DNA of 64,000 nt from Promethearchaeota archaeon (GTDB lineage: Archaea; Asgardarchaeota; Lokiarchaeia; Sigyniarchaeales; SOKP01): positions 1-64,000 of the forward strand of contig JAHPZJ010000020.1 of assembly GCA_019058245.1 (NCBI GenBank), in the 5' to 3' direction. Positions 1-64,000 of this stretch are shown here, piece by piece. A program made the translations under genes and the position numbers. Numbering within the stretch: the stretch's first letter is position 1; each line of letters begins with the position of its first letter. The notes under the pieces were generated by a model. It was not told the origin of the DNA. It was given only the letters and a program-made list of their open reading frames with translations, and did no database searches.

Positions 1-1
1 G

Positions 2-580
2 AGGCCGTCACGAGTTTTTAGACTACTGTTTCGTATTTTTATACTAATATTATCACTATCTGTTACTATTGTATCTGCACTTGGAGCATATTCAGCGGTT
101 GTAATACTATCCGATTTTGATACTAATATTGGATGGGATATTGATAACGCAGTAATAGATGCTCAAATAAATGAAACAACATATAAAATTGATGAATTTA
201 ATTTTTCCCTACCAGTATATTTCATTAATACTGGATTCTTTGATTTAGAAAATCTTGAACTTACTATAAGTCTTGAAATGAATTATAGTCAGGTAGATTA
301 CCCTACATCAGGAATGAATACAACAAGACAAATAGAAATTCTTTGGAAGCATCAAAATTTTGGAGATATTCCCAAAGGACAAAGAAGAGATTTCAACTTT
401 TCAGCAGATATAAGTAATTTTATTCCTTCAGCAGTACCGGATTTTTCAACAGAAGTAGATTTGACTAGAGGACCACCTGCGGTAATATTTTATGCAAATC
501 TAATCCTTAGTTTAGATTATTCACTAGGTTTACATTCAATTACATTTGGAATGACGAATTTAAATATCGGAGAAATATAA
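2..580 (+). CDS. Membrane-anchored hypothetical protein (LEA2-like beta domain), 5'-truncated by the window edge
   Basis: The frame of ORF 278..580 is open from nt 2. It reads RPSRVFRLLFRIFILILSLSVTIVSALGAYSAVVIL (TM), then FSLPVYFINTGFFDLENLELTISL. Confidence 0.6.
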   Translation, partial: RPSRVFRLLFRIFILILSLSVTIVSALGAYSAVVILSDFDTNIGWDIDNAVIDAQINETTYKIDEFNFSLPVYFINTGFFDLENLELTISLEMNYSQVDYPTSGMNTTRQIEILWKHQNFGDIPKGQRRDFNFSADISNFIPSAVPDFSTEVDLTRGPPAVIFYANLILSLDYSLGLHSITFGMTNLNIGEI

Positions 581-596
581 TAAGAGGTGAAATAAT

Positions 597-1079
597 ATGG
601 GTGCCGTAGGAAATATGGTGAAAGGATTTATTTTTGCAGCAATTTACGCAGTGGTTACCATTGTTATTCCAATAATTATGTTCTCAATAATTGTACACCT
701 TCCAATTCTTCCTTTTGGTCAATTAGATTTCACACGAGAAGATTATGAAAATGTGAGATTCTGGATAATTTCCATTGGAATTATTATCTGTGCTTGTGCT
801 TTTTTCTCGCATTCTTCTCCAAAACAATCAATCCGAAAAGCTTCATTTGCATTGATTCAAGTTCTTGTTAATTGTATATACATATGGGCCTATAAATTCT
901 CTGGTGCTCTTGAATGGACATTTACAGTTGAAAATGTTGCATTTCTTACACTAAATGTCTCACAGATGGTTCTTGTCACTTTAGGAATATATCTTCTGAC
1001 TATTGTACTAAGAGTATACGATTTAATAGATTTTACAATTAATAGAGAAAAAATTCGAGAAGAACGAATTAAAGATTAA
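597..1079 (+). CDS. Hypothetical integral membrane protein (~4 TM)
   Basis: Four hydrophobic segments; GAGGTGA RBS 6 nt upstream. Confidence 0.7.
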   Translation: MGAVGNMVKGFIFAAIYAVVTIVIPIIMFSIIVHLPILPFGQLDFTREDYENVRFWIISIGIIICACAFFSHSSPKQSIRKASFALIQVLVNCIYIWAYKFSGALEWTFTVENVAFLTLNVSQMVLVTLGIYLLTIVLRVYDLIDFTINREKIREERIKD

Positions 1080-1105
1080 AAAGGTGAGATAAAATACTAT
1101 TTCAA

Positions 1106-1477
1106 ATGGGAGTTTTAGAAATTTTAGCTGAAATCTTTGGAGCTATCTATACATTTTTTAGACCAATTGTAACTCCAATTGGACAATTTATGGTAAGTTG
1201 GATTACAGTAGTATATTCTTTTTTAGAGGCTAATTTTTATGGTGAGTTAATTTTCTATATCATTATTTGTGTTATTATTATGATTGCTGGAATTATTGTC
1301 AATATTGTATGGCCAGGAAATATCAAGGGGAATATCTTTTCTAAAGGAAAGCCTGATGAGTTTAAGGTCAAGACTGAGGAAGAAGAAGATATAGTTGATA
1401 GTGTTAAGCGTTGTAAAGATTGTGGTAATCCAATTGGAGATGCAGATGTATGCCCTTTATGTGGAGCTCGTAATTAA
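1106..1477 (+). CDS. Membrane protein with C-terminal zinc ribbon
   Basis: TM segment followed by CKDCG...CPLCG. Confidence 0.7.
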   Translation: MGVLEILAEIFGAIYTFFRPIVTPIGQFMVSWITVVYSFLEANFYGELIFYIIICVIIMIAGIIVNIVWPGNIKGNIFSKGKPDEFKVKTEEEEDIVDSVKRCKDCGNPIGDADVCPLCGARN

Positions 1478-1845
1478 ATTAATTTTTTTTCCCATTTTTT
1501 TCTTATTTTTAGTGAATAATTAACGATTCAATTGCATAGATCTAACTAAATATTCCCTCAAATGAATTGGATATATCTTTTCAATTATAATCAACAATAT
1601 AGTCTTTTTATATGATAATCTTGATATCAATTTATTTTATTCAATCAATTTCTAAATCCTATTTTAATATATAATCAGTATTATTTATTGATAATCTCAC
1701 TATTATTATCATTTTTGATCTACTTATGTGATTCTTCAATAATGATTAGAATTTTTATTAAATACATAACATTAAATTTATATTTTTAAACTATACTAGT
1801 TAGAGTAAAAAGAATATATTTATCCAATATTTTAGAAGAGAATAA

Positions 1846-2586
1846 ATGAGTTTTAATTACAATCTTGAAAATTTTAAAAACAAAAAGGATCTTATCGAGG
1901 AATTAGATTATTATAAATCTATCATTCTAAAGAAAATAAAGAATGGAGATTATAATTCTGCTTTAGAAAAAGTAAGATCAGCATTAGTATTAATAGAAGA
2001 ACATAAGAACGCTTTTAATATTGAGAAAGAAATTCGCGAATTTTATGAGATCAATAAAAAAGTGAGGGATGAATTACTTACCCACCGAATAACTTATGAA
2101 CGTCGTTTCAATAATCTTATAAAGGAAAAGCTTAGTGAAACAAATCTAGAAGATTTTACTAAATTGTTAGCCATGCTAAAGAATGAAGTAGACCAAAATA
2201 TGAATAAATATCATTTACAAGATATTAGTCTTAATATTACGAAATATTTTAAATTTATAAAGAAAATGTATGAAATTTTAAGTTGTTATAAAGTCCTAAA
2301 CTATCATGATGCTTCCGATAAAATTTTTGAGTTTGTAAAAGAAATTAAAGTTGAGAATTTCCCAAATTTGAAAAGACTCATTTCGTTAACTTATCAAAAT
2401 TTAATAAGGAATAGATTGTTCCAATGTTCAAAAGAATATGATAAACTCTCAATTTCAGCTCTTTCTAAAAGAATGGCTATGGATCAAGAGCAATTACTCG
2501 AAATTATTAATCTAATACAAAAACAACCTAAAAGTCCTATCCAAAATTACATTCCCAAAACTCAGGAAATTATTTTTAAAAAATAG
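1846..2586 (+). CDS. Helical-repeat protein with C-terminal PCI-like winged helix
   Basis: All-helical N-terminus; C-terminal NRLFQCSKEYDKLSISALSKRMAMDQEQLLEII resembles the PCI winged-helix pattern. Confidence 0.55.
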   Translation: MSFNYNLENFKNKKDLIEELDYYKSIILKKIKNGDYNSALEKVRSALVLIEEHKNAFNIEKEIREFYEINKKVRDELLTHRITYERRFNNLIKEKLSETNLEDFTKLLAMLKNEVDQNMNKYHLQDISLNITKYFKFIKKMYEILSCYKVLNYHDASDKIFEFVKEIKVENFPNLKRLISLTYQNLIRNRLFQCSKEYDKLSISALSKRMAMDQEQLLEIINLIQKQPKSPIQNYIPKTQEIIFKK

Positions 2587-2631
2587 TGACTTGTATAAAT
2601 AATATCTTATAAATTACAAATCTCTTTAGAA

Positions 2632-2760
2632 TTATAAGCCTCTATAAGATTCTGGTCTTAAAATATTAGTATAAGTACATCCTTCGGTTAGTTGAATCAA
2701 AAGAGAATTTGCCTCGCTTGGAGGTCTAAATACAGGATGACAGAAATAGATTTCTTCCAT
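2632..2760 (-). pseudogene. Internally deleted radical SAM gene remnant (42 aa)
   Basis: Translates as MEEIYFCHPVFRPPSEANSLLIQLTEGCTYTNILRPESYRGL*. The N-terminus matches RPPVEAYSVLIPVTGGC of 11069..11977 but stops after the first Cys of CxxxCxxC. Confidence 0.75.
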
Positions 2761-2822
2761 TCTATGCACTATCTTTGAATCAATGCTATAATTTAGTGTT
2801 TTTTTGTACTTTATACATTAAT

Positions 2823-3524
2823 TTATTCTTCATCTTCATCATTTTCCGTTTCTGGAGGTTTCTTAGGGCAAGAGTTGAGATGACGTCCAAGTCTTTGAAA
2901 CTCTTTTCCACAATATGGACACTTTTGTTTCTCTGCGGTGCTTTTTTTATCCGTTTCAGAAGTTTCACTTACTTTCTTTTTCTTTTTCTTTTTTATTTTC
3001 GACGGCATAATATCTTCAATACTAGCATCATCAGGAGCAAATTCACAATTCCGAATATGCGAAGCTAAGTCATCAAATAGCTCTCCGCAAAAAGGACATT
3101 CAACTTCTTGAAAATCCTCAGAGTCCTCTAAATCAGCCTTTCCAGCTTTTCTTTTTTCGAATTTTAATGGTACTTTTTCTTCCTCTTCTTCAAATTCATC
3201 TATAGTTAAATCAATTTCTTCTTCAGATGTTATTTCAGCAATTTCAAATTCTTCCAATTTTATAGTCTTTTCTTTAATTTTCTTTTCAGCAATCTTTTTA
3301 CTTTCCTCGTATACTTCTGAAAATTTCCGATTACTTTTTACAGGATCATATATCGTACACACTTGACAAACATACGCTCGACTTCCTAAAACCAAATCTC
3401 TAGCAGAACAATAACATAATGATTGAAGACTGTTACTAATATTACCTTGAGGTTCAAGGTGTTTACACACAATTTTTCTAGAATATTTAATTTTTTGCTT
3501 GCGTCGTGGCGTGACAATCACCAA
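2823..3524 (-). CDS. Zinc-finger protein: Cys-rich N-terminus, acidic linker, two CCHC (C-x2-C-x9-H-x3-C) fingers
   Basis: CPFCGELFDDLASHIRNC and CPYCGKEFQRLGRHLNSC; poly-E and poly-K tracts; TTG start. Confidence 0.7.
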   Translation of the reverse strand: MVIVTPRRKQKIKYSRKIVCKHLEPQGNISNSLQSLCYCSARDLVLGSRAYVCQVCTIYDPVKSNRKFSEVYEESKKIAEKKIKEKTIKLEEFEIAEITSEEEIDLTIDEFEEEEEKVPLKFEKRKAGKADLEDSEDFQEVECPFCGELFDDLASHIRNCEFAPDDASIEDIMPSKIKKKKKKKVSETSETDKKSTAEKQKCPYCGKEFQRLGRHLNSCPKKPPETENDEDEE

Positions 3525-3611
3525 AAGAAGTATATAAGAAAATTAATCTTAAAATATAATTTTTTTGAATTTTAATTTGGAAGTATCTATAAATAAAAAG
3601 CAAAAATAGTA

Positions 3612-5201
3612 TTAAAAATTATAATGTAGTTTTTTCAGATCCTTTTCAATTTTACTTTTTAATTCTTTATTTTCTAATTTTGATAATAATTCTTCTACAA
3701 TGTCTCTTAATTCTACGATTTTTTGTATCAGTAAATCCGGCTTATTCCAAAAATCAGTTCTTAGAGGATGCATTTTAAGAATTGCCTTATTGAAATTCTC
3801 TATTGCAGCTCTATAAAATAAACAAGCATTTTCTATTTTATTAAGTCTTGATTGATAAATGGATCCTATTTTATTAAAACACATTCCTGCACCCGCAAAA
3901 TCTCCTTCTTTTTCAAAATTTATAGCAGCTTCTTGGACTTTATTCAATGCACTTTCTAAAACATTATTATCTCCCTTTTTCAACAATAAATACCCACTAA
4001 TATAATGTGATATTCCTAAATAGAAAAGATTATTTTGCTTTTTAGCCAATTTATACAATTCGCCAGAAAATTCTCCAGCAAAAATAAAATGCTCATTTGA
4101 GATGCATTTTTGAGCTACTATTCTCAATAATTCTAATACTCTTTCAAAATCTTTAATTTCCTTATATTTATCAATTCCCTGTCTGTATTTTTCAACTCCA
4201 ATAAATGAATCTTTATTCTCGAAAGCTTGATTTCCTTTATAAATTAATTGTTCGGCAGTTTCTATTAACTTTATTTGTTTCTGCTTTTTTTTCCCCTCTA
4301 TATCACCATAAAAAAAATCATTAACTCCAAATGCAACATCTTCAGTCATTGGAATTTCAGTTAAAATCTCTTTCTTTATTGCATTAATTGGTTCAGAGAG
4401 AGATTCGATGTTCTTCTCATGTGAAAATTCTTCCCTATATGCAGATTGTAATGGTTTTCCTTCTGTTACCAATGCAGAAAGCTCAGACAATACATTTGCG
4501 AAAAAATATTTGTTTAATCCATCTACTACATAATCTATTTTATGATAGTTATTATCAAATCCTGGATCATTGACATCCATATTTACATCGGTTATTCTAT
4601 AGACTTCAAAGCCAGTATCATATTTTGCCATAGTATGTTCTGAGCCATCTTCACTTTTTATTATTTCTTCTTTTTTCTTTCCTAATAAAGTATGATCAAA
4701 TACTAAACCACAAAAATCATTATTAGTTTGTTGAAAACCAAGTTGATTAATTAAATCTATATAGGAAAAGAATAAGTTTAATCCAGGATGACTATGAAAC
4801 CATCCCACCATATAATAGCCTTTACCCTCCTTATTGAGCCTCTCTTGAATCTCTTCAATAAATCCATAATGTCTTTCATCTAACTGTACATCAGTAGAAT
4901 GTCCGAAAGTTAATGCTTCTGAACGTTCAATATACACTAAATCTTCATCTGATTTTCCAATTAAAATACCGTATATTTCTTTCCATTCCTCTGGAGGTAT
5001 AGATTTATTTGCATATCGACTTGCATATAAAATTATAGTTTTATAAGCATCTGCTCGAATAATCACAGGTTTACTTATTCTGTGTGTTTGTTCTTCCTCT
5101 TGTTTTTTCTCTAAATTTTCATGTAGATCTTCCTTTTTAGCTTCTTCCTCATCACTTGATTGTTTTAAATCCTCAGACATTTTAATTATACCAAATTTCA
5201 A
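3612..5201 (-). CDS. JAMM/MPN+ metallo-isopeptidase (Rpn11/CSN5-like) fused to C-terminal TPR/SNAP-like repeats
   Basis: KEIYGILIG (catalytic Glu) and VGWFHSHPGLNLFFSYID (H-x-H-x7-S-x2-D). The true start may be MSEDL at 5180. Confidence 0.85.
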   Translation of the reverse strand: MKFGIIKMSEDLKQSSDEEEAKKEDLHENLEKKQEEEQTHRISKPVIIRADAYKTIILYASRYANKSIPPEEWKEIYGILIGKSDEDLVYIERSEALTFGHSTDVQLDERHYGFIEEIQERLNKEGKGYYMVGWFHSHPGLNLFFSYIDLINQLGFQQTNNDFCGLVFDHTLLGKKKEEIIKSEDGSEHTMAKYDTGFEVYRITDVNMDVNDPGFDNNYHKIDYVVDGLNKYFFANVLSELSALVTEGKPLQSAYREEFSHEKNIESLSEPINAIKKEILTEIPMTEDVAFGVNDFFYGDIEGKKKQKQIKLIETAEQLIYKGNQAFENKDSFIGVEKYRQGIDKYKEIKDFERVLELLRIVAQKCISNEHFIFAGEFSGELYKLAKKQNNLFYLGISHYISGYLLLKKGDNNVLESALNKVQEAAINFEKEGDFAGAGMCFNKIGSIYQSRLNKIENACLFYRAAIENFNKAILKMHPLRTDFWNKPDLLIQKIVELRDIVEELLSKLENKELKSKIEKDLKKLHYNF

Positions 5202-5299
5202 TTAGTATCTAAAAGAATAATAAATGTGTTCTTAATTAAAATTATGCCTATTCAATTTAAAAATACAACTTTTAACAATGACCATTAGATCTACTCTAA

Positions 5300-5857
5300 T
5301 TACGCCCTAGAAATCGCTTTCATAAAGCGTATCCTGATATCTTCAGGTTTTAAAGGGATATTTTCTACTTGAGCATTACCAGGATCAACTTTGATTAATA
5401 CAAAATGACATCCAACTCCTAAATTTTTTAATTTTGGCATAATTTCTTCTGCTTCCTTTATTACAACAATGGATTCAAATCCTGCTCCCTTAGCTATAAC
5501 ATCAAGTTTAGTCTTATAATTTGTATAAGTTTTTTGATCGCCAGTAGAACCATACGATGAATTATCAATCACTATTAAAGTTAGATTTTGCGGATTAGTA
5601 TTTGCTATTGTACTTAAACTGCCAAGATTCATCAATATAGATCCATCTCCATCAATACATATAATCTTCTTATTTGGTTTTGAAATAGCTAACCCAAAAG
5701 AGAGGGAAGAAACTAAACCCATAGATCCAAGCATATAAAAATTTTCGTCTCGGTCTTCTATATTATACAATTCCCTTGAAGGAGCACCAAGGTTGCATAT
5801 AATTATCTCAACAGTTAATGATTCCATAATTTTTTTGATCGCATCATACCGTTTCAT
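5300..5857 (-). CDS. comE: Sulfopyruvate decarboxylase subunit beta (TPP-binding)
   Basis: NFYMLGSMG and IDGDGSILMNLG...IDN TPP motif; coupled to the alpha subunit. Confidence 0.85.
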   Translation of the reverse strand: MKRYDAIKKIMESLTVEIIICNLGAPSRELYNIEDRDENFYMLGSMGLVSSLSFGLAISKPNKKIICIDGDGSILMNLGSLSTIANTNPQNLTLIVIDNSSYGSTGDQKTYTNYKTKLDVIAKGAGFESIVVIKEAEEIMPKLKNLGVGCHFVLIKVDPGNAQVENIPLKPEDIRIRFMKAISRA

Positions 5858-6354
5858 TATAAATCATTCCATAAGGATCTTTTTAGTAGGATTGCTACTG
5901 AATTCTTTGATTTTTTATTAAAATTAATAGCCTTTTTTAATTCTTTAATATTCTCAATCGAATCAATAATAAATTTTTTAATATTTAAAATATCTAAAAG
6001 ATTAGGTGTGAGTTCTCCCATAGGAATTTGAGCGGGTATCCTTTCTCCTTCGACACCTCTATGACTTATTATAAATATTATAGGAATTCTGTATAATTCA
6101 AGTAATGATTTTATTGCATTAACTGAATTCCCCAATCCCGAATTTTGCATCAAAATTGCTGGTGTTTTTCCCCCTAGATAAGCACCTGCCGCAATTCCTA
6201 CCCCTTCTTCTTCTCTAGTAATAGGAATATGTTGGATTTCTTTCTTTTCATTAATAAGGGTTAATATTCCTTTCAATAGAATGCAAGGTAATGATAAAAT
6301 TAAATCTATCCCAGAATTTTTAATTTCTTCATATAATTTAAGGTCCGCAGTCAT
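5857..6354 (-). CDS. comD: Sulfopyruvate decarboxylase subunit alpha
   Basis: LPC, TREEEGVGIAAGAYLGG, MQNSGLGNSVN, SHRG motifs. Confidence 0.85.
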   Translation of the reverse strand: MTADLKLYEEIKNSGIDLILSLPCILLKGILTLINEKKEIQHIPITREEEGVGIAAGAYLGGKTPAILMQNSGLGNSVNAIKSLLELYRIPIIFIISHRGVEGERIPAQIPMGELTPNLLDILNIKKFIIDSIENIKELKKAINFNKKSKNSVAILLKRSLWNDL

Positions 6355-6638
6355 AATTTTTAAGTTTCAAATTAATTTTAGTATCTATTCAATATAATTA
6401 ATCAACAATCATTAAATTGCTATACTCCACTTAAAAAATATATGAACTTTATTAATATTTTATATAATGAATCTGATTTTTATAATATTAAAGAGTATTC
6501 TATTTATAAAATCGTAAATAATCAAATTATAATTATTATTTAATTTAATTCTAGTTAAAATAAAATTATTTACAGAAAATTTAAGTAAATTATATACTTA
6601 ATCCATTTGATTTAAGCAAATTCTAAAAGGTGATATAA

Positions 6639-7016
6639 ATAGTAATTGAATTAATTGCTTCTATTTACATAATTTTAATAGGAATTGCTATGTTATGTAT
6701 GTGGTTCTTCTTATTAATAAAAAGGGAAGTACCAGATCTTAAAACTAAACCAACACAAATATTTTTTCATTTAGTTGCTGAATTTTTTACGTCTATTATG
6801 CTTATAATCGGAGGAATTGGTTATTTAATAGAACAATCTTGGGGTACTGCAGTATTTTTTATTGCCGTTGGAATGTTAATTTATTCTACTATAAATGCGG
6901 CAGGATTTTATGGACAATTAAAAGATTGGCCGATGTTTATTGCGTTAATAGTGTTTGCATTTATTTCTTTTCTATTTGCAATATTAATAGTACTGCTTGA
7001 ATACCTTTTGATATAA
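6639..7016 (+). CDS. 4-TM hypothetical membrane protein (probable ATA start; ORF track starts at 6690)
   Basis: AGGTGA at 6628-6633, in-frame TAA at 6636, then ATA GTA ATT GAA..., which completes the first TM helix. Confidence 0.6.
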   Translation: MVIELIASIYIILIGIAMLCMWFFLLIKREVPDLKTKPTQIFFHLVAEFFTSIMLIIGGIGYLIEQSWGTAVFFIAVGMLIYSTINAAGFYGQLKDWPMFIALIVFAFISFLFAILIVLLEYLLI

Positions 7017-7022
7017 TAAAAA

Positions 7023-8237
7023 TTATATAATCCCTCTTTTTCTAAAAATACGAATATCTTCTTCAGAATATCTAAGATTTTTAAGAATTTCTATTGTATG
7101 TTGACCAAGTTTAGGGGCTAAATTTTTTATTTCTAGAGGAGTTCTTGAATATTTAATAGGTGAAGCTATATTTTGAATTTTACCGAATTTAGGATGATTC
7201 ATTTCAACAATCATTTTTCGTGCTTTAATTTGAGGATCTTCGCATGCTTCAGCAAAATTTTTTATTGGCATAACACATGCATCAAGATCTTTAAAAATAG
7301 CGAACCATTCTTTTTGTGTTTTTTTTAAAAATTCTTCTTGCAAGATCTTAAACACTTCTTCTCTTTCTTCTCCTTTAGCAAATTGTTTTAAACTTAAATC
7401 TTCACGATCAATGCCTTTGCATAATTCTCGCCAGAATTTTGCTTCAACAACTCCAATGGATAAAAATTTATTATCTTTTGTCTTATAAACATTATAAAAT
7501 GGAAAATCTCCCTGCAAAGGATTAGAAATTTCAAGATTATCATTTAAAGCTTTAGAAAAATGAAATGAAGCCAAATATGGCATAAAGGAAAATACACAAT
7601 CAGTCATAGAGATATCAATATATTGCCCTACTTTTTCAGAATTACTTTCTCTTTCCAATAATGCTCCTAATATTCCAATCACTGATACTAATCCTCCACC
7701 AATATCCGCAGCTTGAACTCCCGGAGGTATCGGTGCTTTATCTTTTGAAGTATCACCATATACAACTCTCTCTTTATTCAAATCTAATATTCCACATATT
7801 CCGATATAATTGAGATCATGACCTGCTATTTGTTCATATGGTCCATATTGACCATAACCGGTTAATGAACAGTAAATGATTGAGGGATTTATTAAACTTA
7901 GTGTATCATAATCAATTTTTAATTTTTTAGTAATTCTAGGGCGAAAACTCTCAAGAACAACATCAGCCTTTTTCACTAATTCATAAAAAATTTCCCTAGC
8001 CTTTTCTTTTTTTAGATTAAGTGTGATTGCCTTTTTATTTCTATTTAAGATTGAATTAAATGCACTTTCACGGTACTTACCTATCTGATAAAATGGTGGT
8101 GGATGTCCATATGGATAATATGGATCTTCTACTTTTATAACCTCTGCCCCAAGATCAGAGAGAATCATTGAACAATATGGTCCAGGAAGCATTCTAGTCA
8201 GATCTAAAATGATTTTCCCTTCTAAAGGTAATGACAT
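7023..8237 (-). CDS. CaiB/BaiF family III CoA-transferase (AMACR-like)
   Basis: LDLTRMLPGPYCSMILSDLGAEVIKVE, NRNKK, GHDLNY, ADIGGG. Confidence 0.9.
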   Translation of the reverse strand: MSLPLEGKIILDLTRMLPGPYCSMILSDLGAEVIKVEDPYYPYGHPPPFYQIGKYRESAFNSILNRNKKAITLNLKKEKAREIFYELVKKADVVLESFRPRITKKLKIDYDTLSLINPSIIYCSLTGYGQYGPYEQIAGHDLNYIGICGILDLNKERVVYGDTSKDKAPIPPGVQAADIGGGLVSVIGILGALLERESNSEKVGQYIDISMTDCVFSFMPYLASFHFSKALNDNLEISNPLQGDFPFYNVYKTKDNKFLSIGVVEAKFWRELCKGIDREDLSLKQFAKGEEREEVFKILQEEFLKKTQKEWFAIFKDLDACVMPIKNFAEACEDPQIKARKMIVEMNHPKFGKIQNIASPIKYSRTPLEIKNLAPKLGQHTIEILKNLRYSEEDIRIFRKRGII

Positions 8238-8491
8238 AATACTTTAAAAATTAGATAAAATAAAAGTATTAATGAAAAGTATAAAAGCTGGTTGATAAAT
8301 TATTGTTTAATTTTTATTAATTGGTTTTTCGTTCCTTTAAGAAATCCAATAATTCTCGATCTAGATTAAAATTATATTCTTTTAATTTATCTTTTGTCAA
8401 TTTTAAAATTGAATTAAATTTTGATTTCAAAATACATATTAAGGTATAAGCTGGTAATTATTATTAAAAAAAGAAAAAATTATTTGAGTTT

Positions 8492-9004
8492 CTATAAGTT
8501 AATAATTTCAGATTCCATTTTTTCCGTGTCTAAAATAGCAAAAGTTGCATTGCCAGTTAAATAACCACAGAGTTCACCAGGATTTACAACTAATGTACCA
8601 TTATTCAATTTAATATTGGATAGGGAATGTGTATGTCCGGATAAAATTATATCAAAATTACCAGAATTTGCTAGTGCTTTTATTGTCTTTTCTCTTGGCA
8701 TATGAGATACGAAAATTCTTTTGTCACCCAATTCTAAAATCAATTCATGACCATTTTGAGGAAATTCGCAGATCTGACCAAGATTTTTCTTTAAAAGTAA
8801 TTTATCTCCATCGTTATTTCCAAACACACCATAGAATTTTTTTTTAATAGAATCATTTAGGTCATCAAATGAGCGCTTTACAAATGGCGCGACATAATCC
8901 CCACAGTGTATAAGAGCTTCTGCATTTCTTTTATTTATTATTGAAACAGCTTTAGATATATTATTCATATGATCATGAGTATCACTCATTACCGCAATAA
9001 TCAT
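8492..9004 (-). CDS. YfcE/MJ0936-family metallophosphoesterase
   Basis: SDTH, HCGD, GNND, GHTH, NPG motifs. Confidence 0.88.
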   Translation of the reverse strand: MIIAVMSDTHDHMNNISKAVSIINKRNAEALIHCGDYVAPFVKRSFDDLNDSIKKKFYGVFGNNDGDKLLLKKNLGQICEFPQNGHELILELGDKRIFVSHMPREKTIKALANSGNFDIILSGHTHSLSNIKLNNGTLVVNPGELCGYLTGNATFAILDTEKMESEIINL

Positions 9005-9107
9005 TATTTTTTATTCTCCTATTATTTTAAAAGTAATTGAATTTAGATATAATTAAATTAAATTATTATATGATTTATATTAATAATACACTTTTTGTGA
9101 ATTAGTT

Positions 9108-10181
9108 ATGATTGAAGATTTCTTTAAAAAGGAAATAATAATTATAAACGATGAATTGAAGAGGTATTTTGCTCAATTATATAAAACTGAAAAAGATATC
9201 CTTTTGAAAGACTTTATTACTCAATTAGAAGAATTCATTTTAAACGATAAAGCAAAAAGAATCCACCCCGTATTGCTAAACGCTGCTTTTGCTGGTATTG
9301 TGAATCCTATGTATTTGGAAGATCAATTAGAACAAATTCGTGAAGTATCAATCGCTGTTGAATTGTTACATAGTGGTCACTTGATTCATGATGATCTTTT
9401 GGATGATGATATGGAAAGAAGAGGTAAACCAACCTTTCATGTTCAGTTAAAGAATGAATTAAATCAGGTATATAAGGATATAAATTTACCAAATAAAAAT
9501 GAATTAATTGGTTTATATGGACGGGATATGAGTATTTTAGGAGGAACACAAGGATATTTATTAGGTTTAAATATATTAAAATCTTCAAAATTTCCTGAAA
9601 AATTAAAAATATTAGCCATTAATGAATATTCAGAAGCGATGAATTATTTATTGAAAGGTCAATTAATTGAAGAGTATATGAACTATAATAATATTACAAT
9701 GACTCTAGAGCAATATCTTAATATTGCTGAATACCAGAAAGCAAGGATATTTGAGAAATCTGTTAAAATTGGAGCTATTTTAGCAAAAGGAAATCTTCAT
9801 TATCAAATTAAACCCCTAAGCGATGCTATGCTAGGTATTGGGCAAGCCCATTCTATCCGAGATGATATACTTGACTTAGAAAGCGATATTAAAATGAAAC
9901 AGAAAAAGATAATTTATATTTTAGCTGTTCAGAATACAGATGAAGATCAATCTAAGAGATTAAATGAACTATATCATAAGGAAAATATAACGAAAAAAGA
10001 TGTTGAAGAGGTGAAAGATATCTTTACCAAAACAAATGCTTTGATGATCGCTGACCACCTAGCAAAGAATTTGGGTGAACAAGCTAGAAGTCAATTAAAG
10101 AACATATACCCTGATTTAAATAAAGCACAGAAGGTGTTTTTTAATATATTCTCTGATTTTGTTTATTTAAGAGAATTTTAA
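9108..10181 (+). CDS. Trans-polyprenyl diphosphate synthase family protein (atypical)
   Basis: FARM HDDLLDDDMERRGKPT, GQL, SARM RDDILD. Confidence 0.85.
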   Translation: MIEDFFKKEIIIINDELKRYFAQLYKTEKDILLKDFITQLEEFILNDKAKRIHPVLLNAAFAGIVNPMYLEDQLEQIREVSIAVELLHSGHLIHDDLLDDDMERRGKPTFHVQLKNELNQVYKDINLPNKNELIGLYGRDMSILGGTQGYLLGLNILKSSKFPEKLKILAINEYSEAMNYLLKGQLIEEYMNYNNITMTLEQYLNIAEYQKARIFEKSVKIGAILAKGNLHYQIKPLSDAMLGIGQAHSIRDDILDLESDIKMKQKKIIYILAVQNTDEDQSKRLNELYHKENITKKDVEEVKDIFTKTNALMIADHLAKNLGEQARSQLKNIYPDLNKAQKVFFNIFSDFVYLREF

Positions 10182-10198
10182 ATTTACAATACCAATAA

Positions 10199-10795
10199 TC
10201 ACACAACTACACAGGAAACATGTCGTTTTTTCAACATTAGATTATTCAAATTTTTAAAAACCTCTAAAACATTATAATTCTTTAAAGCTGAAGTTCTTTT
10301 AAAACCATTAAGATTTTTGTTTTTTAAAAACTCGAATATTAATTTATTACTCACGATTTCTGAATCTGGAATACTATTAATTAAATCACTTTTACTTCCG
10401 ACAAGAATTATAGGAATATTCTTATTAACTGCATTTTCAATTATTATATTATACCAAAACTCTAATTGATTAAATGAGCTATAATTAACTGAATCAAATA
10501 CTAATAATGCTCCATTAGCTCCCTCTATAAATTTAGGGATTAATGGTGCAAATCTTTCTTGACCCCCAAAATCAAAGATTGAATTTACAATATAATTTTC
10601 TTTTAATGTATCTGGATTTTTTTTTAGATTAACTTTTAGATAAACTGAATGAAAATTAATTCCGATTGTAGGTGAGGTATCAAAATTAAATGAATTGAAA
10701 CAATAGCGATTAAATAAACTAGTTTTACCAACTGAACTAGCTCCACATATTACTGTTTTAAAGTTATATAATACGTCTCCCTGAATATAGCTCAT
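10199..10795 (-). CDS. Rab/Ras-like small GTPase with C-terminal CaaX-like motif
   Basis: G1 GASSVGKTS, G2 PTIG, G3 FDFGGQERF, G4 GSKSD, G5 TSA; ends KKRHVSCVVV*. Confidence 0.92.
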   Translation of the reverse strand: MSYIQGDVLYNFKTVICGASSVGKTSLFNRYCFNSFNFDTSPTIGINFHSVYLKVNLKKNPDTLKENYIVNSIFDFGGQERFAPLIPKFIEGANGALLVFDSVNYSSFNQLEFWYNIIIENAVNKNIPIILVGSKSDLINSIPDSEIVSNKLIFEFLKNKNLNGFKRTSALKNYNVLEVFKNLNNLMLKKRHVSCVVV

Positions 10796-11068
10796 TGATT
10801 TTCATTCTCATTATTATTTAGATAGTAATTTCTTCCTATGATTTTTATTAAAGAAATATTAGTTGAAATGAATTAGATGAAAAAATTGTAAGAAGTTTAA
10901 ATATTTTGCCTGAATTGCTTTTAATATTTAACCTTTTTAATACTATTAGATTTCATATAATTTAACATTGTTATTTTATAATAATAACATCTAAAAATTT
11001 CTTTTCCTTTAATATAATAGTAATTAGGATTGAAAAAATTATACAATAATAAATTTTAATGAATTTTT

Positions 11069-11977
11069 ATGACTATTAAAATACCTGCTGATCACATTGT
11101 AATTAGACCTCCAGTAGAAGCCTATTCCGTATTAATACCAGTAACAGGTGGGTGTTCATGGAATAAATGTAGATTTTGTGGGACTTATAAAGGTGTTTAT
11201 GGAGTTACTCAAGATTATTCAATACGATCTTTAGAAGATGTCAAAAAAGATATCGATAACTTTGCTAAAACTAATTATCATGGTTTTCCTGTATTTTTGG
11301 CTGGAGGAAATCCTACATCTGCTCCAACAGAATATTTAGTTGAAATTATTAAATATGTTAGAGTAAAACTAAAAAATGTTCCTCGAATCAGTTGTTATGC
11401 TAAAGCGTTGGATATTCTAAGAAAGACGGATGAAGAATTAAAATCATTGGCAAATGCTGGATTAAATATTGTCTATATGGGATTAGAAAGTGGTTCAAAT
11501 ACTATATTAAGAATTATGAAAAAAGGAACTAATGCGGAATCATTTATTAAAGCAGGGAAAAGAATTTTAAAAGCAGGAATTAAATTATCATTATATATTA
11601 TTTTAGGATTAGGAAGTTATAAGTATTCAGAAGAACATGTAAAAGAAACAGCCAGAATATTAACTGAAATAAATCCAACCATTTTTAGATTCCGAACCTT
11701 AAATATTTTACAAGGTACTCCTCTTTGGGATGAATGGAACTCCGGACAGTTTCAATTATTAAATCCTATAGAAAATTTAAAAGAAGAAAGGGAAATAATT
11801 GCTAATTTAGGTGAAAATGTCACTTCTCAAGTCTTTAACGACCATATTTCAAATTATTGCGCAATTGAATCTGCCAATATTAAAGAAGATAAAGAAATAT
11901 TCCTCAAGACTTTAGATGCATATATAAATGACCCAAAAATTCAGAATTTGCCGAGAAAAAATTTACAACGTATGTAA
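11069..11977 (+). CDS. Radical SAM protein
   Basis: RPPxEA, CSWNKCRFC, YMGLESGS. Confidence 0.88.
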   Translation: MTIKIPADHIVIRPPVEAYSVLIPVTGGCSWNKCRFCGTYKGVYGVTQDYSIRSLEDVKKDIDNFAKTNYHGFPVFLAGGNPTSAPTEYLVEIIKYVRVKLKNVPRISCYAKALDILRKTDEELKSLANAGLNIVYMGLESGSNTILRIMKKGTNAESFIKAGKRILKAGIKLSLYIILGLGSYKYSEEHVKETARILTEINPTIFRFRTLNILQGTPLWDEWNSGQFQLLNPIENLKEEREIIANLGENVTSQVFNDHISNYCAIESANIKEDKEIFLKTLDAYINDPKIQNLPRKNLQRM

Positions 11978-12001
11978 GGATTGAAACAAAATAAGGTTCA
12001 C

Positions 12002-13063
12002 TTATAAATCAACTAACATTTCTATTCTTTTAATGTATTTACTATAGTCTGATATTGCACCTAATACATAATTATAAATTTTATAAATCTGAGCATACCC
12101 ATTCACATTTTCTAATTTAGATTTATTTTTTTCCAAATCCAATTTTATCTTTTCTAATGTTTTTATCCATTTTGTCATTCTAAAGATAATATACCTTGCA
12201 AATCTAAGTAAAATTAATGAATCAGCACAATATGTAATTTTACCTTTATCTGAAGTATGCGCGTTATAAATAAGTTCATTCTCCAAGAGGTAATTTACTT
12301 CTTCAGATATCTTCCCTACTGATAGTCCTGTAGAATCCTTCAGAGTTTCTTGAGTGAGATATTTCCTAGTCATAAAATACCCTAAAATTTTTATAAACAT
12401 AGGATCTCGGGAAGAAAACATTGGTGAACCCACAAGTTCATTGATAATATCATCTTCAATTACATAGACTTCAGAATCATATTTTATCTCTATGACTTCT
12501 ACTTTTTCATTTTTTAACCGCTCAAATGACTTTGAAGAATACTTGTTTTGAATCTTTTCAACCAAGATATCATTAGAATTAAAAATCTTTTTATAGATTT
12601 CAAAACTATCGATTAATTCTTCAATTCTTAATGAAAGTTGTGTCGCTCCTCTTTTCGATTGTTTAATTAGCTCCTGTAACTCTTTTTTTTTATTTTTTAA
12701 GAATTTTTCCAATAAACCTATATTTTTTATTGCAAAATCAATCGCTTCAGTTGTAAGAACATTAAGCTCACCAGAAAAAGAATACTCAAATGTATGAGTA
12801 CCTTCAATACGTTGTTTTATAAAATATCCTGTACTAGCCATAACTGATAAATATGTCGAAATTGTTCCCATTGAAAATCCTGTCAGTTCTTTTAACTCTT
12901 TTTGAGTTAACTTCTCATGAATAAACAAATAACAAGCAATAGTTGCTACTTTAGGGTTTACTCTTTTGCTGCTACTAATATTTAAAATAATTTCTACAAG
13001 TTTTTCTTCATATTTATATAGGTCATCCTCAAAAAGATGACTTTTTTCCTCTTCTTCGTTCAT
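12002..13063 (-). CDS. Tandem-duplicated GbsR/MarR-type winged-helix regulator
   Basis: Two similar halves: LTQKELKELTGFSMGTISTYL and LTQETLKDSTGLSVGKISEEV. Confidence 0.8.
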   Translation of the reverse strand: MNEEEEKSHLFEDDLYKYEEKLVEIILNISSSKRVNPKVATIACYLFIHEKLTQKELKELTGFSMGTISTYLSVMASTGYFIKQRIEGTHTFEYSFSGELNVLTTEAIDFAIKNIGLLEKFLKNKKKELQELIKQSKRGATQLSLRIEELIDSFEIYKKIFNSNDILVEKIQNKYSSKSFERLKNEKVEVIEIKYDSEVYVIEDDIINELVGSPMFSSRDPMFIKILGYFMTRKYLTQETLKDSTGLSVGKISEEVNYLLENELIYNAHTSDKGKITYCADSLILLRFARYIIFRMTKWIKTLEKIKLDLEKNKSKLENVNGYAQIYKIYNYVLGAISDYSKYIKRIEMLVDL

Positions 13064-13209
13064 ATATTAATTCATATAATTGAATTTGTTTTATTTTAGT
13101 TTTAATATCAAATTGATAATAAAATATAGTTAAAGGTTTGTTAAAAAATAATTATTTATTATATCTTGATTAATATATATCTTTACATATTTTTATACTT
13201 TTTTATAAA

Positions 13210-13226
13210 TTTCAAAGAATATGAAA
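13210..13226. promoter_or_regulatory. Candidate operator palindrome TTTCA-N7-TGAAA
   Basis: TTTCAAAGAATATGAAA. Related copies lie at 13560-13576 and 13613-13629, in the divergent regulator/ABC intergenic region. Confidence 0.45.
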
Positions 13227-13315
13227 CCAGAAAATCCACTTAATTTAACCTTTTTTAAGTGAAATTAATTTTTTGATATAATAATAAAATAAAAGACATT
13301 TGGATTTTTCATTCT

Positions 13316-13523
13316 ATGGAGCAGCACTATATTTTTAAAATATTATTGGAGAACCTAGATTTTATACAATCTCGTGTTAATTGAGCAACCAGAGAACTAT
13401 GACAATTATAATGATCTAAATGGACTGATTGGCGCTTCAATAACCTGCTGGGATTTAATTAATCTCCAAGTAAAAGCTTCATATGGGCATTATAACGATG
13501 ATTGGGTATACATATGGTTATAA
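13316..13523 (+). pseudogene. Possible decayed gene fragment
   Basis: GC-richer patch in an AT-rich intergenic region. A short ATG ORF is followed by a frameshifted ~54-codon frame (ILYNLVLIEQPENYDNYNDLNGLIGASITCWDL...DDWVYIWL*). Confidence 0.35.
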
Positions 13524-13559
13524 TAACCTTTTTTTTTAAATAAAAGATATTAAATTAAG

Positions 13560-13629
13560 TTTCGAAATTTGTGAAAACATTTAAATAGTTTAGTTTTTCT
13601 ATATATATTAGCATTCTTAAAATTTGAAA
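13560..13629. promoter_or_regulatory. Two candidate operator copies upstream of the ABC operon
   Basis: TTTCGAAATTTGTGAAA (13560-13576) and ATTCTTAAAATTTGAAA (13613-13629) flank an AT-rich TATA-like region. Confidence 0.4.
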
Positions 13630-13737
13630 AAACTGAATACAAAATCTTAAATTTTAGGTATGTCTAATTTAACAATATATATAAGAAAAATTTATCAATA
13701 TTTTAATCAAATGAATAATAATTAGGAGTAAATAATT

Positions 13738-14652
13738 ATGTCTAAAGAAATAGTTATTCAAACCCGGAATTTAACAAAATATTATGGGAAATCACGTGGT
13801 ATTGAACAATTAAATCTTGAAATATTTAAAGGAGAAATATTTGGTCTTCTTGGACCTAATGGTGCGGGTAAAACAACAACCTGTAGACTCCTTCTTGATT
13901 TAATTCGAAAGACCTCAGGTGAAGCAAAAGTTTTTGGTCTTGATACTCACTCTCATTCGATTGAAATCCGTCAACGTTCTGCTTACCTACCTGGTGAATT
14001 AGGTTTGTTTCAAGAAAAAACTGCTAGGAGAAACCTCCAATATCTTCTTGGACTTTATGAAAATCATATTCCAATTAGACGAATTGAGGAACTAGCAGAA
14101 ATATTTGGATTAAACCTTGACAGAAAAGTTAAAGAACTCAGTAAGGGGAATAAACAAAAAGTTGGGATAATTTTAGCATTAGCCCCTAACGTAGATCTTC
14201 TCATCTTAGATGAACCTACATCTGGACTAGATCCTCTAATTACAGCTGAATTCTATAAAATCCTTTATAAACAGCAAGAAGAGACACATTCAACTGTATT
14301 ACTTAGTTCACACTTACTTAATGAAGTTGAAAAAGTAGCTCATCGTGTTGGTATCATAAGAGAAGGATCAATAGTGGAGGTAGCGACAATAAAGCAACTT
14401 AAACGTATGGCAATGAAAGAGATAAAGGTTGAATTTGCCTCTAAAGTAGAATTACAGAATTTTAATGATAAAATATCTTCAAAATTAATGAAACCTCCAA
14501 TTATAGATGAAAATCACACTTCAATTATGATAAATCGTGAAGAATTAAAAAATATATTAAACCTACTTTCAAAATTTGAAATCTTTGATATTGAAATTAC
14601 CAGCCCTGCCCTGGAGGATATATTTTTAAAATATTATGAGGTGGCATCATAA
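13738..14652 (+). CDS. ABC-2 type exporter ATP-binding protein
   Basis: GPNGAGKTT, LSKGNKQK, LDEPTSGLD, SSH. Confidence 0.93.
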   Translation: MSKEIVIQTRNLTKYYGKSRGIEQLNLEIFKGEIFGLLGPNGAGKTTTCRLLLDLIRKTSGEAKVFGLDTHSHSIEIRQRSAYLPGELGLFQEKTARRNLQYLLGLYENHIPIRRIEELAEIFGLNLDRKVKELSKGNKQKVGIILALAPNVDLLILDEPTSGLDPLITAEFYKILYKQQEETHSTVLLSSHLLNEVEKVAHRVGIIREGSIVEVATIKQLKRMAMKEIKVEFASKVELQNFNDKISSKLMKPPIIDENHTSIMINREELKNILNLLSKFEIFDIEITSPALEDIFLKYYEVAS

Positions 14653-15474
14653 ATGAAACGATTTTTTAGCACTATTAAGGAGTTAATATTAGAAAAAAAA
14701 TTTATGATTCTAATATTAGGTGGAGTAATTGGGTTATTAAGCTTTTATATAATAGTAATTATAGGTGATATGAATATTCAGGAATTGCAAGAAATATTCA
14801 GCGCATTTCCTGAAGGATTTTTGGAATTTTTTGGAGATTTGGAGGTTTTAGCTAACCCTTATGGATTTTGGTCATTGGAAATGTTGAGTTTCATTTGGTT
14901 ATATGCAGGGATATATCTAATTTTTTTGGCTAGTTCTCTCTTATCTCATGATGTTGAAGACAAATCGATCGATCTTTCACTCTCTAAGCCAATTTCTCGG
15001 TATAATTACCTTGGGAGTAAGATTGCATTCCTTTATATATTTATTATCTCAACAATTGGCATTTTCTTTTTAATAACGATAGGAAGTGTTGTTGCTTCTC
15101 CAGTATTCAGAACAGAAGGAATCTATCTTGAAAGATTTTTTGCAACCTTTTTTTCTGTTGTTCTCTTTCTCGGAGTGCTAGCAATGGTATCTAAATTTAT
15201 ATCGACAATTTTCTTAAGTACCAAAAAGTCATTAGCACTAGGTATAATGGTCTTATTTATAATGTATTTTCTCGGTGAATTTTATGTGTATATGGATGAA
15301 GCAATACAGGACATAAAATATATTTCAATATTCTATTACTTTAATCCTACTGATTATATGGTAATGGCAGACGCTTCTATATTTACTAGAGATATTGTGA
15401 TATTAGGGGTAATCAATATTATTCTTATTGTAGGTAGTCTACTTATTTTTAACAGGAAAGATATCCCAAATTAA
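14653..15474 (+). CDS. ABC-2 type permease
   Basis: 6 TM; DLSLSKPISR; C-terminal FNRKDIP. Confidence 0.88.
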   Translation: MKRFFSTIKELILEKKFMILILGGVIGLLSFYIIVIIGDMNIQELQEIFSAFPEGFLEFFGDLEVLANPYGFWSLEMLSFIWLYAGIYLIFLASSLLSHDVEDKSIDLSLSKPISRYNYLGSKIAFLYIFIISTIGIFFLITIGSVVASPVFRTEGIYLERFFATFFSVVLFLGVLAMVSKFISTIFLSTKKSLALGIMVLFIMYFLGEFYVYMDEAIQDIKYISIFYYFNPTDYMVMADASIFTRDIVILGVINIILIVGSLLIFNRKDIPN

Positions 15475-15660
15475 TTTCTATATTTTTTTTTTGGATCTTC
15501 TTAAAGTTTTATTATACCTTTCTATCTAGAGAATCTCATCAAAATAACTTAAATAAAAACTTTTACTTTATTATAACCATTTAATTTCTGAAGCTCTTCT
15601 CCATTCCCCTCAAAATTTCTTTTAATTTCAAGAAATTGTATTCATTCGTACCACAAAATT

Positions 15661-15935
15661 CTTTTTCTCGATATTTATGGATACTAAGAAATAATTTATC
15701 TTTAGTTTTGGCGTGATAATCTTTCTCTATGCAATTGGTCAATTCTGGCATAGTTTTGGAGAGAGTGTGGAAAGTATAAAATACATATTTTTTTTTATTA
15801 CTCTGATATTTTAAATCTACTTATAAATAGTAATTGGGATGTTGTTCGATTAAAATTATATTTCTCTCAAATTATTCTGTTGGATTAACTATTTTATCGG
15901 TAATTCTTTTTAAAAAAAGGGATATCCCTGTATAA
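15661..15935 (+). pseudogene. Frameshifted C-terminal remnant of a second ABC-2 permease
   Basis: Fragments FSIFMDTKK*, GVIIFLYAIGQFWHSFGESVESIKYI and GLTILSVILFKKRDIPV* parallel the C-terminus of 14653..15474. Confidence 0.75.
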
Positions 15936-16098
15936 TAATCCTAAATTATCTTTTTTTCTTTTTTTATTTGTTCGAAATTAATCGTTCAATACGAAAAATT
16001 TAAAAGTTCGAATATCCTTTATATTAAAATTTATATATGTTACAATAAGAATATAATCAACTCAAGATTATATTAGATCTTTAACGAGGTTAATAAAA

Positions 16099-17571
16099 AT
16101 GTCAAATTTCAGAGAAAAAATTCACTCGAAAGAACTTATCGCAACATTTGATGACGTATTAGTGCTTCCGGGTTTCACTGACTTTTCTCCAAGTGAAGTA
16201 GATATTTCCTCCAGTTTAGGGCCATACCATCTAAATCTTCCTATCATGTCATCTGCTATGGATACAGTAACAGAAGAATTAATGGCAATTAACATGGCTT
16301 TACATGGAGGTTTAGGAGTCATACATCGCAATTGTTCTTATGAAAGACAATTAGAAATGGTTAGAATTGTGAAACGTGCTCGATCATTTGTGATTGATGA
16401 TGAACACGTAGCAACTATTAATCCTAGTGCTAGAGTTGCTAAGGCAAAATTTATGATGGAAAACTATAATATTAGTGGTATTGTGGTGGTAAATGAAGAT
16501 AAAAAAGTATGTGGTATTATTACAAAGCGTGACATTCCCTTTTTTGAACAAGATATAAAAAATGGAGCAGTAAAAGACTATATGACAAAAGACGTAATTT
16601 CTATCAAACCAGGTGCCTCAAGGGAAGAAGCATTGAAAATTTTATATGAATCACGCAAGGAAAAATTACCTATTATTGACAATGATGGTTATCTAAAAGG
16701 CTTAATCACAAAAAAAGATCTTGCACCAGAATTTCCATTCGCAACTAAAGATGAAGAAGGTCATTTATTATGCGCATTAGCAATCTCTCCTAAATTTCCT
16801 GAATCATCACAAGCTCAGAATATATTAAAAGAGATTGAAAAATATGTTGATATTTTCTTTATTGATGTAGCTGATTTTTATAAGAAGGACGATATTGTGG
16901 GTACATCAAAACTTATGAAATTCTTAGAATCTAATTTTGTCTTAGGGAATATTGGAACGTATCAAGCAGCTGAATATATCATTTCCAAATGTGATTTTGT
17001 TGAAGAGCAATTTATTGGATTAAAGGTGGGAATGGGTTCTGGATCGATATGTACAACCTCGATTCAAACAGGAGTAGGATCTCCAACTCTATTTGCAACG
17101 GCTCAAGTTGCTGATGCAATATCAGATCATAATCCAAAATTATCTTTGATTGCAGATGGAGGGTTTAGTAAACCAGGAGATTTACCAAAATCGTTTGCCG
17201 CTGGTGCTGATTTAATAATGTCTGGGCATTTCTTTGCAGGTACTGATGAATCTCCAGGCTTTATTGATACTATAGCAGGAAGAAAAGTAAAAGTGTATCG
17301 AGGTATGGGCAGTAAAGAAGCAAGAACATTTGGTTATGTCTCAGATCGTTACACTGAAGGATCAAAAGTCTTAACTGAGGGTGTTTCTAATTATGTACCT
17401 TATGTAGGAGATGTAGCGGGAGTTTTGGCCACTTTAAAAGAAGGACTTTCGAATGGAATGATTTATGCAGGATCAAAAACTATTAAAGATATGAAACAAG
17501 CTCAATTGGGTATAGTTTCTATTGTTGGACAAAGAGAAACCCAACCTCATGATCTTATTGGAAAATTTTAA
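16099..17571 (+). CDS. guaB: IMP dehydrogenase with CBS pair
   Basis: TFDDVL, SSAMDTVTE, GMGSGSICTT, IADGG, YRGMGS. Confidence 0.95.
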   Translation: MSNFREKIHSKELIATFDDVLVLPGFTDFSPSEVDISSSLGPYHLNLPIMSSAMDTVTEELMAINMALHGGLGVIHRNCSYERQLEMVRIVKRARSFVIDDEHVATINPSARVAKAKFMMENYNISGIVVVNEDKKVCGIITKRDIPFFEQDIKNGAVKDYMTKDVISIKPGASREEALKILYESRKEKLPIIDNDGYLKGLITKKDLAPEFPFATKDEEGHLLCALAISPKFPESSQAQNILKEIEKYVDIFFIDVADFYKKDDIVGTSKLMKFLESNFVLGNIGTYQAAEYIISKCDFVEEQFIGLKVGMGSGSICTTSIQTGVGSPTLFATAQVADAISDHNPKLSLIADGGFSKPGDLPKSFAAGADLIMSGHFFAGTDESPGFIDTIAGRKVKVYRGMGSKEARTFGYVSDRYTEGSKVLTEGVSNYVPYVGDVAGVLATLKEGLSNGMIYAGSKTIKDMKQAQLGIVSIVGQRETQPHDLIGKF

Positions 17572-17750
17572 ATTCTAAAATTACAAAAAGGGTCAATATA
17601 ATTTATAGACTAACCATAAGGTGTTAAATCTTAAAGGATTAGACCAACTCTTACTTATTAAGGTTTAATTAATTAAGTTTTAACTATAGTAAACTTTTCT
17701 TTATTACTAACATTTTTATATATAGAGAAAATAATTCAAAATGAATTTTT

Positions 17751-19355
17751 ATGAAAACGATAAAAAGAGCAATTATTAGCGTTTATGATAAGAGTGGAAT
17801 TATAGAATTCGCGAAAGTATTACAGAATGAATTTAGGATTGAAATATTATCAACTGGAGGTACCGGAAGCCTTTTAGAAAAGAATGGAATTAAACATACT
17901 AAAATTTCTGAGTTTACTAATTCACCTGAAATGTTTGAGGGGAGAATTAAAACTTTACACCCTAAAATAGAAGGGGGAATATTATTTCGAAGGGGTTTAC
18001 AGAGTGATATTGATGATGCTGATAAATATAATATTAAACCAATTGATATGGTTGTGTGTAATTTATATCAATTCAAAGAAGCAATTGAGAAACCAGGAAT
18101 AGCTCTTGATGATGCTTTGGAACTAATAGATATTGGAGGACCAACGATGATTCGTTCGGCTGCAAAGAATTTTCCAGATGTTATAGTGATTCCAAGTCCA
18201 GAATATTATAATGAGATAATTGATGAACTTAGGAAAAATAAAGGTGCTATTACTGAAGGAACTCGAATAATTCTCGCACAAGATGTTTTCGCTATTATGG
18301 CTGACTATAATGCAGCTATTGCTAGTTATCTACAAAAAGTATATAATCCAAATGCTTTTTTCCCCCATACAATGATAAAAGTATATGAAAAAGTACAAGA
18401 TTGTAGATATGGTGAGAATTGGGATCAAAAAGCAGCTTATTACAAAGATACTCTTAGTACACATGGTCTTCACAATCTAAAACAAATCAGTGGAAAAGAG
18501 ATCTCTTTCAACAACTACTTAGACATTGATTCTTGTATGCAAATTCTCTTAGATTTTGGCACTGAAAATTACACAACGGCAATATTAAAGCATACTAGTC
18601 CTAATGGTATAGCAATTGATAAAAATGACCAATTAATGTCAGTAAAAAAAGCATTTAGCACAGATCCTTTATCTGCTTTTGGAGGAATCTGGGGAATTAA
18701 TAAAAAATTATCAAAGGAAGTTGCTGATTTCATAGTTAACAAAGAAAAAATATTTTTAGAAGTTATAATGGCTCCTTCTTTTGAGGATAAAGCCTTAGAA
18801 ATATTAAAACAAAAAAAAAATATGATTATTATTGAATATGGAGATTTTCTTAGTAATAGAAACGATATATATAAAAATTTCGAAATTAGAAGTGTATTAG
18901 GTGGAATTATTGCACAAGAATATGACAGTAAGCCTATTATTAAAGAATGGAATGTCGTAAGCAAGAAAAAGGTGACTGATATTGAAAAAGAAGCTTTAAT
19001 TTTTGCTTATAAAGTTTCAAAATGGGCTAAGTCAAATTCAGCGTGCTTTGCTCAGATTCATGATGATGGCTTTTATACAATTGGAATCGGTGCCGGACAA
19101 CAAAGTCGAGTTCATGTAGTCAAATTGGCAATCCAGAAAGCCATTGAATTTGGTCATAAAGATAATTTGAAAAATTCTGTAATGGGGACAGATTCTTTCT
19201 TTCCATTTCCTGATGGCTTAGAGGTTGCTGTTGAAGCTGGAGCAACAGCAATTATAAATCCGGGGGGTTCCATTAGAGATGATGAAGTGATTGAGCGTGC
19301 AGACGAATTAAATTGTGCTTTGGTATTTTGTGGTAAAAGAGTCTTTCGTCACTAG
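17751..19355 (+). CDS. purH: Bifunctional AICAR transformylase/IMP cyclohydrolase
   Basis: SVYDK, GRIKTLHP, IDIGGPTMIRSAAKN, RYGEN, KSN, PGGSIRD, RVFRH. Confidence 0.96.
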   Translation: MKTIKRAIISVYDKSGIIEFAKVLQNEFRIEILSTGGTGSLLEKNGIKHTKISEFTNSPEMFEGRIKTLHPKIEGGILFRRGLQSDIDDADKYNIKPIDMVVCNLYQFKEAIEKPGIALDDALELIDIGGPTMIRSAAKNFPDVIVIPSPEYYNEIIDELRKNKGAITEGTRIILAQDVFAIMADYNAAIASYLQKVYNPNAFFPHTMIKVYEKVQDCRYGENWDQKAAYYKDTLSTHGLHNLKQISGKEISFNNYLDIDSCMQILLDFGTENYTTAILKHTSPNGIAIDKNDQLMSVKKAFSTDPLSAFGGIWGINKKLSKEVADFIVNKEKIFLEVIMAPSFEDKALEILKQKKNMIIIEYGDFLSNRNDIYKNFEIRSVLGGIIAQEYDSKPIIKEWNVVSKKKVTDIEKEALIFAYKVSKWAKSNSACFAQIHDDGFYTIGIGAGQQSRVHVVKLAIQKAIEFGHKDNLKNSVMGTDSFFPFPDGLEVAVEAGATAIINPGGSIRDDEVIERADELNCALVFCGKRVFRH

Positions 19356-19724
19356 GAATTTAAATCATTACTATAATTACAAAGAAAGTGTAATTTATAT
19401 TGCTATATAATTATCTAGATAATAATACACATCTTAATTAATGCATTTATTGTATATTAAAATTTCCATCACTTTAGCTCCTGAATAAGGAGCCTATTAT
19501 TTTCATTTACTATTAGGAACAGCCTACCAACATAATTTGAAAAAAAGGTGCTCCCCGTTATAATATGTTTCTGTTTAATATAGAATTTGTTATAAAAAAA
19601 ACTATATATATTAATGAAAACTAACTAAATATACTCAAGATTTTAAATTTAACTTTTTAAATGAATAATTTAAATGAGGAGAGTATATCTTATCATATCT
19701 TTATAAGGCGGAGCTCTTTTAAAA

Positions 19725-20024
19725 ATGGATTTTTTTCATAGCAATCTTAAAGAAACACTTGATGCGATAAATAAATTAATAGATAATAATATCAACATTG
19801 TAAATACTAAAAGAATTAGACGGTGTAACAACATTAAATCTTCAAACCGATCTAAGATCAATTTCATTTGGAGAGCTTTAAAATATCTTGAAGAAGAAGG
19901 AATATTAACCCCAAATGGAATAACAAATCCTAAAACCTATAAAATAACGACTAATGAAAAGATTGATATTAATAAAATACTTTCCCAAATTGAGAAGAAT
20001 AAAAAAAAATCTATCTTAGTTTAG
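19725..20024 (+). CDS. Small basic winged-helix hypothetical protein
   Basis: KINFIWRALKYLEEEGIL...TYKI helix-wing pattern. Confidence 0.6.
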   Translation: MDFFHSNLKETLDAINKLIDNNINIVNTKRIRRCNNIKSSNRSKINFIWRALKYLEEEGILTPNGITNPKTYKITTNEKIDINKILSQIEKNKKKSILV

Positions 20025-22742
20025 ATGCAAATCTGTTAAATATTCATCTAATTTGATTTTAGATTCCTTATCATCTGGATTATTAACCAGCCGTTTTTGA
20101 TAAAATATTATGTTTGGATATTTCAATTCCATTTTATTAAAAATTTTTATCCATTTATTAAAGTTATCTAAAAGTACCAGAATTTCGGGATCTTCTTCTA
20201 AAGATAAAATTTCTTCTTTTTTTTCTTTTGAAAGGCCTGTTTTATATTTCTTTATACTAATTCCTTGATCTCTTAGCAGTCTATTATTAGTTTTTCTAAT
20301 AAATGCTTCTAAACTATTTCTCCAATTCACATGTTTTTCAATTATTTTATCTAAAATATCTTGAATGATTTTTATCTCTTGTGGAAAAATTGTCTCTTGT
20401 TCCTTAGTAAGGATTTTTTTTATTATCTTAAATTCAGTTTCAAGCTTCTGAATATAATTGTTAACCATCTTTTCAAATTCAAACAGAACAGTATTATAAT
20501 CTTTAGCAAAGATCACTTCATCACTAGAAAAAGTCAGAGTTTCTTCATCAAATGAACCTTTTAACCTTTTATTTTTTACCAATTCATCAAATATTTCCTT
20601 CATAAATTCAATCTCAGCTTGATTTAATTCCTTTCCATAAAACAAATCATGAAAAGAAAAGAGAAGACTATTTTCCAGCATCAAATTACGAATTCCACGT
20701 TCGGTATAAAAAAGAATTTCTCCATCAATTTCATTAAAAATTCCCTTTAATTTTCCGTCTGCTATTAAGTCTTGAATTAATCCCTCAACTAAATTTGAAG
20801 TGATATCATAGTTTCCTAATGATATATATTCATTAGATTTGGATTTATCAATCAACATATATTTTATATCATTCTTAGCCTCTTCTATTTTCTGTGGATG
20901 AAAAATTAATTGATCCACCTTTTTGAAATAAGAAATACCTAATCCATCAATAAATTTCAGAAAACCTTCTGGTTCCATTCCAGTTTTTTCAATATAATCA
21001 TTAATGTTAATTTTATCTTTTAGTTTTATTTCTGCCCCGATTGATTGTAAGTTTTCATCAATTTTAGTTAAAATATGTTTTTTATCAATATTTAGTTCCA
21101 TTGATATTTTGTTAATTTGCTTTATTTTTTTCTCTTCATCAGAAATCGTTGAGAGCTCATTAATTTTATCATTAATATATTTAGAATAGTAAAAAATCTC
21201 TTTCTTATTATTCCAAATACCACTTCTATAATCGACTAATTGATCAAATACGTCTAAAAGTAAAAGTTCTCCAATATTTAACTTTTCTGATATTGTGGAA
21301 ATGTCAAAATAACCAATAATTTTTGAATTTTGGACTTCATTTTTTATTTTTTGAGATCCTAGATTGGTTAACCATTGTGTACCTTTACGAAAATTTGATA
21401 AATATTCTCTTGGTAAATTTTTTATTATTCTTATGAAATCTTCATCATTTAAAATTTGACGATATGACTTTAAATCTACAATACTTTCCTTAGCTGCTTC
21501 TAAATTAATTTGATTTTGAATATTTTTTAATGAAATGATTGTTTCTTGATCTACACATCTTAGGAATACATCCTTCATAGATTTTGAGATATTTTTAATT
21601 ATTTTATTAATGGATTCTTGAGGTAGGAAGTTGAATTTGCCTAAATTGATAGAACCATTTAGTTGTAATTCTTCCATAAATTGTGAATTAAGGTAGCTAT
21701 ATGAATAAAAGAATCCAATATTAGAATAATATCCATTAATGATTTTTAATTGGATTAAAGTTTTTATAAATAATTTTAACTCTGAATCATTCTCAATAAC
21801 TTGAGAAAATGTAGAATATATTTTTTCATCCGATATTTTCTTATCTCGTTCAAAAAAAGTTTTTAATTTGTCTTTTTCTAGTTCATATACATAAGTTGCC
21901 TTTTCTCTTGTTATTATATAAAAATATACTTTTTTTTCCTTTATAGGAGATTTAGAAATTTTTTTAACATATTCTTTAATACTTATCCCTAATTCCTTTG
22001 AGATTGATGTAAAATTATGTTTTTTCATCAAAAAGTAGTTATTTAATAACTTTTTTATGTCCTTGGTTTCATGGTTTTCTAAATCGATATCCTTATATAA
22101 TGGAAAAAACTTTTTCAACAGTTCAATTAATTTTATATAAATTTTTGATGTTTTTTTGTCTTCAAATGAAGTAATTAAGGATTCGGAAATGAACCTAAAA
22201 TTGTATAATTGATCAAATTCTAAATCATTACAAAAATCAAGAAAATTTAACAATGAAAGGATATTTTCATATTTACTTTCTGTTAGTAGACTTTTTAGAA
22301 TAATATCTAAATTAGAGTTTACCAGATTTGGATTTTTTTTAAATAACTCCTGTAAAAAGAAATGTACATTATTTCTAGTATCTTCAGATTTATCTTGAAG
22401 AAATTTAATAAATTCATGAAAATAATTATCAAAATATTTTGAATTAGCAAGCATCGCAAATCCAATAACGATGATTGAATTAATTTTTAACTTTTTCTTT
22501 TCTGAATGAAGAAAAACCTCAATTTTTTGTATTAATGATTCAGGAATAATTTCTATTTTATTTTCTGCTAGAATTGACATAATATATGTAATTGGGATTG
22601 AATAATTATTATCCTCCAATAAGGTTTCTAACTCATTCATTACTTTTGAGATTTTTTGGACTTTATTTTTGTTTAAATGTTTATTCAGTTTTTCTACTTT
22701 ATCAAGGATCAAATTATCCTTAAAATCTTGAAGATTAAACAT
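20016..22742 (-). CDS. HEAT-repeat plus tandem winged-helix (UFL1/PCI-like) protein
   Basis: N-terminal HEAT-like repeats, then repeated units such as IINGYYSNIGFFYSYSYL..EELQLNGSINL, LIADGKLKGIF and LVKNKRLKGSFD. Confidence 0.6.
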   Translation of the reverse strand: MFNLQDFKDNLILDKVEKLNKHLNKNKVQKISKVMNELETLLEDNNYSIPITYIMSILAENKIEIIPESLIQKIEVFLHSEKKKLKINSIIVIGFAMLANSKYFDNYFHEFIKFLQDKSEDTRNNVHFFLQELFKKNPNLVNSNLDIILKSLLTESKYENILSLLNFLDFCNDLEFDQLYNFRFISESLITSFEDKKTSKIYIKLIELLKKFFPLYKDIDLENHETKDIKKLLNNYFLMKKHNFTSISKELGISIKEYVKKISKSPIKEKKVYFYIITREKATYVYELEKDKLKTFFERDKKISDEKIYSTFSQVIENDSELKLFIKTLIQLKIINGYYSNIGFFYSYSYLNSQFMEELQLNGSINLGKFNFLPQESINKIIKNISKSMKDVFLRCVDQETIISLKNIQNQINLEAAKESIVDLKSYRQILNDEDFIRIIKNLPREYLSNFRKGTQWLTNLGSQKIKNEVQNSKIIGYFDISTISEKLNIGELLLLDVFDQLVDYRSGIWNNKKEIFYYSKYINDKINELSTISDEEKKIKQINKISMELNIDKKHILTKIDENLQSIGAEIKLKDKININDYIEKTGMEPEGFLKFIDGLGISYFKKVDQLIFHPQKIEEAKNDIKYMLIDKSKSNEYISLGNYDITSNLVEGLIQDLIADGKLKGIFNEIDGEILFYTERGIRNLMLENSLLFSFHDLFYGKELNQAEIEFMKEIFDELVKNKRLKGSFDEETLTFSSDEVIFAKDYNTVLFEFEKMVNNYIQKLETEFKIIKKILTKEQETIFPQEIKIIQDILDKIIEKHVNWRNSLEAFIRKTNNRLLRDQGISIKKYKTGLSKEKKEEILSLEEDPEILVLLDNFNKWIKIFNKMELKYPNIIFYQKRLVNNPDDKESKIKLDEYLTDLHLN

Positions 22743-22761
22743 CGCTTAAGTAAAAGAGGTT

Positions 22762-23487
22762 TTAATCCAATAAGAATTTTTTGAATTCTTTAATTTCTAA
22801 AATCTTTTTAATATCTTGAAGCAGTAATGTTGGACCAGAATTTTCTAATCCTTTATTTGTCCCATGACCTGAAAGTAAAGCAATACTCTTAATCTGAGCA
22901 TTCTTAGCGCACTCAATATCAGCTGGGAGATCACCAACATAATATACATTTTTTTTATTTATTGAATAATTATGGTTTTTCTTAATTTTGTTTAAAGCTA
23001 TCATTATAGGATATGGACTAGGTTTTCTAAAAGGTGTATCATCACGCGAAACATAAAGAGAAAAATATTTATTTAAATTTAATTTCTGACGAAAGAGATC
23101 TAATCTTCTCTTACTAGTATTAGATACTATTCCTAAGATAAAATTATTCTTTTTAAGCTTGATTAGCACTTCCTTTAAATTAGGTTTTAGACTTTCATAC
23201 TTCTCATATTTGGGATACATACGTCTAAATTTAAAAAAAAACATGTTTCTCCTTAAAATACTTGGAATAATATGTTGAAATACCTTATTAATTCTATAAA
23301 AAGCCACCAATTTATTTTTTGAATCTGATTCTTCAAAAAGCCTTGCCAAATCAATAAGTCTTAAATTTTTTGTATTTTGCCACTTATAAAATTTCTTTCT
23401 TAAATAATGCAATGCTGTATATTCAAGAGATTTCTGAGTAATAATTACACCATCAAAATCAAAAAGAATTATTGGTGGAAATGTCAT
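22762..23487 (-). CDS. HAD-superfamily phosphatase (Gph-like)
   Basis: FDFDG, VSN, KPSP, YVGDLPAD. Confidence 0.88.
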   Translation of the reverse strand: MTFPPIILFDFDGVIITQKSLEYTALHYLRKKFYKWQNTKNLRLIDLARLFEESDSKNKLVAFYRINKVFQHIIPSILRRNMFFFKFRRMYPKYEKYESLKPNLKEVLIKLKKNNFILGIVSNTSKRRLDLFRQKLNLNKYFSLYVSRDDTPFRKPSPYPIMIALNKIKKNHNYSINKKNVYYVGDLPADIECAKNAQIKSIALLSGHGTNKGLENSGPTLLLQDIKKILEIKEFKKFLLD

Positions 23488-23587
23488 AAGTGTGTTAAAA
23501 AGTACACTTTTACACTTAAATTTATCTTTATAGAAATACTTCCAAAAGAATAAAAATTAAAAAAAAATAAAAAAATTACTTCATATT

Positions 23588-24250
23588 TTAAGAGTCTATT
23601 TCGTCTGGCTCTACACTAACATGGGAGAGTAACCAATCAAGTTGTTTTTCCTTTTTATTGATATTAAGCACTGTATTAAGGATCATGACTTCATCAGCTT
23701 TTCCTGGCATTATTGTAAGGCTCCCAGCGCGTAGCATAAAGAATTCAAATACATCAGGAATCTCTTTTCTGAATCGTAAGCTTTTTACTGGAAATCTCTC
23801 AGCTGAGCTAAAGATCCCAGTTTTATGGAAAATCTCATTCATTTCGATTTTATAATATTCAAATCTAGTACTAATTACTACAATTCCTAATATTAAAAAC
23901 AAGATTAGTGTCATAACCATATAAAATTCCCATGGTAAAGCTAAATCAATACTTATTCCTGTAAGATCTACAGTGTAATTTGGTAGAACCAAGAAAACAA
24001 GAAGCAGAATGACAATAACAATAGCTAATATTAGTACAAAGAATTTAGTAGAGGAGAAATCAAAAGCAGTAACAAATATATTCACAAAGAAAACTATGAA
24101 CCAGATATACCCCAGTACATTACTAGGGTCAATAAATGCTTGGATCAGCCATAAAACGAAACTTGTTATCAGTAAAGGCCAAAAGAAAATTATTTTAGGA
24201 TAACTTCTTATGAATATCTCATTTGGATAGTTAGGTTTTTTTTCAGACAT
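23588..24250 (-). CDS. Membrane protein with C-terminal bacterial-PH-like domain
   Basis: 4 TM, then YKIEMNEIFHKTGIFS...GSLTI beta-rich region. Confidence 0.55.
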   Translation of the reverse strand: MSEKKPNYPNEIFIRSYPKIIFFWPLLITSFVLWLIQAFIDPSNVLGYIWFIVFFVNIFVTAFDFSSTKFFVLILAIVIVILLLVFLVLPNYTVDLTGISIDLALPWEFYMVMTLILFLILGIVVISTRFEYYKIEMNEIFHKTGIFSSAERFPVKSLRFRKEIPDVFEFFMLRAGSLTIMPGKADEVMILNTVLNINKKEKQLDWLLSHVSVEPDEIDS

Positions 24251-24506
24251 AAGTTTTCACATTTATAGAATTTTTATTTAAATAGGATTATAAAAATAAT
24301 AGATAGATGTGTTATTTAAATATTAGTGTCTTATCGATTACCTTAAAAATTAAATGTTATGGTTATATCTTTATGTGATTTAAAGTTTTTTTTAGAAGAA
24401 AAAACTATTTAATAAATAAATTTTATATATCCACCTTTTTTTAAAATTTTTAAGAATATTCTTAATTTTATAGTTAGTTCGTATTAATATATCTAAAGCG
24501 ATTCAT

Positions 24507-24665
24507 TTGAAAAAAGTAAAAGGAGCGATATTAATAACGGTTATAAAAGGAATTGGGACCGAATTTATTGAATTATGTCTTGATAAAAAAGTAGATTGTG
24601 TATATCTAGATAGATTATGGAAAGGAGAAGGTTGGACTAAAGTGAGATATTCATGGGCTTCATGA
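24507..24665 (+). pseudogene. 52-aa ORF, probable internally deleted gene
   Basis: TTG start; MKKVKGAILITVIKGIGTEFIELCLDKKVDCVYLDRLWKGEGWTKVRYSWAS*. The ends resemble the N- and C-termini of V4R/DUF2378-like proteins. Confidence 0.45.
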
Positions 24666-24691
24666 ATTATATTAATGTTAGCGAATGGAAT

Positions 24692-25441
24692 TTAGTAAAA
24701 TGAACTCATGGATTTTATCATTCTATAAGACAAAGCTACTTGTTGATTACCTTTATCACTGATCCCCATATGACCAGGAAGTAAATACTTTACATCTAAA
24801 TCATTTACTTTTTCAATTGAATTAATTAATGTACTTAAAGATCCACCAGGAAAATCATATCTTCCAAAATTTCCACCAGTGAATACAAGATCTCCTGGAA
24901 TTAAAATCTTCTTATTTGAGTCATAATAACAAATTGACCCCAATGAATGACCTGGTGTATAAAGGATTTGAAATGTGAATTCAGATGTAATTTCAATTTC
25001 TTTTGAATTATTAAGATCATTTACATTCAAAGGGAAAATTTCAATTCCAAATAAATCAAGATTTATACCCAAGATATCTGGACAGATTTGAGACTTATTA
25101 CCTGCTTTTAGTATTTTAGCTGTTTCTCCGTAAGCATAAATTTCAGGAGGCTTATTTTTTAATGCTTTTAATAATGGATATAAACCTAAAACATGATCTA
25201 TATGTTCGTGAGTTAAAAACACTTTCGTAATATTCTGATAATCAAGGTTAAATTTTTCCATACCTTTAAATAAACCATTAATGGAAAGACCATTGCCTGT
25301 GTCGAATAACGCAAGTTTATGATTAATGGAATCTTTAATAATATATTGGTTGCAATCTAACATTTGATTTTCAGCAAAATAATAAAGGTTTTTAATCACT
25401 TCTTTACACTTCTTTTCAGATTCTCTACTAGAAAAAAACAT
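24692..25441 (-). CDS. Metallo-beta-lactamase-fold hydrolase
   Basis: THEHIDH, TPGHS, GDLVF, PGH. Confidence 0.9.
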   Translation of the reverse strand: MFFSSRESEKKCKEVIKNLYYFAENQMLDCNQYIIKDSINHKLALFDTGNGLSINGLFKGMEKFNLDYQNITKVFLTHEHIDHVLGLYPLLKALKNKPPEIYAYGETAKILKAGNKSQICPDILGINLDLFGIEIFPLNVNDLNNSKEIEITSEFTFQILYTPGHSLGSICYYDSNKKILIPGDLVFTGGNFGRYDFPGGSLSTLINSIEKVNDLDVKYLLPGHMGISDKGNQQVALSYRMIKSMSSFY

Positions 25442-25550
25442 AATGGATATTTAGGTTAAAATTTTAAAAAGATAAAATAAGCTTAATTTTAATGTTTTTC
25501 TTTTCTATACTATAAAATTATTAAAAAAATTAAAAATAAATTATAATATT

Positions 25551-25931
25551 ATGAAAAATCAACCCAATATTGAAGGATTAAAATCGAAAATAAAATTTGG
25601 AATAAAATTTTGGCTAGAATTTGAAGGTAAGAGTATATTGGGTTCAGGTTGGGCAGAGTTACTAAAGAATATTGAAAAGAATGAAGAAGGTTCATTAACT
25701 CAGGCAGCAAAGGAGTGTAGTTATTCCTATAAATATGCATGGAATATTTTAAAGAGAATTGAGAGAAGAACTGGTAATCCAATAGTAATAACTGGTAAAG
25801 GAGGTAGTGGGGGAGGTGGCTGGGTAAAATTAAATGAATGGGGGAAGTTTCTATTAAATGTCTATCAACAATATCTAGAAGAAATCAAAAAAATTGAAAA
25901 ATCACTTTCAGAAAAGATGATAAACATCTAA
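25551..25931 (+). CDS. ModE-like winged-helix regulator (no TOBE domain)
   Basis: GSLTQAAKECSYSYKYAWNIL...GKGGSGGGGWVKL. Confidence 0.85.
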   Translation: MKNQPNIEGLKSKIKFGIKFWLEFEGKSILGSGWAELLKNIEKNEEGSLTQAAKECSYSYKYAWNILKRIERRTGNPIVITGKGGSGGGGWVKLNEWGKFLLNVYQQYLEEIKKIEKSLSEKMINI

Positions 25932-26022
25932 TAAATACATTTTAATTTCAATACTGATTATTTTCAGTAAGGAAATTAGAAAGTATGTCTATTTAAAATG
26001 CTTTAGAGGAAAGATTCAAAAT

Positions 26023-26448
26023 ATGGAAGACCGCTTAAAAGAGTTTAGTGAAATAAAAGTATCAAGTATTATGATAAATGATCCACTTTTTACATATCCA
26101 AACGAAAAAATCAGTGCTACTGAGCTTCTTATGATAAGGAAAAATATTAGTGGCCTTCCTGTGGTTAAAGATCGGAATAATAAGCAATTAATTGGAATCA
26201 TCACTCAAAGAGATATACGATTAGCTAGATTTGCGATGAGTCTTGATTCTCCCAATACATTAGTTAAGGATTTAATGACTTTGGATCCATTTGTTGTTAG
26301 AAAAAATGATACTCTAATGTATATAATAGAGATGATGTTTGGGAAAAAAATACAAAGATTACCTGTTGTAAATGAAAATAATGAATTAATTGGTTTGGTT
26401 ATGCAAAATGAGATAATGCAAAAACTTCTTGAATATATGAAAAAATAA
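26023..26448 (+). CDS. Stand-alone CBS-pair protein
   Basis: ISGLPVV..LIGIITQRDI and IQRLPVV..LIGLV. Confidence 0.9.
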   Translation: MEDRLKEFSEIKVSSIMINDPLFTYPNEKISATELLMIRKNISGLPVVKDRNNKQLIGIITQRDIRLARFAMSLDSPNTLVKDLMTLDPFVVRKNDTLMYIIEMMFGKKIQRLPVVNENNELIGLVMQNEIMQKLLEYMKK

Positions 26449-26550
26449 GTGAAAATTTTAAATGAATTAAGTTTACTAAGAAAATATAAAAAATATAAAT
26501 TTTGGATTATTAATAAGATAAATATTACAAATCTAAATTATTGAAAAAAA

Positions 26551-28074
26551 ATGGCACTACCCCTACCTGGAACCCCAATTATCATTGATATTGGCTCAGC
26601 ATATGTAAAAATTGGATTTTCTGGAGAACCAAGTCCTAGATATGTTTTTCCTTGCATCACTGGGACAGAAAAATATAAATCTATAATGGTTGATGTGAGT
26701 GCTCGAAGCATCTACGTAGGTAATGACGTATCTCGAATGCGTGGTGTACTTAAAATAAACCATCCATTAAGTCGTGGTGAAATTATGGACTGGGATAGTT
26801 ATTATGAGATCTTAAATTATATTTTCTATTCATTGCTTAGAATTGATAACCTTTCCCAGTATCCTGTATTCTATTGTGAACCTCCTTTTATGCTTAAAGA
26901 TACTAAAGAGTATATAGGGCGTGTATTTTTTGAAACTCATCGAGTTGGGAGTTTGGTGATGATGTCAACACCATTACTTTCTTTATTTAGCGTTGGATTG
27001 ACGACAGGATTAGTTATTGAAAGTGGAGAAGGAATGACTTGGATAGTCCCAATAATTAATGGGCAAATTGTTCAGCATGCGGTTCAGAAAATTCCAATTG
27101 CAGGAATTGATGTGAATCAAAACTTGAAAGGTCTCTTAATGAGAGAAGGAGTAAGTATTTCTTCTAGTGCTGCAGATGAAATAATCCAAGAGATAAAAGA
27201 AAAAAACTGTTATTTTGCCTTGGATCCAAATATACCTCCCAAAGCGGGAGAAATGTTTAGTGTTCCTATGCCTGACGGAACAAAAATAAATGTTCCTACT
27301 TATATTCTTTATCAAGCTCCAGAAGTTTTATTTAATCCAGGTATGTTAGGTTCTGGAAATATAATGAATATCCCTCAAGCTGTTATAGCGAGTTTGCGTG
27401 TAATTGATAATAATTATTGGCATGAATTGCTTTCACATATAGTTTTTGCCGGAGGAAATCTATCTTACAGTGGTTTTCAAGAACGGTTCGAGTCTGAATT
27501 AGATCCTCTCTTACCTCAATTAGGTCCAATTCCTAAACCAGTAGCCCCGCTCTCTGCAGTTAAGAGTGAACTAATTAAACTTCAAAGTGTTGAAATCTCT
27601 AAAAAGAATGAAGACACATGTCCAAAATGTGGTGCATTTATTAATCTTGATGATGGGAAAAAAGTATGTCCCTCCTGTGGTGAATTATTAATTTTACCAG
27701 AAATAAAAATAGGAACATTAAATACAAATGGACAAAAAAAAGTAGAAGAAGGTAAATGTCCATATTGCAAAAAAGAACTTCCTGATATGGATTCGCTTTT
27801 TTGTCCATATTGTGGAAAACCAATTGAATCTCTAAAACAAACGATATTACCAGAAAAAGAAATAGAGAAAACAGCAGCACAAGAATTTTCAGAATTTATG
27901 GAATCTGCTAATAAAGTACTAAAATTTTTTGTTCCTGACAATCTTCAGTATGCTGCTTTTAATGGTGCAGCAATACTAGGAAGTTTACCTTCATTCCAGC
28001 AACTTTTTATAACACATGACCAGTTTATAACGAATCCTAATCTTTTATATCGAGATATAAGTGAAATCCTTTAG
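26551..28074 (+). CDS. Divergent actin/ARP-family protein with inserted zinc ribbons
   Basis: IIDIGSAYVKIGFSG, CEPP, TTGLVIESGEG, IKEKNCY, PDG, APEVLFNP, IVFAGG, AAFNGAAILGSL; four CxxC in the insertion. Confidence 0.93.
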   Translation: MALPLPGTPIIIDIGSAYVKIGFSGEPSPRYVFPCITGTEKYKSIMVDVSARSIYVGNDVSRMRGVLKINHPLSRGEIMDWDSYYEILNYIFYSLLRIDNLSQYPVFYCEPPFMLKDTKEYIGRVFFETHRVGSLVMMSTPLLSLFSVGLTTGLVIESGEGMTWIVPIINGQIVQHAVQKIPIAGIDVNQNLKGLLMREGVSISSSAADEIIQEIKEKNCYFALDPNIPPKAGEMFSVPMPDGTKINVPTYILYQAPEVLFNPGMLGSGNIMNIPQAVIASLRVIDNNYWHELLSHIVFAGGNLSYSGFQERFESELDPLLPQLGPIPKPVAPLSAVKSELIKLQSVEISKKNEDTCPKCGAFINLDDGKKVCPSCGELLILPEIKIGTLNTNGQKKVEEGKCPYCKKELPDMDSLFCPYCGKPIESLKQTILPEKEIEKTAAQEFSEFMESANKVLKFFVPDNLQYAAFNGAAILGSLPSFQQLFITHDQFITNPNLLYRDISEIL

Positions 28075-28231
28075 TTAAACAACAAAAAACTCTTAGTCTT
28101 TAAATAATTTCAAGACTAAATTATAAAAAATTGAAAATATACTTTATTTAGATTGAACATATAGTTAATTTTTAATTTCAAGATAGATTTAAACAATTAA
28201 AATTTAACATTTCAGATTTAGGTATCATTAA

Positions 28232-29329
28232 ATGAAGTATAAATATCGGAATATAATTACCGTATTTTTTTTATTATTAATAACTTTGAATTTAGTTCCG
28301 AGTGTACTAGGAAAGACACGTGGATCTTATTTAGTTAGTTTTATTAAAAATAATGAAATTGAAGGTATTGGCTTTACTAACGCAAATGATGGTAATGCTT
28401 TGATTTCTTATGAAGCAACAGCACATGCGTTAGAGATATTAGATGATTATGGAACTAATCCCCATAAAATTGACACTCTCCAAGATAATCTTGAAGATAA
28501 AATAAGAGATATGTTTAGTATAAATCAAGTTAATTTATTTGATTTATATTGTTTAATGAAATCATTAGATATCTTAGAACATGAAATTGATTTTAATTTA
28601 AGAAGTGAGATTTATAAGTATTTAAATGAAACTGAACAAATTGAGGGTGGATTTTCTTTCTCAAACAGCTCTAGCATAGCAAGTTTAACTTCTACATATT
28701 ATGTTATTCAACTATATTCATTAATCAATGAACCTATTGATAATCTTACAGTTCATAAAAATTGGATTCTATCTTGTTATAATACAGATGGAGGATATGG
28801 AGGAAATCAAAGCCTATCTTCTAATTTGCTCAATACTTATTTTGTAGTTTCACTATTAGATGAATTTTGGAACATTACTAATCTAGTTGACATCAACCAA
28901 ACAATATCCTATATAAAATCGTTTTATGTTAATAATTCAGCAGATATTGATAATTACGGAGGATATTTACCAGATGATTCAACACAATATGCGATGTTAA
29001 GTAGTTCGTATTTTTGTGTGAAATCACTGTCTTTAATAGATCCTGGCGAAATAAATAAGGATTCAACAATTTCATGGTTATTAACACTTCAAAATTTTGA
29101 AGACGGGGGATTTTCAGATAATACTGAAGGTGATAATCAAAAGAAATCATCAGTAATAGCTTCATATTTTGCTTTTAAAATCCTAAAAATACTGAATCCT
29201 TCCCTCTCTAGTTTAAGTAATGATATATGGATGGTGGAGTTTAATTATTGGATTTTAGTTATAATTCTCATATGTATAGTAGTTGTTATTGGTATAATAG
29301 TATTCATCTGGCGAAAAAAAAGATTATAA
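28232..29329 (+). CDS. Surface-anchored prenyltransferase/squalene-cyclase repeat (alpha/alpha barrel) protein
   Basis: Signal peptide; repeats EQIEGGFS, YNTDGGYG, QNFEDGGFS; many N-x-S/T sequons; C-terminal TM plus RKKRL. Confidence 0.8.
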   Translation: MKYKYRNIITVFFLLLITLNLVPSVLGKTRGSYLVSFIKNNEIEGIGFTNANDGNALISYEATAHALEILDDYGTNPHKIDTLQDNLEDKIRDMFSINQVNLFDLYCLMKSLDILEHEIDFNLRSEIYKYLNETEQIEGGFSFSNSSSIASLTSTYYVIQLYSLINEPIDNLTVHKNWILSCYNTDGGYGGNQSLSSNLLNTYFVVSLLDEFWNITNLVDINQTISYIKSFYVNNSADIDNYGGYLPDDSTQYAMLSSSYFCVKSLSLIDPGEINKDSTISWLLTLQNFEDGGFSDNTEGDNQKKSSVIASYFAFKILKILNPSLSSLSNDIWMVEFNYWILVIILICIVVVIGIIVFIWRKKRL

Positions 29330-29429
29330 AGCTATTCTATTCTTAATTATTATTATATTGATTTAAGTATTTGATATCAATAATATATCTAATTTCTATA
29401 TTATTATCAAATAAATCATAAAGATAATT

Positions 29430-30293
29430 ATGGAAGATAAAATATTAGACGGAAAAAAATTAGCATATGAGTTAAATGCTGAACTTAAAGAAAAAATTTC
29501 AAAGGCTGTAAAAAAGACAGGTATTATACCAAAATTAATAACGATTTTAGTAGGTAAAGATAGTGCTTCAAAAACTTACGTTAATATCAAGCAAAAAACA
29601 TGTCAAGAAATAGGAATAGATTCTAAAATAATAGAACTGGATGAAAACATATCAAAGGAACAATTAAGGGATGAAATAAGTAAACTTAACAATGATCCTA
29701 CTACTCATGCTATACTTCTACAATTACCTTTACCTAAAAAATTAAGAGAATATACTCCAGATTTTCTGGAACAAATATCATCGTCAAAAGATGCTGATGG
29801 TTTACATCCCTTTAATCGTGGAAAACTTTTTGATTACAATGAAGAATTAGCTGCTTGTACTCCCAAAGGGATAATAAAATTATTAGAACATTATGATATT
29901 GAAATTAAGGGAAAAGATGTAGTTATAATAAATCGATCAAATTTAGTTGGAAAACCCTTGATTTTTATGTTGCTAAAAAGAAATGCAACAGTTACAATCT
30001 GTCATACCTCAACAAAAGATATTAATGAATACATCCGAAAAGCAGATATCTTGATAACTGCTGTTAGACAACCAAATTTTATAACTAAAGACAAAATTAA
30101 GGAGGGGGTAATTATAATAGATGTTAGTACAAATCGTGTTGAAGGAAAATTATGTGGTGATGTAGATTTTGAAAATGTTTTAGAAAAATGTCAAAAAATA
30201 ACCCCCGTTCCTGGTGGAATAGGACCAATGACAGTGGCAATGCTTTGTGATAATACTTTCACAGCCTATAAGAAACAGGTAAATATTTCTTAA
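29430..30293 (+). CDS. folD: Methylene-THF dehydrogenase/cyclohydrolase
   Basis: YVNIK, LLQLPLP, KDADG, CTPKG, RSNLVGKP, TPVPGGIGPMT. Confidence 0.95.
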   Translation: MEDKILDGKKLAYELNAELKEKISKAVKKTGIIPKLITILVGKDSASKTYVNIKQKTCQEIGIDSKIIELDENISKEQLRDEISKLNNDPTTHAILLQLPLPKKLREYTPDFLEQISSSKDADGLHPFNRGKLFDYNEELAACTPKGIIKLLEHYDIEIKGKDVVIINRSNLVGKPLIFMLLKRNATVTICHTSTKDINEYIRKADILITAVRQPNFITKDKIKEGVIIIDVSTNRVEGKLCGDVDFENVLEKCQKITPVPGGIGPMTVAMLCDNTFTAYKKQVNIS

Positions 30294-30479
30294 TATAAAT
30301 ATAATTTTTAAATCTAAATTTAAATTTAACTTAAAATATTAGTATTTCAGATAAAAAATAGTTAAACATATATTAGATAAAGGGTAAAAAGAAAGAAATA
30401 TAAAGTTTGATTATTACTATAAAAAACATATTCTAATTAATTAAATATTTTTGAATCAGTAAACAAATCCTTTTGAAAG

Positions 30480-30935
30480 ATGGCAATTTTAGAAATTGGT
30501 ATTAATCTCGGCATGAGAAATTTAGTTGAAATTAAATATTATTCATCTTCGGATAATGTCTTGGATCCAAATTTGCGTGCTGGTTTCCTAACAGCTCTAG
30601 AATCCTTCACATCAGAGGTATTCGGCGATGATATAAATGTAATCAGCCTTGCGAGTTTTAAATTAGTTTGTTATTGCGAAATGATTACTTTACCTAGTGA
30701 TGATTTAAATAATAAACAACCCTTATTATCATATGCCATAATTGAAAAAGGAACAGATGCCTCAGTAGTAAAACAACAGTTGAGTCAAATTATCTCATAC
30801 TTTCTCAATCGTTATCCCTTAAATGATATTTTTTCAAAAAAACCTAAATATTTTCGACAATTTGAGAGTAGAATTAATGAGATTTTAGGAGATTTAAGAT
30901 TAAAAACTGAGGATAGATTTCGTTCTTTATTTTAA
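30480..30935 (+). CDS. Longin-like domain protein
   Basis: DPNLRAGFLTALESFTSEVFGDDINVISL pattern of longin-fold proteins. Confidence 0.65.
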   Translation: MAILEIGINLGMRNLVEIKYYSSSDNVLDPNLRAGFLTALESFTSEVFGDDINVISLASFKLVCYCEMITLPSDDLNNKQPLLSYAIIEKGTDASVVKQQLSQIISYFLNRYPLNDIFSKKPKYFRQFESRINEILGDLRLKTEDRFRSLF

Positions 30936-30957
30936 ATTAATCCTGTAGTGTTTTAAG

Positions 30958-32151
30958 TTGAGTTCTAATTTACCACCTTTAGCTAAAGCGAAATATCAAG
31001 AGTATTTAGATGCTGGAGCTTTAGAAGATAGGATAAAAAAGTTAGAGGAATTTCTATCCTTAGTTCCTAAGCATAAAGCAACAGAAAAGATTGTTGCCCT
31101 TAATAAATCACGCTTAGCTAAGATGAAGCGTGAACTAGAAGATCGTAAATTAAAACAAAAAAGTACTCAGAAAATTGTTAGTCCTTTTTCAATAAAAAAA
31201 GAAGGAATACAAGTAATATTAATTAGTAGCTTCCAAACACCAGGGGCAGGAAAAACTTCAATCCTAAACTACCTAACAGGCGCAGCAAAAGAGAACATTG
31301 GAAAATTTACAGCACTACCAGAAATTGGAATATATAAATATCAGAAGATCCGGTTTCAAATAGTAGAAATGCCCGCTATTATGGAAGGCGCTTCTGATGG
31401 TGTAGGAAATGGAAAGGAAATACTTTCACAACTTAGAGCAGCAGATTTATTATGTTTATGCATAGATTTATCAAGAAATATAGAAGACCAGATGAATTTA
31501 TTATTGTCTGAATTATCAAAGGCTGATATTCGAATAAATGAATCACCGCCCCCTTTAACAATTGAAAAAACGGGTGCCAACAAGGTTCAGGTTCTTTATC
31601 TCACTAAAGAAGCTAAAAATGTTGAAGGACTAGGAGATTTTACAGATCAAATAAAAGAATTAGTTTATGAAAATGGGATTCGTAATGGGATTGTAAAAGT
31701 TTATGGTCAGATTACTCTTGATGATATTGTGGATGCATTAACTCCTTCCGTTGTATATAAAAAAGTAATATTGTTAGGAACTAAAGGAGATCTATCTCAT
31801 ACTCAAGATATTTTTGAAAGCTTAAAAGAAAACTATAAAGATATGTTTCCTATAATTATTGGTACAAGCTATATGAAAGAAAAACTTCCTAAAGATTTTG
31901 GTGAAATCATATTAAAATTCTTAAATAAAATCAGGATATACACTATGAGTAGTGGAATTATTGCTCAACAACCATTAATAATGGATGAGAATTCTACTAT
32001 TAAAGATGTAGCTTTAAAAGTTCATAGAAGTTTTTTTGAATCATTCGAACATGCAATAGTTATACGGGAAGGAGAACGACAGAAACGTAAGAAAGTTGGT
32101 CTAGATTATATTCTAAAAGATCTTGATGTAGTAGAAATACATATAACCTAA
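30958..32151 (+). CDS. DRG/OBG-family GTPase with TGS domain
   Basis: PKHKATE, GAGKTS, KFT, EMPAIMEG, TKGD; C-terminal KVGLDYILKDLDVVEI (TGS). Confidence 0.88.
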   Translation: MSSNLPPLAKAKYQEYLDAGALEDRIKKLEEFLSLVPKHKATEKIVALNKSRLAKMKRELEDRKLKQKSTQKIVSPFSIKKEGIQVILISSFQTPGAGKTSILNYLTGAAKENIGKFTALPEIGIYKYQKIRFQIVEMPAIMEGASDGVGNGKEILSQLRAADLLCLCIDLSRNIEDQMNLLLSELSKADIRINESPPPLTIEKTGANKVQVLYLTKEAKNVEGLGDFTDQIKELVYENGIRNGIVKVYGQITLDDIVDALTPSVVYKKVILLGTKGDLSHTQDIFESLKENYKDMFPIIIGTSYMKEKLPKDFGEIILKFLNKIRIYTMSSGIIAQQPLIMDENSTIKDVALKVHRSFFESFEHAIVIREGERQKRKKVGLDYILKDLDVVEIHIT

Positions 32152-34853
32152 TATTTGATCTTCTCTATTAAGTTTGGTATCTCTAAAATCTCTTTCCTGT
32201 AATCACTATCTAAATTAGCTAAACCATCACCAATATTTTTAACACTTTCTAAACTGTAAATTAACTCCTCGAGGTATGTTATAAGATCTCCTTTAAAGAC
32301 TAATATCTTATATTCTTTAATCAAATAGTTAGAAATTTCTTCAATTGTCATTTTATCTTTAACTCGTAAATTTAATATTAATTTTTCCAAACTTAATCGT
32401 CCACAATCGCAATATGGATTATCCTTACAGGTACAATTAAATATATCACTTGTTAATTTCATAATAAAGTCAATAAAATCACGTGAAAATGTTTTTCTTT
32501 TTTTTACATAATCAGCATTCATCAATGATAATACACTAGCACTGAATAAATTGTTGGAAAAATATTTCATATTAACATTTTTTGATAAATCGGCAACTAA
32601 ATCTTTAGATAAATAAACATTTCTAAGATTTTCTAAGTCTAAAGCAATATCTAAAGGATTCTTAATTTTATCTTGCATTACTTTAATTATCTCAAGACTT
32701 TTTTCAACAGATAAAAAGGAATTGGCAATTGCTCTTCCTAAACGAGTGTTTTTTAATTTTAAGTCTTCTCTAATTCGCACTAATTTAAAGGACAATAATT
32801 TCTTCAAAATCGCCTCTAGGTCAAAATAATTATTGATTAAATTATCATAAAATTTAAAGATGATTTCCTTTGAAATCCATTCATTAAACATAGCAATAAA
32901 TGCAAGAATTTCTGTTTGTGACTTATCTTCATTAGGAATAAGTTCATAATCCTTGATCTTTCCATTTAAAAGTTTAATCGCAATATTTTCTTCTGTAATT
33001 TTCATTTTGGGAGAATAAACTTTTCCAGGCTCAACAAGTATATAGGCTAAACCTTTCTCATGCTTTTTTAATCTTCCCGATCTTCCAATCATTTGTTCAA
33101 ATTCAGCAACTGTTAACCACTTTATACCCATTGCTAAAGACTCAAAAATAACTTGACTTGCGGGAAGATCAACTCCTGCAGCTAAAGCAGCAGTTGCAAC
33201 TACTCCCATTATTTGCTGAGATTGAAAATTTTCTTCAATTTTTTTTCTTTCTTCGTTTGTTAATCCAGAATGATAAGCAACTACTGGAAGATTTCTGTGT
33301 TGCAAATATAAGGATATTGATTCACACTTTTTACGAGTATTTGTGAATACTATTGATTGACCTTTGAATCCATAAATGGATTTTTTAGAAAAGGCAGCTT
33401 TAATTAAGTTAGAAATATATTTTTGTTTTTGAGTTTCATTCAGACACATTAATAAATGACGTTCGACCGGGACTGGGCGATTATCATACCTAATTAATTC
33501 ACAGTTTAGTTTTTTTGCTAATAATTTTGGTTCTCCTAATGTTGCACTCAAATATAGAAACTGGGAATTAAATTGCGTTTTTAACCGGGATATTAAACCA
33601 TCTAATATAAATCCTCGCTCTTGATCTATCAACGTTTGAATTTCATCGATAATAATTGTCCCAATATTTCCTAAAAGCGCTATATTCCCACTTCTTAAAA
33701 TATAATCAATTGCCTCATAAGTTGCAATAATCACATGAGCATTAACTAAATCTTTAATATTGTTTTCCTCTTTTTTTCCAAATAAAGACTCTCCAACTCT
33801 TTTTATTACCTTCAAATTAATTGATTTATATTTTTCTTTAAATTCTTCTGTTCTTATATTGGCCAAAGCCACAATCGGTACTAAGTATAACATCTTAGCG
33901 TTTCTCTGATTTAAAACTTTTGATATTCCCGCTAATTCACCTACTAATGTTTTACCTCCACTTGTAGGGGCCATTATTAATTGATTAGTATGTTCTGATA
34001 ATAACCCTTTTTCTATAGAAATTGCTTGTATTGGTAATAAAGTAGTTAAATTTAGCTCTTTCATTATCTTTTTAAACACTGTAGGAATATTCAGATTGTC
34101 AATTTTTTGATTAAGATATTTTTTATTGATTGAAGGTGTCTTTTCAACATCATAGAGCGTTATTTCACGGTCTTTTACAGGATTAAAATCGGTCTTAAAA
34201 GCATCTAATATTTTTTTGACATCTTTAAATTTAAGAATCATATGCATTAGAAAATTCTTTAACTTAGGACTGATTTTCTCTTTAGAAATCATCCCTGTCA
34301 ATTTTATTCTGTTCACAACAATATCATAAGAGCATTCGGAACAGATAATTTGATTTTTTAAAGATTTAATTTGATTGTTCTTATTTAGTAATGTAAACTT
34401 ATTTTTATCTAAACATGAATCACAAATAGTTAAATTGATGATTTTCTCTGTATCAAATTGAAAACTGTTCAACATCTCTTTAACTGGTAATATATCTTCA
34501 GATCTGGTTTGGTTTGAAAATGCAATAAATTTATTCTTATCTGAAACCATAAATTTCTTAAGTAAACGTGGATCAACTGGTTTTGAGTTTCCATTATTCT
34601 CAATTTTATTAAAATAAAGTGGTCTCATCTTGTTTTTAAAATCTAACCCAAAAATTACCGTACCTTTAAAGAATGGTTCATTTACATATGTAAATTTGAA
34701 TTTTTTTTTCTTGAATGATTTAAGGTAAAAGAAATTAATATTAAAAAGTAATTCTTTTCTATGCTCACGATTTCTATCCAAAACAATGAAAAAATTTCTT
34801 AAAGGAACACTCAATTTGAATCCATTAGTGGATAATAATAAATTAGTATGCAA
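32148..34853 (-). CDS. Archaeal SF2 DExH-type helicase with DUF5814-like C-terminus
   Basis: APTSGGKT, DEIQ, LSAT, YHSGL, QMIGRSGR; CTCKDNPYCDCG. Confidence 0.88.
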   Translation of the reverse strand: MHTNLLLSTNGFKLSVPLRNFFIVLDRNREHRKELLFNINFFYLKSFKKKKFKFTYVNEPFFKGTVIFGLDFKNKMRPLYFNKIENNGNSKPVDPRLLKKFMVSDKNKFIAFSNQTRSEDILPVKEMLNSFQFDTEKIINLTICDSCLDKNKFTLLNKNNQIKSLKNQIICSECSYDIVVNRIKLTGMISKEKISPKLKNFLMHMILKFKDVKKILDAFKTDFNPVKDREITLYDVEKTPSINKKYLNQKIDNLNIPTVFKKIMKELNLTTLLPIQAISIEKGLLSEHTNQLIMAPTSGGKTLVGELAGISKVLNQRNAKMLYLVPIVALANIRTEEFKEKYKSINLKVIKRVGESLFGKKEENNIKDLVNAHVIIATYEAIDYILRSGNIALLGNIGTIIIDEIQTLIDQERGFILDGLISRLKTQFNSQFLYLSATLGEPKLLAKKLNCELIRYDNRPVPVERHLLMCLNETQKQKYISNLIKAAFSKKSIYGFKGQSIVFTNTRKKCESISLYLQHRNLPVVAYHSGLTNEERKKIEENFQSQQIMGVVATAALAAGVDLPASQVIFESLAMGIKWLTVAEFEQMIGRSGRLKKHEKGLAYILVEPGKVYSPKMKITEENIAIKLLNGKIKDYELIPNEDKSQTEILAFIAMFNEWISKEIIFKFYDNLINNYFDLEAILKKLLSFKLVRIREDLKLKNTRLGRAIANSFLSVEKSLEIIKVMQDKIKNPLDIALDLENLRNVYLSKDLVADLSKNVNMKYFSNNLFSASVLSLMNADYVKKRKTFSRDFIDFIMKLTSDIFNCTCKDNPYCDCGRLSLEKLILNLRVKDKMTIEEISNYLIKEYKILVFKGDLITYLEELIYSLESVKNIGDGLANLDSDYRKEILEIPNLIEKIKY

Positions 34854-34940
34854 CTCAACAATTCAATTTTTCTATATTAAAAAAACTAAAATCATTTAAG
34901 TAAGGATTTAGATTTAGGTAAATAAAAAATAAATTAAAAA

Positions 34941-35102
34941 TTAGAAACCAAAAACTTGTTTAATTTTATCATAGACTTCTTTTATTTGCCTAAGTTTTGT
35001 CTCATCTCCTTGATTCATAAAATGGGTAATCCAATCAGCTAGACCATTATTTTTAATCCATTCAAGAAAATATTCAACAGATTGGCGTTCTTCAGCAGAC
35101 AT
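34941..35102 (-). CDS. Small hypothetical protein (53 aa; below the ORF-track cutoff)
   Basis: MSAEERQSVEYFLEWIKNNGLADWITHFMNQGDETKLRQIKEVYDKIKQVFGF*; coding-like composition within an AT-rich gap. Confidence 0.65.
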   Translation of the reverse strand: MSAEERQSVEYFLEWIKNNGLADWITHFMNQGDETKLRQIKEVYDKIKQVFGF

Positions 35103-35253
35103 TTTTTCTTTTACTTTTCTCTTATATTTATTTTTATTTTTAATTTTCTACCTATATAAAGATTATAAATTATTCTATTTTATATTTTTATAATTCCAAA
35201 TCAATTTAATTTTACATATAAAATATAAAAATAAATTTTTGAAATGATATAAT

Positions 35254-36210
35254 ATGTCGGTAAGAATTAAAACTCCAAATTTAGATGAAATTTTTGAGAA
35301 ATGGAAACAGAAAGCAGTAAGAACAGACAAAAAAAAGATGGAAAAGCAATTTGGAACAAAAGGAGCAGTTTTTTCTTTAGATGCTGTAAGTGCAGCGGAA
35401 TATGTTAAGGATACAATGAAAGAAGCAGCTATTTATTTCGCTGTGAAAAAATCTCTTGGTCCCGCCCCCAAAGGCAAAGAAGAAAATTTAGTGCTTGCTC
35501 CAAAAGTAAGTAGAGAGCAATATTATTCCTTCAAAGGAGCAGGTAATATAAATAAAGAAAATTGGAAAAGTAATGATATGGTACCTCACTATGAATCAAT
35601 TCAAGCGGTCCCTTGCAAGAATTGTAAGGGGAAGGGGTATATGGAGAATAAATGCAAAACTTGTAAAGGAACTGGAAAAATTGAGGAAACACTTACAGTA
35701 TTAGTTGGAGAAGAGCAAAAGAAGGAAAAGAAAATCTTTTCATATCCCTGTGGTGCCTGTTATGGAACTGGCAATAGACAAGAACCATGCAAAGAATGTG
35801 GGGGGCATAAAAATATGTATAAATACGAGGTTCTCCCTGTTCCTTTCAAAACGGTAATTACTGGAGTTCCTATATTGCATAGTAGTGCTCAAACAAGATA
35901 TGAGAAGCAAATCGGTGATGATCTTCATAAAATGATTGAAGATGTCGAAGGGATTAGATTTAGTGACTTTAAAGAATTAGAGTCGAAAGTTGAGCCTTCC
36001 TTAGGATATATGAATAAAAATATTAGTAAAACTGTTGGAGCTGCTAGAAGTGATTATAGGACTTATGAGAAAGATAAAGATGCTCAAATAACATCTCAAA
36101 TTTACTTATTTCCAATGATTCAGATGTTCTGTGAGACTAAACGTGGAAGCAAGTTTGAAATTTATTCCCTTGGCTCTGGTAATAAATTTATGATTTATTC
36201 AAACTTTTAA
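35254..36210 (+). CDS. DnaJ-type Cys-rich zinc-finger protein without J-domain (SSUH2-like)
   Basis: CKNCKGKG, CKTCKGTG, CGACYGTG, CKECGG; no HPD motif. Confidence 0.7.
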   Translation: MSVRIKTPNLDEIFEKWKQKAVRTDKKKMEKQFGTKGAVFSLDAVSAAEYVKDTMKEAAIYFAVKKSLGPAPKGKEENLVLAPKVSREQYYSFKGAGNINKENWKSNDMVPHYESIQAVPCKNCKGKGYMENKCKTCKGTGKIEETLTVLVGEEQKKEKKIFSYPCGACYGTGNRQEPCKECGGHKNMYKYEVLPVPFKTVITGVPILHSSAQTRYEKQIGDDLHKMIEDVEGIRFSDFKELESKVEPSLGYMNKNISKTVGAARSDYRTYEKDKDAQITSQIYLFPMIQMFCETKRGSKFEIYSLGSGNKFMIYSNF

Positions 36211-36451
36211 ATTATTTTTTTTAATTTAAATTACAAAAAATATTTCATTATACTGGAACCTCTCTTTTTTTTTTGAATTTTTTAAAAATTACTGATAATG
36301 AGATTGTAATTCTAGTAAATACAAATAAAATAAACAAACTGTAAAAATACATTCTTATCATGAAATATATTTAAAACATATAAAGATTTAAAAATAAAGG
36401 AGGATAGGTTACATATAAGTTTAAACTTATATATCTCAAAGTAGTGATAAT

Positions 36452-37102
36452 TTGCAGGAAGAAAGTAAAATAAAAAAAATTAAAAAATCCTATAAACCTA
36501 AAAATCTAATAGGATATCTCATACCAAATAATGTAATATCTATTTCAATTATTGGTATCTTTGCGGCATTAATTTGCATATTAACAATGATAATTTCAAT
36601 ACCAATTCCAGCAACACAGGGCTTTATTAATATTGGAGATGCTGGTGTTATGTTTACAGGATTAATCTTTGGTCCTTTCATAGGAGGATTATCAGGTGGT
36701 ATTGGTTCTGCTTTAGCAGATATTTTTCTGGGTTATACTATATACGCACCAGCTACATTAATTATTAAAGGATTAGAAGGATTAATAATAGGGATAATTG
36801 CGAATCCTAGGAAAAATTATACAAAATTAAATTATCGAGATATTTTAGCGATTATAATTGGAGGGTTAATTATGGTATTTGGATATTTTATTTATGAGAT
36901 TATACTCTGGGGATTTGCAATTGCATTGTTTGAAGTAATTTTAAATGGGATTATACAATTTGGCCTTGCTGGTGTAATTTCTCTAATTTTAGTATTAGTA
37001 GCTCGAAAAAACATTATTCAAAATTTTCCTCAAGTATTTGATAAGATATTTAAAATTGAAGAATTAGAAGAAATTGAGAATAGGAATTTTAAAGAAGGGT
37101 AA
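36452..37102 (+). CDS. ECF transporter S component
   Basis: GFINIGDAGV, GGIGSALAD, YAPATLIIKGLEG. Confidence 0.88.
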   Translation: MQEESKIKKIKKSYKPKNLIGYLIPNNVISISIIGIFAALICILTMIISIPIPATQGFINIGDAGVMFTGLIFGPFIGGLSGGIGSALADIFLGYTIYAPATLIIKGLEGLIIGIIANPRKNYTKLNYRDILAIIIGGLIMVFGYFIYEIILWGFAIALFEVILNGIIQFGLAGVISLILVLVARKNIIQNFPQVFDKIFKIEELEEIENRNFKEG

Positions 37103-38540
37103 TTAACACATCCAAAGCATCTAATACTCGCTTTCCGCTATTAGTTATAAAATATAAAACATTCTTTCCTTCCTTTTTTCTTGATATTAAACCCTTTATT
37201 TCCAATTCTTTCAAATGCTGATAAATAGCAGCTAAGCTTATCGTGCCCATAGTTTCTTTAATATCTGTTCCGGTTATACCTTTAATACTCGAAAGTGAGA
37301 TTTGAGAAAGTATTTTTAACTTAGTAATGATGATAGAACCTTTTCCTGTAGTTTTGGTTTGGGATGAAATTGCTTCTAAAATATAGGGGGCTTTTAAACC
37401 ACTTCCTGTAATGAGACACACAACAGAGTCTTTAGATTCAAACGTTTGTTTTTGTTCTAATAATTGAATAGCAGCAAGAGTTAAAGCTGAAGAAGGCTCT
37501 GCAAATATTCCCTCATCCCTTATAAGTTGCTCAATTGAAGGGAATATAAAATTTTCAGGAATAGCAATTACAGTTCCTTTACTATCTTTTATACACTTAA
37601 TTGCTAAATTTTTATATAACGGTTTTTGTACTAAGATACCTAATGCCATTGATTTAATATTTTTTGGAGATTCTTTTTTATGTTTATGATTATTAAAAAA
37701 ATCGTTTATAATCGGAGATGACGATTGAGATTGAACACCTATTAATTTTGGAATATCTTTAATAATTTCAATTTCTTTTAATTCATTAAAACCTTTCCAA
37801 AGACTTACTAGAAGTTCTCCACTTCCCATTGGAATTATTATCCAATTGGGTAATTCAATCTGATTAATGATTTCATAAGCGATGGTTTTTTGTGCTTCTA
37901 GAGTTAGAGGATTTAATTCTGGGGTACATTGATAATAATCATTTAATTCATTATTATCTATTACATAATCGATAGCGTCATCAACAGTATTTCCAATAGT
38001 TTTTAAATCAGAATCATATGCTATAATTTGAGCCTTTTTTCCCAAATCAATTTCATTAGGAATAATATTCAAACATTCTATTCTCTCAAGAGAAGAATAT
38101 GCTGCAATTGAAGCACCTTGATTTCCATTCGACGCACAAACTATTTTATTAAAATCCCAACTCCTCGCATGTGATACTAATAATGCCGCTGCCCGATCCT
38201 TAAATGAATTCGTTGGATTTTTCGTTTCATCTTTAAAAAATAAATTTTTTATATTCAATTTTTCACTAAAACTTTTTGAAGCTCTACAAGGAGTTCCTCC
38301 TTCTCCTAAAGATATGATAAAATCTTTTTTTATTGAAGGAAATGTGAAATTATAATCCCAGAAATTATTATTAATCTTAATTTTAGAAAATTTATCTTTA
38401 AACTTTTCAAGTTTGCATTCAAACCATAAAAATCCTCCACATTCAGGACACTTATGTTGGATTGAGCGGAATTCAGATTTTTTGCCGCATTCAATACAAG
38501 TTAGAGTTAGTGGATTTTTTATAATGGGATTACCTCTCAA
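37089..38540 (-). CDS. thrC: Threonine synthase with N-terminal Zn ribbon and C-terminal ArsR-like HTH
   Basis: LGEGGTP, NPTNSFKDR, ASNGN, EPSSA, ITGSGLK; tail ISLAAIYQHLKELEIKGLI. Confidence 0.85.
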   Translation of the reverse strand: MRGNPIIKNPLTLTCIECGKKSEFRSIQHKCPECGGFLWFECKLEKFKDKFSKIKINNNFWDYNFTFPSIKKDFIISLGEGGTPCRASKSFSEKLNIKNLFFKDETKNPTNSFKDRAAALLVSHARSWDFNKIVCASNGNQGASIAAYSSLERIECLNIIPNEIDLGKKAQIIAYDSDLKTIGNTVDDAIDYVIDNNELNDYYQCTPELNPLTLEAQKTIAYEIINQIELPNWIIIPMGSGELLVSLWKGFNELKEIEIIKDIPKLIGVQSQSSSPIINDFFNNHKHKKESPKNIKSMALGILVQKPLYKNLAIKCIKDSKGTVIAIPENFIFPSIEQLIRDEGIFAEPSSALTLAAIQLLEQKQTFESKDSVVCLITGSGLKAPYILEAISSQTKTTGKGSIIITKLKILSQISLSSIKGITGTDIKETMGTISLAAIYQHLKELEIKGLISRKKEGKNVLYFITNSGKRVLDALDVLITLL

Positions 38541-38649
38541 ATAGAAATTTATGTTTATTTACTTATTATTTGTTTTTTCTTATTATTAAGTTCTTTTAGC
38601 AAATTTTCTATTTTCGCCAGAGAATATTATAGATTTTTGATAGTATAAT

Positions 38650-38667
38650 TTTACGAAGTATCGTAAA
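38650..38667. promoter_or_regulatory. Perfect inverted repeat TTTACGA-N4-TCGTAAA, candidate metal-regulator operator
   Basis: Located ~60 nt upstream of the ZIP-ZIP-DtxR operon. Confidence 0.6.
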
Positions 38668-38726
38668 TCTTAAATTCAATATAGAATTAAAAAACTCGAT
38701 TAATATTTTTATCAAAGTGATTAGAA

Positions 38727-39482
38727 ATTCTTCTATGGGTAATATTATTTAGTATTTTGGGCAGTATTGGAGCGATAGTTTTGGCTATTGGTTTTATAAG
38801 TTTAAATAAAAATTCTCAAAAATCACTAGTTACATGTTTGGTAGCATATGCAACAGGGACTTTACTAGCAGCCGCATCTCTAGGAATGATCCCTACGGCA
38901 ATCTCAAAAGCAGGAGAAGCAATACAATTAATTATGGCATTTTTTTTAGGAGCACTTATGTTTTTCTTTATTCTTGAGAAATTGATAATTTGGCGGCATT
39001 GTCACGATAAAGATTGTATTGTAACTGGTGAAGCTACAGGACCAATTATTCTTATTGGAGATGCATTTCATAATTTTGTAGATGGTATTGTTATTGCCGC
39101 CTCGTTTTTAACAAGTTTTACTTTTGGGATAGCTATTAGTCTTTCTGTTATTGCGCATGAAGTTCCTCAGGAAATAGGAGATTTAGCAATTCTCATTGAT
39201 AAGAATTATTCAAAAAAGAAAGCATTCTTATATAATACTTTTTCAGGATTAAGCACTATACCAGCAGCAATAATAGGATATTTCATATTAGATATAATTT
39301 CTATGGCGATTCCTTATGTTCTTATAATTTCAGCCGCAAGTTTTATTTACATTGCATTATCCGATTTAACACCAGAACTTCATCAAAAATTAGGATTAAA
39401 GCATAGCGTAAGGCAGTTGATTTTAATTTTTGCAGGAATAATTACTATGATATTGATATTTATGCTAAAATCCATACTATAG
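38727..39482 (+). CDS. ZIP family metal transporter (probable ATT start; ORF track starts at 38757)
   Basis: GDAFHNFVDG, AHEVPQEIGD. The extension ILLWVILFSILGSIG aligns with the paralog's MLIWIILFSILGSVG. Confidence 0.88.
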   Translation: MLLWVILFSILGSIGAIVLAIGFISLNKNSQKSLVTCLVAYATGTLLAAASLGMIPTAISKAGEAIQLIMAFFLGALMFFFILEKLIIWRHCHDKDCIVTGEATGPIILIGDAFHNFVDGIVIAASFLTSFTFGIAISLSVIAHEVPQEIGDLAILIDKNYSKKKAFLYNTFSGLSTIPAAIIGYFILDIISMAIPYVLIISAASFIYIALSDLTPELHQKLGLKHSVRQLILIFAGIITMILIFMLKSIL

Positions 39483-39504
39483 GGAAAAGGGGAGATAATT
39501 CAAG

Positions 39505-40260
39505 ATGTTGATATGGATTATTTTATTTAGTATATTAGGAAGTGTTGGTGCCCTAACTATTGCTGGAGTTTTTGTATTTTTGGGAGTTAATTATCAAAAA
39601 ACACTTATCCCTATCCTTATTGCTTTTGCAACGGGGGTATTATTAGCAGTTGCTTTTTTAGGTTTAATTCCAGAAGCGATTGAAGAAGTTGGAGAACCTC
39701 ATTTAATTATGCCTTTCATATTAGGAGGAATCCTGTTTTTCTTTTTAATGGAAAAGATGGTGATATGGAGGAATTGTCGTGATAAAACATGTAAAGTGCA
39801 CTCTCATGCTTCTGGAGCAATTGTTCTTGTGGGTGATTCTTTCCATAACTTTACAGATGGGATTGTAATAGCTGCATCATTTTTAGCTGGACTAAATCTT
39901 GGAGTTGTTGCGGGACTGACGATTATAATTCATGAAATATCTCAGGAAACTGCAGATTTTGGTATACTTCTGCATTCAGGATATTCAAAGAAAAAAGCTT
40001 TTTTGTACAATACTATCTCAAGTTTAACAACTATCCCGGCTTCTATTATCTCATTTTTCATATTAGATTCTCTTGAATTTGTTATTCCATTTTTATTGGC
40101 AATTTCTGCTGCTAGTTTCATTTATATAGCTCTTTCAGATTTAACTCCTGATCTCCATAAAAATTCAGATTTTAAATATATTATCCGTCAATTAGTAACA
40201 ATTCTAATAGGAATACTATTGATGACCCTGATATTATCGTTAGGAGGGCATCATAATTAA
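39505..40260 (+). CDS. ZIP family metal transporter (tandem paralog)
   Basis: GDSFHNFTDG, IHEISQETAD. Confidence 0.9.
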   Translation: MLIWIILFSILGSVGALTIAGVFVFLGVNYQKTLIPILIAFATGVLLAVAFLGLIPEAIEEVGEPHLIMPFILGGILFFFLMEKMVIWRNCRDKTCKVHSHASGAIVLVGDSFHNFTDGIVIAASFLAGLNLGVVAGLTIIIHEISQETADFGILLHSGYSKKKAFLYNTISSLTTIPASIISFFILDSLEFVIPFLLAISAASFIYIALSDLTPDLHKNSDFKYIIRQLVTILIGILLMTLILSLGGHHN

Positions 40261-40279
40261 AATTTAAAAGGATTATCGC

Positions 40280-40708
40280 ATGTTAGATATCGATTATATA
40301 GTATTAAAAAAGTTATATAAATATGGTCCTCTGAAAGTGGGAGAATTAGCAAAGAACCTTAAATCTCCTCATTCAACTATTGGTAGTTGTATAAAACGAT
40401 TAGAAAAAAAAGGATATGTTGTATATAACAGATATAAATCAGTGTATTTATCGGAGAAAGGGAAAGATCTCACCATTGAGTTAAAGCGTCATTCACATCT
40501 TCTTGAATTGCTATTAGTTAATGAGCTTGAAATAGAAGCAGAGAAAGCTCATAATGAGTGCGAAAAATTCAATTTACTTTTTTCATGTGAAATAATAAAC
40601 AAAATTTGTGAAAGATATGGCCATCCAAAAAAATGTCCCTGTGGAGAAGAGATACTAAACTCTATAGACTGTTTTTGTGAAGAAAAAAATAATAGTTCAC
40701 TTAATTAA
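40280..40708 (+). CDS. DtxR/MntR-family metal-dependent repressor
   Basis: wHTH, RHSHLLELLL, GHPKKCPCG. Confidence 0.85.
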   Translation: MLDIDYIVLKKLYKYGPLKVGELAKNLKSPHSTIGSCIKRLEKKGYVVYNRYKSVYLSEKGKDLTIELKRHSHLLELLLVNELEIEAEKAHNECEKFNLLFSCEIINKICERYGHPKKCPCGEEILNSIDCFCEEKNNSSLN

Positions 40709-41173
40709 TTTATTAGAAGCAAATGCTATCACAATTATTCCATAAAAATAATGATGGCTACTCATATTTGATTTACTGGAATGAATAATTTGGCATTCAT
40801 AACTTAATAAACTATCTTTAATTGTTGGTACTTTTATATTAATACCTGGAATAGTTTGAATACCTGCTTTTTTGAATTTATCAACATTTCTTCCAGAATA
40901 AGATCCAGCAATATCTATTGCGTCATAGATTTTATCTGAGGGAATATTTACAGAAAATTCATTCACACCCTCAGTGAGACATTCATATGTATATCGTGTA
41001 TATGCTACTTGCGCCCTGATAACAATATTCCCTTGAAATTCTTCAATAGTTTTCCAATCTAGAGCCATAACATTTGGTTTTCCATTTTTATCCATTGATA
41101 CCATTAATCCCGTATTTCTTTTGAAATACTCAATATAATCATAGGGATCAATTTCTTTCCTATTGTTAGACAT
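40697..41173 (-). CDS. Flavin reductase-like FMN-binding protein
   Basis: GKPNVM, EFSVNIP, GSYSGRNVDKF, YEC. Confidence 0.85.
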   Translation of the reverse strand: MSNNRKEIDPYDYIEYFKRNTGLMVSMDKNGKPNVMALDWKTIEEFQGNIVIRAQVAYTRYTYECLTEGVNEFSVNIPSDKIYDAIDIAGSYSGRNVDKFKKAGIQTIPGINIKVPTIKDSLLSYECQIIHSSKSNMSSHHYFYGIIVIAFASNKLIK

Positions 41174-41226
41174 TTTCTTACATTTACTTTTTAATTCTAA
41201 TAAAAATTTTCAAAATACTTTAAATA

Positions 41227-42063
41227 TTATGGAAGACCCGCTCCAGGTACATCAACTTTAACATATTCTATCTTTCCATTTGTTCTTTCTTGAGTTGAAG
41301 TACAAATAAAGAGGATATCTCTATCTTGACCACCTAACATACAAGCAAAAGCATCTGTATTGACGTTAACTTTATCAGTTATTTTACCACCTTCTAGAAC
41401 ACGTACAGCGCTACTATAATTAGGCGTAGCTACCCAAATTGCCCCCTCAGCATCTAAACATATACCATCTGGTGGCAATGATTTGAGATCTGCCCAAACT
41501 CTTCGATTCGTTAAAGAACTATCATCATTTATGTCAAAGGCTGTTAGTCGATATGCATAAGTTTCTGCCACTATAAGTGTTTTATCATCTGGGGTAATTA
41601 TCATTCCATTCGGGAATTTCATATTATCCGCAACAATCTTGGCATCTCCTTGGGGAGATACAAGAATTACTTCAGCGGGTTCAAATAATTTATTATTAAT
41701 ATAATCAAAACCAAAATTTCCTACATAGGCTCTACCTTCTTTATCTACAACCATATCATTTATTGGGAATGATATAAGTTTGCTTAAATCGGCTAATTCA
41801 GTAAGACCATCTGGATCAAGACGTAGTAAACGACGATTTTCCATTGAAACTATTAATAAATGTCCATCTGGAAGCCATCCTAACCCAGAAGGGCGATTTG
41901 GTATCTCTGTTATTATTTCTGGATTACCATTTAGATCAACAGCAGTTACCTTACGTGACCTCATATCAGAAAACCAAAGCCTCTCCTCATGCCAACGAGG
42001 ACCCTCTGGAAACTTTAATCCTTCTAAAAGTACTTTTGTCTCTAAATATTCCAATTTTCTCAC
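41227..42063 (-). CDS. SMP-30/gluconolactonase/LRE family protein
   Basis: FPEGPRW, NDMVVD, FPNG, PDGICLDAEG. Confidence 0.9.
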   Translation of the reverse strand: MRKLEYLETKVLLEGLKFPEGPRWHEERLWFSDMRSRKVTAVDLNGNPEIITEIPNRPSGLGWLPDGHLLIVSMENRRLLRLDPDGLTELADLSKLISFPINDMVVDKEGRAYVGNFGFDYINNKLFEPAEVILVSPQGDAKIVADNMKFPNGMIITPDDKTLIVAETYAYRLTAFDINDDSSLTNRRVWADLKSLPPDGICLDAEGAIWVATPNYSSAVRVLEGGKITDKVNVNTDAFACMLGGQDRDILFICTSTQERTNGKIEYVKVDVPGAGLP

Positions 42064-42379
42064 AAATTTCGATTATGTTTTAAATTTTTTAGTATAAATT
42101 ATTTTTTCTTATACGCTTAAATATGCATCTTCCTAATCATCGTCAGTGGCAATATTTTCAGATCATTCATGGCATCAGACCTCAGGATAACCGATATCAA
42201 AATTATCTCCCTCTAAATCACCATATAATATGATTCTATAATAAAATTAAACTCTATCATCATGTTTACTAATTATTTTGAAATTAATTATATTATTTTA
42301 CTTATATTCATTTTTAATCGGAAGATTTGTTTAAAATATAATAAAATAAGGCAAAAAATAATATAAGTATTGCATAAAA

Positions 42380-43417
42380 TTATGCAATACAGCTACTTGC
42401 ATCCCTTAATCTTTTTTCAGCATCATTTACGATCTCATCAATAATATTTTGAGCATTATTAATTGAATTAATTAAACCAATACTTTGACCCAAAAGAACA
42501 GCTCCATCAATTGTATTTCCCTCATAAGTCATTTCATAATGCTTTTGATCTTCCATTGCCATTTCAGGGGTAATTTGTGCTTCTAATGACATTTTTTCTT
42601 CTTTGCTGGATACAACACTATGATGCAAAGAATATTCATTTTTCCAGAGCCGAATTGGACCAAGAACTCCAGTAACCCATATAGTATCATCTGCTTTTGC
42701 TGAAGGTGTGATATTTTTATATTTATCATGGAATTCACTTTCATTTGAAGCGATAAATCTCGATCCCATAGCGATAGCACCAGCACCCATAGCTAGCGCT
42801 GAAGCTAAACCCTCTCCAGTAGCAAAACCACCACATGCTATTATCGGAACGTTTGAATGTTTTCGTGTAACTTGCTGTAATAGAACTAATGTACTGATTT
42901 TTTCATAACTCTGATGTCCTCCTCCTTCCCAACCAGTAGCAACAACTCCATCAACTCCCGATTCTATACATTTATCAGCAAGCCATAAAGCAGGAGCAAC
43001 ATGAAAATGCTTAATATTAGATCCGCTTTCCTTTAATTTTATATAGTTTTTAGTTTTTGGCAATGTTCTAGGGGAGCCAGCACTAGTTAATGCATACACA
43101 CATTGTTCCTTTATTTTTGGTTTATTCATAATAAATTCTGAAATCCCTCGACAGAGCCTTGGTGCATCAAGTTGCAATCTTGAAGTTCTTATATTAAATC
43201 CAAAAGGCTTATCTGTGTGTTCTACTACGTATTCCATATCCTTCTTCATTTCTTCTAGACTATTTTTTCCAAATAAATTTGTATGGCTTAGAACTCCCAA
43301 TCCACCAGCCTCTGAAACTGCTACTGTCAATTCTTTTGTGTAGAAAGGACCCATAGGTGCTGCAATAATTGGATGTTTGATGCCTAATAATTCAGTTATA
43401 TTTGTTCTTAATACCAT
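42380..43417 (-). CDS. Nitronate monooxygenase/FabK-like flavin oxidoreductase
   Basis: APMG, AVSEAGGLG, EGGGH, ACGG, MGSRF, GQSIG. Confidence 0.88.
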   Translation of the reverse strand: MVLRTNITELLGIKHPIIAAPMGPFYTKELTVAVSEAGGLGVLSHTNLFGKNSLEEMKKDMEYVVEHTDKPFGFNIRTSRLQLDAPRLCRGISEFIMNKPKIKEQCVYALTSAGSPRTLPKTKNYIKLKESGSNIKHFHVAPALWLADKCIESGVDGVVATGWEGGGHQSYEKISTLVLLQQVTRKHSNVPIIACGGFATGEGLASALAMGAGAIAMGSRFIASNESEFHDKYKNITPSAKADDTIWVTGVLGPIRLWKNEYSLHHSVVSSKEEKMSLEAQITPEMAMEDQKHYEMTYEGNTIDGAVLLGQSIGLINSINNAQNIIDEIVNDAEKRLRDASSCIA

Positions 43418-43825
43418 TTTCCTGTACTTTTCTAATTCTTATTAAATATATTTCTTACTTGTAATATTGATAAAGAAAAATAAGAAAATAATATAAAATT
43501 ATCAATTTCGAACCGATAATATAGAAAATTTTTTTTTGAAAAAATTTCTTACAACAATGTTTTAACGTTATTGAAAGAGATCTTTCAAGATTTATTTAAT
43601 TTTAATAATATTAGATTATTTAATATAGTTATATAAATTTAAAAAATTCCCAGATTAATAATCCAAAAGTTTATGGGATTTATTCGAAACGATATTAATA
43701 AATAGTAGAAAAATAACTTTAAATATTAGTTTCTTTTTGATTTTATAGAATAAGTATCAATAATTTAATCTTTTACAATAATTTATTAAATAAATAAAAA
43801 AATCTAAAGTACTCTAGATGAGGAG

Positions 43826-44839
43826 ATAAAGTTTAATATTAAACTAGTTGTTTGTGGTGAAGGAAAAGTTGGGAAAACTTCAATAATAGATGCTTTTTTA
43901 GGTAATGAAGTTCCTGAACAATACTTACCAACAATCGGTAATGTCACTAATAAAAAAGAATATTTATTAAAGGAGAATGGTAAATCACTTAAAATTTTGA
44001 TATCGATATGGGATTTAGGTGGTCAAAGATCTTTCAATCCATTTAATCCTTCAATATATACTAATACAGATATTGCTATTTTAGTTTTTGATTTAACTAG
44101 ACCAGAAGAGACTTTAAAAAATTTAAAGAGAGAATTCTTAAAAAATTTAAATCAAAATTCTGAAGATTTCTTATTACTTTATGTTGGAAATAAAATAGAT
44201 CTACTTGAAAAAGATAATTCTTTAAAAATGGCAATTCAAGAGTTCTTTACTCAAAATGATCATCTAATGCTAACATCCGCCAAAACAGGAGAAAATGTTG
44301 CTGATTGTTTTGAATTGTTATTATCAACTTATTTAAGAAAAGAGGAAATTTTAAATCCAGATCTAATTCTTGATAATCCCTCTAGTGTGTTTCATAATCT
44401 CATTGGCAAGGATGAGGAGAAATTAAAAAATAAACTTATTAAAATAACTGAGATTGAGTCAGTCCTAGAAAAAATAAAACCGATACCAAAAACAGTAAAA
44501 GAAGAGAAAGTTATTGAGGAAGAAGCGAAGGAAGATAAAGAAGTAAAATATTATGAATTTCTTAGAAAAGAATTAGATCAAAATGAATTACAAAGATTAG
44601 AAGTACTAGATCGTTTTTTAATAAGTTTATCAGAATTAGATGATACAATAAAACATATTAAAAAATCAAAAACCACATCCGTGATTGGACTAATTGATGA
44701 TTTAAAGAAAATTTTAATAAATGCTAAGAAAGAATTTAAAAAGAATGCTAATTTAATGATAAAATTAAATTCAGAAGAATTTGAATTAATAAAGGTTATC
44801 TCCAAGTTTGATGAAGAACAATCTTTACTAAACCAATAA
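43826..44839 (+). CDS. Rab-like small GTPase with C-terminal coiled coil (probable ATA start; ORF track starts at 43997)
   Basis: The in-frame upstream extension carries G1 GEGKVGKTS and G2 PTIG; then WDLGGQ, GNKID, TSAKTGENV. Confidence 0.88.
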   Translation: MKFNIKLVVCGEGKVGKTSIIDAFLGNEVPEQYLPTIGNVTNKKEYLLKENGKSLKILISIWDLGGQRSFNPFNPSIYTNTDIAILVFDLTRPEETLKNLKREFLKNLNQNSEDFLLLYVGNKIDLLEKDNSLKMAIQEFFTQNDHLMLTSAKTGENVADCFELLLSTYLRKEEILNPDLILDNPSSVFHNLIGKDEEKLKNKLIKITEIESVLEKIKPIPKTVKEEKVIEEEAKEDKEVKYYEFLRKELDQNELQRLEVLDRFLISLSELDDTIKHIKKSKTTSVIGLIDDLKKILINAKKEFKKNANLMIKLNSEEFELIKVISKFDEEQSLLNQ

Positions 44840-44897
44840 TAATCATGTGTTTAAAGGTTAAAACAAATAAAATTTAACAAACCATTATCATTACAAA

Positions 44898-45779
44898 GTG
44901 TATAAAATGCCCGAAGAAGTATCTCTAAAAGATTTTCAAAAATTAAAGGATCAATTTAATAAATTTGAACAAAAATTTAGTGATTTATTTAAAAAATCTG
45001 AACAAAAATCAACTGACCAATTTAATGATATTGAGAAGAAATTAACAGTTCAGGTTGATGATATAAAAAAATATTCAACCGAAAATATTAGCAAATTAGA
45101 ACAAAAAGTAAAGGACGATTATACATCATTAGCTCAAAATATAGATGATCTAGAAGAAAAAATAGATACAAAAATTGAAACTCTAGCAAATACGGTTGGA
45201 AAAGAATTAAATGAAAAGTTTGCAAGTTTAGAACTAAAAATTGAGGGAATCCATAAATTATTAAATTCCGAAATTGAAAAAAAAATCAAAAATATTGACC
45301 AACAATTGAATGTCTATGTAAGTAGTCTCAAAAGCGATTTAAAAACTATAAATGATGACCTAAAAAAAAATAAGGGAGAATTTTCTACTAGCTTAAAAAC
45401 TGTAAAAAAAGATATTAAAGCGAAGGAAGAAGGGCTTTCAGATATGATTAAAAGTTTTGATAAAAAAAATATAGAATTTAAGAAAGAGATTAAACCTGTT
45501 ATTGAAAACCTTAAAAGACAGCAAGATTTAGTCAAAATTACTGTTGATATACTGAAAAATCAGATTTATGAGAGTGCTAAAGAATGGATTAATGACGAAA
45601 TAAAATTAGCTTGTAAGGGTAAAGAAAAAGAAATTTTGATGAATTTATGGATTGATGAGATGAAAGAAATTATTGCAAACATAGATAAATTAAAGGAAAT
45701 GCATCCTAAAGAATTAAAACTTCATATAAATGAGATTTCAAGCACTATTGAATCATTTAAAGAGAAGTTTATAAAATAA
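44898..45779 (+). CDS. Coiled-coil hypothetical protein
   Basis: Continuous heptad/amphipathic K/E-rich helices. Confidence 0.7.
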   Translation: MYKMPEEVSLKDFQKLKDQFNKFEQKFSDLFKKSEQKSTDQFNDIEKKLTVQVDDIKKYSTENISKLEQKVKDDYTSLAQNIDDLEEKIDTKIETLANTVGKELNEKFASLELKIEGIHKLLNSEIEKKIKNIDQQLNVYVSSLKSDLKTINDDLKKNKGEFSTSLKTVKKDIKAKEEGLSDMIKSFDKKNIEFKKEIKPVIENLKRQQDLVKITVDILKNQIYESAKEWINDEIKLACKGKEKEILMNLWIDEMKEIIANIDKLKEMHPKELKLHINEISSTIESFKEKFIK

Positions 45780-45891
45780 ATCTTTTTTTAACTTATTTTA
45801 ACAATAAGATAATTTTGAATACTAAGAAAATCTTTTTTAAACATTTAATTAGAACTTTTTAATTATAAAATAACTTGAAATAATTTCAAAA

Positions 45892-46878
45892 ATGTGTCCT
45901 GATATTATATCTTTAGGAGAGTTATTAGTTGATATAATACGCACCGAAAAAGATACACCCCATAAAGAAATTGGAGCAATTTATAGAGGTCCCTTTCCAA
46001 GTGGAGCACCAGCAAATTATGTTAATTCAGCAGCTCGAATGGGATCGACTTTTTCATTAAAAACGGGATTTATTGGAGTAATAGGAGATGACGAATTCGG
46101 AAAATGTATTATTGAAAAATTACAAAAGGATAATGTAGATATTTCTCAAATTAGAGTATTAAAAGGATTAACTACTGGAATTGCATTCAATCAATATAAT
46201 TCAGATGGTTCTCGTAAATTTATCTTTGCAAAGGGAGCAGCTGGAAAAATATCCCCTGAAGATATTAATATGGATTATATAAAGAATGCAAAAAATCTTC
46301 ATATTACAGGAAGTGCTCTTTACATTAGTAAAACATCCTGTAAAGCATGTTATAAAGCTGTAAATCTAGCAAAATCAATAAATCCAGATATAATAATCTC
46401 ATTTGATCCAAATTTAAGATTGGAAATGCTTAGTTTAGAAGAGATACTAAAAATCAGTAAACCTATTTTGGAAACTACAAGTATTTTACTTCCAAGTAAA
46501 GAAGAAGCTGAAATGCTTGCAGGAATTAATGATTTTAAAATTGCATGTCGTAAACTACTTGCAATGGGGCCTAAAATCATTATTTTAAAACAAGGAAGAG
46601 AGGGATGTACTATTTTCACCAAAGATAACCAAAAAGGATTAAAAGTCGAAAGTTTTAAAGTTATTGAAAGAGATCCTACTGGGGCTGGAGATGCTTTTGG
46701 GGGTGCATTCATTGTAGGTTTTTTAGCAGGTTGGGATTTGGAAAAAGCGGCTTTGTTTGCAAATGCAGTAGGCGCATTAAAAGTTGAAACTATTGGTCCA
46801 ATGCCTGATACTTCATATGAAGATGTAATAAATTTCATGAAAATAAAGAAAATTAAAGATGTCAATAAGTTCGGCTAA
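45892..46878 (+). CDS. PfkB/ribokinase family sugar kinase
   Basis: SGAPAN, GDDEFG, FDPNLR, DPTGAGDAFGG. Confidence 0.92.
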   Translation: MCPDIISLGELLVDIIRTEKDTPHKEIGAIYRGPFPSGAPANYVNSAARMGSTFSLKTGFIGVIGDDEFGKCIIEKLQKDNVDISQIRVLKGLTTGIAFNQYNSDGSRKFIFAKGAAGKISPEDINMDYIKNAKNLHITGSALYISKTSCKACYKAVNLAKSINPDIIISFDPNLRLEMLSLEEILKISKPILETTSILLPSKEEAEMLAGINDFKIACRKLLAMGPKIIILKQGREGCTIFTKDNQKGLKVESFKVIERDPTGAGDAFGGAFIVGFLAGWDLEKAALFANAVGALKVETIGPMPDTSYEDVINFMKIKKIKDVNKFG

Positions 46879-47785
46879 GTCAATACAAAAAAGGACACTT
46901 GAATTCTGTCATAGCATAAAGGACTGGGAAATAAATATACGACTATTTGAAAGCATCAATAGATTTCTTAAAAAAGAATATAATTTGATACCAGATAAAG
47001 AACGTGTTGGTAAAGGTGTAAAATATATTTCTAATCACGTGGCTAAAGGTGTTTTTCAAAACTTATTCAATCAAGAAAAAATTGATAGAGAATTCATTAT
47101 TGAATTTATAGAAACTGGATTTAATTATGGAGAAAATATAGAAAGCCAAATAATTCAGCTTTTTGCATTACATATTATTGCTGAATTCATATCATTATTT
47201 CCTAATGATTTTGAGAAAATGCTTCCCTTAATAAAAAAATACGCTTGTCATAGAAATTGGATCGTTAGAGAGACAATCGCTGATTCAATATTAGCAGGCC
47301 TTAAAAAAAAGATGGATATTACTCTCAGTTTTTTAAATAAATGGGCTAAAAGCAGTAATGAAAATCTCAGAAGACTAGTCTCAGAAAGCCTTAGGCCCCA
47401 TTCTTCTATAAAATGGCTCAGAGATCCTACAAAAAATGATAAAATCTTAGATATTCTTACGATATTAAGAAGTGATCCATCTCTTTATGTAAGGAAATCT
47501 GTGGGAAATAATCTTAAAGATCTATCAAAATATATGCCTGAAAAAATCCTTAATTTATTAGAATCTTGGATAAAAAAAGCACAGATTATAGTTCATGATG
47601 AATTAGCATCTGAACTTGGGCTTAACCAGGTAGAAAAAAGATTAATATGGACAATGAAGCATGCGATGAGATGGATAAAAAATAAAAATCCAGAATATCA
47701 CTCCCACCTTGAAAAAATATTGGGGAAAAACTATATATTATTTTATGATGAAAAGAAAAATAGATTTGCAAAACCTATAAAATAA
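46859..47785 (+). CDS. AlkC/AlkD-like HEAT-repeat DNA alkylation repair protein
   Basis: NWIVRE, NENLRRLVSESLRP, DPSLYVRKSVGNNLKDLSK. Confidence 0.8.
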   Translation: MSISSAKSIQKRTLEFCHSIKDWEINIRLFESINRFLKKEYNLIPDKERVGKGVKYISNHVAKGVFQNLFNQEKIDREFIIEFIETGFNYGENIESQIIQLFALHIIAEFISLFPNDFEKMLPLIKKYACHRNWIVRETIADSILAGLKKKMDITLSFLNKWAKSSNENLRRLVSESLRPHSSIKWLRDPTKNDKILDILTILRSDPSLYVRKSVGNNLKDLSKYMPEKILNLLESWIKKAQIIVHDELASELGLNQVEKRLIWTMKHAMRWIKNKNPEYHSHLEKILGKNYILFYDEKKNRFAKPIK

Positions 47786-48195
47786 ATTAAAATGAGGAGA
47801 GACTAGAATGTCTGTTCAAACGCGAATCATTGATAAAGTTTAACCGATATCGTTCAATCCGGTCAAAAGACACAATAACCCTATGTTTGGAAACAAAATG
47901 ATTCAAAAAATTACAAATTACTACTGAAAACATTTTCATTTATAAAGTTATCCATTTATTTGGTCCTATTCCATAAAAAAAAAAGAGTAAATATTAACAT
48001 TTAAATATCTGAACTTTCTCTATTTCTTAAGAACCAAATATGATGAGCAAAATAATGTTTAATTATATCAACATCTATTTGAACAAAAAAAATTTTGCAA
48101 TAAAATTAAATATTGCAAAAATTAATTAAATTTTCATATTCTAATTCTATATGAGGTATAAATTATCATAATCTTATAATGATAAATCCAATATA

Positions 48196-49650
48196 ATGAC
48201 GAACGAATTTAAAGGAGAAGAAAAAGAAACAAAATCGGAAAAGGAAACTGATAGAGTAGATAAAGAATTCTTATCTAAAGCTAAGAATTCAAGAGATTTG
48301 ATTGATAAAACATTAAGAAAATTTGAGAATAGTATCGAAGATATATCAGAAACTATTACAAACGGAGAAATAGCAACAGAAAAAGAGATTGAAAAGAAAG
48401 CAAAAGAAAAATTTGACGAAGAGACAAAAGAAGCAAGAGAGAAGTTAGAAAATATTTTAAAAAAAATAGATGATAAAGAAAAATATTTAGCTGCAATTGA
48501 AGAGACTACTAAACAACTCGAGGAAAAATATAATCGAAAGACAGAAGAAATGACTAATTTAGAAGAAAGACTAACTATAACTAAAGAAAGCAAAGATAAT
48601 TTAGAAGAAGAATATATGGAGCTTTTAAAGAATAATGAACAATTAGTTAAGGCATATGAAACAAGGCAGGTTGACTTAATTGTACTTACAGATTCAATAA
48701 AAGAAAAAGTAGCAAATCAAGATGAATTACGTACTAAAATTTCAAAACACAATCAAGAAATCCAAGAGAAAGAAGATATCCTGGATAAAATAAGAGAAGA
48801 ATCGGAGGCATTAGAAAAAAAATTAAGAAGTCAAAGAGCTGAAAATGAAACTTTAAAAGTAAGTATTAGCAAAAATAAGATTGAATTAGAACATTCCAAT
48901 TCAGAAATTGAGGCAAAAGAAGAGGAAAAAAACCTATTAACTGAACAAGTTGATAAAAAGGAAAGAAGAATTAAAGAGATAGAATCAAAGCTCGAGGAAT
49001 ATAAAGAAGGTTTTCCTGAAATGGAAAAGCAAAGGGAAACGTATGAAGAACTTCTTTCTAAATATAAATTACAGCTATCAGACAAACAACAACAAATGAT
49101 AGAGATTGAATCTCGAATACAAGAATTGAATGATACAGCAAATTCATTAATAGAACAAATAATTTCAAAAGATAATTTGATTGAAGCAAATGAAAAAAGA
49201 TTTAATGATTTGAAACTGGATATAGAAACTTCAAATAGGGAATATCTTGAACGAGAAGGAAGATTAGAATCTTTAACTGAAAAATTGAAACATGTAGAAG
49301 CTGATCATGAAAAATTAAGTAAAGCAAAAGAAGCTATTGAAAACAGCACTAATGATTCTAGAGCGATTCTACAAAAACTCAAAATAGAATTAGAAAATCA
49401 AGAGAAGGAAATTCGAGATAAGGAAAGTAGAATTCATAGATTAGAGGTGTTATCAGCAATCTATAGAGCATCTAAATTTTTTGGTGGTATTTTAATTGGA
49501 ATTGGAATTTTTTTCATAATATGGTCTGTAGGGATATTTTATAGTTTTATTGATTTCGGTGATGCCACAGATTTTATAATGGGTTCATTATTATTAATAG
49601 GAGCCATCTTCTCAATTATCTCAGGCATTTTTCATTTGGAAAAGTCTTGA
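48196..49650 (+). CDS. Long coiled-coil protein with C-terminal two-TM anchor
   Basis: ~420 aa of E/K heptads followed by two hydrophobic helices. Confidence 0.8.
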   Translation: MTNEFKGEEKETKSEKETDRVDKEFLSKAKNSRDLIDKTLRKFENSIEDISETITNGEIATEKEIEKKAKEKFDEETKEAREKLENILKKIDDKEKYLAAIEETTKQLEEKYNRKTEEMTNLEERLTITKESKDNLEEEYMELLKNNEQLVKAYETRQVDLIVLTDSIKEKVANQDELRTKISKHNQEIQEKEDILDKIREESEALEKKLRSQRAENETLKVSISKNKIELEHSNSEIEAKEEEKNLLTEQVDKKERRIKEIESKLEEYKEGFPEMEKQRETYEELLSKYKLQLSDKQQQMIEIESRIQELNDTANSLIEQIISKDNLIEANEKRFNDLKLDIETSNREYLEREGRLESLTEKLKHVEADHEKLSKAKEAIENSTNDSRAILQKLKIELENQEKEIRDKESRIHRLEVLSAIYRASKFFGGILIGIGIFFIIWSVGIFYSFIDFGDATDFIMGSLLLIGAIFSIISGIFHLEKS

Positions 49651-49713
49651 TTTTTCGCATTATTAACCCATCTTTCCATCCTTGAATCTTAAAATAAAAG
49701 TTATCTGTTAAAA

Positions 49714-51609
49714 TTGACTCAAAAAGAAGAAAAGACAGTTCTCCCTACTAGGACTGTAGGATTAATTATTGGGGTTGTTTATGGAATTGGTGTTGGTATT
49801 GGAGGTTCTATATTTATCCTTTTAGGAAGAGCAATCCACGCAGCTGAATCTGGTGTTTTAATAAGTCTTATTCTGGGTGGTATTTTAATTTTTATTACAG
49901 CTCTGAATTATAGTGAGTTATCAACTAGTTTACCAGTATCTGGGGGTGCTTATAATTTTAGCAAAGAAGCCCTAGGAGGATTCTTAGCTTTTATAATTGG
50001 TTTTTTTTTATGGATTGCAAATATTGCAACCTTTTCATTTTCTGCTCAAGCCTTTTTTGATATATTTGAAGCTTTTTTCCCCTTTGAGTATGTTCCAATT
50101 ATATCTATACTAATAACTATTACACTAATTCTTTTCACTGCTATTGTAGTGTTCAGAACTCATAAATTAGCTTTAAGAACACTTATAACACTAACAGTCA
50201 TCTTGTTAATAATCTTTGGAATTTTTATTTTTTCAGGACTTTTTATTGCTCCTATGAGTAATGTAACGGGATACGATCCAAGTTTTTTATTTTCTAATAT
50301 TAACGTTTTAGCTGTTATAATACAGTTTTCATCATTATTTATTTTTTTTACCAGTATTACTTCAAATATTGCCTACTTAAATGCAGATATAAAAAATCCA
50401 TCAAAAAATATCCCAAAAACTAACATTTTCGCTATTTTAATAACCTTACTCATTTATTTAGCCATAACAGTTGTAGTTCTTATTAATATTGGGTCTATAA
50501 AGGGGTCTGAAGATTCTCCTATTTTATTGGCAAAAGTAATGAATAATGTGTTAGGTTTTCCTGGATATATATTAATGGGAATAGCTGCAGCCATCTCAAC
50601 TTTTATTGCAATGAATGCAGCATTGGGTTCTGCAGCCGCAGTAATGTTTGCCTTAGCAAGAGATCATTATTTATCAAAAAAATTTTTAAAAGTAAGTAAA
50701 AAAACACAAGTTCCTACCTTAGTAATTATAATCACAACAGCAATAACTATTCTTTTTACAATTTTAGCTATTATGTTTGCAGACATTGGATTTACTGCTA
50801 ACATCACTACATTTATTTATTTTTTTGCATTGGCATTTGTTAATTTTGCTGCTGTAAGTCTAAGATATAAAAGAAAAGAACTAGATCGTCCTTTTAAAGC
50901 ACCATTCTTTCCTTATTTACCGGTTATAATTGGATCTACCTGTTTAATTTTAGCTTTTGTATTGAGTACAACAAATATCAATGCTGTATTTCTTGGTTTA
51001 ATTTTTCTATTAATAGGAGTTACGTATTATTTATTAACAATAGCCGATCGTAATTCTATTACTTTAACCTTAGCGGGTTTAAAATTTTTTGCTATAATTC
51101 TAATTGGTGTTTTTATTTGGGTAATAAATAATCTAAGTATTATAAGTTCCACTATAGATGGATTTACTTCTATTTTTTCTTATGTCTTATTACGAATATT
51201 GATATTTTTTTGTATTTTTACCCTAGGGACTATTTTTTTTGACGTTGTTCCACTCAAAGAAGTAATATATTTTTTTATAAAAAGAGTCACTAAAGCGGAA
51301 GTTGCGATTAATATTGGAATCGGGCAGATAATTGAGTTGAAAAAGAGTAAGGTTAGAATGATTTACTATATAAATAATATTATAGATATTATACAAATTT
51401 TTGGTTCAGTTTTTATTTTTACTATCATATCACTGATACCATTGGATATTATTTCAATAGAAAGTATTACTTTTGGAAACACTATTGTGTCTCAAAAGAC
51501 ATGTGAATTTATTTTTTTAGCGATTTTAGTTTTTCTCGCCACAATTCTTTTATTTAGCGGTTCTAATAGTTTATATTTAAATAGAGAAACTAAAACTCTT
51601 GGTCTTTAA
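49714..51609 (+). CDS. APC family amino acid permease with extra C-terminal TMs
   Basis: IGGSIF, YSELSTSLPVSGGAY, RPFKAP. Confidence 0.88.
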   Translation: MTQKEEKTVLPTRTVGLIIGVVYGIGVGIGGSIFILLGRAIHAAESGVLISLILGGILIFITALNYSELSTSLPVSGGAYNFSKEALGGFLAFIIGFFLWIANIATFSFSAQAFFDIFEAFFPFEYVPIISILITITLILFTAIVVFRTHKLALRTLITLTVILLIIFGIFIFSGLFIAPMSNVTGYDPSFLFSNINVLAVIIQFSSLFIFFTSITSNIAYLNADIKNPSKNIPKTNIFAILITLLIYLAITVVVLINIGSIKGSEDSPILLAKVMNNVLGFPGYILMGIAAAISTFIAMNAALGSAAAVMFALARDHYLSKKFLKVSKKTQVPTLVIIITTAITILFTILAIMFADIGFTANITTFIYFFALAFVNFAAVSLRYKRKELDRPFKAPFFPYLPVIIGSTCLILAFVLSTTNINAVFLGLIFLLIGVTYYLLTIADRNSITLTLAGLKFFAIILIGVFIWVINNLSIISSTIDGFTSIFSYVLLRILIFFCIFTLGTIFFDVVPLKEVIYFFIKRVTKAEVAINIGIGQIIELKKSKVRMIYYINNIIDIIQIFGSVFIFTIISLIPLDIISIESITFGNTIVSQKTCEFIFLAILVFLATILLFSGSNSLYLNRETKTLGL

Positions 51610-51625
51610 AGGATTTAAATTTAAA

Positions 51626-52363
51626 ATGTATCTTTACCCAAAAATAAATCTCCATATTCATTCGAATTATTCTGATGGAAAACAAACAATCAATCAAATT
51701 GTTAAAAGAGCATTGAACTTAGGTTTAGATTATATTGCAATTACAGATCATTTTACTAACTCATGGAAATCTTGGGTCTCTACTCTAAGTAATCATGAAA
51801 TGATCTCGAACTATTTAGTAGAAATATCACAAACTCAAAGATATTTAAAAAAAAATGATAGACAATTGAAACTTCTAAAAGGAATTGAACTAGATTTAGG
51901 AAGTTCTGAACAATTCATTAAAAAATTTATTCAAATTGATAAATACGATTTAGTATTATTTGAATATCTTCAAAGTTATGAATCAATTGCGTTTTTGAAA
52001 AATATTATTAATTTTTGGAAAAAATCAATAGAAAATTTAAATAATTTTCCAATTTTGGGACTCGCACATTTTGATCCGTCTTTTTTTATTTCGGGAAATC
52101 TTGATACTTTTATGAATTTTCTGAAAGATTATTATATTTATTTTGAATTCAATTCTAGCTATCCTTCATTTTATTCTCCTCAATACATAATTTTTTTTGA
52201 AAAACTTAAAGAGTATAACATCCCAGTTGGAATTGGGTGTGATTCTCATAATCTTTCCAATTTAAATGATATTGAAGAACCATTTGAAATGATAGTTTAT
52301 TATAATCTTGAGAATAATCTTGATATTCTAATAAAAACTCTAAAGACTAAAAAATTAGTTTGA
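51626..52363 (+). CDS. PHP domain phosphoesterase
   Basis: NLHIHSNYSDG, ITDH, GIE, AH, GCDSH; ATG at 51626. Confidence 0.88.
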   Translation: MYLYPKINLHIHSNYSDGKQTINQIVKRALNLGLDYIAITDHFTNSWKSWVSTLSNHEMISNYLVEISQTQRYLKKNDRQLKLLKGIELDLGSSEQFIKKFIQIDKYDLVLFEYLQSYESIAFLKNIINFWKKSIENLNNFPILGLAHFDPSFFISGNLDTFMNFLKDYYIYFEFNSSYPSFYSPQYIIFFEKLKEYNIPVGIGCDSHNLSNLNDIEEPFEMIVYYNLENNLDILIKTLKTKKLV

Positions 52364-52377
52364 ATTATGAATAACTC

Positions 52378-52779
52378 TTATCTATCATAATTATTTTTAT
52401 AAATATAATTAAGAAAAAGTTTGAAAGCCTTTTCAAAAGCAATATCAATAATTATCTCACTTTTGTCTTTTGGGTGATTTAACATAGTTTTCAGTATTTT
52501 ATTTTCAATAGAAAACATCTCTTTAATAGCATTCAGTCTTTTTCCAATAGGTAATTCTCTAACATATGCTATAGTCTTATTATTTCTAATTTGCCACTCT
52601 CTTATAGCATTCCAAGTTATGGCTTTTGTAATAGAATTTGAAAGCATTATATTTTGACTTAAAAATCTCGAGATTTCATTGATAATTTTGGTTTCTTCTA
52701 TTGTAGGTTTTACTTTTTCATATACTTCTTCAGTGTCCTTTAAAGCTTCTAAATTAAAATTAATATTATAAGATAACAT
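52378..52779 (-). CDS. Hypothetical protein
   Basis: 133-aa ORF; GAGG RBS-like sequence upstream. Confidence 0.55.
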   Translation of the reverse strand: MLSYNINFNLEALKDTEEVYEKVKPTIEETKIINEISRFLSQNIMLSNSITKAITWNAIREWQIRNNKTIAYVRELPIGKRLNAIKEMFSIENKILKTMLNHPKDKSEIIIDIAFEKAFKLFLNYIYKNNYDR

Positions 52780-53134
52780 TGTCCTTAACCTCTGCTAAAT
52801 AAATTGAGATATCAAAAAATTCTTATATAACCTAATTATTGATCAAGAATATATAAGTTTTAATATTGCTTGATATCTTTATTGATACCTAATATATCTT
52901 GATTGAGTATCTAAAAATAATTTTATAAAATACATGTTTTTTCGGATTTGGAAAATAGGACACTCTCAAAATCTGGAGAATTATAAAAAAATTGAGATTT
53001 GATAATTGTAATTTCAGATTTATTTTTGCGAATTCAAGTATAAATTTTTCCCATTCATTAGAAATAAAGAATACGTTATTTTTATTCAGAAATTAGTTTG
53101 TATTATAAAAATCTTTTTAAATTTTTTTTTTTTA

Positions 53135-53896
53135 ATGTTTTTTATGGATTTAGAAGAAAAAATTGATTTAGCCGCTCAATGGATAGCTGAATCAGAAAGG
53201 TTAGTAGTTTTTACAGGTGCTGGATGTTCAACAGCTAGTGGATTACCTGATTATAGGGGTCCAGATGGCGTTTGGACTAGACGAGATAAGGGACTTCCTC
53301 CTCCAAAAAGCCCTCCTTGGGATCAAGTTAAACCTAATCCTAACCATTATCTAATTGTGGAGTTAATGGAAATGGGAAAGTTAAATTATCTAATATCGCA
53401 AAATGTAGATGGACTTCATGCTAAATCAGGGATCCCTTTTGATATGCTCAGTGAACTCCACGGTAATTTATACTTCATGAAGTGTTTGTCATGTAATAAA
53501 AAGATGTTATTCGAAAAAGCAGGTTGGGATAAAGAAAAATGGGGTAAAGGATATAGAACACTACCAGTTCAAGAGGGACAACCTTCATGTCCTCATTGTG
53601 GGGGAAGATTAATATCAAGTATAGTAAATTTCGGAGATCCCTTACCTTATGATGAACTTGAAGAATCCATAAAACGATCTCAAAAAGCGGATACTTTTTT
53701 TGTAATAGGGTCATCCTTAGTAGTTACTCCCGCTGCAAATATGCCGGGGATTGCAAAACAAAATGGTGCAAAATTAATCATTTTGAATAAAGGTGACACA
53801 CCTTATGATCATGTAGCGGATATAAAATTTGATAATTTGATTGAAGATATTTTACCTCCAATTATGGAAAAAGTAAAGAAACTAATAAAGAATTAG
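53135..53896 (+). CDS. NAD-dependent deacylase (sirtuin), SIRT6/7-like motifs
   Basis: GAGCSTASGLPDYRGPDGVWT, SQNVDGLH, ELHGN, two CxxC, GSSL. Confidence 0.92.
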   Translation: MFFMDLEEKIDLAAQWIAESERLVVFTGAGCSTASGLPDYRGPDGVWTRRDKGLPPPKSPPWDQVKPNPNHYLIVELMEMGKLNYLISQNVDGLHAKSGIPFDMLSELHGNLYFMKCLSCNKKMLFEKAGWDKEKWGKGYRTLPVQEGQPSCPHCGGRLISSIVNFGDPLPYDELEESIKRSQKADTFFVIGSSLVVTPAANMPGIAKQNGAKLIILNKGDTPYDHVADIKFDNLIEDILPPIMEKVKKLIKN

Positions 53897-53914
53897 TAAA
53901 ATCTTTAGTTATTG

Positions 53915-55555
53915 TTATTTAAGTCTAGCATAAATTTCTCTATTATCATTTAATTTCGTTAATAACTTTTTTGCTTCCTTATTTGATAGCGAAAGAGAAA
54001 TATCACTATTACGGCTTAAAGACCCTGTAAAAATCAGATGATTATCTGCAAAAATTTCAATATTTTGGCTTGCATATTTCGGATTAGCTTTAATGATGAT
54101 TTTTTGTTTTTTTACTTCAACATCCAAATGAATTTTTTTTTCCTTTTTCATTCCACTAGAAGGTACCACTTTTCCCCTTGAAGGGTATTTAGAACTGATA
54201 GGATTCACCACAACATCATTTCCAAAATTATAAATCTCGAATTCTAAACGATCACTTTCAAAATCTCTAACTTCTACAACAGGTCTAGCTAAATCCTTAT
54301 CTCTAAAACCATGAGGTACCTTAACAGTCATTCTTAATATTAAAACACTCGAAATATCTCCACCTTGGATAAAAATTATCGTATCAATAATAGATGAGAG
54401 CATTCCAAGCTCGATTCGACCAATAAATCTTTGAATGGCATCAATAGCAGATGATGAATGCACCACACCAACCATTCCAACACCAGATAATCGAAAATCA
54501 GCATAAACTTCAAAATCTCTTGTTGTTCTTACTTCGTCAAAAATGGTAAAATCTGGTCTTACTAGTAAAAGTATATCCGCTGAATTTTCGATATTACCCT
54601 CAAGTTTTGTATATTGAGTGATTTCGGGTCTAACTTGTAAGTCTCTCACACTTTCAAGTGTTTTAACCACTTTATCATGTTCTAAATAGAAATTAGCTAA
54701 TGCGGCAGAAAATGTTGATTTACCTGCACCTGGAGAACCAGATACTAATATTCCTTCAGCTTTTTCAATTCTTTTTCTGAGCCGACTATCAATAGAATAA
54801 TCATCTAAGGTTAAACTAACTAAAGGTCTAACAGCAGTAATTTCAACATCACTAGAGAAGGGAGGACGTGTTATAACGATTCGAAATTCCCTCATTTGAG
54901 CAACAACAGCTCCTTCTTTTTCAATTTCAATAAAAGAATGTTTATCTTCTCTTGTAACTTCTACAATCTCCATTGCTATATCTTCAATCAATTCATTTGA
55001 GATTAAGTCTTCTTTAATTTTGTGTAATCTCCAATTTCCTGGAGATCCCTTTTTAGCATAAGGAGGATTATTTCGCTTGAGATGAACACTCATAGTCTCA
55101 TCATCAAAATATTCAAATAATTTTAGAGAAAGCATTTCTTCTTCTTTTACTGCTCTTTTTTCCCAAGCAAATAATACTTCTAAACCCTCAAATACACCAA
55201 CATCTCCTTGTATTCTGTCTGCTGTTATTAGAATCGCATTATTCTTACGAGCTTCCTCTCTAATCAATGCATCAAGTTCACCACCTTGAGCTAGCTTTAT
55301 TTCTTCTCTCGTTGGGCGTCTTCCTACAATAAGTAATTCAACTTTTTTATCATCATGAAGTTTTCGCAATTCTTTTAATACATTTAGTCCAAAAAATCCA
55401 ATTTCTTTTTGCACATTTGTTCGATATTCAACTTCAGCAATAACGATATTACATATGATAATTTCTGGTTTTTCTCCCAATTCTCCATCTTCGATTAAAT
55501 TAAGGATTTGACCATTAAAAATAATCGATGTATCACATAAAAATTTGTCTTGCAT
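53915..55555 (-). CDS. PINA-type PIN-domain/PilT-like ATPase
   Basis: CDTS PIN start; GSPGAGKST, FDEVR, GVVH, DLARPV. Confidence 0.9.
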   Translation of the reverse strand: MQDKFLCDTSIIFNGQILNLIEDGELGEKPEIIICNIVIAEVEYRTNVQKEIGFFGLNVLKELRKLHDDKKVELLIVGRRPTREEIKLAQGGELDALIREEARKNNAILITADRIQGDVGVFEGLEVLFAWEKRAVKEEEMLSLKLFEYFDDETMSVHLKRNNPPYAKKGSPGNWRLHKIKEDLISNELIEDIAMEIVEVTREDKHSFIEIEKEGAVVAQMREFRIVITRPPFSSDVEITAVRPLVSLTLDDYSIDSRLRKRIEKAEGILVSGSPGAGKSTFSAALANFYLEHDKVVKTLESVRDLQVRPEITQYTKLEGNIENSADILLLVRPDFTIFDEVRTTRDFEVYADFRLSGVGMVGVVHSSSAIDAIQRFIGRIELGMLSSIIDTIIFIQGGDISSVLILRMTVKVPHGFRDKDLARPVVEVRDFESDRLEFEIYNFGNDVVVNPISSKYPSRGKVVPSSGMKKEKKIHLDVEVKKQKIIIKANPKYASQNIEIFADNHLIFTGSLSRNSDISLSLSNKEAKKLLTKLNDNREIYARLK

Positions 55556-55805
55556 GATGTCGTTTATTACTTTTTGATATATATAATAATTATTTGTATA
55601 AAGCTTCTATTTGTTAAGGATATATACAATAATGAAGCTTAATATTTATTATTGGAGTGTATCCAGATGTCTTTTCTTTTCTAAATAAAATTTATAAGAA
55701 AAGTAATTTAAATTAAATGATAACCAGTTATATTTATCTGTTTATTAGATTACAAAAAATAAGAGCTTTAAATATTCTAAAATTGAAGATTACAATAATA
55801 TTTTC

Positions 55806-58289
55806 GTGAATTTAAATATGAGTCAAGAAATGCTATTTGAAAAAGATGGACGCTCTTTGGAAGATTTATTTATCAAAGAAGATAATTATACGTTCTTGGT
55901 AGGGGCAGGAGTGTCAATGAATGCTCCTTCTAGTTTACCATCTGCAGTCAAAATTGTTAATAATCTAATTTCCCTCTGTGCTCCAGAAGAAGAAGTGCAA
56001 GAATTGCAAAATCTTGATGATTTGCGCTATGAATGGTTAGTAGAAGCAATTCAAGAACATATTGATAAAGAGTTTAAGTTTTTAGATTTTTTTGACTATA
56101 AAACTACACCTAATTTACTCCATATTTTTTTGGCTAAACAAATTAAAAAAGGAAATTATGTACTTACTACTAATTTTGATTACATGATAGAATATGCACT
56201 CAAGAGAGTTATTCTTGAGAGTGATCACTCAAAAATCATTCCAATAATCACTAAAGAAGATTTTATCAAATATCCGGATCCTCAATCGCTTATTGATGAA
56301 GGTAAGTATCCTCTATATAAAATTCATGGAGCAAAAAAGAATTTAATAACTAAAGAAGATACGGCAGATTCCTTGGTGACTACACAGCGAGCTTTAGGAA
56401 AACATCGCGTTGAGGGTGAAACCTTTTCTGTAGAAACATTTAAAAAACCAGCAATTCATAGTCTACTAAAAAATCGAAGTTTAACAGTAATGGGCTACTC
56501 TGGAAGCGATGATTTTGATATAGGACCAATCTTAAAAGAAATACCTGATCTTAAAAGGCTGATCTGGATCAACCATTCATTCACTGAAATTCCTACTATA
56601 ATTAAAGTGAATAAAGTAAACGATCCCAAAGTATGGGAAAATGAACTTAAGGTTGATCAATTCCTTGCTGAAATCCGATCTGACGTGAATTTTGAAGTAA
56701 TTAAAGTTCAAGGCAATACCCATGACTTAGTGGAGAAAATTCTATGGCCCTCATTTTTCCCTAATATTCCTATACCTTCACTTAGCACGTCTGGAGATGA
56801 TATAAAATTTGAAGATTGGATAAAACCTCATTATTCTTATGTTGATCTTGCACAAAAATATTTATTTGCATGTTATGTTTTCAGTGAATCCCAAAAAAAT
56901 GATTCATTACAACGTTGCGCTGAGAAGGCTTTAACTATTGAGTCAATCAAGTCAAATGAAACTCATAGTGCATATTTACTATCAATGATAGCTCTTGCTC
57001 ATGTTTCAAAATTTAATTATCAAAAAGCTGCAGAATATTACCTGCAAGCCTTAGAAAAATTTAAACAAACAAATAATTATGAAGAAACTGCAAGGATTTT
57101 GATAAGTTTAGCCATGATATCTGATGCCATGGGTCGAGATGACCTTACTCAACAATATGCTGACCAAGTTTTGCCAATTGCTCAAAGAGAATCCATGCAT
57201 GTTGGCTTAACTAATTTATATACCACATTAGCAAATAAATACAATAAACAAAGAGATTTTGATAAGGCAATTATGTACTTAGAAAAATCAAATAAAGAAG
57301 CCCAAGAAGCTGGAATCATTATGATAAGAGCAAGAAATTTACAAGGAATGGGATCAATGTACATGAATAAAGGTGAAATTGACAAAGCTATTTTAAAACT
57401 TGAAGAATCACTACGAATTTTTAAAGAATTTAAGAGTGCGATTCCTGATGCTTATATTAATCTCGCATTGATTTATGACCAGCACAAAAATGATCCAGCA
57501 AAAGCAATTGAATATCTTAAGGAAATTATAAAGATTGCTCATTCATTTAAGGGTCGCACTTTACTGTCTTTAGTACCCTCACTATATACCATTTCTCGTC
57601 TCTATTTAAGATTGAATGATAAAGAAAATGCATTTAATTATAGTCTACAAGGAATAAAAACATATAAAAATCCCATTATTCAATATAAGGTACAAGAGTT
57701 TATCACTAATAACCCTCAACTATTACAAGAAAATACAATGGTCTACATGGAATTAAATAAAATTGCTGCAGAGATATATCTAAATGAGAAAAAGGACCAT
57801 GCAAGTGCTATAAATTGCTTCAGGAATATTATAGAAGCTGCCGAGAAATTTGGTGGCGATGCTCTCGTAACTGTGCCTCCTACTTGGCTAAATATAGTTC
57901 GTATTTATCTACAATCGAATGATCAAGATAATGCTCTCGAACAATGTATACTAGCATTAAGATTTATGGATAGACCTGATGTAGTTCAAAAAATACAACA
58001 CATCTCAAAGACAAACATGCAATACAAGATGCAACATGTTCAAACCATAGGGGAATTGTTTGCAATAGCTGCAGAGCTTTATGGGGTAAAGGGTAATAAG
58101 GAAATGGCTTCACAATATCAACAATTATACCAACAAGTTCAGATGAGTATGACACCTATGGGAGGATCACCAATGGACCAGATGTTTACCCAGGCAATGA
58201 TGAATGCAAGTGGTACAGATGTATTTAAAAATCTCACAGGAGATAAGAAGAAAAAGAAAGAGAAAAAAAAGAAAAAAAAGAAGAAATAA
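55806..58289 (+). CDS. SIR2-like (SIR2_2) NADase domain fused to TPR repeats
   Basis: FLVGAGVS, TTNFD, YKIHG, GYSGSDDFDI; TPRs; Q/M-rich and poly-K tail. Confidence 0.88.
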   Translation: MNLNMSQEMLFEKDGRSLEDLFIKEDNYTFLVGAGVSMNAPSSLPSAVKIVNNLISLCAPEEEVQELQNLDDLRYEWLVEAIQEHIDKEFKFLDFFDYKTTPNLLHIFLAKQIKKGNYVLTTNFDYMIEYALKRVILESDHSKIIPIITKEDFIKYPDPQSLIDEGKYPLYKIHGAKKNLITKEDTADSLVTTQRALGKHRVEGETFSVETFKKPAIHSLLKNRSLTVMGYSGSDDFDIGPILKEIPDLKRLIWINHSFTEIPTIIKVNKVNDPKVWENELKVDQFLAEIRSDVNFEVIKVQGNTHDLVEKILWPSFFPNIPIPSLSTSGDDIKFEDWIKPHYSYVDLAQKYLFACYVFSESQKNDSLQRCAEKALTIESIKSNETHSAYLLSMIALAHVSKFNYQKAAEYYLQALEKFKQTNNYEETARILISLAMISDAMGRDDLTQQYADQVLPIAQRESMHVGLTNLYTTLANKYNKQRDFDKAIMYLEKSNKEAQEAGIIMIRARNLQGMGSMYMNKGEIDKAILKLEESLRIFKEFKSAIPDAYINLALIYDQHKNDPAKAIEYLKEIIKIAHSFKGRTLLSLVPSLYTISRLYLRLNDKENAFNYSLQGIKTYKNPIIQYKVQEFITNNPQLLQENTMVYMELNKIAAEIYLNEKKDHASAINCFRNIIEAAEKFGGDALVTVPPTWLNIVRIYLQSNDQDNALEQCILALRFMDRPDVVQKIQHISKTNMQYKMQHVQTIGELFAIAAELYGVKGNKEMASQYQQLYQQVQMSMTPMGGSPMDQMFTQAMMNASGTDVFKNLTGDKKKKKEKKKKKKKK

Positions 58290-58699
58290 TTCGATTATGA
58301 AAAATCCTGAACTCGCCAAATTGGGTCTTTAAAGTAATGCTTCCATTGAACTTTATTTAAGTTACATTGAACTGATAGAAAATCCTAAATTTGCAAAATT
58401 AATTATTCAAAAAAAGAGTTCTTGCTTTTTTTTATCAATATATTTATCTAATAAAAGAAAATCCATTCAAGAAATACATCCTATTCCCAAAATTAGCTAT
58501 CACGCATTTTAAACTCCAAACTTAATCTATTATTTTTATTGTGAATTCTCAATAAAATTTCGTTTTAACCTTGAAAGGTAAATTCAGTGTCTGTTTTTAG
58601 TTAAAATTCTACTAAAATAAATTATTCAGACAATAAAAAAATCGAACTTATAAATCAATAAATTAAAAAAAAGGTTTTGATTAGTAAAGAATAGGAGAA

Positions 58700-59779
58700 T
58701 TATATCACGTAAGATATTGCTGTCTTTAACGCTTTTTCAGCGTCTTTAATAACAGTTTCAATTATATCGGTAACACTCTCGATTTGGTTTATAATACCAA
58801 TGCTCTGTCCTAATAACACAGAACCATTCTGCATATCACCTTCATAAGCTGCAAAAGCTGCAATTGAATCTTCTCTTAATTCTTCGGCAAGTTCTTCTTT
58901 TGATATTTCAGCCCTGTGATCATCTTTAATCTTTTCTTCAGCAATTTTTTCTTCTTTAGTCTTTACCAGTCCTTTCTTCATCGCATATTTATTCTTCCAG
59001 AGTCTAATGGTCCCTAAAGCCCCTGTTCTTACAATAGTATCTTGAGCTTTTGCGGGGGGAACTACATTCTTATAATTTTCATGGAATTCACTGTCTTTAG
59101 ATGCTATAAATCTCGATCCCATAGCAACTCCTCCTGCACCAATAGATAAGGCGGCGGCAAGACCATAACCAGTGGCAAATCCACCACACGCAATTTTTGG
59201 GATATCTGGATGTTTTTGCTGTACTTGCTGCAGCAATACCAAACCTCCAACTTTTTCATATGATTGGTGTCCCCCACCTTCAAATCCAGTTACAACAAGC
59301 CCGTCACATCCCGCGGAAACACACTTATCTGCCAACCAGAGTGCCGGGGCAACATGGAAGTGCTTAATCTGTGAATTTTCCCTTAGTTTCTGGAAATCCT
59401 TATTTTGAGGCATTCTTGATGCTGAACCTGCACTAGTGAGCGCATAAAGACATTGCTCTCTCAATTTAGGATTTGCCATTATATGCTTTGCAGCTCCGGA
59501 AATCAACTCTTCACAATCTGGAGTGAGTCTTGAAGTCCTTATATTGAATCCAAAAATCCCCTCTGTATGTTCTACAACATAATCAAGATTTTTTTTTAAT
59601 GCAACTAGGGCACTGTCTTCCCTTCCATCCATAGATTGGTTTGCGTGAGAAATCATCCCTAAACCACCCGCCTCTGCGACCGCTACAGCCAATTCGGTTG
59701 TTCTAAAAGGCCCCATGGCAGCGTTTGCGATCGGGTGCTTAATTCCAAACATTTCGGTAATATTAGTTTTAAATGTCAA
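58700..59779 (-). CDS. Nitronate monooxygenase/FabK-like oxidoreductase (paralog of 42380..43417)
   Basis: Shares KHFHVAPALWLADKC and EGGGHQSYEK with the first copy; TTG start with AGGTGA RBS. Confidence 0.88.
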   Translation of the reverse strand: MTFKTNITEMFGIKHPIANAAMGPFRTTELAVAVAEAGGLGMISHANQSMDGREDSALVALKKNLDYVVEHTEGIFGFNIRTSRLTPDCEELISGAAKHIMANPKLREQCLYALTSAGSASRMPQNKDFQKLRENSQIKHFHVAPALWLADKCVSAGCDGLVVTGFEGGGHQSYEKVGGLVLLQQVQQKHPDIPKIACGGFATGYGLAAALSIGAGGVAMGSRFIASKDSEFHENYKNVVPPAKAQDTIVRTGALGTIRLWKNKYAMKKGLVKTKEEKIAEEKIKDDHRAEISKEELAEELREDSIAAFAAYEGDMQNGSVLLGQSIGIINQIESVTDIIETVIKDAEKALKTAISYVI

Positions 59780-60013
59780 AAAAGTTCACCTTTTATGATA
59801 ATTGAATTAGAAACTAAATAAAACTTTCATCATTTGATGATAAACTATAATCTTTTATTCAAACCTTTTTAAATTATTTTCCTATAGAATGAAATTAATC
59901 CAAATGTATTGAAATTTAAGAAAAATTGCCTTTCTTATATATTTTTCTGAAGTGCTATTCTAAATAGAAAAAATAAATAGAATAAAGCTCGGGATCTATT
60001 TTTAAAATCCTCA

Positions 60014-60616
60014 TTATTCAGCACTTTCTTCCCTATTCAATATTTGGAATTTTTTCACGCTATAATAGATCGGTTTACTTAATCTATCAACCGTTGCAAC
60101 TATTAAATCTTTACGTGAACCCATAGCAACTCTTGACACCTTATCTAAATCTCTTAATTCAATAGGATCCCCTTCAAATACAGGGAATATTAAAAATTTC
60201 GCTGAGTCTTTTTCAAAATCAGCCCCTCTTTTATATACTCGGAAATCTATACCATCTCCATAACCTGTCCGAACAATATATCCTCTTTTTCTTAAATCCA
60301 TATAGATTATATATTTCTGCCATAACCTTTCATCGAATTTAGTAAAATATGTTAAAAGACTCTCAAAATCATATAATTTCTTATTTGAGTCATTATCTTC
60401 CCATAATAATATTCGATTCCTTTCACATAATAATAAAACTTCAACGGGATCAATGATTAAAACTTCATGATCATCATTCTTTTTTACTTTCGTACCAATA
60501 TAAGATGTTGAATAAAATTCCTCAAAACCTTTTTTATCTGTAATAACTACTTTATCCTTTTCGATTATTCCTTCTACTTGAATTTTCTCGACTTTTTCAG
60601 TTGAATCTTCTGTCAT
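60014..60616 (-). CDS. endA: tRNA-intron endonuclease family subunit
   Basis: YMDLRKRGYIVRTG..G.DFRVY, R.A..SRK.L.VA, YY. Confidence 0.85.
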   Translation of the reverse strand: MTEDSTEKVEKIQVEGIIEKDKVVITDKKGFEEFYSTSYIGTKVKKNDDHEVLIIDPVEVLLLCERNRILLWEDNDSNKKLYDFESLLTYFTKFDERLWQKYIIYMDLRKRGYIVRTGYGDGIDFRVYKRGADFEKDSAKFLIFPVFEGDPIELRDLDKVSRVAMGSRKDLIVATVDRLSKPIYYSVKKFQILNREESAE

Positions 60617-60753
60617 ATAACATTAAATATGAATTTATAATAATTAAAGAATTTATCCTTCAACTTTTCTCTCTTTTAAAATTGAAAGTATTAAAAAAAA
60701 TCAAAATTAAATGACTGATTTGATAAACTATTTTATAGTAATTACTTACAAGT

Positions 60754-62991
60754 CTAATCTTTAATAAGCGGAAGTGAGAAATAAAATGTACTTCCTTTAT
60801 CTTTACCCTCAGATTCCATCCATATTTCTCCACCATGGGATTCTACTATTTTTTTTGAAATATATAGCCCTAGACCAGTACCATCAATTCCTAAATCAAA
60901 TCCTTGCCCATACCGTTCAATTTTACCAAATTGTTTAAAAATTCTATCTTTTTCATCTTTTGTAAAACCTATTCCATTATCCTTTATAGATATAATCACA
61001 AATTCCTCTGTTAAATCCGTTTTTATATCAATCCAGCCGCGTGGAGGCGTATATTTTATAGCATTTGACAATAGATTTGAGAGAACCTCATGAATTTCTT
61101 CCTTTTCAAATCGAGTTATTATGGATTCATGAATTTCTAAATTAATTGAATGTTCACGTTTAACTGCCAAAGGATGCAATTCATTTGCGCAGTAATTAAT
61201 CAAAAACGATAAATTTTCTTTTTCAAGTCTAGGTTTTAAATCAGGGGATTCTAATCTAGAAGTGTATAGAAGATCATTGATTATTTTTTGTAATCTTGCA
61301 CATCCTTTATCAATTTCCTCTAAATTAGAAATTATCTCAGGCTTTAACTCTTCTGAATGCATAGTTAAAATAAGATCAGTAAAACCTTTGATCGAAACGA
61401 GTGGCGTTTTTAATTCATGAGACGCTCTACTTAAAAATTCAGATTTAATTCTGTTTATTTCTTTTAATTTTTTTTCCAACTTTTTACTTTCAGTTATATC
61501 TCTTACAATTGCCCATATTCTATATGGATCGCCCTGCTCATCAAGTAAAATCCAGAATCTGATACTAACTGGTAAGATATCACCATTCTTAAGTATAAAT
61601 TCTTTTTCATAAACTTTGCTTTCACCTTCAGAAAAATGAGTAAATAACATATTATCTTCATGTTCATACCATTTTGGAGGAGTAATCTGACGATTATGAA
61701 GATCTAAAACCTCTTCTCTTGAGTATCCGATCATTTTAAGAAATGCTTCATTAACCTCAATAAAACGACCTTCCATATCTGTAGAATAAATTCCATCTGT
61801 ACTTGATTCAAATAAAGTTCTATATTTGTTTTCTGATTCTTTCAGTTTCTGTTCTGCAATCTTTTTACTTGTAATATCATTAATATAGGCAAAAGAACCT
61901 TTATAATTTTGATTTTCGTCTAAAATAGGAGACGCTTTTATTTCAGTATAGATGATATCCCCATTCTTTTTTAAAAATTGGAAATCATAAGTTTCTTTAA
62001 TACCATTTTCTCGTTTTGATCGGTTTCCTTCTATCAATGGTTCCATTGACTCAGGAATGAAAGAAGGAAGATTTTTACCAATCATCTCATCTTTAGTATA
62101 ACCCAGCATTTCACATATTCTTTGATTTACAAATATGGTAATCTCATTTTCATCTAAAGCCCAAACACCCTCTTGTGCATCTTCAATTAAACTTCTATAT
62201 TTCTCTTCTGATTTTCTTAATTTTTGCTCAGTTTCTTTACGTTTAGTAATATCTCTTGAAATTAAGATTGCCCCTCGTGATTCATTTTTATCCAATAAGA
62301 ATTTTCCTTTAAGCTCAATCCATAAATAATGTCCATTCTTGTGTCTCACTCTAAATTCTTCTGACAACTCTCCCTTTAATAATCCTTTTTTCGTGGATGT
62401 AGAAACCTTCTTAAGATCATCTGGATGAGTAAAATCTCTTGGTTTTTTTCCAAGAATTTCCTCCTTTCTGTATCCTAATAAAGAATAATAAGCTTTTTCA
62501 TTGACATAAATATGTTTAAAATCTTGGTCTAATATAGAAATTAGATCATTACTGTTATTCGCAATTAAATTGAATTTTTTTTCAGTTTCTCTTAAATTTT
62601 GTTCTAATTTGTGTTTTTCTGTAACATCAGTAACGGTTCCCTCTATAAGGATCCTATCATTATCTTCTTCTTTAATTAGATGAGAATTAATTTGAATATA
62701 AATTGGTTCACCCTTTGGAGTTCTTATTTTCGCAACAAAATCTTTAACATATCCATTTTTTGATAATTCATCATGGTAGCATTTTTGGACTTCAGGATCA
62801 GAAAAAAATTGTGATGAATGAGATCCTGTCAGATCTATTAGAGGATCTATCCCTAAAATCTTATTAATTGCTGTATTATGAATCAGTAACTTCCCCTTAA
62901 ACAATCCTTTAAAATAACCAATATCTAAATTATTTATTATTTCTTGAAATTTATCTTTAGAAATTACCTCTTCTTCATTATTTATATACAA
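60754..62991 (-). CDS. Cytoplasmic multi-PAS (4x) sensor histidine kinase
   Basis: PAS/PAC repeats ending D(V/I)T; ASHELKTPL, NLLSNAIKY, DNGIG, GTGLG. Confidence 0.93.
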   Translation of the reverse strand: MYINNEEEVISKDKFQEIINNLDIGYFKGLFKGKLLIHNTAINKILGIDPLIDLTGSHSSQFFSDPEVQKCYHDELSKNGYVKDFVAKIRTPKGEPIYIQINSHLIKEEDNDRILIEGTVTDVTEKHKLEQNLRETEKKFNLIANNSNDLISILDQDFKHIYVNEKAYYSLLGYRKEEILGKKPRDFTHPDDLKKVSTSTKKGLLKGELSEEFRVRHKNGHYLWIELKGKFLLDKNESRGAILISRDITKRKETEQKLRKSEEKYRSLIEDAQEGVWALDENEITIFVNQRICEMLGYTKDEMIGKNLPSFIPESMEPLIEGNRSKRENGIKETYDFQFLKKNGDIIYTEIKASPILDENQNYKGSFAYINDITSKKIAEQKLKESENKYRTLFESSTDGIYSTDMEGRFIEVNEAFLKMIGYSREEVLDLHNRQITPPKWYEHEDNMLFTHFSEGESKVYEKEFILKNGDILPVSIRFWILLDEQGDPYRIWAIVRDITESKKLEKKLKEINRIKSEFLSRASHELKTPLVSIKGFTDLILTMHSEELKPEIISNLEEIDKGCARLQKIINDLLYTSRLESPDLKPRLEKENLSFLINYCANELHPLAVKREHSINLEIHESIITRFEKEEIHEVLSNLLSNAIKYTPPRGWIDIKTDLTEEFVIISIKDNGIGFTKDEKDRIFKQFGKIERYGQGFDLGIDGTGLGLYISKKIVESHGGEIWMESEGKDKGSTFYFSLPLIKD

Positions 62992-63137
62992 ATGTCCTCC
63001 TCATCCTTAATGTAAGATATCCTTTTATCAATTGGAATTTATTACTTTTCAATTAATAATAGAGTATTATATTTTAAAGTTTTTCAATTTACCAAATTTT
63101 ACAATGAGATTATAAAATACCAAATATTTATGTTGTT

Positions 63138-63707
63138 ATGAAAGAGATGCTTGAGAGACTTTTAATTAAATTAAATGGTGCTACGAAGGTTGTCTTTATG
63201 GGGATTGGTGAAGAAAAGCTTAGAGATGACGCAGTAGGCATACACATAATAAGTGAGCTCTTACCATATTCTAATGAAAAATGTTTATTTATTAATGCTG
63301 GAATTGATCCGATGAGCAGAATTGAAGATGTCATAGATTTTCAAGTATCACATCTTGTTCTTATAGATACATGCACTTTAAATCAACCCCCTGGATCAGT
63401 TGCTATAATCGAACGAGAAAATATTCAAGAATTGGTGCCAATATCTTCCCATACAATACCTATTCATATTGTTATCGACTTATTGCTTGAAAAATTTCCT
63501 GATCTAAAAGTTTTTATGATAGGAATTGTACCAGAAAGTCTTGAAGGATTTACAGAATTAAGTCTCTATAAAGAACATGAATATTCCCTTGAGGAGAGAA
63601 GTGAAAATGAAGATCTTCCTTTTTTTAAATTAAATCTTACACCAACTATTCAAAAAGTAGCTGATCAACTCATAATTCTCATTAAAAAGATTATCAAGAA
63701 AATATAG
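63138..63707 (+). CDS. Hydrogenase maturation protease (HycI-like)
   Basis: GIGEEKLRDDAVG, LID, SSHTIP. Confidence 0.85.
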   Translation: MKEMLERLLIKLNGATKVVFMGIGEEKLRDDAVGIHIISELLPYSNEKCLFINAGIDPMSRIEDVIDFQVSHLVLIDTCTLNQPPGSVAIIERENIQELVPISSHTIPIHIVIDLLLEKFPDLKVFMIGIVPESLEGFTELSLYKEHEYSLEERSENEDLPFFKLNLTPTIQKVADQLIILIKKIIKKI

Positions 63708-63711
63708 TAAA

Positions 63712-63912
63712 TTATTCTTTGTTCTCTGAGATATTTGTAATAAAATCAATTATTAATTCAATAGTTCTTTTGATATTTTCTTGGTCTTTAGGTTTTAAAT
63801 CGATTTTAAGGTTTTCTAAAAATGCAATGACTTTCTCTGCTTCTTTAAGCTTTCTTAAATAATCAGATCCTTCCTTATTCAAGGAACCCCCCCATGCCAT
63901 TAACATCACCAT
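63712..63912 (-). CDS. Small hypothetical protein
   Basis: 66-aa helical ORF; the true start may be the MAWGG methionine. Confidence 0.55.
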   Translation of the reverse strand: MVMLMAWGGSLNKEGSDYLRKLKEAEKVIAFLENLKIDLKPKDQENIKRTIELIIDFITNISENKE

Positions 63913-64000
63913 TATTATTTATAAATAATTATGATAATGCATACGTATAATTCTATTTAAAACTCATAGTTATCTCTAACATTGAAAATAAAAATACTCA

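Follow-up and report, generated by a model that had tools for sequence, protein, structure and literature searches.

A conserved JAMM-TPR fusion protein of Lokiarchaeia, predicted to be a target-selective isopeptidase for ubiquitin-like conjugates

The protein described here, JAMM-TPR, is a real, conserved and new architecture within the known JAMM/MPN+ enzyme class, and we predict, with a probability of about 0.6, that it is a target-selective zinc isopeptidase for ubiquitin-like conjugates that carries its own targeting arm. Its gene lies in a window of 64,000 nucleotides (the whole stretch of DNA analysed) from a Promethearchaeota archaeon with a genome of 3.09 Mb and 76% completeness. On the minus strand it forms a single open frame, 3612-5201, which comprises 529 codons when read from TTG 5201. 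The database gene call and the lengths of homologues favour ATG 5180 as the start, giving a protein of 522 amino acids (P0002), and residues are numbered accordingly throughout. Both motifs quoted in the initial annotation of this DNA were present in the open frame exactly as quoted. No RNA is listed at the locus, and a sigma-70 promoter and terminator scan, a model unsuited to archaea, gave matches at chance level only. The gene is made up as follows:

3612..5201, minus strand: JAMM-TPR gene, 522 amino acids from ATG 5180 or 529 from TTG 5201
5073..5180, minus strand: acidic, disordered and weakly conserved N-terminal tail (residues 1-36; pLDDT <50 for 1-33)
4431..5072, minus strand: MPN+ (JAMM) domain, Rpn11/CSN5-like, including Ins-1 and a helix at its C-terminal end (residues 37-250)
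4977..4979, minus strand: catalytic Glu68 (alignment with CsRpn11; kept in 119/120 homologues)
4755..4796, minus strand: zinc site H129-S-H131-x7-S139-x2-D142, invariant in 120 homologues
4611..4691, minus strand: beta-hairpin insertion at about the Ins-2 position (residues ~164-190; model strands 169-175 and 181-187, pLDDT 57-73)
4431..4520, minus strand: helix after the MPN core (residues 221-250)
4299..4430, minus strand: disordered acidic linker of varying length with a short conserved L-x-E-I-P motif (residues 251-294)
3615..4298, minus strand: TPR solenoid of four ~40-residue helix pairs with a conserved H-P-L-R loop and two closing helices (residues 295-522)

The fusion is widespread among relatives of the host. 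The 120 homologues listed are 59-87% identical across almost their full length, and those with names are mostly Promethearchaeota (Lokiarchaeia) MAG proteins. JAMM and TPR occur in a single open frame at 80/80 independent GTDB loci; the fusion is therefore no assembly artefact, and a chimeric assembly was ruled out as its source. A class-wide search recovered the gene, as a single copy, from 119/126 host-family genomes, and with a patchy distribution from both sister families of the order. The TPR domain itself is likewise single-copy, being present in 38/40 family genomes, 1/3 sister-family genomes and 0/157 other genomes of the phylum that were searched, and it stands in frame with the JAMM domain wherever the contig is whole. 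Two closed sister-family genomes (4.4 and 4.3 Mb) yielded no orthologue, and JAMM-TPR is therefore not essential for the order. Some members carry the automatic IMG label of RPN8/RPN11 plus TPR. Our literature search, with subscription papers and supplements outside its coverage, found no description of an Asgard JAMM-TPR fusion, and the main text of two Asgard surveys does not mention MPN, JAMM or PCI.

The JAMM half has an intact active site. Against the motif definition E-xn-H[ST]H-x7-S-x2-D (PMC300881), the site residues are E68, H129, S130, H131, S139 and D142. Across the alignment of 120 homologues, H129, H131, S139, D142, N145 and Q146 are invariant; E68, which aligns with the corresponding Glu of CsRpn11, is retained in all rows except one, which has a gap there. 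The complete JAMM motif in a eukaryote-like context that had been read from the sequence is thus borne out. The domain matches Pfam JAB at E 1.3e-13 (51 bits vs a cut-off of 22.5) and Pfam Prok-JAB at 22.6 bits, and the JAB match, together with Foldseek matches to Rpn11 and CSN5 at E ~1e-10, supports an MPN fold. Ins-1 is the segment that positions the ubiquitin tail; at residues ~88-104 it aligns with CsRpn11 and CSN5, the sole gap being of one residue. The hairpin at ~164-190, which is 13 residues shorter in the aligned sister-family orthologue, may correspond to Ins-2 by position, lying near where Rpn11 and AMSH have that insertion; CsRpn11 is without Ins-2 (PMC6043591).

Residues 221-240, just after the MPN core, form the best-conserved 20-residue block of the protein (0.96) in spite of low model confidence, which suggests that the helix 221-250 is a candidate interaction surface. 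The N-terminal tail is far more variable (column identity 0.52) and holds 13 D/E vs 6 K/R. An AlphaFold2 model of the full-length protein, built with 120 sequences, comprised an MPN domain at about 37-245 and an all-helical C-terminal domain, with pLDDT <50 over 238-297 and no transmembrane segment. Its low pTM of 0.46 fits two domains that would have no fixed mutual orientation. As the halves are split by a disordered acidic linker of ~50 amino acids, the TPR domain is best regarded as a tethered arm and not as a rigid extension.

Comparison with known families by sequence and fold showed the JAMM half to be of the Rpn11/CSN5 type. The JAMM-domain profile ranked CsRpn11 first (6e-17), followed by Rpn11 (2e-13), CSN5 (6e-13) and BRCC36 (3e-10), with Rpn8 (3e-5) and AMSH-LP (7e-5) at the weaker end. 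Foldseek gave Rpn11 and CSN5 as the top matches of the MPN domain, and the NCBIfam desampylase model scored the protein at 13.7 vs a cut-off of 130. The JAMM half is therefore Rpn11/CSN5-like, as the initial annotation had proposed, and no ordinary prokaryotic JAMM. The best solved sequence match is CsRpn11 of Caldiarchaeum subterraneum (PDB 6FJU, 6FJV, 6FNN; PMC6043591), at E 1e-11 with the single sequence and 6e-17 with the profile. Both proteins are archaeal, possess the JAMM site and an alignable Ins-1, and have no known lid. However, CsRpn11 has ~200 amino acids and comes from a ubiquitin modification gene cluster, whereas JAMM-TPR lies away from ubiquitin genes, has additional residues inserted near the Ins-2 position as well as a linker and a TPR arm of 228 amino acids, and is one of about 4-8 paralogues in a host with a separate E2-linked Rpn11.

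Eukaryotic Rpn11/PSMD14, CSN5 and BRCC36 head the Foldseek matches and have the MPN+ fold and the motif context in common with JAMM-TPR, and all of them use helical recruiting elements. Their helical partners are, however, separate subunits (PCI, MPN-), and they bear C-terminal bundle helices that were not detected in JAMM-TPR: neither MitMem_reg nor CSN5_C, the C-terminal helical-bundle domains sought, gave a Pfam match up to E 1, while a real CSN5 matched CSN5_C at 5e-23. AMSH/STAMBP is a free JAMM deubiquitinase with a helical targeting domain, the N-terminal MIT, on the same chain. By analogy JAMM-TPR would work in a similar way, with its own targeting domain beside the JAMM, although AMSH is the weakest eukaryotic MPN+ match (7e-5 to 3e-4), its MIT is N-terminal where the TPR is C-terminal, and no ESCRT link is apparent for JAMM-TPR.

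Phylogenetic analysis addressed the origin of this paralogue through two quick trees of the MPN core (147 columns), sampled from the query's own profile and including one eukaryotic row (CSN5, on a long branch) and two small prokaryotic JAMMs whose branches were too long for rooting. The query and three paralogues on contig C24 fell inside a large group sampled from Lokiarchaeia and Helarchaeota, and the query clade stood apart from the operon copy of Rpn11 (SH-aLRT 96-98 on these 147 columns) and likewise from the single-copy Rpn11s of other Asgard families. The CSN5 row, a single long branch, grouped with these single-copy Rpn11s and not with the query clade (support 96-99); an AU test with CSN5 joined to the TPR-bearing group did not reject that alternative (p 0.069). 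Nothing in the quick trees appears to favour a special link between the query clade and eukaryotic Rpn11/CSN5. They suggest a lineage-specific paralogue, not an Rpn11/CSN5 ancestor, and on present sequence evidence JAMM-TPR is a member of a Lokiarchaeia/Helarchaeota paralogue expansion distinct from the ubiquitin-operon Rpn11.

The gene content of these genomes shows the extent of that expansion. The number of JAB matches per genome is mostly 4-8 in the host family vs 1-2 in most other Asgard families. A separate Rpn11 paralogue of ~275 amino acids adjoins the E2 gene in the host family and forms its own clade in the quick trees; no ubiquitin, E1, E2 or RING gene was recognised among the conserved neighbours of JAMM-TPR (45 loci), and identity with the ubiquitin-operon Rpn11 was rejected on these two grounds. 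Other paralogues combine JAMM with TPR in different ways, including a clade of 410 amino acids with a weakly related TPR, longer fusions to TPR_12, and forms with the TPR N-terminal to the JAMM, one of them from Helarchaeota. Coiled-coil tails also occur, as does one TIR tail, in a form that is without the second His of the JAMM motif, and there is a complete gene in which the TPR of JAMM-TPR itself follows a TIR head. Forms with TIR are rare singletons. With sister JAMM paralogues bearing varied tails and the same TPR following TIR, the two halves behave as swappable modules. The contrast that had been drawn with small, single-domain archaeal JAMMs therefore needs amending: the fusion is real, but JAMMs fused into longer proteins (with TPR, coiled coil or TIR) are common in this lineage.

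We then consider the C-terminal arm. Residues 295-522, folded alone, gave a confident model of ten helices (228 amino acids, mean pLDDT 95, pTM 0.89), in agreement with the earlier description of the last ~220 amino acids as helical repeats and of the domain as a built-in adaptor, which can now be specified as a TPR solenoid on a flexible tether. A fold search with this model was led by Pins (Z 19.1, rmsd 2.9) and LGN (Z 17.8, rmsd 2.8), with many unrelated TPRs behind them; most of the top matches, with Z up to 19, are TPR proteins, that is, superhelices of antiparallel helix pairs. Pins/LGN and the kinesin light chain (Z 15.2) share the ~40-residue repeats of the arm, but their identity to it is only 13-17% and such likeness of fold says nothing of a shared ligand. 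From Foldseek and the Atlas came LGN, kinesin light chain and Rap as well as bacterial TPR_12 proteins. A feature search of the ESM Atlas with the TPR part gave generic TPR clusters only, below 0.9, and a search of PDB sequences with the TPR profile gave only weak single-repeat matches (Sgt2, an Rgg protein). Conserved basic and Asn residues in the arm are N317, K437, R445, N464, R474, K480 and K487. EEVD-binding co-chaperone TPRs such as Hop and Sgt2 have a dicarboxylate clamp of Lys/Asn in the first helix; in the alignment with Sgt2 the Asn is retained and the Lys is replaced by Ile, and a clamp of this type was rejected for the arm on that pair, the only one aligned. On the strength of the model, the domain is best called a generic long-repeat TPR with conserved basic and Asn residues.

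The initial annotation had spoken instead of helices like those of alpha-SNAP/TPR that might link modifier removal to AAA-ATPase or membrane complexes. In its full form, this reading would make the arm a true alpha-SNAP relative that couples tag removal to an AAA ATPase of the NSF/Cdc48 type or to membrane complexes. There is some basis for this in the repeats themselves: one repeat pair is alike in sequence, Pfam SNAP is matched at E<0.01 by 67/83 members through that pair, and among the folds Sec17 took fourth place, with Z 16.6 across 208 residues, alpha-SNAP having Z 13.9. Yet Rgg_C is matched by more members (77/83), and the query reaches only 19.7-22 bits on the SNAP model, short of its cut-off (25), and is outscored there by generic TPR_12 proteins encoded in its own genome, with up to 38 bits. 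The Sec17 and alpha-SNAP superpositions are also loose (rmsd 6.0 for Sec17 and 5.8-6.0 for the two, vs 2.8-2.9 for Pins/LGN). Aligned over its full length (1-228), the domain covers Sec17 24-231 of 292 and alpha-SNAP 30-232 of 286, so that the last ~55-60 SNAP residues have no counterpart in JAMM-TPR; this C-terminal part of SNAP is the region that touches the NSF N domains (PMC6457932). A profile search among proteins of 121-401 amino acids recovered fragments of the JAMM-TPR family and one TIR fusion, and no SNAP. No AAA gene was recognised among the conserved neighbours, which, with the absence of a transmembrane segment from the model, leaves the proposed connection to AAA-ATPase or membrane complexes unsupported as well. 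We therefore consider a SNAP-like adaptor very unlikely, though the folds of the arm and of SNAP may be distant kin. Of a pair of outcomes that the annotation had set against its own reading, a generic TPR at the C-terminus is what we found; grouping of the JAMM half with ordinary prokaryotic JAMMs did not occur.

The genomic context of JAMM-TPR is conserved and bears on its possible partners. The neighbouring features in the window are:

2823..3524, minus strand: co-oriented downstream zinc-finger gene, 233 amino acids, with a Cys-rich N-terminal module, an acidic middle and two C-x2-C-x9-H-x3-C fingers
2671..2769, minus strand: remnant of a radical SAM gene, its first 33 codons, 76% identical
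1846..2586, plus strand: convergent gene, 246 amino acids, whose helical product has a PCI-like winged helix at its end (Pfam PCI E 0.0075, under the cut-off)

In 42/42 wide loci the zinc-finger gene comes next downstream, at a distance of 65-182 bases (715 in one), and in 75/75 GTDB loci with room it is no more than about 500 bases away; the pairing extends into both sister families. It was nevertheless rejected as an obligate partner, the gene being retained in two closed genomes where JAMM-TPR is missing. Compared with UBZ-type ubiquitin-binding fingers, thirty members of the zinc-finger family gave only weak, generic zinc-finger matches, the best being zf-Di19 in 18/30 at E of at least 4e-4. 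A predicted complex between JAMM-TPR (37-522) and this neighbour scored 0.01, the fold of the partner being uncertain, and counts neither for nor against binding. In relatives a radical SAM gene follows the zinc-finger gene; as it has decayed to a remnant in this genome, it was discarded as part of the system, and so was the upstream pair of TPP-enzyme genes, found at only 19/45 loci. The PCI-like gene is present in 25/40 family genomes and at 48/59 loci with room, lying within ~3 kb of JAMM-TPR whenever both share a contig, and there are a few other PCI matches elsewhere in the host genome. It was not found in the other 15/40 family genomes, nearly all of which keep JAMM-TPR, nor in the sister family; the 15 include all four genomes of genus g2, three of which are 98-100% complete.

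These neighbours could be taken to mean that JAMM-TPR belongs to a minimal MPN-PCI module, a small archaeal analogue of the proteasome lid or signalosome in which the PCI-like protein, and perhaps the zinc-finger protein in the part of a ubiquitin reader, would dock on the TPR arm. The proximity of both genes speaks for such a module, as do the decay of the radical SAM gene, which leaves JAMM-TPR, zinc-finger and PCI-like genes adjacent here, and a lid subunit chain (8amz_Q, Z 12.2, rmsd 6.2) among the fold matches of the TPR. On the other side stand the 15 family genomes and the sister family without the PCI-like gene, its position on the opposite strand in a region where the whole gene order is conserved, the survival of the zinc-finger gene without JAMM-TPR, and the failure of the C-terminal Pfam domains of both Rpn11 and CSN5 to match. 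PCI complexes (lid, CSN, eIF3) have an MPN pair and six PCI subunits; one PCI-like neighbour is seen here. We regard the module as possible but doubtful.

The ubiquitin-like system of the host supplies candidate substrates and, with them, another view of the enzyme. An E2 is present in 40/40 family genomes, though none was found in the 76%-complete host genome itself. The same contig, C20, carries 60 kb away (65540-65794) a ubiquitin-like gene with 89-100% identity throughout the family. Its product ends in Gly-Gly plus 1-3 residues at 21/30 loci, in Gly-Gly-Phe in this genome, so something must trim this precursor. A second ubiquitin-like protein, ending in Ala-Gly, is encoded on C13. The main task of JAMM-TPR might then be to remove the 1-3 residues after the Gly-Gly of one such precursor, the TPR merely localising the enzyme, and CsRpn11 indeed processes its own precursor substrate (PMC6043591). 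However, at the remaining 9/30 loci the protein has no tail, several other JAMM paralogues could do the trimming, and the conserved ubiquitin-like protein also occurs in closed genome G228, which is without JAMM-TPR. Neither ubiquitin-like protein is tied specifically to this paralogue, and we rate a dedicated maturase as improbable. We give equally little credence to a sensor-gated protease, in which a ligand or foreign protein sensed by the TPR would activate the JAMM to cleave either a non-ubiquitin target or an infection-time conjugate. The occurrence of the TPR behind TIR and of a TIR tail in the same JAMM clade is in keeping with this, as are the peptide-sensing TPRs of Rap, PlcR and Rgg among the matches; but a single-copy gene in 119/126 genomes, with a fixed neighbourhood and vertical-looking conservation, is unlike defence genes, and of the TIR forms, rare singletons, the JAMM-TIR one has lost the second His.

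The reading we prefer remains that of a target-selective zinc isopeptidase. It is supported by the invariant site, the matches to CsRpn11, Rpn11, CSN5 and BRCC36, the TPR fold matches, the universal E2 of the family, the conserved ubiquitin-like protein and the expanded paralogue set with its varied tails; against it count the lack of an adjoining ubiquitin, E1, E2 or E3 gene in the loci examined, the two closed sister-family genomes that yielded no orthologue, and the missing E2 of the host assembly. An intact JAMM motif would not identify the substrate, and JAMM proteins work outside ubiquitin systems too (PMC300881). By established JAMM chemistry, H129, H131 and D142 would hold the zinc, E68 would activate the water and S139 would stabilise the intermediate. 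In this chemistry, a zinc-activated water cleaves just behind the C-terminal Gly-Gly of a ubiquitin-like protein. TPRs of the LGN and KLC type bind extended peptides, and the arm of JAMM-TPR may likewise take hold of a substrate or scaffold through an extended peptide, probably an acidic one, in the manner of the Pins/LGN and kinesin light chain TPRs, its conserved basic and Asn residues being candidate groove residues. The linker, at ~50 residues, would let the catalytic domain reach the ubiquitin-like tag on the gripped target. In this role JAMM-TPR would erase tags from selected targets, alongside the operon-encoded housekeeping Rpn11, its TPR doing the recruiting that separate subunits do in eukaryotic JAMM complexes.

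The value of the finding is limited in that the protein is probably, as the trees suggest, a lineage-specific paralogue, that IMG labels already exist, and that the striking link to SNAP and membrane fusion fails. Archaeal deubiquitination has so far been studied through one small soluble enzyme, CsRpn11. The host family of JAMM-TPR has about 4-8 Rpn11-like paralogues, several with recognition arms of their own, and this set points to substrate-specific ubiquitin-like signalling over simple tag recycling, in parallel to eukaryotes. More speculatively, Lokiarchaeia may have independently fused target-specific JAMM deubiquitinases, with the TPR of this member assembling with the PCI-like neighbour, the zinc-finger neighbour or both into a small MPN-PCI complex, an idea that we put forward as a long shot. 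If true, this mini-complex would parallel the lid and the signalosome in archaea and would illustrate the way in which an MPN enzyme was first joined to helical scaffolds. As a soluble two-domain protein with candidate substrates in the same genome, JAMM-TPR would make the origin of JAMM targeting modules testable in vitro.

Genes near the JAMM-TPR gene, and some from elsewhere in the host genome, were as follows (window positions unless a contig is named):

2671-2769, reverse strand: decayed remnant of a radical SAM gene
2823-3524, reverse strand: zinc-finger gene
10199-10795, reverse strand: Rab-like small GTPase gene (Pfam Ras, 7e-31)
contig C20 65540-65794 (L046:1489-1743), reverse strand, shortly past the window end: ubiquitin-like gene
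contig C27 44460-45359, reverse strand: 807-residue open frame with PCI-domain matches
contig C24 about 33200-38020 (L001:7194-12021): cluster of three further Rpn11-like JAMM genes, motifs intact in all three

The zinc-finger gene, which starts with TTG or another non-ATG codon, is single-copy in 42 of 43 genomes from the order (Sigyniarchaeales), and none was found outside the order in the phylum sample. Its Cys-rich N-terminal module is order-specific and has no Pfam family. Nearly all relatives keep an intact radical SAM gene where the host has the remnant; a paralogue survives in the host at 11069-11977. The Rab-like GTPase gene, an ordinary Asgard eukaryotic-signature gene, sits within the conserved neighbourhood upstream of the JAMM-TPR gene.

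The ubiquitin-like protein is 89-100% identical across the host's family, where it ends in Gly-Gly plus 0-3 residues. In the host genome and most of its genus, no in-frame ATG, GTG or TTG was present at the expected start, and the start codon there is likely ATT or ATA; several other genera have ATG. The three PCI-domain matches of the C27 frame all exceed the Pfam cut-off.

Two of the C24 JAMM genes, of 488 and 455 aa, run in the same direction, separated by 6 bases, and have long, coiled-coil-like tails; together they resemble BRCC36-Abraxas-type pairs. The third (316 aa) is divergent. Relatives show a similar arrangement.

Fusions of either module to a TIR domain were found at three loci:

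L172:2254-3426 and L173:1154-2326, both forward strand: complete TIR-TPR gene
L174:4262-5299, forward strand: JAMM-TIR fusion gene, its JAMM from the same clade as JAMM-TPR

In the TIR-TPR gene, a TIR head replaces the JAMM, the TPR shares 52% identity with that of the JAMM-TPR protein, and the neighbourhood differs from the JAMM-TPR locus. The JAMM of the JAMM-TIR fusion lacks the second His; genes for a proteasome alpha subunit, a small GTPase and a sirtuin lie nearby. The reverse architecture, TPR repeats preceding an intact JAMM, was seen in two proteins encoded outside the window, P0151 (from Helarchaeota) and P0207. JAMM and TPR were probably joined more than once.

Follow-up and report, generated by a model that had tools for sequence, protein, structure and literature searches.

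An actin-related protein with zinc ribbons, altered catalytic residues and one retained stacking face in an order of Lokiarchaeia

The window analysed here, the first 64,000 nucleotides of contig JAHPZJ010000020.1 (assembly GCA_019058245.1) of a Promethearchaeota archaeon, contains an actin-related protein gene, ARP-A, in which a cysteine-rich segment interrupts the actin fold (Table 1). What might an actin homologue of this architecture do in a genome that also encodes a canonical Lokiactin? A first-pass annotation, made from the sequence alone, proposed a specialised ARP that would act as a capper, nucleator or scaffold.

The gene is an actin with a large insertion, as that annotation had read it. 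The 507-residue product matches the Pfam Actin family (PF00022, E 2e-64) in two separate stretches and Zn_ribbon_3 (E 1e-12, above cut-off) in two more. Alignment with solved actins runs from residue 6 to ~324 and restarts at residue 457, so the insert is bounded at residues ~326–455; the span of about nt 27520–27915 first given for it is thereby refined to nt 27526–27915. The flanking actin segments GFQERFESEL and KFFVPDNLQYAAFNG are residues 308–317 (nt 27472–27501) and 458–472 (nt 27922–27966). An AlphaFold model has a confident actin core with a TM-score of ~0.85 against actins when scored by target, and the loop glycines, D11 and K18 are invariant. In an atlas search with the structure model, the sole match with this architecture is the protein's own cluster. 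A chimeric assembly, raised at first as a possible artefact, is ruled out: an independent study has contigs over the insert in three of its runs, and two of these contigs cross both junctions, and the best 120 listed homologues, drawn from many assemblies, have the same length and four CxxC motifs each. A recent transfer of the insert is not indicated either (GC 0.32 vs 0.36; insert already present in the deepest family). A promoter and terminator scan returned 38 sites against 35 expected, the promoter type scanned being the wrong one for archaea.

Table 1. Features of the ARP-A locus and two actin paralogues of the same genome. Positions refer to the window unless another locus is named.
Feature	Position	Strand	Remarks
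ModE-like HTH protein, upstream	25551..25931	+	neighbour in two families
CBS-pair protein, upstream	26023..26448	+	common neighbour in this family, absent from several lineages
ARP-A	26551..28074	+	one open frame, 507 aa; Pfam, solved-actin alignment, structure model
Actin fold, first part	26551..27525	+	aa 1-325 = actin ~5-322
D-loop	26671..26706	+	aa 41-52; K39, Y40, M44 equivalents kept 43/44
Arg64 = actin R62, pointed-face salt-bridge residue	26740..26742	+	44/44
Thr140 replacing catalytic Gln137	26968..26970	+	S/T/A in 44/44
Phosphate-2 loop region	27019..27042	+	D154 to E, H161 to W; G156, G158 kept
W-loop, actin 165-172, barbed face	27052..27075	+	E167, F169 replaced
Subdomain-3 contact segment, actin 286-290	27406..27420	+	V287, D288, R290 replaced
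Insertion	27526..27915	+	aa 326-455, 130 aa, at actin loop ~322-326
Zinc ribbon 1 (predicted)	27619..27678	+	C357, C360, C373, C376
Zinc ribbon 2 (predicted)	27757..27813	+	C403, C406, C418, C421
Actin fold, last part	27916..28074	+	aa 456-507; C-terminus 3-9 residues longer than that of Lokiactin
Predicted single-pass membrane protein, downstream	28232..29329	+	signal peptide, prenyltransferase-type alpha/alpha toroid, short basic tail
FolD	29430..30293	+	usual second gene downstream
Paralogue B	L003:1480-2601 (G000 C13); L170-L189	-	found in 57/61 genomes of order
Paralogue C	L005:1435-2631 (G000 C29)	-	both stacking faces and catalytic residues lost, yet widespread in this family

The insert was first described as a four-CxxC zinc ribbon behind a Pro-rich linker, and both descriptions hold in part. 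All four CxxC motifs are present (starting at residues 357, 373, 403 and 418; nt 27619–27813), but in the model they form two separate C4 ribbons, like beads on a string, rather than one domain; pLDDT is 64–71 in the ribbons and below 50 in the linkers. Each ribbon has two conserved CxxC knuckles 11–12 residues apart, as in C4 zinc ribbons (PF13248/PF13240), and from this sequence pattern both would be expected to bind zinc. The linker is 31 residues long, and its Pro-rich character is confined to four prolines in the first eight. All eight Cys are invariant in an alignment of ARP-A with its best 120 listed homologues (121 sequences), which places the motif far above chance, and among the best listed homologues conservation is 0.65 in the insert vs 0.84 in the core. 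Across the family the insert measures 114–209 residues; ribbon 1 was found in every full-length insert-bearing member examined, and ribbon 2 is absent from the deepest family and the L. ossiferum group. An insert-only atlas search gave no usable match. Towards the end of the insert lies an acidic-aromatic motif (E-F/Y followed by E/D; residues ~445–451, nt 27880–27900, plus strand) that is seen in 31 of 44 representatives and is visible in the deepest family; it could be a docking or self-inhibition element.

The genome encodes five actin homologues: Lokiactin, a Lokiactin duplicate, ARP-A and paralogues B and C. ARP-A shares 35% core identity with Lokiactin, and in a quick maximum-likelihood tree, built without named Arp2 or Arp3 sequences, ARP-A, B and C each form one clade (SH-aLRT 98–100) outside the grouping of the conserved Lokiactins plus eukaryotic actins. 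Together, these results bear out the proposal of a specialised ARP distinct from the main filament actin. Lokiactin duplicates occur in many genomes of this family; the second Lokiactin-like gene here (L002:1387-2619 region, plus strand; G000 C10) adjoins a 401-residue ORF with a profilin-like-looking start. Genomes from other Lokiarchaeia orders contain divergent actin folds with long C-terminal extensions (L156, L158 and L161; 570–853 residues), two of them with repeated acidic low-complexity units.

Comparison of 44 non-redundant ARP-A representatives with 41 Lokiactins reveals an altered nucleotide site. The phosphate and adenosine loop residues D11, G13, K18, G156, G158, G301 and G302 are invariant in all 44, whereas the residues of hydrolysis are replaced: S, T or A stands at Q137 and R at H73 in 44/44, E at D154 in 42/44 (D154 itself is kept in 2/44), and H161 is kept in 9/44. 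All 41 Lokiactins retain the four residues. Q137 is the catalytic residue activated in the filament, and its change to Thr in yeast Arp4 has been read as rendering ATP purely structural (PMC3510490). Since the nucleotide loops are kept and the hydrolysis residues are not, ARP-A probably binds nucleotide with little or no hydrolysis.

ARP-A is a nearly constant component of one order. A family profile finds it in 142 of 153 genomes of that order, in all four families and nearly always as a single copy, and in 0 of 7 from other Lokiarchaeia orders; elsewhere in a sample of the whole phylum, matches stay at the Lokiactin level. Its homologues carry Promethearchaeota or Lokiarchaeia names. Both cultured Lokiarchaeia have orthologues, at ~42% core identity to ARP-A: DSAG12_03244 (QEE17409.1, 557 aa) in P. 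syntrophicum MK-D1 and UYP44711.1 (499 aa, one ribbon only) in Ca. L. ossiferum. They share with ARP-A a common clade, gene neighbours, the insert site and the active-site changes. Whether this is already a characterised subfamily, as the first-pass annotation allowed, has a divided answer. The fusion was listed in 2020: Supplementary Table 9 of the P. syntrophicum study enters an actin-related protein ‘fused to double zinc ribbon’, with an RPKM of 229 against 501 for Lokiactin (PMC7015854); we tie QEE17409.1 to that entry by its 557-residue length and the ribbon position. UYP44711.1 is one of three ‘ARPs’ included in a tree and in RT-qPCR, and is transcribed at a level below that of Lokiactin (PMC9834061), the only paper matched by a full-text search for the orthologue accessions. 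In the literature searched, in which coverage of the key papers is incomplete, no functional study was found, nor any discussion of the insert site, the catalytic loss or the face asymmetry described below. As far as searched, the protein has been noticed as an annotation and never studied; new here, from the sequence comparison, are the loss of Gln137 in 44/44 representatives and the asymmetry of the stacking faces.

Successive subunits of F-actin meet through the D-loop and subdomain 4 on one side and the W-loop and subdomain 3 on the other; the named contacts are R62–D288, D244–R290 and the I287 key (PMC10019781). When the contact segments of that study are scored by identity to the Lokiactin consensus, ARP-A keeps 0.45 of its pointed face vs 0.20 of its barbed face (p 0.012 by a position shuffle that ignores relatedness). 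The same scores are 0.85 and 0.84 in Lokiactins, in which both longitudinal faces are intact, and 0.22 and 0.22 in paralogue C. Retention on the pointed face is 100% for R62 and 98% for both M44 and K39, vs 9% for E167, 7% for D288, 2% for R290 and 0% for V/I/L287 and F/Y169 on the barbed face; Lokiactins retain these barbed partners at 98–100%. The deepest ARP-A family has the same pattern, and loss of the barbed face may be a single ancestral event. Both the insert and the lengthened C-terminus lie on the barbed side. The hydrophobic cleft residues 143, 346, 349 and 352 are mostly kept, and the D-loop has its normal length.

Several features qualify this asymmetry. First, P243, D244 and G245 are kept in every paralogue, even C, and are thus weak evidence for retention of the pointed face. 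Second, 14 of 44 representatives, both cultured species included, have a deletion or change at residues 202–205 on the supposedly kept face. Third, within the family the barbed face is conserved as much as the pointed face (0.65 vs 0.66), so the rebuilt barbed face may bind a new partner rather than just block. Fourth, identity at the cross-strand contacts is 0.18 and 0.25, below the 0.35 background, so tight binding to a two-stranded end fits badly. One genome carries a second, 385-residue copy of ARP-A without the insert (L212:2973-4130, minus strand; G342 C37), in which M44, A204 and P243 are also lost; in this single case, the kept face seems to have decayed after loss of the insert.

The preferred reading, to which we assign a probability of roughly 0.5, is that ARP-A is a non-polymerising, probably non-hydrolysing ARP whose pointed face would dock on an actin-fold barbed face and block growth there, while its tethered ribbons recruit or anchor a partner. 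The bound nucleotide would serve as a structural cofactor. The D-loop and subdomain 4 would dock on a second actin-fold subunit, at its barbed face; the simplest candidate is the subunit that ends a Lokiactin filament. ARP-A could not accept a further subunit, and the strand would end. From the capped end, the zinc ribbons on their flexible tethers would reach a partner protein, possibly at the membrane. The residue patterns are read directly from the sequences, and from them we infer every binding step. Of the roles first proposed, the capper fits the surface conservation. The nucleator, in the Arp2/3 sense, does not, because nucleation needs an intact barbed face and ARP-A has lost F169, V287, D288 and R290.

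Paralogue B has faces that mirror those of ARP-A: identity is 0.31 on the pointed and 0.52 on the barbed face (p 0.036 by the same shuffle, published segments). Paralogue B keeps residues 169, D288 and R290 at 100% and 287 at 95%, retains Y143, F/Y169, D286–R290 and H173, and has lost M44, R62, A204 and Q137, its catalytic residues also being replaced. The asymmetry of B depends on the residue list: with a different set of contact residues none is seen (p about 0.5), which makes the mirror pattern less secure than the asymmetry of ARP-A. Paralogue B is a candidate pointed-end cap or seed. Directly upstream of it in 5 of 21 loci is a gene without a Pfam match (L003:2874-3596, minus strand) for a 240-residue protein with 18% Pro, a C-terminal helix and an LKKI motif, WH2-like by eye; a gene resembling those of small GTPases occupies this position in the family of P. 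syntrophicum.

ARP-A could instead pair with B, its pointed face on the barbed face of B, alone or around a few Lokiactins, in a closed ARP scaffold likened to dynactin's mini-filament or nuclear ARP modules that would not regulate long filaments. We regard this as rather unlikely, even though B retains exactly the residues that ARP-A lost, both are near-universal and single-copy in the order, and the poor cross-strand conservation of both suits a non-filament assembly; the face pattern itself fits a heterodimer as well as it fits filament capping. The two genes are unlinked in every locus read, and B was not found, with one query, in the single deepest-family genome searched, which has ARP-A. 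A broader scheme, which we hold to be doubtful, is that the order divides actin's stacking faces between two catalytically dead paralogues, ARP-A ending and ribbon-tethering the barbed end, possibly to the membrane protein encoded next door, and ARP-B seeding or capping the pointed end.

That membrane protein underlies a second alternative. Its toroid gene lies directly 3' of ARP-A in almost every locus, those of the deepest family and both cultured species included, its tail is basic and the insert region of ARP-A is mostly acidic. ARP-A might accordingly be a monomeric adaptor that works with this neighbour at the cell envelope, its actin fold serving as a scaffold and its D-loop binding a non-actin partner. 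However, the toroid is predicted to be extracellular, with an inner tail of only 5–10 residues, and two genomes of a single genus have ARP-A without this link. Genes for a ModE-like HTH protein, a CBS protein and FolD, which is probably a passenger, are also usual neighbours, the housekeeping ones (FolD, ModE-like) linked nearly as well, so old gene order suffices as an explanation. The adaptor also leaves the retention of actin-contact residues in particular unexplained, and we consider it improbable; a functional link between the two proteins is possible. A single paralogue of the toroid protein is encoded in the genome (C3:37873-41028, ~1050 aa), and relatives occur among Thorarchaeia clusters. 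It is not a true prenyltransferase acting on ARP-A, given its signal peptide and C-terminal membrane helix and the absence of a CaaX motif from the end of ARP-A. Beyond FolD, the locus continues in this family with a 151-residue protein without a Pfam match, longin/roadblock-like by eye, a DRG-type GTPase with a TGS domain and a DEAD helicase with DUF5814 (30480-32151, plus strand; 32148-34853, minus strand). A 908-residue protein with a weakly HEAT-like N-terminus (20016-22742, minus strand; Cnd1, E 0.006) is also kept near the locus in this family.

It is quite improbable that ARP-A self-polymerises or mixes into Lokiactin filaments, its ribbons decorating the outside as binding sites: the full actin fold (TM ~0.85), the normal D-loop length and the mostly kept cleft would allow it, but it no longer has the residues that would receive its own D-loop and subdomain 4, no family member keeps Q137 and the 114–209-residue insert adjoins the longitudinal contact. 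Least probable is an Arp4/Arp8-like, chromatin- or RNA-associated role in which the ribbons bind nucleic acid, as the first-pass annotation had also envisaged for the insert: the active-site changes do recall those of Arp4 (Q137 to T) and Arp8 (H73 to R) (PMC3510490), and among solved structures ribbon 1 is best matched by the small ribbons of Nop10 and of an RNA polymerase subunit (E 0.005–0.01), but those matches are weak and of a generic Cys-knuckle kind, 33 of 44 representatives have a net negative insert region, the loci compared show no linkage of ARP-A to a remodeller-like gene, and C4 ribbons of this type occur, mostly close to an end, in ~75 ORFs of this genome, dozens of them for unrelated proteins.

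Lokiactin is so far the sole Asgard actin paralogue linked to the filaments observed in cells (PMC9834061). ARP-A is kept across its order and transcribed in both cultured Lokiarchaeia, which makes the capping proposal testable now, and the face asymmetry yields a specific prediction of which end and which residues are involved. If capping by ARP-A is true, archaea independently evolved end-specific ARPs, of a polarity opposite to that of the eukaryotic ones; if the split-face system of ARP-A and B is also true, actin folds by themselves make up an end-control system whose origin is separate from that of eukaryotic Arp2/3, dynactin and capping protein. ARP-A was not found outside one order in the genomes searched, and it is therefore a lineage innovation, probably not the ancestor of a eukaryotic ARP.

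Among known systems, Lokiactin, the filament-forming Asgard actin (the C6 copy of this genome; best PDB match 9wc4, ‘HC1 actin’), shares with ARP-A the fold, nucleotide loops, D-loop type and 61–64 segment. Unlike Lokiactin, it has replaced Q137, D154, H73 and H161, lost the barbed contacts, gained the insert and a longer C-terminus, and evolves far faster, Lokiactins being at least 88% identical across the order. Arp4 and Arp8 are actin folds that carry insertions and degenerate ATPase sites and do not polymerise, as proposed for ARP-A, which also combines such a site with kept nucleotide loops; Arp4 has Thr at Q137, whereas in Arp8 Arg takes the place of H73 and subdomain 3 bears a small insertion at its barbed edge (PMC3510490). 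However, the large insertions of both lie over the pointed and plug sides, they function in chromatin remodellers and they lack zinc ribbons. The searches do not suggest orthology, and the likeness is probably convergent. The subdomain-3 loop had been named as the place where Arp3 and crenactin carry short insertions. This holds for Arp2 and Arp3, in which the subdomain-3 loops are elongated (PMC2651865); crenactin, also an archaeal actin with a loop insertion, has its long insertion at another site, the hydrophobic plug (actin 263–272), keeps the Q137 equivalent and forms double filaments (PMC5173319).

Arp2, Arp3 and dynactin Arp11 are end-specialised actin paralogues, as proposed here for ARP-A. 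They occupy pointed ends with an intact barbed face exposed, and no ARP known to us has been described as capping the barbed ends of filaments. The polarity proposed for ARP-A would thus be opposite to that of Arp2, Arp3 and Arp11, which paralogue B resembles in this respect.
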